A DNA stretch of 29,538 nt. Origin: Candidatus Heimdallarchaeota archaeon. Its GTDB lineage: Archaea > Asgardarchaeota > Heimdallarchaeia > JABLTI01. The translations under genes and the position numbers were made by a program. This document shows positions 1-29,538 of this stretch, piece after piece; the first letter of the stretch is position 1; every line of letters begins with the position of its first letter. Location of the stretch: the NCBI GenBank assembly GCA_030614005.1, contig JAUWKS010000041.1, forward strand, positions 1-29,538. The letters run 5' to 3'. Under the pieces are notes generated by a model. That model did not search any database. It had not been told where the DNA came from and saw only the letters and a program-made list of their open reading frames with translations.

Positions 1-2
1 AA

Positions 3-89
3 TTCTTGGCAATCTGCCATAATAAATTAGGAAACAAAGATAAAGCTGCAACGTATGAAACAAAGTATAGAGCTATGGTAAAACAATAA
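3..89 (+). CDS. 3' end of a gene entering from the left edge; TPR-like C-terminal helix
   Basis: Frame 3 reads FLAICHNKLGNKDKAATYETKYRAMVKQ*, resembling the TPR pattern LA..Y..LG...KA..Y; T-rich tract follows at about 103-116. Only 28 codons visible. Confidence 0.4.
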   Translation, partial: FLAICHNKLGNKDKAATYETKYRAMVKQ

Positions 90-167
90 CTCTTCTCCAT
101 ACTTTTTTCTTTTTTTATATTTCGGGTGGAGTTTCATCCAATATAGATTTCCTTCTCACTTTCCTAA

Positions 168-869
168 CTATGTTTTTTGAGCGAAAAGTATGTAGTGACC
201 AGATCCTTTCTTTTTATTAATTCTGTCAATTGTTATTGGTGGAGAGTACCATTCTTTATAGTAGAGATCTTTAAATTCAAAATCCTTGAAGAATTCAAAA
301 ACATCTTCTAGTTTGAAGAAGAAATGAGGAATACCTTTCTCTGGTTCTTCTAATTTGATGATTGTCTGCTCATCTACTATTCCTTCTCCATAAAATGGTA
401 TATTGGGATCTTTAGTAAGTAATGTTAGAAATAGGAATCCACCTGGTTTAAGCACTCGAGATATTTCAGATATTGTTTTAATTACATCGTGTTTGTAAGC
501 ATGATAGATAACATTGAAAGCGATAACTAGATCAAAATTATTTTCTGGATAAGGTAATTCAGTCATCTTTCCTTGTTCTACTTGTGCTTCCAAACCTTCT
601 TCTTTCAACCACTCTTTAGTACTTCTCACTGCTTCTTTAGAGATATCTAAAGCAGAGACGTCATAACCAATCGATGAGAAATAAACTGTATGACGACCAA
701 CACCACAACCTAGATCTAAAACTTTAGCAGGTGGTTTTTCAATATCATAAATTAAATTCATTATGTTTCCGTTAGGTCTCTTCCAAAAAGTAAAATCTTT
801 CACTTTCTTCCAATCCCAACCTACTTGCAGTGATTTTCTAGTCAAATACATCAACCCAGAGAAGTGCAA
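168..869 (-). CDS. Class I SAM-dependent methyltransferase
   Basis: Motif I VLDLGCGVGRH, acidic post-I LDIS, FDLVIA, LKPGG; real start may be a few codons downstream of the ORF-track start. Confidence 0.9.
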   Translation of the reverse strand: MHFSGLMYLTRKSLQVGWDWKKVKDFTFWKRPNGNIMNLIYDIEKPPAKVLDLGCGVGRHTVYFSSIGYDVSALDISKEAVRSTKEWLKEEGLEAQVEQGKMTELPYPENNFDLVIAFNVIYHAYKHDVIKTISEISRVLKPGGFLFLTLLTKDPNIPFYGEGIVDEQTIIKLEEPEKGIPHFFFKLEDVFEFFKDFEFKDLYYKEWYSPPITIDRINKKKGSGHYILFAQKT

Positions 870-1011
870 TAACTTTCATCAACAAAAAAATGTTTTCATC
901 GATATATTTGAAGAGAAAATTACTTTTCTACATAATTAAACATTCATTATATTTTTAAATACAAAGAGCTATTTTTTTATAGAAAAGGATTTTTCTTAGA
1001 AGGTAACAAAA

Positions 1012-1719
1012 GTGAAAGAGAGAGATAAAAATAGATGTGGACTACTCTTACTGTTCTTATTATTGTCTTTGATATTCATTAGCGTAAATGGCGTTACAGC
1101 AAAACAACATACATTTAGTCTCTCCTATAGAGATTATTACGCAATATCCTCTGAAAAGGAGATTGGTAGGACAGGAGGAATAGTATGGTCCTTTGAAGGT
1201 TCAAATACCTATGTTGGTATTTCTGTTTGGATTCTTGATAAAGGCAATTTTACAAAGTACTCTGAGGGAAATCCAAGTTTGGGATTTGAAGTATCAAATG
1301 GTACTTATTATAGTGCTTCTGGTTCTTGGACACCACATAAAAATGATGAATGGTATATTGTATTTATACATGTAGATGAGGATATTCTACAAACTACAAC
1401 TGTTACTGCTGAAGTTACAATTATTACTGGAGGATTAATTGCTGGGATTATTGCATTAATAATTGGTATACCATCATTAATTACTGTTTTAGGAATTATA
1501 TTGGTTGTAGTATTAATTTTTCGAAAAAAGAAAACACAACAACACTATCCGGAGGTTATCAGCGGAATAGATGGGACTTCTTCAATTGAACAACCTCAGG
1601 ACCAAACTACGTCCCAAACAAATGCTACTTCAGATATCTTTTGTGGAAAATGTGGCGCTAGAAGTTCTAGAGATAGTATTTACTGTGGAAAATGTGGTTC
1701 GAAATTATACAAACCATAA
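1012..1719 (+). CDS. Type I membrane protein: signal peptide, extracellular beta-sandwich domain, TM helix, cytoplasmic double zinc ribbon
   Basis: Hydrophobic N-terminus; TM about LIAGIIALIIGIPSLITVLGIILVVVLIF followed by RKKK; C-terminal CGKCG-x9-CGKCG; ectodomain aligns by eye with that of 15349..16278. Confidence 0.75.
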   Translation: MKERDKNRCGLLLLFLLLSLIFISVNGVTAKQHTFSLSYRDYYAISSEKEIGRTGGIVWSFEGSNTYVGISVWILDKGNFTKYSEGNPSLGFEVSNGTYYSASGSWTPHKNDEWYIVFIHVDEDILQTTTVTAEVTIITGGLIAGIIALIIGIPSLITVLGIILVVVLIFRKKKTQQHYPEVISGIDGTSSIEQPQDQTTSQTNATSDIFCGKCGARSSRDSIYCGKCGSKLYKP

Positions 1720-1843
1720 TTCTCTTTTATTCTTTACCAATCCATCATCAATTTTCCAAGGAAAATTGCTTCTTTACAATACACAAATGACTAATAAAAA
1801 GTAACTGGGGAATTGTTTTATTCTCAAAAGAAGAGTTTGTATT

Positions 1844-2725
1844 ATGAGCAAAATTAAAATTGTAGTTGATTCAACCTGTGATTTAGATATTGAACTTGCA
1901 GAAAAATATGATATTGCTCTCGTTCCATTTTCTATTATTATTGGTGACGAATTGTACAAAGAGAATGTTACGATAACAAAAGAAGAATTCTACAAGATGA
2001 TGCAAACATCCAAGCATCATCCCCAAACGGGGCTCCCACGACCTACGGAGTTCTTTGAAATATTTGACAAATTTTTGAAAGAGGGTCGAGAAATCGTTTG
2101 CTTAACAATATCTGGCGCATTTAGTGGCACCTACAATAGTGCAATGGTTAGTAGTAAAATGTTGGATCAGGAAAAAATACATCTTGTTGATTCTCGAAAT
2201 TCTACTTTAGGTCTAGGACTACTGACGCTTGAGGCTGCAAAGATGGCTGAAAAAGGTTCTTCGGCAAAAGAAATCGTAGAACATTTACAGAAAGCAATTC
2301 CAAAAACTCGAACTCTTGCTATGGCTGGTACACTTGAATGGTTGCAAAAAGGAGGACGAATAGGTAAAGCTCAATGGTTAGTTGGTTCCTTACTGGGCTT
2401 CAAACCGTTCATCGGTATTGAAGATGGAGTCGTAACTGGATTTGGTAGGACACGAGGGTTGGAAAGTGCAATGAAAATTCTGAAATTTGTAGGAATGAAA
2501 GCACTCAAGGATCCTGAAGTAAAAACGTTGATGGTAGGATATACGACTCTTCCAGAAGAGGCAGAAGAGCTAGCTAATTATTTCCGAGATGAAGCCTCGC
2601 AAAAAGAAGTTATTTTAACTCGCTTAGGAGCTGCTTTAGGAACTCAAGTAGGACCTGGTTGTTTTGGTTTAGGTTGGATTGGTGAGTTTGATAAAAAGTG
2701 GTTAAAGAATAAAAATTCAAAGTGA
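1844..2725 (+). CDS. degV: DegV/FakB-family fatty-acid-binding protein
   Basis: IVVDSTCDL N-terminus, PQTGLP (variant of TSQP), ISGAFSGTYNSA, LEWLQKGGRIG, LGTQVGPG; 293 aa. Confidence 0.93.
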   Translation: MSKIKIVVDSTCDLDIELAEKYDIALVPFSIIIGDELYKENVTITKEEFYKMMQTSKHHPQTGLPRPTEFFEIFDKFLKEGREIVCLTISGAFSGTYNSAMVSSKMLDQEKIHLVDSRNSTLGLGLLTLEAAKMAEKGSSAKEIVEHLQKAIPKTRTLAMAGTLEWLQKGGRIGKAQWLVGSLLGFKPFIGIEDGVVTGFGRTRGLESAMKILKFVGMKALKDPEVKTLMVGYTTLPEEAEELANYFRDEASQKEVILTRLGAALGTQVGPGCFGLGWIGEFDKKWLKNKNSK

Positions 2726-2758
2726 TTTAGGGTTTTCCGAAAAATGAAAAAAAGAAAG

Positions 2759-2804
2759 TGATCTTATTTCAGTTTATCTTTAACCTAACTGAAATAGCAG
2801 ATCA
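2759..2804. terminator. Imperfect hairpin downstream of degV
   Basis: tatttcagtt (2765-2774) pairs with aactgaaata (2787-2796); outer tgatc/gatca arms. Confidence 0.4.
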
Positions 2805-2812
2805 TATTCATA

Positions 2813-2911
2813 TTACTGATTATCTTTCTTACTCCTAATAATACCTGCAATATTGATAGTCAGAACTATTAGTAATGTCAATACACCAAAACCACTGATG
2901 CCAATAGATAG
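2813..2911 (-). pseudogene. Orphan C-terminal membrane-anchor remnant of a lost surface protein
   Basis: Reads LSIGISGFGVLTLLIVLTINIAGIIRSKKDNQ* (hydrophobic helix plus basic tail, like intact anchors in this window); in-frame stop immediately upstream (2912-2914), no start. Confidence 0.3.
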
Positions 2912-3166
2912 CTATATTGAAAGATACATTGGATGACTGTCCCAATCAAGAGGATTAGTATTGAGAATTCTCTTGATTGACGAAAATTAGTCGTTTAATA
3001 ATACAAGTAATTTTCCTACATGTGGTTGAGGGGAGAGATAAATAACGCAATAGAACCAGTTCTTATTATATTTTCACCTGTACGAAGACGTAGATCTGAA
3101 GGTGATTGGGAAAAGAATTTTATTGTCTGGGGAATAATAGACTTTCAATAAGAGAGTGAAAAAAGA

Positions 3167-4305
3167 ATGCATTACAGACAACTAGGAAAAACAGGTATAA
3201 AGACATCTATTTTGGGTTTTGGTGCCATGCGCCTACCTACATCAAAACCTGATGATCCAACGTCAATTATAGAAGACGAAGCAATAAAGATCATTCGTCA
3301 AGCTATAGATGGTGGAGTAAATTTCGTTGATTCGGCTTATGTTTATCATCGTGGCCAAAGTGAAGTCCTTGTAGGAAAAGCTCTGAAAGACGGCTATCGT
3401 GAAAAAGTTAGCATTATGACCAAGAATCCTGTAAGAAAGGTAGAGAAAACTGAGGATTATGAGAAACTTCTGGACGAAGAATTAGAGCGATACGATACAG
3501 AGTATATAGATGTTTATCTTTTCCATGGTTTAACTTGGGAACGATATGAAGAAAAAGTTTTGAAATTAGGTTTATTAGATAGAGCAAAAGCGGTGAAAAA
3601 AGAAGGGAAAATTAGACATATTGGTATATCCTCTCATGACAAACCCGAGAATATCATAAAATTGCTCGATACAGGGGAATTTGAAGTAGTTCTTGTGCAG
3701 TACAATATACTTGATAATAATAACGCAGAAGTAATTGATCATGCAGCAAAGTTAGGTATAGGAGTTATTATAATGGGCCCCGTAGCTGGTGGAAGATTAG
3801 CTTTGGAACCCCCTGAGGAATTAACAGAATATCTTGCACCCGGAAAAGAAACATTCGTAGATTTAGCTTTCAGACATGTTTGGAGCAACCCTAATGTTTC
3901 TATCGCACTCTCAGTATGGGCGATGAAGATATGGTTACAACAAATCTGGAACTTGCTACTAATGAGATTATCACATTAACTGATGCCGAGAAAGAGCATG
4001 TCAAAATAATTGGAGATACTTACAAAAAATTATCTGATTTGATTTGCACTCAATGTGGCTATTGCGAACCGTGCGAACAAGAAGTAAATATCAAACAATC
4101 TCTCAAACAATTAATTCACTGGGACGTCTACAAATGGGATATGGCCAAGAGATATTACAATATGATAGGTAAATCACCCATGTTCCCTGGAAAGAATGCA
4201 ACAGCCTGTACAGAATGTGGTGAATGTGAAGAAAAGTGCCCACAAGGGATACCAATTATTGAGAAATTAAAGGAAGCACATGAAAAACTAGCTATTAAGG
4301 AATAA
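3167..4305 (+). CDS. Aldo/keto reductase with C-terminal 4Fe-4S dicluster domain; one frameshift at about 3914
   Basis: GFGAMRLP, DSAYVY, MTKN, YLFHG (D/Y/K/H tetrad); CTQCGYCEPC and CTECGECEEKCP in the second ORF. Restoring one G (tcaGgtatg) gives the conserved ALSGM and a 379-aa ORF joining track ORFs 3167..3979 and 3916..4305. Confidence 0.9.
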
Positions 4306-4314
4306 AAGAAAATG

Positions 4315-4358
4315 GAGCTTCAACTAGTGATAAAATTCTATCAACATAGTTGAGGTTC
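4315..4358. terminator. Hairpin between convergent AKR and cupin genes
   Basis: caacta/tagttg and tgata/tatca arms with G-U-compatible outer stem, filling most of the 57-bp convergent gap. Confidence 0.45.
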
Positions 4359-4362
4359 TACT

Positions 4363-4725
4363 TTATTGCTTTCGTTCTTCCAAGAATTTTGAGGGAGTAG
4401 TAGGTTTTGGAGCTTTAATTACTAAAACTCTTAACAGCGCATCACTCTCATTATACCAACAATGAACAATATTTGCCGGACTTTCAATCAAAGTACCTTC
4501 TTCTACTTCCTTCTTCTCAACCCCTACCAATACTACTCCTTTCCCTTCGAGAACATAGAACGCCACATCTACTGGGGTCAAGTGTCTTCGTAATGATTCT
4601 CCCGGTTTTAGGAATAGCTGAATAATTATCGCATTCGGATGACTATAGAGCTTTTTTGCTTTTACTCCGTGAGGCGTTTCATAATCGGGTTCGTTTTCAA
4701 TATTTCTTGTAATCATATTCATCAA
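4363..4725 (-). CDS. Cupin domain protein
   Basis: Cupin motif 1 LKPGESLRRHLTP..VAFYVLEGKG and motif 2 GTLIESPANIVHCWYN. Confidence 0.88.
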   Translation of the reverse strand: MMNMITRNIENEPDYETPHGVKAKKLYSHPNAIIIQLFLKPGESLRRHLTPVDVAFYVLEGKGVVLVGVEKKEVEEGTLIESPANIVHCWYNESDALLRVLVIKAPKPTTPSKFLEERKQ

Positions 4726-4793
4726 CTTTTAATTGCTAAGAGTTACTCTTTAAATTGCTTCTTTATAAAATATAACCGATCTTAATTTATCTC

Positions 4794-4819
4794 GAAGGTT
4801 ATTCGCTGAAATAACCTTC
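4794..4819. promoter_or_regulatory. Perfect 10-bp inverted repeat with 6-nt spacer in the divergent cupin / HEAT-Schlafen intergenic region
   Basis: gaaggttatt-cgctga-aataaccttc; the repeat is certain, the function is inferred. Confidence 0.45.
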
Positions 4820-4893
4820 TGGATTGGCTGGTCAAACTCAGATTTTATTGGAAAGCTTTTTGTTAATTATAACAGTAATTTATTTGGTTAATT

Positions 4894-6129
4894 ATGGTAG
4901 ACTCAAAAGAAAGGGAACGATATGAAAAATTAATTAGAGGAATTAAGAAAAAAGCAGGATATATATTACCTGAAGATTCGTTGAAAAAAAAGCGATCTCC
5001 TAAAGATAGAATTGATGATTGCATTAAACTAATTAAATACGAGAAAAATTATGAGAAAGTAAGCTCAGCAATTAAATACCTCAAAGTGAAAAGAGTTGAG
5101 AGAGCTTTAGATCCTTTAATAGAAAGACTAGAAAATGAACAAGAAGTTCAGATAAGGTGTGAGATAATACAAGCTCTTGGTGGGATTGGAGCTCAACCCA
5201 AAAGAATTTTACCGATTTTAGAAGAGATTCTACTAAAAGACCCTAATAAAGAAGTACGCCAAACAGTTCCGAAAGCTTTTGCATTTTTCGGTGATAAATC
5301 TAAAAAAATTCTACTCAATGCGCTTTTTAGGTCAACAGGAAAAGTGCGTTATATGATTATAATGGTACTAATTCACATCGAGCTTGATAAAGAGAAACTA
5401 ATTAATCTTTTTCGAAAAGAAATGGCAGTTGCTAAAACACCATTTGATAGATATTCATATGCTAGTGGTTTGGTAGAATTGGAAGGAGTAGAAAGCAGTG
5501 CTTTGAAAATTATTAATGATTTAATTGAATCAAATAAATTATCTACTGAACAAATTCTTGATTTTGATTCTATTTATGAATTGAATAATGATGAAAAAAA
5601 CAGACAAAAGCAAGCTCAACAGAAATTTAGAGAGTTTATTAATAAAATTACAAATACACACGAAACTGATCACATTGAATTCAAATCTACTTTTACAGGT
5701 GCCTCAAAAAATAAAAACATCGCTCAAGAATCAAAATTCCGGATTGCTCGAGCAATTGCATCCTTTATGAATTCAAAAGGTGGATATCTTTTCATTGGTG
5801 TAAATGATGATGGTGTGATAATTGGGTTAGATAGAGATTACAAAATTCTAAAAGGAGACAATAAGAAAGATGCTTTTAAACAAGAGCTTGCTCAAATTAT
5901 CAACAAACACATAGGCGCAATCTATCACAACTTCATCGATGTGAAATTCGCGAAATATTTTACCTATGAAATTTGTATGATTAGGGTTAAGACCTGTCCT
6001 GAATTGGTGCCAATAATTGATCTTAAAGGACAGAAGCATTTTGTTATTCGAACCATTAATAGAACATACACTCTTGAGTCACATGAGATCGATAAATATA
6101 ATGATATTCGAGCATCAAAACTTCATTAA
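4894..6129 (+). CDS. HEAT-repeat + Schlafen/AlbA_2 domain fusion protein
   Basis: HEAT/PBS-lyase-like repeats (ALDPLIERL...QIRCEIIQALGGIG; ILPILEEIL...EVRQTVPKAFAFFG); AlbA_2 signature ETDHIEFKS (E257, E262, K264) and IASFMNSKGGYLFIGVNDDG. Confidence 0.85.
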   Translation: MVDSKERERYEKLIRGIKKKAGYILPEDSLKKKRSPKDRIDDCIKLIKYEKNYEKVSSAIKYLKVKRVERALDPLIERLENEQEVQIRCEIIQALGGIGAQPKRILPILEEILLKDPNKEVRQTVPKAFAFFGDKSKKILLNALFRSTGKVRYMIIMVLIHIELDKEKLINLFRKEMAVAKTPFDRYSYASGLVELEGVESSALKIINDLIESNKLSTEQILDFDSIYELNNDEKNRQKQAQQKFREFINKITNTHETDHIEFKSTFTGASKNKNIAQESKFRIARAIASFMNSKGGYLFIGVNDDGVIIGLDRDYKILKGDNKKDAFKQELAQIINKHIGAIYHNFIDVKFAKYFTYEICMIRVKTCPELVPIIDLKGQKHFVIRTINRTYTLESHEIDKYNDIRASKLH

Positions 6130-6307
6130 TATTGAAAGTAACTTGTACTGAAAGAAATTTCCAAGATGTTTCTTCCATGACTAAAACAAAAGAAGAGATA
6201 ATAGACCTAAACAAAATAAAAAAATGATGATGTATGAATTTTGCATCTTCTCTTTCTACATTCAAATAGCTGTTTTTTGAAACAAAGTTTATCATTTAAC
6301 AAATTAA

Positions 6308-6754
6308 TTGATTTTTATGGTAGAAGAACTATTAGCTCAAAAATCCGCTCAAGTTTTAAAGGCGTTATATAATCACTCGTATAAGGAGCTTACTCGAGAT
6401 GAGATCATCATAGAGATGAGTAAAGAGATTACGTTTATACCAATTAATGCATCTGACTTTAAAATCATATTAGATAATTTACAAAGTCATGATTATATAA
6501 CCGAAATTTTTACTGTGGCTAATGTTTTAGATCTTGATTCCAATGCTGAAACTAAGTATAAAGTAACTAGTGCAGGTATAAGTCGATGTACACAAATAAT
6601 TTCCCAGATGGAAAGCAGAGCTTTTGCCCAAATTGATTTTGAAAGTGAATACGAATCTAGAAAGAAAAGCAACCGAAGATGGCTTATTGGTTGTGCTATT
6701 GCTTTTGTAGTTTTAATGATAGTAATGATAGCTGTTATTCTAGCAAGTGGTTAA
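6308..6754 (+). CDS. Winged-helix-like protein with a single C-terminal TM helix
   Basis: QVLKALY...LTRDEI...DFKIILDNLQSHDYI...YKVTSAG fits a wHTH pattern; hydrophobic WLIGCAIAFVVLMIVMIAVILA after RKKSNRR. ATG at 6317 is a likely start. Confidence 0.65.
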   Translation: MIFMVEELLAQKSAQVLKALYNHSYKELTRDEIIIEMSKEITFIPINASDFKIILDNLQSHDYITEIFTVANVLDLDSNAETKYKVTSAGISRCTQIISQMESRAFAQIDFESEYESRKKSNRRWLIGCAIAFVVLMIVMIAVILASG

Positions 6755-6821
6755 TTCTTAGTTTATTACTTGAAAAGATTTGATTAACAAGTCTTAAATA
6801 TTAATTTGGAAGTTAACTTTT

Positions 6822-8045
6822 ATGCGCAAATTTGTTATTGAAGAACAGTCAAAGGAATGGCTCTTTGATTTAGATGGAAATGTCTATCATCCAAATCTTC
6901 GAGATAAAATAGAGAACGGTATGGTAGTAGGTCTAAGACTAACTGAACGAGAGATTCCATCAAACGAGAGAATAGATATCATTGACAAATTCAAGAATTA
7001 CAACAAATTACACAAAGAGTATTCTGAATATCACGAAAGTGAAAATCAGAGGAAAGAGGATTTAAAGAAAGAAATTAGCAAAATTATTGTTGAATTTGAG
7101 GGACAAAAAGAAAGCCTAAAACAAGAAAAAGTGAAAATTGAGAAAGAAATCAGTGATTTAAAAGAACACACAAAAGACGAGGAAAAAAACAAACAGCAAT
7201 TTAAAGAAAAAATGATTTCCTTTGGCAAGGAGCTTGGGGAAATTAATAAGAATCTGAGGGATAAAGAAAGGCATATTGCTAACCTAAAAGAAGCTACTAA
7301 ACACAATCCAGCCTATAAGAAAAGATATCTGATTGATGAACATAATTTTGACAAAGAGTTGTTTGAAGATAGGTTTGATTATGATAAATTTGAAGAGCTT
7401 GAGAACTTATTTTTCGAAGTCCCAACGAAAGATAGACCTTGGTGTGAGACTATTTTCTTCAAAGTTGTAAAAAGAGTTGGGGATAAATTATATGGGGATG
7501 TACTCAGTAAATTTCGGAGGAAAAATAGTAAATGTCCTTTAAAAGATGGGGATAGAATTTCCTTTTATGCGAAGAATATCTTTTTAGTACCCAGTATATT
7601 AAATAAAAGAAGTAAATTGAAATCTTATTTACAGACTGATTTCAGCTATAAATTCTATCGTTCGAATAGAATAACGGATTGGGATGGTGTTTTTCTGGAT
7701 TTAAAATCAAGAGAGTTAATTGGAAGAGGTTCTACTGTTCGATTCCAATTGAAAGAAGCAAATCATAGCTCGAATATTCATTATGCAATTATCTTAAAAC
7801 AAGAAGGAAAATATTTTTGGGGTGAAATATTAGATTACTACATTGTTATAGAAGAGAAAATTACTGACCCAGTAAAAATTGGTTGTATCTACAAATTTAG
7901 TAAAGAGAGTATAACTGAAATACCAATTATGTGGAACAAACATATACCCGAGCTGGAAAAATACAAGAATAGAGAAAATTTTGGTTATCCTATTACAGGA
8001 TATAGACTGGATGATAATTATTATGATTTAGAGGAACTACAATAG
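6822..8045 (+). CDS. Hypothetical protein: two tandem small beta-barrel-like repeats (DUF2314-like pattern), first repeat interrupted by a long charged, largely coiled-coil insert
   Basis: FDLDGNVYHPNLRDKIENGMVVGLRL matches TDWDGVFLDLKSRELIGRGSTVRFQL; KLYGDVL..F...PLKDGDRISF..KNI matches YFWGEIL..Y...PVKIGCIYKF..ESI; E/K-rich heptad region at about aa 70-160. Confidence 0.75.
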   Translation: MRKFVIEEQSKEWLFDLDGNVYHPNLRDKIENGMVVGLRLTEREIPSNERIDIIDKFKNYNKLHKEYSEYHESENQRKEDLKKEISKIIVEFEGQKESLKQEKVKIEKEISDLKEHTKDEEKNKQQFKEKMISFGKELGEINKNLRDKERHIANLKEATKHNPAYKKRYLIDEHNFDKELFEDRFDYDKFEELENLFFEVPTKDRPWCETIFFKVVKRVGDKLYGDVLSKFRRKNSKCPLKDGDRISFYAKNIFLVPSILNKRSKLKSYLQTDFSYKFYRSNRITDWDGVFLDLKSRELIGRGSTVRFQLKEANHSSNIHYAIILKQEGKYFWGEILDYYIVIEEKITDPVKIGCIYKFSKESITEIPIMWNKHIPELEKYKNRENFGYPITGYRLDDNYYDLEELQ

Positions 8046-8102
8046 TATTTCGAAAAAATGAAAGAATAACTATCATCTCACTTCTCTCTTTCTACATAAA
8101 TT

Positions 8103-8891
8103 TCATTTTATCTTTCTCTTTAAACATGTTATTTCAATCATAGTTATTAATCCCATAGACCCATAAATTACCGGACATAAATGATATGAATATTCATGAA
8201 AACCAGCAAGCAGATATCGCCATAAGATACGTTCTTCTATATTACCATATAGATAGAAAATAGAACCTTGATGATATAATTCTATAATGTTCAATATATA
8301 TGTAAAGGTAAAGATTATGGAAATCGCTAATAGGAACGCTATCGATTTCGGAAATCTTGTGCTCCAATAATTCTTCTTATATCCCTTTTTCAGAGCTATT
8401 CCAAACAATAAAAGAGATATTGATAGTATTGGCAATTCTAATAACATTTGAAAATCAAATAACAAAAACATCTGCCATTCTTTCTCATTTAGTATGCTAC
8501 TTTGTATAGATGCTTTTATAGCAGGAATTTGATAAATAGCTGCTAGAGTAGTGATTGTTACTATAATTAATCCTACCATAAGAAATTGTAGAATTCCTGA
8601 TGCAATAAGCAATTTCCGTATTTTTTTATCAGATACTTGTCTGCTGATTTTTTGCAAACCAATTCCAAAAAATAATCCACCAAGTAAAAGTAGAGTGACT
8701 TGGATAATCATTAGAATGAATATTGGCATATATGTAAATTCAAAGACACTATTTATTAACAGAATAACAACGTAGAGACTTATTGATGTTATGTATCTTA
8801 GAATTAATGAGCTTGTACTAATAGTGAATGAATTATTGCTTCTTTGATCTAAATAAAAAATATTCTTAAAATCATTTGTTGTGGTATTCAT
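8103..8891 (-). CDS. Multi-pass membrane protein, unknown function
   Basis: 262 aa with about 6 hydrophobic segments; ATG start; no family motif recognised. Confidence 0.75.
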   Translation of the reverse strand: MNTTTNDFKNIFYLDQRSNNSFTISTSSLILRYITSISLYVVILLINSVFEFTYMPIFILMIIQVTLLLLGGLFFGIGLQKISRQVSDKKIRKLLIASGILQFLMVGLIIVTITTLAAIYQIPAIKASIQSSILNEKEWQMFLLFDFQMLLELPILSISLLLFGIALKKGYKKNYWSTRFPKSIAFLLAISIIFTFTYILNIIELYHQGSIFYLYGNIEERILWRYLLAGFHEYSYHLCPVIYGSMGLITMIEITCLKRKIK

Positions 8892-9022
8892 TTTGATCCT
8901 CTCTCAAAGGATTTTTACCTTTTGCTGTGATTTTTTGTTCACTACAAATATATAGGTTCTGCGATATATAAACCTTATTTCAATTTAGAAGAAATAATTT
9001 GCGATCTCTAACAAACTGTAAC

Positions 9023-9175
9023 TACTGTATTGGTGATGTTCTACGCGACTTCCGTCAAATTGACAGTGAATGCCCTCTAAAGGAAGATGATCCAATAAAA
9101 ATTAGGTGTTTATACAAATTTAGTAAAGAGAGTAATACTGAACTACCCTTCCTTCTCTTCACAAAAATTTTTTAA
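9023..9175 (+). pseudogene. Internally deleted remnant of a paralogue of 6822..8045
   Basis: Reads IGDVLRDFRQIDSECPLKEDDPIKIRCLYKFSKESNTELP: first half matches repeat 1 (YGDVLSKFRRKNSKCPLKDGD, 7491-7553), second half matches repeat 2 (DPVKIGCIYKFSKESITEIP, 7866-7925); tacaaatttagtaaagagagt is identical. Confidence 0.65.
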
Positions 9176-9198
9176 ACTTTTAAGAAGAAGTCTTCTTC

Positions 9199-9425
9199 AT
9201 GACAGATACTGAGAAGAAATCCTCTGATTCTAAAAAAAAGAAATTTGATGGTACATTATCCGATCTTGCTGATAGACTTGTTAAAAGTATGTCGATAATT
9301 TGTATCATGCTACTAGGCTAGATACTGCCGAATTAGATCGTTTGGAACGTGAAAAGGAGTTACGTCTTGATAAGGCACTTGGTGAACCACTTGATGAACC
9401 TAATGAAGAACCAACAGAAGAATAA
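9199..9425 (+). CDS. Small charged protein (75 aa) hidden by a frameshift at 9283-9286
   Basis: Adding one A to the A4 run gives MTDTEKKSSDSKKKKFDGTLSDLADRLVKKYVDNLYHATRLDTAELDRLEREKELRLDKALGEPLDEPNEEPTEE*; track ORF 9305..9727(-) is its antisense shadow. Confidence 0.5.
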
Positions 9426-9623
9426 CTATCTATAAACAATACTAATCTTTCAAAGAATGAACTCTGATTTATTTTGAGATAACATTTTGACTCCTTTTGA
9501 TGAAGAAAGATAACTTTTGTTAGGTTAGGGTGAATGGAAAATATGAAATTAACTATAGTAAAAAACAATAATCTATTTAGATAACCATAATATACAAATC
9601 TTGAAACATCTAATTTAATTAGG

Positions 9624-10931
9624 TTGCAAGAAAATATGGAAGAAATGATAGAGAAACCATGGTACGAAGATCCATTCATCCAAGAAATGATGGGATTGAT
9701 GGGCGCAAGATCAATGCGGAGTATCATGTCTAGTTTTAAAGCTAATTTAATCTATGCTGGTGAAAACGGCATTGCTGATGCTGCTCGATATCTCGATAAA
9801 TCACTCTATGATGATGAGAAGCGCATTTTAATCATCGCTGATTCCTTCACACAAAAATTCTTCACTAAATTTGAGAAAGGATTCAAAAGATATAATTTTG
9901 AATTCAGAATTTGGGATGGGTGTTTACCTGAAGTTCCTTATCAAACAATAGAGGAAGGAGTGAAAATTTGTGAGGAATTCAAACCTACTGTTATTGTTGC
10001 TTTAGGTGGAGGTAGTGTTATGGATACAGCGAAAATTGTAAATATTAAATACGAAAGACCTGAATTGAATCTATTACAAATTGACGTTGTGTCTGGAGCA
10101 ATTGGATTACATAGAAAAGTAAAGCATCTTGTAGCAATTCCGACAACAATTGGCACAGGGTCTGAAGCAACCACCACAGCTATTTTGAATGATACTCGCA
10201 GAGAACCACACAAAAAAATAGCCGTCACTTGTGACGATATACTACCAACTATTGTTATTTTACATCCCGATTTTGTGAAAAAGCTACCACCATATCTCAT
10301 AACAGGTACAGGGTTAGATACTTTTGCTCATGCAGTTGGTGCTTATGTATCAAACTGGAATAGTCCTTATACAACAGCAATTAATCTGACAGCTATTAAA
10401 GAGACTATTCATTTTCTACCAAGATTAATAAAATATGGTGTTAAAGATTTAGAAGCGTGGGAACATATGCAATGGGCAGCTTTGATGGCTGGCTTAGGAT
10501 TCTCTAATGCAATGCCTGGTATAGAGCATGCTTTAGGACATAGTTTTGGTGCAGTGATGAACACTCATCATGGTATGACTGTAGGTTTGTTTACTCCACA
10601 ATCACTAGCTTGGCAAGCAAAAGTAACTGAAAGGTGGAAGGATCTCTGTCCACTATTTGATTTGGACATTACAGGAATGTCACGACAGAAAGCATTAGAT
10701 GCTTTACTTCTAGAAATGCAACTCTTCATTCGAAAAGTTGGTGGTTTTGCTTCTGTCAGTGAATTCGAGAAACCAGAAATTAAACAGAAGGATTATCAAA
10801 AAGCAATTCCGCTAATGGCTGAATTTGCTTTGAACGACATTGCCCATCTTGCATCGTATCGTCCCGTAAAATTGAATCATTATAAGAAAATGTACGAAGC
10901 TGCTTGGGATTCAAAGAAACTAGTGTTGTAG
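9624..10931 (+). CDS. Iron-containing (group III) alcohol dehydrogenase
   Basis: LGGGSVMDTAK, IPTTIGTGSEAT, metal ligands in GLDTFAH, IEHALGH and THHG. Start probably a downstream ATG (9636). Confidence 0.93.
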   Translation: MQENMEEMIEKPWYEDPFIQEMMGLMGARSMRSIMSSFKANLIYAGENGIADAARYLDKSLYDDEKRILIIADSFTQKFFTKFEKGFKRYNFEFRIWDGCLPEVPYQTIEEGVKICEEFKPTVIVALGGGSVMDTAKIVNIKYERPELNLLQIDVVSGAIGLHRKVKHLVAIPTTIGTGSEATTTAILNDTRREPHKKIAVTCDDILPTIVILHPDFVKKLPPYLITGTGLDTFAHAVGAYVSNWNSPYTTAINLTAIKETIHFLPRLIKYGVKDLEAWEHMQWAALMAGLGFSNAMPGIEHALGHSFGAVMNTHHGMTVGLFTPQSLAWQAKVTERWKDLCPLFDLDITGMSRQKALDALLLEMQLFIRKVGGFASVSEFEKPEIKQKDYQKAIPLMAEFALNDIAHLASYRPVKLNHYKKMYEAAWDSKKLVL

Positions 10932-10938
10932 AGGAGGA

Positions 10939-13317
10939 TTGTACTGTAAAATGAGTGAAATTATAGGTTATAATGGAAAAATAGCGTATGTTGATTTAAC
11001 TAGACAAGAAGTAAAGATTGAACCGTTGAAAGTGTCTACCGCTCGAGATTATCTCGGTGGAGCAGGTCTTAGTGCGAAACTCATTTATGATCTTCTCGGA
11101 GAAGATGATTATAAAACATTAAAACAAGATCCTTATTCACCTGTTAATCCGTTAGTGTTTGCTACTGGACCTGTTACAGGAACAGATCGTCCTGCTTCTG
11201 GAAGATATTCTGTTTGTGCAATATCACCTTTAACAAACATCTGGGGTGAATCCACTTCTGGAGGCTTTTTCTGTATTGATTTACGAAATAGTGGATTTGA
11301 CGCAATTGTTTTCACAGGAAAAGCAGAGAAACCAATTTATTTGTACCTCTCTAAAGGAAAGTTTGAATTTAGGGATGCAAGCAAATTTTGGGGTAAAGAT
11401 ACTTACAAAACACAAGAACTAATTCGTAAAGAACATGATAATAGCAAGCTGAAAGTCGCTTGCATCGGTCCAGCAGGAGAAAAACTGGTTAGATTTGCTT
11501 GTATAATGAATGATGCAGGTCGTGCTGCAGGTCGTTGTGGTATGGGTGCAATCATGGGTTCAAAGAATTTGAAAGCATTCGCAATAGTTGGTTCTCCAGA
11601 TAATATACTTCAAACACCCAACAAAAAAGCAATACGAGATCTTCGAAAGAGTATCAATTTCATATTAGAGGATGACCTCGTAGGTGCAATTGTTCCAAAA
11701 GTAATGAATATCTTTGGAACGAATACCTATATGGATATGGGCTCTTTTGCTGGTGATGTTCCTGCTTATTATTTCACTGAAACCGAATTTCCAGCAGAAT
11801 TACTAACCTCGAAGACATTGAAAGAAGAATATCCAATGTTTATTTCTGGATGTGCGAGATGCCCGTTGCAATGTGCAAAACAAACAATAGTTCCAGTGAA
11901 TGATCAAGAAGTTGTTGTGGATGGTCCTGAATATGAGTCCGTTGCAGCATATGGACCTCTAACAGGAACATTTGATTCAAAACCTGTTATTCTTGCTCAC
12001 CACTATGGAAATGTCTATGGAATAGATACCATCTCCAGCGGAGTTGTTATTGCTTTCCTAATATATCTCATCGAAAATAATATCGCTACAGAAGCAATCA
12101 AAAAGCATCTGAAAGTAATCAAAATTGAAGATATTAGATGGGGAAATGGTGATTTAGTTCTCAAATTGATGGATTTAATCAATGAACGAAAGGGCATCGG
12201 TGATCTTCTAGCAGAAGGAACGAGAATAATGGCTGAAAAATTAGGCGTAGATCCAGAGCTAGCTGCACATGTAAAAGGACTAGAAATACCTATGCATGAC
12301 GCTCGAGCATATGCCGGACAAGCTTTATCTTATATGACTGCTTGCTGTGGAGCAAACCACCAAAAATGTGATTGGTTCCAAGTAGAAACACAGTCAATCT
12401 CCTTCCCTGAATATAAAATTAATCCAGGTGATAGGTTTGATATTACAGGTAGAGAAGAAGGTGTAATTGCTTTTCAAGATATTCGAGCGATTGATGACTC
12501 TGCAGTGACTTGTGATTTTGAAACACCACCAAAATTCAGTGATGTTGCTAAATATATTTCATATGCAACAGATTTCAAATACACACCTAAAATGCTTCTG
12601 CAAGTAGGAGAGCGAATGACCAACATTAAACGTTTGATTTCATGCAATTTAGGAACTACTCGAGAGGATGATCGATTGCCAAAAATTGCAACACAAATTC
12701 TGAAGAGTGGTCCAACGGAAGGTGTCAAACTTGATCTGGATAAAAATCTCAAAACCTATTATGATATAAGAGGTTGGGATTGGAAGACAGGCAGGCCAAC
12801 AAAAGCAAAACTAGAAGAACTTCGGATAATCGGTGACGACACAGATATCGTTGTAGAAGCCAAGGAACACAAAATCTCCTCTGATCTTTTTGGGGAAATG
12901 GAAAGACGCAAGGAGAAATTTATACCTCTTCTAATAGCTAAGAGTATTCCAACTGCAGATATGGAAGAATATCTTGGTTTCATTGCTTTGTTCGCTCAAT
13001 GTGATGAAGATTTCTATGATGATTTTGGTGAATTACAAGATGGTATTCAATTAGCAATTAAAGCACTCCCACAAGAACAATGGTATTGGCTGAAATTGGA
13101 CAAAGGAAACTTCAGTGCAGGTAGGGGTAAAATGGATAAACCAACCTTAACTCTGACATTCCGAAATCAAAAAGTCTACGATGGAGTGATGAATATGAAA
13201 CTCAATCCAGTTACAGCAGTGCTTTCAAATCGTCTCAAGGTTAAACCAATGGGTAAAGTGAAAATCTTTCAGAATTTCATTGGATTGTATTTGAACAAAT
13301 TCAACTTAAAGTTCTGA
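10939..13317 (+). CDS. aor: Tungsten aldehyde:ferredoxin oxidoreductase fused to a C-terminal SCP2-like (sterol carrier) domain
   Basis: YLGGAGL, GRAAGRCGMGAIMGSKNLKA, CARCPLQC, GPEYES, HVKGLEIPMHD, DSAVTCDF; AOR ends about aa 628; aa about 675-792 fit SCP2 (WLKLDKG..SAGRGKMDKPTLTLTF...KLNPVTAVLSNRLKV). Start probably ATG 10951; 7 bp after the ADH stop. Confidence 0.93.
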   Translation: MYCKMSEIIGYNGKIAYVDLTRQEVKIEPLKVSTARDYLGGAGLSAKLIYDLLGEDDYKTLKQDPYSPVNPLVFATGPVTGTDRPASGRYSVCAISPLTNIWGESTSGGFFCIDLRNSGFDAIVFTGKAEKPIYLYLSKGKFEFRDASKFWGKDTYKTQELIRKEHDNSKLKVACIGPAGEKLVRFACIMNDAGRAAGRCGMGAIMGSKNLKAFAIVGSPDNILQTPNKKAIRDLRKSINFILEDDLVGAIVPKVMNIFGTNTYMDMGSFAGDVPAYYFTETEFPAELLTSKTLKEEYPMFISGCARCPLQCAKQTIVPVNDQEVVVDGPEYESVAAYGPLTGTFDSKPVILAHHYGNVYGIDTISSGVVIAFLIYLIENNIATEAIKKHLKVIKIEDIRWGNGDLVLKLMDLINERKGIGDLLAEGTRIMAEKLGVDPELAAHVKGLEIPMHDARAYAGQALSYMTACCGANHQKCDWFQVETQSISFPEYKINPGDRFDITGREEGVIAFQDIRAIDDSAVTCDFETPPKFSDVAKYISYATDFKYTPKMLLQVGERMTNIKRLISCNLGTTREDDRLPKIATQILKSGPTEGVKLDLDKNLKTYYDIRGWDWKTGRPTKAKLEELRIIGDDTDIVVEAKEHKISSDLFGEMERRKEKFIPLLIAKSIPTADMEEYLGFIALFAQCDEDFYDDFGELQDGIQLAIKALPQEQWYWLKLDKGNFSAGRGKMDKPTLTLTFRNQKVYDGVMNMKLNPVTAVLSNRLKVKPMGKVKIFQNFIGLYLNKFNLKF

Positions 13318-13494
13318 AAAGAATTTCATTTCTTCTTTTTTTATTTCTCAAAATTGTATCATGAACTCCCATTTTTATTACCAATTATAACCAAATTACT
13401 TGAACAAGTATGTTTTTCCAATGTAGATTAGCTCTTACAAAAAAAATTGAAAGCTTTTGAATAATGAATAAAATAAATTAGGAAAAGAAGAATG

Positions 13495-13974
13495 TTAAGT
13501 GGTTGGCTTTTTTCGTAACCACCTAATATGAAAACCTACACCTAGACTTGAAATGATTATTCCAAGTATGGCCAGTATCCACAAAAACACTGCATTACCT
13601 CCTCCTCTAGAAATATCCATTATAAATACAATTAACGTAGTTAAACAAAACCCGAAGAGAGCTGTTCCTAAAGTAAAAACTCCAATACTTGCACCTGCTT
13701 TTGCATAACTATTCTTTTGAGCATCAGGTGTTAAGTATCCTGCTATAATAGCTATTATCAATCCAATGCCTGGTAAACAGGTAAAACCCAGTATAGCAGT
13801 AACAAGTGAAACTATTCCTAAACCTTTCTCAGTTGAAATAGAGTCTTTCTTAGCAACATTTCCTGATTTATCAAGCTGATCGCCACATTCACTGCAAAAT
13901 TTAGTTGTTGCTAGGTTCTTAAACCCACACGATTGGCAATATTTAGAAGTCGCTTCATTCATTCTTTTTTCCAT
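13495..13974 (-). CDS. N-terminal double zinc ribbon + DUF4190-like membrane protein
   Basis: YCQSCG...KFCSECG; GLGIVSLVTAILG...GLIIAIIAG...AKAGASIG; 3-4 TM segments. Confidence 0.75.
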   Translation of the reverse strand: MEKRMNEATSKYCQSCGFKNLATTKFCSECGDQLDKSGNVAKKDSISTEKGLGIVSLVTAILGFTCLPGIGLIIAIIAGYLTPDAQKNSYAKAGASIGVFTLGTALFGFCLTTLIVFIMDISRGGGNAVFLWILAILGIIISSLGVGFHIRWLRKKPTT

Positions 13975-14278
13975 CCGATAGAACTATTGAATAGTTGTAA
14001 TTTAAAACAATCTTTTTACTAATTTTAAATCTTTTCCAGCACTAATTTTTCAGGTAAATTAAACTGAATAGTAATTTATCTTACTGATTAATATAAACCG
14101 TATATTGAACAGAGATTTGTGTACAATCTTTACTTTCTTGAGCGATTCAATATTAATAACAGAATCTGCAAATCCAACAATATCAATTGAGATTAGAGCT
14201 GAAAAAAGAGCTACTTTTCAAAATAAAAATCTTAATTAAATCCTAAACTATTATATCTCTTCACTAATTTAAAAGGAA

Positions 14279-15286
14279 GTGTGTAAAACGTCCATTGAAA
14301 AGACTAAGCCATATTTAAAAGTAATAATCATTTCAATTATGCTCATTACTGCGATGTCAATTGGAATTTTTGTAATAATAAGCAGCTGGTTACAAGTTGA
14401 ATCCACAGAATATTCAACAACAGCTGATATGTTAAATAATTTCAGAGATTTAGCAGAAACTGATGTTCAGATAATTCTTGAGGAAGATTCTGCAAAATAT
14501 GAGACAGCTTATTCCTATTTGAATGATCTATACTTACTAAATGACCAATATGGGGCAATGGTAGATTACAATAGCACCCACCCTTTAAATTATACGCAAC
14601 TAGATTTTGATGAAGTTAAAATAGAATTCACTTTAAAAATGAGATTAACCATCAATGTTGTTCAGAGCACCTCAGTGTACGATTATAGTGCAAATCAATT
14701 AAAGGCCGATGTAGCTAATAATTACACCAGTTGCGGAATAAAATATTTCTTCATACTTAATCAATGGCACACTTGGGGCGATCCTTATGAAGCAATTCAA
14801 GATGATATTAGAGACTATGTAAACACATCATTTGCTCTATCCGGTGATTCTTTAGAGGTTCCAGAGATTAAGCTTGAAAATTGGGCTTACAATCTGTATA
14901 ATAATTTATCAATTTTGGAGTTCGTTGGTTGTAGTGCTTCTGTCAATTATGCTACTAATAATTTGGATAGTATTGGTTTAAATTTGGTTAATCTCTCCCT
15001 CGCTTATGTATCTGACTATATCGACGGTTATGTAGCTCTCAGCGAAAGAGCGGATGATATTACTCAAGATTTCAATAATACACTCATTACTTTAGCAATG
15101 GCTGGTGTTCTTTTGGGATTCGCAACTTCATTTGAGAACATGAAGCTTCGGAAAATTAGCCTAATTGTCGGATTGGTTATACTTCTCCTCGCTGCTATTT
15201 ACTTCGGTACTGCACTTGGTGATCTTGCTCATTTAGCTAATAGAGAAGCTGGAATTATTAGCCCAAATGCATTTGTGTTCGCTTAG
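14279..15286 (+). CDS. Membrane protein with large, putatively glycosylated extracellular loop
   Basis: One N-terminal TM, two C-terminal TMs; seven N-x-S/T sequons counted in the loop; topology loosely reminiscent of DUF4337 (weak). Confidence 0.7.
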   Translation: MCKTSIEKTKPYLKVIIISIMLITAMSIGIFVIISSWLQVESTEYSTTADMLNNFRDLAETDVQIILEEDSAKYETAYSYLNDLYLLNDQYGAMVDYNSTHPLNYTQLDFDEVKIEFTLKMRLTINVVQSTSVYDYSANQLKADVANNYTSCGIKYFFILNQWHTWGDPYEAIQDDIRDYVNTSFALSGDSLEVPEIKLENWAYNLYNNLSILEFVGCSASVNYATNNLDSIGLNLVNLSLAYVSDYIDGYVALSERADDITQDFNNTLITLAMAGVLLGFATSFENMKLRKISLIVGLVILLLAAIYFGTALGDLAHLANREAGIISPNAFVFA

Positions 15287-15348
15287 AGTTAACATGGTAT
15301 TATTGATTATATTGCATATAAAAAAGTAGAAGAGTATTAACAAATGTG

Positions 15349-16278
15349 TTAATATCGCTCTTTCTTTCTTTTTCGTACTATAACAACTGAAATGCTTAAG
15401 AACGAAAAAACACATAAAATATACTTCACTTCTATTGGAAAATTAAAAGTCAACTCGCTCTGTTTAAAAATGCTAAATTGATAATCTACTTGAGTAAAAT
15501 CATCTGCATTGCTTTTAGATATACCTAGTGCACATGTTCCTGTGTCATTAACAGAGTATTCCATTGAAATATTATCAATAACATCTGTTTCCTCAATAAC
15601 TTTGGTTCCTCCTTGTTTATACAGAACGAAATCACAATTACTTTCACCAAAATCTGAAAATGTTATTGTTAGATTATCACCTGCTTCAACTTCGAAATTG
15701 TAGAAATCGGATAAATCATCATAAATCAATATTCCAGAGCTGCTAAAGTTCCCTACAGTTAGTTGTGAGGAAGTAGAATATGAATTACCAGCATCTTGAC
15801 CTATTCCCCCATCATTTTGTGTTGGTTTTTCAATGAAATTTACATCAGTATTTATCGTAGTTGTTTCCATCTCTGTTATATCAAAATTCATGAACACAAC
15901 ATGCCATATTTCACTGTTAGGAACTGAATAATAACCTGATGCTCCAGCACGAGAAGAAATAAGATGTTTATATAGGCTTGGTGTTAAACCATCTTTCCAA
16001 TCATTAAAATTAGGATCATCCATAGCCCAAAGTTGAATCAAGACATTTGGATTACTTGTAGTAAAATTCCATTCAATTACGTAATTTGCACCTATTGAAG
16101 TAATACTATTAATATCATGCCATTGATTGTATTCTAAATCAAAAGTTTCAATATTACTAGGTAAAAGATATCCTTCAGTTGAAGAAACTGAAGAAGTTAC
16201 CCCATTAAAACATAAGTAAATAATACCAATAATCGATACTATTCGATAATATCTCATTTTAGTAAACCTCTTAGCCAC
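15349..16278 (-). CDS. Cell-surface protein: signal peptide, beta-sandwich domain (paralogous to 1012..1719), PPC-like domain, C-terminal anchor
   Basis: QNDGGIGQDAGNS...DDLSDFYNFEVEAGDNLTITF...DFVLY fits the PPC pattern; C-terminal hydrophobic helix plus RKRKKERY. Confidence 0.75.
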   Translation of the reverse strand: MAKRFTKMRYYRIVSIIGIIYLCFNGVTSSVSSTEGYLLPSNIETFDLEYNQWHDINSITSIGANYVIEWNFTTSNPNVLIQLWAMDDPNFNDWKDGLTPSLYKHLISSRAGASGYYSVPNSEIWHVVFMNFDITEMETTTINTDVNFIEKPTQNDGGIGQDAGNSYSTSSQLTVGNFSSSGILIYDDLSDFYNFEVEAGDNLTITFSDFGESNCDFVLYKQGGTKVIEETDVIDNISMEYSVNDTGTCALGISKSNADDFTQVDYQFSIFKQSELTFNFPIEVKYILCVFSFLSISVVIVRKRKKERY

Positions 16279-16325
16279 TACTTAATTTGGCAATAAATTA
16301 TAGTTTGTTCTTAAATTAAAAATTT

Positions 16326-17789
16326 TTGATTATCAAATCGTTTAAATACAATCCTTATTCCTTTCATCAAAATAAAAAAAATCCGAAATTAATTAAAAGC
16401 GCTAAAACAGTAATTCTCAGCACCACACAAATAGACCTTTCTAGGAAATTCTTAGTAGATATGGATTTGTTTTCAATGGAAGAAAGTAAACAAATAACTA
16501 GAGATAAATTCCCTATGGTTGGGAAAATAACTCAAAGAAATGATACCAGTTTATCATGTGAGAGAACTTTGTCTCTAGAAAGCGATCTCTATTTGGATCA
16601 TCATAGATTCAATAATACACCTTTTCTTCCTGGAGTAATTGGTTTGGAACTTTTTGCAGAAATGAGTAAAGTTCTTTTTCCAAATAAAATAATTCAACGA
16701 TTTGAGGATATTCACTTTCTTTCAGCAATTAGATTAAAGGAAGATAATCCCATTACTATTTACACGAATTTAACAGTTAGTGATGACATTGCTGATGTTG
16801 TGATTACTTCAACTAGCAAAGGTTCTTCGGATAACAAATCAAATTCTAAAGTTCATTTCAAAGCAAAAATGATTTTTGGTAGTCGAGAAAGAGAAAGTCA
16901 AAAGATACCTGTGTTAAAGAAATTACCATTGCTTACTGGAGAATTTATCTATCAAATATTACCTCACGGTTCCTCATTTCAAGTTTTAGCAGAAATAAAT
17001 AGTATTGAGAATGAGATGATTGCAGTCGGCAGTTTTCCAAAGAAACAACTTTTTGGTTGGAAGGTTAAAAAGTTATTAACTAATCCATTTATTCTCGAAG
17101 CGGGTTTTCAGGCCATTGGGTTAATGGATTTTATTTTGAATGATCGCACAGGTCTTCCATCAAAGATTAAACAAGTAACTTATTTTGAATCCGAAGATAA
17201 ACCACACTTCATTGTTGGAAGAGAAAATATTGAGAAAAGAGGTTTCTTTGATTTCAGTGTTCTTTCAAGAAAGGGAAATGTCCTAGTGAAAGTTAATGAT
17301 TATCAAATGGTGGAAATTAATTTCGGTGATACTTCTAGTATACTTGAAAAATTACGTTCTCACAGAATTCGTCAACTATTACCTGTACCGAAAAAAGCTT
17401 GGTTAGAGGTTATTGATAAGCAATTGTTTCTGGATAAATTGTCTCGAGAGCCTGATTTTGTTTCGACCTTTTTACGAACAGATGAAATAGATGAATTAGA
17501 GGAATTGAATAATAAGGATAAACAAGACCGAATACTAGAATTATTTGCTCTAAAAAGATCTCTTAGAATTGTTCTACTCTCTAGAAAGATGCTGAATTTT
17601 AAGTTAAAGAAGGATGAAACCGGAAAACATTACTGCTCTCACAAAGGAAAGCATGTTTATCTTACAAAGGTGGAAGAATCAAATTATCTTCTAGTTTTAG
17701 CGAGCCGGAAAAGAAAAGATGGACTCGATTTTTACAATAAAAGAGAGACAATCAAAGCAAAGATAGTAGCAATGATAAATAAAAAATAA
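16326..17789 (+). CDS. Stand-alone type I PKS/FAS-like dehydratase (double hot-dog) with degenerate C-terminal PPTase-like domain
   Basis: YLDHHRFNNTPFLPGVIGLE (DH His motif), LPHGSSFQ (HGPxFQ), NPFILEAGFQ (acidic residue E); tail FLRTDEI...ELFALKRSL...DGLDF resembles Sfp/AcpS motifs. Real start likely ATG 16461 or 16476. Confidence 0.8.
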   Translation: MIIKSFKYNPYSFHQNKKNPKLIKSAKTVILSTTQIDLSRKFLVDMDLFSMEESKQITRDKFPMVGKITQRNDTSLSCERTLSLESDLYLDHHRFNNTPFLPGVIGLELFAEMSKVLFPNKIIQRFEDIHFLSAIRLKEDNPITIYTNLTVSDDIADVVITSTSKGSSDNKSNSKVHFKAKMIFGSRERESQKIPVLKKLPLLTGEFIYQILPHGSSFQVLAEINSIENEMIAVGSFPKKQLFGWKVKKLLTNPFILEAGFQAIGLMDFILNDRTGLPSKIKQVTYFESEDKPHFIVGRENIEKRGFFDFSVLSRKGNVLVKVNDYQMVEINFGDTSSILEKLRSHRIRQLLPVPKKAWLEVIDKQLFLDKLSREPDFVSTFLRTDEIDELEELNNKDKQDRILELFALKRSLRIVLLSRKMLNFKLKKDETGKHYCSHKGKHVYLTKVEESNYLLVLASRKRKDGLDFYNKRETIKAKIVAMINKK

Positions 17790-17983
17790 CAACTTGTTTT
17801 CATTGAATTTTTTCTAACAAAAAAACGTTTTTCAGAGCACAAACAGAAATCATTTATTTTTTATTTAAAATACACCATCCAATGTAAAAAGAAAATATAT
17901 TTATTAACCATTAATCTGTTTCAATATATTGTAATATATTTGGAGAGAAAAATTACAATTCAAATAGGTGGGAAGTTCTAACG

Positions 17984-18121
17984 ATGGAAAAGGATGAAGT
18001 AATTATTGATTACATATTAAATTATGATGATACTAAATCAATTGGAAAAGCATTTGATAATTTAAAAATAATTAAATTTCTAACGAAAATTTTTCCAATA
18101 ATCTTGATAAAAAGAAAATAA
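17984..18121 (+). pseudogene. Truncated 5' stub of a third YcxB-like paralogue
   Basis: MEKDEVIIDYILNYDDTK resembles MEELILDYIYDENDSK (18155) and EMEITYVQNYKDFK (18720); stops after 45 aa. Confidence 0.45.
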
Positions 18122-18154
18122 AAATAGCATTAAGTGCAAAGGAACGTGGGATAA

Positions 18155-18706
18155 TTGACAGTTGAAATGGAAGAATTAATTTTAGATTATATTTATGATG
18201 AGAATGATTCGAAGCGACAAAATAGAGAGTTTTATAGATCTAAAGAATTTCTGATACCAATGATTTCAGTTCAGATAATTATTATTTTGGTTTATGAAGG
18301 TATGAATATTGGTTTAGGTTTAATGTCCGGATTTTCTACTTGGGATATAATCTGGATGGTAATATATCCAATTATTTTATTGCTGTTTCTATCACTTTTT
18401 ATACTCTGGTTAATAAAACTAACAAGAAAATTGGAGCAATTGCCACGAAATTGCAGAGTAAAAATCAACAATAGTGGTTTAGAAGCTGATTTTACAAACG
18501 AAACTCATTCAACAAAATGGGATTATCTTAGAAAAGTAATAGAGCGGAAGGAATTCATCTATTTTAGAATACAAATTGGTACTATTTACTCGATACCAAA
18601 AAGAGTTCTCGATAACTCTCAATTAGAGTTCCTACGGAATATTCTGAGAATTAACTTAGATGATAAGAAATTGAAGTTACTAATAGATAACAAAGTAAAT
18701 AACTGA
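18155..18706 (+). CDS. YcxB-like membrane protein
   Basis: Two TMs, then KWDYLRKVIE..EFIYF...YSIPKRVL...QLEFLRNIL (YcxB C-terminal pattern). Confidence 0.75.
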   Translation: MTVEMEELILDYIYDENDSKRQNREFYRSKEFLIPMISVQIIIILVYEGMNIGLGLMSGFSTWDIIWMVIYPIILLLFLSLFILWLIKLTRKLEQLPRNCRVKINNSGLEADFTNETHSTKWDYLRKVIERKEFIYFRIQIGTIYSIPKRVLDNSQLEFLRNILRINLDDKKLKLLIDNKVNN

Positions 18707-18719
18707 AAGGTGAAAAATA

Positions 18720-19292
18720 GTGGAAAATACTGAACAAGAAATGGAAATAACCTATGTACAAAACTATAAGGATTTCAAAAAATTAACCCTCCATCCTTCT
18801 ACAATTGCAAATATCATATGTTGTAATATCATACCAATAACAGGAATATTGATCTTTGAATTAGTAATGCTAATACTAAGCTTACAATCTGGTTTTTCTG
18901 AGATGAGAATCTTCTATATGGTTTTAGTTCCGAGTTTTTACACTTTATTTATTATATTATTTACTCCAACTTGGATTATAGTGATAAAATTCCAATGGAA
19001 AAAAACCAGTAAATTACCTTTAGAACGCAAGTGGATTTTTACAAATAAGGGTATAATCGTAGATAAAGTCTATACCAGCACAAAATATGAGTGGGAAAAA
19101 ATTCTCAAAGTAGTAGAATCTAGAAATCAAATAAACTTTAACTTAACAAATAATAAGGTGATAAATCTAGTGCTTGATTTCTTGCCAAAAAGAGCTCTTA
19201 ATGAAGAGCAGTATGGGCAGCTACATACTATTTTACTAAAATATCTTGATAGCAGTAAAATAAAGTTCAAGATTGATAAGAAAGGAAGCTAA
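18720..19292 (+). CDS. YcxB-like membrane protein (tandem paralogue)
   Basis: Two TMs, then YEWEKILKVVE...FLPKRALNEEQYGQLHTIL. Confidence 0.75.
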   Translation: MENTEQEMEITYVQNYKDFKKLTLHPSTIANIICCNIIPITGILIFELVMLILSLQSGFSEMRIFYMVLVPSFYTLFIILFTPTWIIVIKFQWKKTSKLPLERKWIFTNKGIIVDKVYTSTKYEWEKILKVVESRNQINFNLTNNKVINLVLDFLPKRALNEEQYGQLHTILLKYLDSSKIKFKIDKKGS

Positions 19293-19449
19293 ATGGTCCA
19301 ATAGCGTTTTCATATGAATTACCAGCTAATAAAAGCAATCCCTGATTAATCAATGTTCTAGAATTAATTCGATAATAAATATTTGCTGAATTAATATTAT
19401 TTACATCAGCTATTGTGCAGTTTATAATGCAAAGGACACGCTGATTATG
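19291..19449 (-). pseudogene. Fragment of an Ig-like surface-protein domain
   Basis: Reads HNQRVLCIINCTIADVNNINSANIYYRINSRTLINQGLLLLAGNSYENAIGPF, resembling the archaeal Ig-like pattern (I.ATITD...I.SA.LYYR.N...G..Y.A.IGPF); no credible start; resemblance ends at the stop of the upstream gene. Confidence 0.45.
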
Positions 19450-19501
19450 TGAAGATGTGTATCTAAACAGTAATTTTATTACTAAACTTACAATAATATA
19501 G

Positions 19502-20068
19502 GTGAAGGGATTAAGCTTGGAGAAAGAACGTGGTCAAAACAAAAATAATTGGAAAATGCATAAACAATTTAGTAAAGCATCAATCTTTTTCAGCACTATC
19601 GCAGTTATTTCTATTCTTATATTTCCCTATGCTTATTATGCTGAGATTGTAGGCCCCTCAGTAATGTTCAATTTGAGTATATGGGGAGATCCTTCGATAT
19701 CAAGGTCTTTTATTATAGTAATATTGTTTGCATTTCTTTGTTGTGTTTTAATTTCCATTTCGTGGTTATTGTTATCTATAAATAAAAATCATTCATTTGT
19801 AAATCCTCTAAGAATATGCTTGGTTATTACTTCATTCAATTCCTTTGTTTTAGCTGTTATATTTGCTAGTATATTGCTTTTTGCTCCCACAGGAGATAAC
19901 AACATAGCTGGTTATTCGTTAGGTGTTAGTCCATATACCTCTATTGTTTGTTCATTTATCTTGTTCTTAGTTTCTCTAATCCAATTCAAATATCCAGTTA
20001 TGGCAATCAACACTGAACCCGTATTAGAGAAAAAGAATATCTCAAAAAATATTTTCTCTGAATTATAA
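19502..20068 (+). CDS. Four-TM membrane protein, unknown function
   Basis: Four hydrophobic segments; start may be ATG (MHKQF) rather than the GTG. Confidence 0.6.
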   Translation: MKGLSLEKERGQNKNNWKMHKQFSKASIFFSTIAVISILIFPYAYYAEIVGPSVMFNLSIWGDPSISRSFIIVILFAFLCCVLISISWLLLSINKNHSFVNPLRICLVITSFNSFVLAVIFASILLFAPTGDNNIAGYSLGVSPYTSIVCSFILFLVSLIQFKYPVMAINTEPVLEKKNISKNIFSEL

Positions 20069-20110
20069 ACAATAGAATTCTATTTCAAATTTTCATATTT
20101 TACTATTTTT

Positions 20111-20511
20111 AACAAAGCAAAACGTCTATCAAGCAGAAACATTAAAGCACTCTGAAGTTATTTTTAATATAGAAAAATTAATCATAAATTTCATAGGAAA
20201 GAAAAAACATGAGTAATAATTGGCGAGCTTCAAATCGTGTTAAGCAGATCCAGAAATCAGCTATTCACGAGATGACGCGATTATCTAAGGAAATAGATGA
20301 TGTTGCATTTTTGTCTTGGGCTAAACCAACTTCAGATGCACCTAAGCATATCAATAATGGAGCCATTAAAGCAATTAATGAGGGGCTTGTCGGTGGATAT
20401 TCTACAAATGCAGGGATACTTGAATTGCGTCAAGAAATTGTTAAGAAACTAAAAAGGGATAATAACATTTCAGCAACGCCTGATCAAATAATTGTGACTG
20501 TTGGTGCTATT
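20111..20511 (+). repeat. Direct repeat A, left copy (aminotransferase upstream region + first 101 codons)
   Basis: 20209-20511 vs 26535-26837: 14 mismatches in 303 nt by my count; upstream about 100 nt is also alignable. Confidence 0.9.
20135..20149 (+). promoter_or_regulatory. Putative BRE/TATA-like element
   Basis: agaaacattaaagca is identical in both repeat-A copies while flanks diverge; about 60 nt upstream of the ATG. Confidence 0.4.
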
Positions 20512-20535
20512 TTTTTCTTTAAAATTTTCCCATAA
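20209..20535 (+). pseudogene. Truncated duplicate of the PLP aminotransferase
   Basis: Homology to 26535..27704 stops after VTVGAI (20511) and runs into a T-tract; lacks the PLP lysine. Confidence 0.9.
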
Positions 20536-20760
20536 TTATTACTATCAATTTCTATTTTACATTTTCATCTGGATTTTTAAATTGTTTTAACAAATAGATT
20601 TTGCAATTTGTACTTCTAAGCCTGAAAGAAGTGTGTACAAGATTTCTTGAAATTCTTTTTTAATCGATTTTAATCTCTTTAAAATTTGAAATACTAGGTT
20701 TAATCTAGTAAATATTTATTAGTAAATTTCCCTAAATAGATATAACTAGAAGCTGTTAGG

Positions 20761-22200
20761 GTGAGATTTTATATGAAGAAAATTAATCGAATCATCTGTT
20801 ATATTTTATTAATTCAAACCTTAATGGTATGCAATATCTATAGTTGTCTTACGAATTCTATTCACACAAATGAATTAGAAATAGATGATCAGACAATAAA
20901 TAGTGAAGAAGAGAATTTCGAACCAGTTATAATGCAAACTTTTCCAGTAGATTTGGATAATCTCTTTTGGGTTGATAATTTAACTAAACAGCAAGAAATA
21001 CTTGATGGAATTGCAAGCGATGGAGGTCCATGGCCTATAACTCCTTTTGGAGGTCATTTTGTAAGTAACCATATAGAGGGAGTAGATAAGTGGTATATTC
21101 ATACTATAAGACAAGCTGAAATAAGAGCTCCTGTAGATGGTACAAGTAATGAAGAAATGTTTTCTACTGATACTACAATAAATATTCAAGGAAACGAAGT
21201 CTATCCTGATAATCAGTTGACTATTTCTCTAGATGATAATTCATCTGTTAGTTTTGGTCATATTGATATACTCAAATCAATAGCAGATGAGATTATCCAA
21301 GAGAATAGTTATTTCTATACAGAAGGAGAATTAATTGGTTATACTCATAATTTTACTGCTGGTGCTACATCTATTGCAGGAGTAGACTTTCATTATTACT
21401 ATAAAGGTAGGGGTATATGTCCTTATAATGCTTGTACTAGTGAAGACCAAATAAAGATTGAAAATTTTCATTCCCTACAATATGAAGCTGCTAAAATAAA
21501 TGGACTGTATCCTGAATCGCATCTGATCAATGAGTTTTATATCCCTATTGAGGATACAACCTGGGGAACATGGCAATATAAGGAAGGACCATATGATGCT
21601 TATTATGATGGATTGGATGATTGGGGGCGGTATGAAGCAAGTTATCTAACACTATTAAGCCAAGAATTTATCAATCCTGAAACATACTATCGAGATATTT
21701 TTGATACTGAAAAAAATATTACTGCTGAATTTGAAGGATTAATGGGTGATTATCTATGTGCTGAAGATCTCCCTGGTTTTGAAGCATTAGGACAAGGTGT
21801 AGTTGAACTACAAAGTGGTAATTTCCAAGAAGGCATTCTTGACGTTCGTTCCTCCTATTTTACCTATTGGGGTCCCATAAATACAAGTGTGTATTTAAGA
21901 TTTCAAGTCAACTCTACTGAAGATGGTTGGGAGGATGATTTATTGACATTGGAATATTTTGCTACTTTAACCGAAGCTGAAAATGGTTTTACTAGTAGCA
22001 GTATTACTTACGAGAGATATCATCCATATGCTTCATTAATACCTGAACCTGAGATTCCTCCTGAATCTGAGATTCCTACTGAATCTGAGATTCCTCCTGA
22101 ATCTGCACAATTCAACTTGTTTTCAATAATTAACTCTTTTGTCACAATCATACTAGTTTCTATGATTTCTAAAAAAGCAATTAAAATAAAGAAGAAATAG
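20761..22200 (+). CDS. Membrane-anchored secreted protein with degenerate M23-peptidase-like domain
   Basis: Signal peptide; HIEGVD, IRAPVDG, SFGHI, GELIGY in M23 order; HxH position replaced by GVDFH; Pro/Glu stalk and C-terminal TM + KKAIKIKKK. Confidence 0.7.
   Translation: MRFYMKKINRIICYILLIQTLMVCNIYSCLTNSIHTNELEIDDQTINSEEENFEPVIMQTFPVDLDNLFWVDNLTKQQEILDGIASDGGPWPITPFGGHFVSNHIEGVDKWYIHTIRQAEIRAPVDGTSNEEMFSTDTTINIQGNEVYPDNQLTISLDDNSSVSFGHIDILKSIADEIIQENSYFYTEGELIGYTHNFTAGATSIAGVDFHYYYKGRGICPYNACTSEDQIKIENFHSLQYEAAKINGLYPESHLINEFYIPIEDTTWGTWQYKEGPYDAYYDGLDDWGRYEASYLTLLSQEFINPETYYRDIFDTEKNITAEFEGLMGDYLCAEDLPGFEALGQGVVELQSGNFQEGILDVRSSYFTYWGPINTSVYLRFQVNSTEDGWEDDLLTLEYFATLTEAENGFTSSSITYERYHPYASLIPEPEIPPESEIPTESEIPPESAQFNLFSIINSFVTIILVSMISKKAIKIKKK
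22051..22104 (+). repeat. 18-bp tandem repeat x3 encoding an EIP(P/T)ES stalk
   Basis: gagattcctcctgaatct / gagattcctactgaatct / gagattcctcctgaatct. Confidence 0.95.
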
Positions 22201-22604
22201 TCTTCTTATTTTTCTTTCTATTTTTTACTTGTTAATGATACGACACAAAATGATCTTCTAGACCACTAAAAAATCTGATTATATCTTTAAGCTAAACAAA
22301 TACAAAAATCAGAAAACTTAGATGCTTATACAAAACATTCGCTGCGATTACTCTATCTAGAAATGTTATAATTAAATCTCATTCAAAATCAGAAATAAAT
22401 GAAAGAAACCAACCTTTGAAGATATTTTTTCTCCCTATCTTGTTGTGTTTATCTCTTTTCTTACCTTTCCAATAGCAACATTATTTTCAGTTAAGAAATT
22501 ATGATGCGATAATAAAGCTATTTGATTTCGATTTAGAAATTATACTAAGACCTTTTGTCGATAACACTAGATTAATATTTGCTAATATAATAATAAAAAT
22601 TATT

Positions 22605-23251
22605 ATGTCATTGAATCTAAAATTCAAGGTAGTATTAGCTGGAGATGGAGGTGTAGGGAAGTCAACTATCTTGTATCATTTCCTTGAAAAAAAAGAACTC
22701 ACAACAATGACAAAGGGATTAGCAATAGAAAAATTGACAATTCCATTAAATGAGGGAAAACGGTTGAATGCGTTTGTTGGGATCTTGGGGGACAACCTCA
22801 CTTTAGATTCTTTCTTGAGGATTTCTTAGGTGGAACACATTTTGCACTATTTGTTTTTGATTTAAATCGATATGCTTCACTTTTAAGCCTTGAGAATGAA
22901 TGGATACCAATGTTTCAAAAAGAGGTTCCCAATTTACCATGTCCTTTACTTGTTGGAAATAAAATGTGGAAAGAGAAACGAAAAGGCATTTTAAGCATGG
23001 GCGGAATTTACAAGCCCGCTTTAGACTTGATTGTGAAGAGCGAACTGAAACCTATTTTAGATAAAACTGGAAAAACGAAGTTATCAGGGAATACTTCCTT
23101 GGAAATAACCAATTGTATTGCTCCTCAACTCATCATAGGTTTAGCTCAAGGGATTTTGAATGCTCTTTCAGAATCCGCAAGCAGAAAAATCGGTATAAAA
23201 ATTGCTTATGAAATAAAAGGTGATTCTGTAACGCTTTCATTGAAAACTTAG
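22605..23251 (+). CDS. Rab/Arf-like small GTPase (truncated after G4) fused in frame to a V4R/Bet3-like domain; one frameshift at 22757-22760
   Basis: Adding one A gives 215 aa: G1 GDGGVGKS, G2 TKG, G3 WDLGGQ, LFVFDL, G4 VGNKM, then ...SLEITNCIAPQLIIGLAQGILNAL...KGDSVTLSL. Joins track ORFs 22605..22829 and 22910..23251. Confidence 0.8.
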
Positions 23252-23311
23252 CCTTTGAATTTACACAAGTCTAGGAAGAATAAATGGAAAACTTTTTTTA
23301 TCTATGAATAT

Positions 23312-23418
23312 TCTAATAATTTTTTTGATTTAGCCTAAATTATTCGCTTTTCCTAGTTCTTCTCCTTTATGAACTGGAACATTGATTAATCTGCTATATT
23401 AATGACAACTTTCTACCA
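23312..23418 (-). pseudogene. Possible degraded HicA-family toxin remnant
   Basis: Reads ...SCH*YSRLINVPVHKGEELGKANNLG*IKKII, compare the HicA pattern VPVH.GxEL..GLLxKII; two in-frame stops; no antitoxin seen. Confidence 0.35.
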
Positions 23419-23629
23419 TAATTTAGTCGTAATATTGCTCGTTAGCGACTAGAAGTTTAACATTTTTCACAAAAAAAGCACGAACTGTTTTGCTGAGCAT
23501 ATCAAGTATTTAAATACTGCCTATTATTAAGTATAGTTAATTTGATTTAATTCTAAATCAGGAAAAAAGTTAGTATTATTCAATTTCAATTATTATTTAG
23601 AAAAAATGAATAGTATTCAGTACAAACTA

Positions 23630-23635
23630 GGAGGT
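23630..23635 (+). promoter_or_regulatory. Shine-Dalgarno sequence for the second aor
   Basis: GGAGGT 9 nt upstream of in-frame TTG at 23645 (giving MFGKILRVDL, typical AOR N-terminus). Confidence 0.55.
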
Positions 23636-23644
23636 TCGATAATA

Positions 23645-25477
23645 TTGTTTGGGAAGATTTTACGAGTTGATTTAAGCTCTCAAAGTTATAAAGTTGAAGA
23701 TCTCAAGGAAGAGATAGCAAGGAAATACCTCGGTGGACGAGGTTTAGGAGTAAGAATACTCTATGATGAATTACCTGCTGGAACTGATGCCTTATCACCA
23801 GAAAACATAATGGTCATTGCTGCAGGCCCACTAACAGGTACAAAAACACCTAGTGGTAGTAGATATGAAGTAGTGACAAAAAGCCCATTAACTGGTACTA
23901 TTGCAACTAGCAATTCTGGTGGTTCATGGGGAATTCATTTACGGCGAAGTGGGTATGATGCCCTTGTTTTGAAAGGAAAAGCAAAGAAACCTACTTATTT
24001 ATGGATATTCAATGGAAAAGTTGAATTCAAGAGTGCAGAAAAACTTTGGGGAAAAGTTGTTTCTGAAGTTGACACAGAGATTCGAGCAGAAACCCATGAC
24101 AATGCAAAAGTTTTACAAATTGGCATAGCAGGTGAACAACAGACCCTTACAGCAGCTATTATGAATGAGAAATTTAGAGCTGCAGGCAGAGGAGGAGTTG
24201 GAGCTGTCCTAGGAAGCAAGAATCTGAAAGCAATTGCTGTCCGAGGAGATAATAAAATCGAAGCAAAAAATCCTGACGAATTGAAAAAAGGCAATGATCA
24301 AGCACTTGAGAATATGGAGAAGTGTGCTGTAACTAAGAAAGATGGATTGTTGCATACACTAGGTACTTCAGTTTTGACCAATGTCATTAACGATTCTGGA
24401 ATTTATCCTACAAGAAACTTTCAATCTGGCGTTTTTGAACATGCAGCAGATATCTCTGGCGAGAAGATGAAAGACACTATTCTCAAAAAAGCAAAAGCTT
24501 GCTTCGGTTGTCCAATGTTCTGTGGTAGATGGGTAGAATTAGAGGAAGCAACATTTGCTGGGAAGAAATATCCCAAAGTAGAAGGTGAAAGTCTCGAATA
24601 TGAAAGTAGTTGGGCTTTTGGAGGACAATGTGGAATCAATAATTTAAATGCCATTGCTCGAGCGAATTACCTCTGTAATGAGTATGGATTAGACACAATT
24701 TCAACAGGTGTTACAATTGGTTTTGCAATGGAACTTTTCGAAAAAGAACTCATATCCAAAGAAGAAGTCAAATTTGATTTAAGCTTTGGAAATGCTGATT
24801 CGATGATAAAAATGGTTGAACAGATGGCACGAAGACAGGATTTTGGAGAAATTTTAGCAGATGGTTCGAAGAACGCTGCTAAGAAAATTGGAAAAGATTC
24901 TGATTATTATTCAATCCAAGTGAAGGGTATGGAACTTCCTGCTTATGACCCAAGAGGTTGTTTTGGTATCGGATTAAATTACGCAACTTCAAATAGAGGT
25001 GCTGCCCATACAACTGGCTATACTATTGCTGCTGAGATTGTTGGAGCTCCATTAAAAGTTGATCCACTTGATGCTAGCATTGAGAAAGTCAAATTACTCA
25101 TATTCTTTCAAGATCTTACCGCTGCTGTTGATTCATTTGGAACTTGTTTATTTACAACATTCGCAGTAGGTGCAGAAGAATTTGCTACAATGATATCTGG
25201 TGCGATGGGATGGACGGATTACACTGCTGACGAATTAATAAAAACTGGTGAAAGAATATATGCCTTAGAAAGATTGTTCAACAAAAGAGAAGGATTTACC
25301 AGTGCAGACGATAATTTACCAAAAAGACTCATAGAAGAAGAAATGCCAGATGGACCTATGAAAGGAAAGATCATGCCTTTAGCCTCTATGCTAAAAATGT
25401 ATTATGAGCAAAGAGGTTATGATGATAACGGTCATCCATCGCCTTCGAAATTGAAGGAATTAGATTTGGTAGAATAA
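23645..25477 (+). CDS. aor: Tungsten aldehyde:ferredoxin oxidoreductase (canonical length)
   Basis: YLGGRGLG, RAAGRGGVGAVLGSKNLKAI, CFGCPMFC, LEYES, QVKGMELPAYDPRG, TSNRGAAH, DSFGTCLF; track start 23606 is probably too far upstream. Confidence 0.95.
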   Translation: MFGKILRVDLSSQSYKVEDLKEEIARKYLGGRGLGVRILYDELPAGTDALSPENIMVIAAGPLTGTKTPSGSRYEVVTKSPLTGTIATSNSGGSWGIHLRRSGYDALVLKGKAKKPTYLWIFNGKVEFKSAEKLWGKVVSEVDTEIRAETHDNAKVLQIGIAGEQQTLTAAIMNEKFRAAGRGGVGAVLGSKNLKAIAVRGDNKIEAKNPDELKKGNDQALENMEKCAVTKKDGLLHTLGTSVLTNVINDSGIYPTRNFQSGVFEHAADISGEKMKDTILKKAKACFGCPMFCGRWVELEEATFAGKKYPKVEGESLEYESSWAFGGQCGINNLNAIARANYLCNEYGLDTISTGVTIGFAMELFEKELISKEEVKFDLSFGNADSMIKMVEQMARRQDFGEILADGSKNAAKKIGKDSDYYSIQVKGMELPAYDPRGCFGIGLNYATSNRGAAHTTGYTIAAEIVGAPLKVDPLDASIEKVKLLIFFQDLTAAVDSFGTCLFTTFAVGAEEFATMISGAMGWTDYTADELIKTGERIYALERLFNKREGFTSADDNLPKRLIEEEMPDGPMKGKIMPLASMLKMYYEQRGYDDNGHPSPSKLKELDLVE

Positions 25478-25548
25478 CAAAATATTATCTAATGATGATA
25501 TTTGGTTAACAACTTATTGAACCCTTGATTCAGAAATAAAGTCAGGTT
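25458..25548 (+). repeat. Direct repeat B, left copy (last codons of aor + 3' region)
   Basis: Aligns with 26340-26423: 73 of 84 aligned positions identical, gaps of 4 and 3 nt; ccttgattcagaaataaa is exact. Confidence 0.85.
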
Positions 25549-25570
25549 TTTTCAATAAGTTGCTTTTTTT
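25511..25570 (+). terminator. Hairpin + T7 tract between convergent aor and ATC-hydrolase-like genes
   Basis: aacttattgaa (25511-25521) pairs perfectly with ttcaataagtt (25551-25561); T7 at 25564-25570. Confidence 0.5.
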
Positions 25571-25631
25571 CATTTCCATTAAACTACTTTTTTGAACATC
25601 ACATTGCTAATTAGATAATTGTCTTTGTGAA

Positions 25632-26261
25632 CTAATCTTTGTGCTCTTTGTTTTCACATATAAAATGACAAAATTCAGCACCTTCTCCAATCGTATTACC
25701 AATACCCCCTCGATGAAAGATTACCTTGTCTGGCATGTATAAATTATAAAGTGCGTTGTCTATATTACAAAATACACTCATTAATTCTGGGCAAGCAAAT
25801 TTTGTAAAAGCTCCTTTAAAAACACAATTTTTTACTTTAAATTCATACCGTTTATCACTCTGTTCAATAATTTCCATTCTGTTCAAGCGCATTGGTCCTT
25901 CTTTTTTAAATCGCTGTTGATATGTTATGAGATTTTCAAAGGTGTGTGAAGGTTCCTCTACAAATCTAAATAATCCCATTTGTTTTGCAAGAGCTACTGG
26001 AATCATTACTGTCTTCACTAATGCTAGAGCTTGATCATTATCCATTTTCTTTTTAAATATAGTATATAGTGAAATAGCTACTGACACGATGTTTGCTATA
26101 TCCTCAGGCCATTTTTTTGGAAGCTCTTTTCTTATTTTAGACATAGTCATTTTCAGTTTGATCATGAAAATGGTTGGACGTTTAATATATCCCTTTAAAA
26201 CACCACGAAGTATTAAGGTTGTATCTGGTTCTGCACATTTTTCGATGTTTGTTATTATCAT
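25632..26261 (-). CDS. L-2-amino-thiazoline-4-carboxylic acid hydrolase (ATC_hydrolase) family protein
   Basis: FKVKNCVF...CPELMSVFCNID...FHR...TIGEGAEFCHF family pattern; the family name is not a reliable activity call. Confidence 0.8.
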   Translation of the reverse strand: MIITNIEKCAEPDTTLILRGVLKGYIKRPTIFMIKLKMTMSKIRKELPKKWPEDIANIVSVAISLYTIFKKKMDNDQALALVKTVMIPVALAKQMGLFRFVEEPSHTFENLITYQQRFKKEGPMRLNRMEIIEQSDKRYEFKVKNCVFKGAFTKFACPELMSVFCNIDNALYNLYMPDKVIFHRGGIGNTIGEGAEFCHFICENKEHKD

Positions 26262-26339
26262 TTTATTGTAACCTATAACATTGTTATATATAAGTATATA
26301 CGCAATTAGCTATAAAACTTTTTCTTAAAAAATTAAAAC

Positions 26340-26423
26340 AATTAGGTTTGGTAGAATAGCAAAATATCAATGATGTTTGGTTAGTAATTTAGTAAAACCT
26401 TGATTCAGAAATAAATTCAAGTT
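26340..26423 (+). repeat. Direct repeat B, right copy
   Basis: Contains ttggtagaatag, the counterpart of the aor ending ttggtagaataa (LVE*). Confidence 0.85.
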
Positions 26424-26436
26424 GTAGGTTAATCAG

Positions 26437-26837
26437 AACAAAACTTAGCAATCTATTATGTAGAAACATTAAAGCATATACAAGTTACTATAATTTAGAA
26501 AGTTAATATAAAAGTTTCATAGGAAAGAAAAAACATGAGTAATAATTGGCGAGCTTCAAATCGTGTTAAGCAGATCCAGAAATCAGCTATTCACGAGATG
26601 ACGCGATTATCAAAGGAAATAGATGATGTTTCATTTTTATCTTGGGCTAAACCAACTTCAGATGCACCTAAGCATATAAATGACGGAGCTATTAAAGCAA
26701 TTAACGAGGGACTTGTCGGTGGTTATTCTACTAATGCAGGAATACTTGAATTACGTCAAGAAATTGTTAAGAAACTAAAAAGGGATAATAACATTCCAGC
26801 AACGCCTGATCAAATAATTGTGACTGTTGGTGCTATT
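26437..26837 (+). repeat. Direct repeat A, right copy
   Basis: Counterpart of 20111-20511; continues as the intact aminotransferase. Confidence 0.9.
26462..26476 (+). promoter_or_regulatory. Putative BRE/TATA-like element of the aminotransferase
   Basis: Same 15-mer as 20135-20149. Confidence 0.4.
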
Positions 26838-27704
26838 GAAGGATTGATGGATGCCATTATGGCAATAATTGATCCTGGAGATGAAGTTATTCTACCAACA
26901 CCAACATATTCGACTCATATTCGTCAAGTTATTATTGCTTCAGGCATACCCGTGCTAGTACCTTTGAATGAAGAAGAAGGATTTGCTCTTGATATTGAAG
27001 CAATTAAAAAGGCGATAACTCCTAAAACAAAAGCAATTTTATATTGTTCCCCAAATAATCCTACTGGGACAGTATTTAGTGAGAAGGAACTACGACAGCT
27101 TGCTGCTCTTGCTCTTGAGAATAATTTAATGATTATTACAGACGAGGCCTACGAATATTTTGTCTATGATAATCATAAACATTTTAGTATTGGTTCTATC
27201 CCTGAAATGAAAAAAAATGTCGTTAGTTGTTTTACTTTTACTAAAACTTATGCAATGACAGGTTGGAGAATTGGTTATTTACAGGCAGATGATGCATTAA
27301 TACCTCAGATAAAAAAAGCCCACATACCTTTTGCTATTTGTGCTCCTGTAGTCTCTCAATATGCAGCTCTAGCAGCTTTGAAAGGTCCTCAAGATTGCAT
27401 TACTGAATTCAGAGATCACTATCTTAAGACCCGTGATTTAATGTGTGACCGTCTTGATCAACTCAGTTCAATCTTTCAATATGTTAAACCAGCTGGTTCA
27501 TATTTAATGTTCCCAAAAATAGTCCATGAGGAGGGGCAAGATTCCATGGCATTCTGTAAAAAATTACTGAAAGAAGCTAAAGTTTCTACAACTCCAGGTA
27601 TCGCATTTGGACCAACAGGTGAAAGTCACTTGAGATTATCATTTTGTGTTCCCGAAGAGCAAATTAATAAGGCATTTGATCGAATGGAAGTATATTTCAA
27701 ATAG
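26535..27704 (+). CDS. Class I/II PLP-dependent aminotransferase (AspC-like)
   Basis: GYSTNAGILELR, SPNNPTG, IITDEAY, FTKTYAMTGWRIGY (PLP Lys), PGIAFG, HLRLSF. Confidence 0.95.
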   Translation: MSNNWRASNRVKQIQKSAIHEMTRLSKEIDDVSFLSWAKPTSDAPKHINDGAIKAINEGLVGGYSTNAGILELRQEIVKKLKRDNNIPATPDQIIVTVGAIEGLMDAIMAIIDPGDEVILPTPTYSTHIRQVIIASGIPVLVPLNEEEGFALDIEAIKKAITPKTKAILYCSPNNPTGTVFSEKELRQLAALALENNLMIITDEAYEYFVYDNHKHFSIGSIPEMKKNVVSCFTFTKTYAMTGWRIGYLQADDALIPQIKKAHIPFAICAPVVSQYAALAALKGPQDCITEFRDHYLKTRDLMCDRLDQLSSIFQYVKPAGSYLMFPKIVHEEGQDSMAFCKKLLKEAKVSTTPGIAFGPTGESHLRLSFCVPEEQINKAFDRMEVYFK

Positions 27705-27729
27705 CCTTATTTTTTTAATTATTTTAGAC

Positions 27730-28824
27730 TTACATTCTGAAATTTTTCCCAAAATACATTAATTCATAGATTACTGTAGAGTCGCAATGTTCTTTCTTTC
27801 CATCTTTTTCTAAAACCAATTCAGCTTTTCCCACAAAACGGTGGTACCAAGGATTTTTACCGATTTGTTTGAGAAATAAGTGAGGACTATTTCCCAATAG
27901 TAAACTTTGGAGTACCAGATCTTTATTTCGTTGTAGATTCAAAGTAAATTTAATTCTTTCATCATCATAATTGAAGGCTAATAAATTTGAAACCATTTTT
28001 TTGCTCTTCGGATGTTTTTCGGTTTGTTTGTACGAAACAGTTAGTTTTTCGGGATCACTAGCTAAAATATTTTTCTTATCTAGTAATAATACGAATGGCT
28101 TTTGTTTGAAGTTGTATTCTTTTTTTGTAACCAAATTACCTGTAAGTAGAATATAATCACCAATGCGGGTTCTTGCCCAGTACCAATGGTTAAACAAACT
28201 GCTAGGGTCAGCATTTCCCCAGTTATGATCATGGTATCCATGACCTGTGATTTGCCTCTTTTTTCCATTAATAGTTAAAGAACCGGAAACTTTTCCAAAA
28301 GGAACTGAGGGAAACCAAGCAAAGTATTTCTCTTTCTCCGTTGCGTTTTTTTGAAAATAGAGGAACCCATTATCAGTTCTCTTCCCTAGTTGAGTCAAAT
28401 TTTCTAGCTTAATTTCAGCAACGATGGTTTTAGTGGCAGCTTTTATTTCATATGTCTTTAAATCTCCAATGAAATAATTATCTTTTATCCGAACCTCACA
28501 TTGTTCTTTTGAGCTTGAGTAATTTTTCTTCCACTTTTTTTCGAGGCAAAATTCTCGAGTAGTTGTACCCTTAGGGTCTGTATAATCAATTATAATAAGA
28601 GGAGTTGTCGGAGAATGAGTGTCAAAATATGGTTTTGGTCCAAAAATAATGACGAGCACTGAACCATCATCTAATTCTGCATCAAAATACCACCACTCAA
28701 AGTGCTCTTTGTCAATAGGAACCCTTTGACCATCTTCCCACATTTCGGGGATTTGTTTCATTCCCTCTTTCTCAAAGTGTTGAATTTTATTACCTGAGTA
28801 TACTTTAGGTTCAAAAGATTTCAT
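27730..28824 (-). CDS. CrtC/kievitone-hydratase-like (lipocalin-like fold) protein
   Basis: EWWYFDAELDDG and GHGYHDHNWG motifs typical of the CrtC/AttH/Svf1-type superfamily. Confidence 0.75.
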   Translation of the reverse strand: MKSFEPKVYSGNKIQHFEKEGMKQIPEMWEDGQRVPIDKEHFEWWYFDAELDDGSVLVIIFGPKPYFDTHSPTTPLIIIDYTDPKGTTTREFCLEKKWKKNYSSSKEQCEVRIKDNYFIGDLKTYEIKAATKTIVAEIKLENLTQLGKRTDNGFLYFQKNATEKEKYFAWFPSVPFGKVSGSLTINGKKRQITGHGYHDHNWGNADPSSLFNHWYWARTRIGDYILLTGNLVTKKEYNFKQKPFVLLLDKKNILASDPEKLTVSYKQTEKHPKSKKMVSNLLAFNYDDERIKFTLNLQRNKDLVLQSLLLGNSPHLFLKQIGKNPWYHRFVGKAELVLEKDGKKEHCDSTVIYELMYFGKNFRM

Positions 28825-29070
28825 AAGAGAATAAACTATCTTTCTAATATTTAAGATTCTCTTTTTTGCAGAATAGTTGTTTTAAATTAGTTTTTGTTAT
28901 TTAAAAAACGAACTATGAAAATTAATGATAAAATCTTCTTTTTTGAGACTATTTTTTAAAAGCAACTGCAACAATTGATTTATTTTATTCTTTAGTAGAA
29001 CCTTTATATTTAACCGATAGTGAATGCTTTTAGATTTAAATTATTGAATTTAAATTAGGAAACATATTGA

Positions 29071-29538
29071 ATGACCGAAGTTACTAGAAGCATTGATGAT
29101 CCTTATTTGTTATTAGCTGAAACATTAAACACTGTACCAATGGGTTTCCCAACAGTTGAGGATGGCACTCACCTGAGAGTTTTAGAATATATCTTTGAGC
29201 CCGAGGAAGCATTACTGGCTAGCAAATTAAAACTCCTGGGTGAAACTAAAGAGAATTGGCAAAACGAATAAAGATGCCACTTGATCAACTAGAAAAAATG
29301 CTCAAGATAATGTATAAGAAAGGTCAACTTCGTAAGTTTATAGATAAAAAAGGAGATATCAAATATGGGTTGTTTCCATTTGTCCCTGGTATCTATGAAG
29401 AACAAATTAAGCGATTAGATGTAGAATTAGTTGAGTTAATTGAAGAATATCTCCTAAAAAGCAAAGGTGACATTGTCTTTACTTCAGACCCACCAATCTT
29501 TCGTGTTTTGCCGATAAATAAAGTAATCAAAACTGAGC
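29071..29538 (+). CDS. N-terminal part of a probable 4Fe-4S protein/oxidoreductase; frameshift at 29248-29250; runs off the window
   Basis: YLLLAETLNTVPMGFP...LEYIFEPEEA; adding one A continues ELAKRIKMPLDQLEKMLKIMYKKG...YGLFPFVPGIYEEQ, open to the edge. Fe-S motifs would lie beyond the window. Confidence 0.7.

Follow-up and report, generated by a model that had tools for sequence, protein, structure and literature searches.

Enzymes of the AOR family are prized because they reduce carboxylic acids without ATP, and to our knowledge all known members are soluble and lack carrier domains. In alkylsulfatases, MFE-2, SCPx and HSDL2, an SCP2 domain at the C-terminus probably holds hydrophobic ligands close to the catalytic part of the enzyme. 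We analysed a 29,538 bp stretch of DNA (the window) from Candidatus Heimdallarchaeota archaeon, a Heimdall-type Asgard archaeon from marine sediment, in which an iron-containing alcohol dehydrogenase (ADH) gene is followed by a gene for an AOR with a C-terminal SCP2-fold domain. Both genes were located where an earlier note on this DNA had put them. Our literature search found no paper on an AOR or other tungsten enzyme joined to an SCP2 or sterol carrier domain, and none treating a Helarchaeota AOR together with an ADH; the Asgard papers found treat AORs only generically, and a preprint on Asgard lipid transfer names SCP2 only in a survey.

The ADH gene (9636..10931, positive strand) encodes 431 aa and was identified by its Pfam domains, motifs and orthologues. 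The protein belongs to the PF00465 family, with 116.9 bits for Fe-ADH and 95.7 bits for ADH_Fe_C, and its most probable start codon is the ATG at 9636, which gives the same length as in its relatives. The motifs GGGS, GLDTFAH (D..H), EHALGH (H...H) and THHG (HH) are legible in the translation, and we take their Asp and His residues to be metal ligands by analogy with FucO. The N-terminus bears a conserved extension of ~35 aa (WYE..MGLMGAR..R.I). The nearest characterised relatives are, at low identity, short-chain enzymes: methanol dehydrogenase, FucO and the ADH domain of AdhE.

The AOR-SCP2 fusion gene (10951..13317, positive strand) encodes 788 aa plus the stop codon, with the same start and length in ~20 database homologues. 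Its ATG at 10951 (MSEI...), found in all database homologues, leaves 19 nt between the two genes; the 7 bp gap claimed in the earlier note holds only for a mechanically called ORF with a TTG start. A Shine-Dalgarno-like GGAGG, read directly from the sequence, lies 13 nt 5' of the start codon (10933..10937, positive strand). Pfam matches well above the cut-offs (29.8 bits for AFOR_N and 27 bits for AFOR_C) delimited the N-terminal domain (10975..11592, positive strand, 250 bits) and domains 2 and 3 (11701..12828, positive strand, 319 bits).

The AORs closest to this core are two broad-specificity enzymes, that of P. furiosus (1aor) and 9mqx, which share the three-domain organization (phmmer, 360 bits over residues 7-626). 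Alignment to 1aor placed the P. furiosus 4Fe-4S ligands Cys288/291/295/494 at C301, C304 and C308 (the CxxCxxxC motif at 11851..11874, positive strand) and C521 (12511-12513, positive strand), all four invariant in two homologue alignments. Glu313 and His448, presumably the catalytic residues of 1aor, correspond to E329 and H470, and its presumed pterin contacts Arg76, Lys450, Asp343 and Asp489 to R85, K472, D359 and D516. The earlier claim that the three-Cys motif, the distal Cys and the E/H active-site residues are kept was thus borne out, and the core is complete, with every 4Fe-4S, pterin and catalytic residue present. There are also differences from the P. furiosus enzyme: Asp338 is replaced by Asn, as it is in the canonical paralogue of the window (see below), Tyr427 corresponds to His, and the active-site stretch with the conserved His448 reads TACCGANH (12337..12360, positive strand) in place of TNNRGGCH, i.e., ACC for NNR before the catalytic His. 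Comparison within the clade (see below) showed that this alteration, although present as first described, is not peculiar to the fusion. Moreover, the fused AOR has 160 extra C-terminal residues relative to 1aor and, unlike 1aor and 9mqx, always comes with an Fe-ADH partner gene.

The extra residues comprise an acidic linker (residues 629-650, pI 4.1; 12835..12900, positive strand), recognized by its composition at the point where canonical AORs stop, and a basic domain (residues 651-788, pI 9.3; 12901..13314, positive strand), delimited by its AF2 model, Foldseek, VIA-align and a tail profile. Instead of the ~45 aa linker and ~118 aa domain proposed before, we found a linker of ~22 aa and a folded domain of ~138 aa, because the N-terminal helices, outside the Pfam coverage, belong to the domain. 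The PF02036 match fell under the gathering threshold (14.5 bits for the whole protein and 17.8 for the tail alone, 18.2 elsewhere, versus 21.3), so that the HMMER check suggested in the earlier note failed in its direct form; homology was instead reached through the tail profile, which retrieved SCP2 proteins that do pass Pfam. These are stand-alone Asgard proteins of 135-160 aa, the nearest sequence relatives of the tail (P0017, P0019 and P0020, E values from 5.8e-18 to 1e-6); together with P0025 and P0027, matches of the same profile, they score 34-50 bits on PF02036, and some of the matches carry the name SCP2 in their source databases. They are encoded by separate genes, unlike the fused tail, and in one genus the gene lies 5' of the genes for a glycyl-radical enzyme and its activase rather than of an AOR gene. 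Against PDB sequences a profile of the tail gave nothing meaningful (best E value 0.5).

The AF2 model of the tail reached a pLDDT of 95.5 on a 28-row alignment including the stand-alone relatives; with only 10 close homologues the model was unusable (pLDDT 48.8). The order of its secondary structure elements, H-H-H-E-E-E-E-H-H-E-H, forms the SCP2 alpha/beta fold with a five-stranded sheet under helices. In a Foldseek search of the PDB the top 45 matches were all of SCP2 fold (E values down to 8e-7), and VIA-align, which aligned 112-124 residues at 2.6-3.5 A, scored the C-domains of alkylsulfatases at Z 12-12.8 and human SCP-2L at Z 11-12. The Swiss-Prot models matching the tail were HSDL2, SCP2D1, MFE-2 and SCPx. 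Profile homology, the predicted structure and the structure matches therefore agree with the earlier view that the C-terminus is SCP2-like, and we regard it as a genuine SCP2-fold domain. The alkylsulfatases SdsA1 and Pisa1, MFE-2 (SCP-2L), SCPx and HSDL2 likewise carry this fold at the C-terminus of an enzyme for hydrophobic substrates. Their domains are only 12-20% identical in sequence to the AOR tail, and their catalytic parts differ from that of the fusion, an oxygen-sensitive tungstopterin/4Fe-4S enzyme.

The closest unfused relatives form an Asgard clade (Promethearchaeota/Lokiarchaeota, Helarchaeota and Hodarchaeota; e.g., P0051 and P0064) of ~625 aa proteins, ~60% identical to the fused form and without the SCP2 tail. 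Fused and unfused members share the active-site variant T[ACS][CY][CVM]GANH, so there is no basis for tying TACCGANH to the fusion. They also share the partner gene: in all 8 fused loci, counting that of the window, and in all 5 unfused ones an Fe-ADH lies directly upstream of the AOR, with ADH orthologues 50-83% identical upstream of every related AOR examined and the same N-terminal extension at the unfused loci. The expected ADH-AOR synteny is thus conserved. Beyond the ADH, other neighbours vary, and no conserved one, including a membrane partner gene, was found across the loci compared. Genes for beta-oxidation or acyl-CoA ligases often adjoin the unfused AORs: 3/5 of these loci adjoin an acyl-CoA dehydrogenase, an AMP-forming ligase, MaoC or 3-hydroxyacyl-CoA dehydrogenases, and one has a stand-alone SCP2 nearby. 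No lipid-related genes were found among the neighbours of the fused loci.

The source genome encodes four further AOR paralogues. Among them is a canonical unfused AOR in the window (23606..25477, positive strand; 623 aa, TSNRGAAH), 37% identical to the fused one and followed by an aminotransferase gene (26535-27704); this fits the division of labour suggested earlier. In this genome an OYE/Pyr_redox reductase and two FMN reductases are likewise fused to SCP2, so that redox enzymes are tagged with this domain repeatedly. A class-III aminotransferase has a candidate, unconfirmed SCP2-like tail (19.5 bits; hhalign 39%). Acyl-CoA dehydrogenase was absent from all 12 genomes examined of the Heimdall-type family of the window, and 3HCDH was not found in the source genome, which leaves a catabolic route for fatty alcohols without an obvious continuation. 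The idea that the fusion goes strictly with the loss of beta-oxidation was rejected, since genome G130 has a fused AOR and six ACAD matches.

We tentatively propose, with a confidence that stops a little short of even, that the pair is a self-contained two-gene operon for greasy alcohols, aldehydes and acids, in which the SCP2 domain binds substrate or product and holds it by the AOR channel. The ADH, presumably NAD(P)-linked, would interconvert alcohol and aldehyde; the AOR, as a ferredoxin-linked tungstopterin enzyme, would interconvert aldehyde and free acid with no need of CoA or ATP. On its flexible acidic linker, the basic SCP2 domain would bind a long-chain substrate or product of low solubility, perhaps while at the membrane, and keep it beside the AOR substrate channel; candidate ligands are alcohols, aldehydes or acids of fatty or isoprenoid type. 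Lipid binding, hand-over to the AOR, the class of substrate and the direction of flux are inferred; delivery of hydrophobic substrates by the domain is plausible, and genomic context (the beta-oxidation and acyl-CoA ligase genes beside unfused orthologues, the other SCP2-redox fusions of the source genome) supports it indirectly. As the family of the window shows no acyl-CoA dehydrogenase, the acid probably does not enter beta-oxidation; reduction of acid to alcohol (an electron sink) or remodelling of lipids is just as probable as oxidation. A complex prediction for the AOR core and the SCP2 domain scored 0.01, which speaks neither for nor against docking. The sequence occurs at marine sediment and cold-seep sites, and no RNA run was listed among the sequencing runs that contain it.

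Alternatively, the pair could handle short-chain substrates (ethanol/acetaldehyde/acetate or amino-acid-derived aldehydes), with the SCP2 domain serving a structural, oligomerisation or ligand-sensing regulatory role. This would agree with the kinship of the ADH with short-chain Fe-ADHs and of the AOR core with broad-specificity AORs, and with the lack of beta-oxidation in the family; in addition, the closest unfused orthologues perform the same task with no such domain, which is thus dispensable for the basic chemistry. However, every characterised enzyme class with a matching C-terminal domain acts on hydrophobic substrates, the unfused orthologues are placed among fatty-acid genes, and for amino-acid-derived aldehydes the canonical AOR beside the aminotransferase is already available. 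We consider this alternative unlikely.

SCP2 proteins interact with membranes, and the domain could also be a localisation module that tethers a soluble AOR to the membrane, lipid droplets or other surfaces where its substrates or electron partner reside, with no hand-over of ligand. The established SCP2 fold, the basic character of the domain and the acidic, flexible linker would suit such a role; nevertheless, the ADH-AOR pair has no conserved neighbour that could encode a membrane partner, and none of the results separates tethering from substrate delivery. In our judgement localisation alone is distinctly improbable.

The fusion was found in ~25 protein clusters (NCBI, JGI, ENA and Logan) of 57-87% identity and, by genome search, in 10/399 species genomes of the phylum; a pattern scan of genome contigs gave two loci only. 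The fused tails are 35-87% identical and the last 40 residues are near-invariant within the fused subclade of the window, which implies purifying selection. That the fusion arose artefactually, through loss of a stop codon (the test set by the earlier note), through a frameshift or through chimeric assembly of the bin, is hardly credible and was ruled out, as relatives in these clusters and genomes carry the same architecture at the same length and contigs from two independent studies span the junction with two substitutions each and no indels. In a free tree the fused AORs fell into two clades, and the AU test rejected neither the monophyly of the fused AORs (p 0.116) nor that of the unfused ones (p 0.346); accordingly, as far as these sequence trees go, a single gain and a loss of the SCP2 tail cannot be told apart.

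These results define a large, Asgard-specific, ADH-linked AOR clade with a distinctive, uncharacterised active-site variant. With a lipid carrier of its own, a natural AOR would bring water-insoluble substrates into tungsten biochemistry and would give a template for the biocatalytic conversion of fatty acids to alcohols. More speculatively, and with considerable doubt on our part, SCP2 may be a reusable tag in the Heimdall-type family (on the tungsten AOR, the enoate-type OYE/Pyr_redox reductase, the two FMN reductases and perhaps the class-III aminotransferase), giving a CoA- and ATP-independent network that acts on lipid-like alcohols, aldehydes, enoates and acids in their free form and could serve to remodel lipids or as an electron sink for ferredoxin and NAD(P)H. 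The AOR-SCP2 fusion enlarges the picture of Asgard lipid handling, and a network of this kind, if real, would operate in relatives of the eukaryotic ancestor.

The window (contig C125 of a 3.6 Mb host genome, 90% complete and ~32% GC) contained two ORFs in the same orientation at positions 9624-13317. The first, on the positive strand, encoded the Fe-ADH (Pfam Fe-ADH 116.9 bits, ADH_Fe_C 95.7 bits) and likely starts at the ATG at 9636, giving a product of 431 aa, the length of its orthologues. The second, AOR-SCP2, was also on the positive strand (AFOR_N 250 bits, AFOR_C 319 bits) and starts at the ATG at 10951, with a GGAGG 13 nt upstream. Since every database homologue shares the MSEI start encoded there, the intergenic gap is 19 nt; the 7 bp given in the earlier note belonged to a mechanical TTG ORF.

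The C-terminal part of the AOR (the tail), previously proposed to be SCP2-like, scored 14.5-17.8 bits against Pfam SCP2 (PF02036), alone or within the whole protein, i.e., below the cut-off of 21.3. A profile built from ten tails and searched against 1.84 billion representatives matched only 14 proteins, which corresponded either to AOR fusions or to stand-alone proteins of ~135-185 aa. Five of the eight stand-alone relatives scanned passed PF02036 at 34-50 bits, and further ones carry the SCP2 name in their source databases. An AlphaFold2 model of residues 650-788 (28-row alignment; pLDDT 95.5, pTM 0.88) presented SCP2-like secondary structure. Its best 45 Foldseek matches in the PDB were all SCP2-fold proteins, including AF1534, the C-domains of alkylsulfatases SdsA1 and Pisa1, human and yeast SCP2, MFE-2 SCP-2L and UbiJ. 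VIA-align of the model gave Z 12-12.8, the matching Swiss-Prot models were HSDL2, SCP2D1, MFE-2 and SCPx, and the language-model neighbours, taken only as a lead, were SCP2 clusters. Because the profile search, the model, the structure matches and these neighbours agree beyond Pfam, the tail is identified as an SCP2 domain, as first proposed. This identity gives an architecture of AOR core (residues 1-628), acidic linker (629-650, pI 4.1) and basic SCP2 domain (651-788, pI 9.3).

In one Asgard genus, the closest stand-alone relatives of the tail (139 aa) are followed immediately by a radical-SAM activase and a 787-aa PFL-like glycyl-radical enzyme, a gene order found in three genomes (L032:5398-9112, L033:4226-6928 and L034:1942-5655, all on the negative strand). 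This glycyl-radical enzyme may handle hydrocarbons or lipids with its own SCP2 carrier.

The fusion was common to ten full-length relatives (78-87% identity). A core-only search extended the fused proteins to ~25 clusters of 761-801 aa, among them a second fused subclade, 57% identical overall and 40% in the tail. A screen of the phylum's 399 species genomes placed the fused tail in eight of the 11 further members of the window's family and in a single genome from a different family. Several studies of marine sediment and cold seeps yielded metagenomes with near-identical DNA; in two of these studies, contigs spanned the junction of core and tail without gaps, each differing by two substitutions. 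The ~25 clusters and the gap-free contigs rule out an assembly artefact and, with the close relatives, the lost stop codon considered in the earlier note: the fusion is real and conserved.

Promethearchaeota/Lokiarchaeota, Helarchaeota and Hodarchaeota had very many unfused AORs (~625 aa, ~60% identical). AOR trees, a check suggested at the outset, were rooted on the other paralogues of the genome; in them, fused AORs formed two well-supported basal clades, among which the unfused majority was nested. Neither the monophyly of the fused AORs (p 0.116) nor that of the unfused ones (p 0.346) was rejected by the AU test, and therefore single gain and secondary loss of the tail both fit.

Residue-by-residue alignment to the P. 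furiosus (Pf) AOR structure, 1aor, bore out the retention of the cluster-Cys and E/H motifs: the 4Fe-4S ligands Cys288/291/295/494 corresponded to C301/C304/C308/C521, Glu313 and His448 to E329 and H470, Lys450 and Arg76 to K472 and R85, and Asp343 and Asp489 to D359 and D516. These residues presumably have the roles assigned to them in the 1aor literature, and the core looks catalytically competent. Its top solved-structure relatives were broad-specificity AORs (9mqx, 362 bits; 1aor, 360 bits), with FOR, WOR5 and BamB scoring lower. The stretch TACCGANH does differ from TNNRGGCH of Pf AOR, but, as T[ACS][CY][CVM]GANH was present in 120 relatives, both fused and unfused, the variant is a mark of the whole Asgard AOR clade and not of the fusion.

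An orthologous ADH immediately preceded the fused AOR in loci L006, L007/L029, L010, L026, L027 and L028, and the unfused AORs in L011, L012, L035, L036 and L037; no other conserved neighbour was found around the related AOR loci. This synteny, which the earlier note proposed to check, indicates a conserved ADH-AOR module. An N-terminal extension of ~35 aa (9636-9740, positive strand; WYE-x-MGLMGAR-x-R-x-I) precedes the canonical Fe-ADH start. Each of the four complete AOR-linked Asgard ADHs in the alignment with the window's retained it, at identities down to 50%. Among the fused loci it can be read as WYE..MG.MG.R in L006 and L007, and it also occurs in both aligned unfused loci, L011 and L012; the extension could serve to contact the AOR. 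In a metagenomic protein (P0016, 185 aa), the initial ~95 aa of the ADH continue in frame into the final ~105 aa of the SCP2 tail, the result either of a deletion that removed the entire ADH-AOR interior in frame or of chimeric assembly. The ADH of one genome belonging to the second fused subclade is closely preceded by the gene of a 444-aa protein (L028:9983-11317, negative strand) with a weak match of alcohol-acetyltransferase/condensation type (PF07247, 25 bits).

Other putative lipid-handling proteins in the window were a 487-aa polyketide-dehydratase (double hot-dog) type (16326-17789, positive strand), a DegV-family fatty-acid-binding protein (1844-2725, positive strand) and a CrtC-like lipocalin-domain protein (27730-28824, negative strand), none of which was kept beside the pair in relatives. 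At 3167-4305 (positive strand), a 270-aa aldo/keto reductase ORF overlaps a 129-aa 4Fe-4S dicluster ORF in another frame; the two possibly represent a single gene, either frameshifted or with a programmed overlap.

In three of the five unfused loci the pair lay beside fatty-acid genes: a double acyl-CoA dehydrogenase, MaoC and, directly downstream, an AMP-forming ligase in L011, and two 3-hydroxyacyl-CoA dehydrogenases each in L012 and L035. A fourth had a stand-alone SCP2 2.2 kb away. An alcohol-aldehyde-acid-acyl-CoA route fits those unfused lineages. The 12 genomes of the window's family (64-92% complete) yielded no acyl-CoA dehydrogenase (PF00441), and the window's genome no 3HCDH either, and classical beta-oxidation seems absent from the family; one fused-AOR genome outside it had ACADs.

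The window's genome (G000) also encoded an OYE + Pyr_redox_2 reductase with a C-terminal SCP2 (contig C35, L045:4083-6479, negative strand; 798 aa; SCP2 27 bits; hhalign 90% to AOR tails), two SCP2 + FMN-reductase proteins of 592 aa (C84, L044:1834-3612) and 361 aa (C59, L046:3141-4226), both on the positive strand, a class-III aminotransferase with a doubtful weak SCP2-like tail (C69, L047:3038-4771, negative strand; 577 aa) and a stand-alone 111-aa SCP2. The further SCP2-redox proteins indicate that SCP2 tagging of redox enzymes recurs in this organism.

The best-supported reading draws an analogy with the enzymes that matched the tail best in structure through their own C-terminal domains: the SCP2 domain would bind a hydrophobic alcohol, aldehyde or acid and hold it at the AOR. 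Alternatively, the domain would be a membrane tether, or have a structural or regulatory role on an AOR acting on short chains. The literature searched contained no paper linking AOR with SCP2; the protein is an AOR-family enzyme joined to SCP2, itself a well-known accessory domain. With beta-oxidation seemingly absent, lipid remodelling, or the reduction of free acids to alcohols at the expense of NAD(P)H and reduced ferredoxin, would be as plausible as oxidation.
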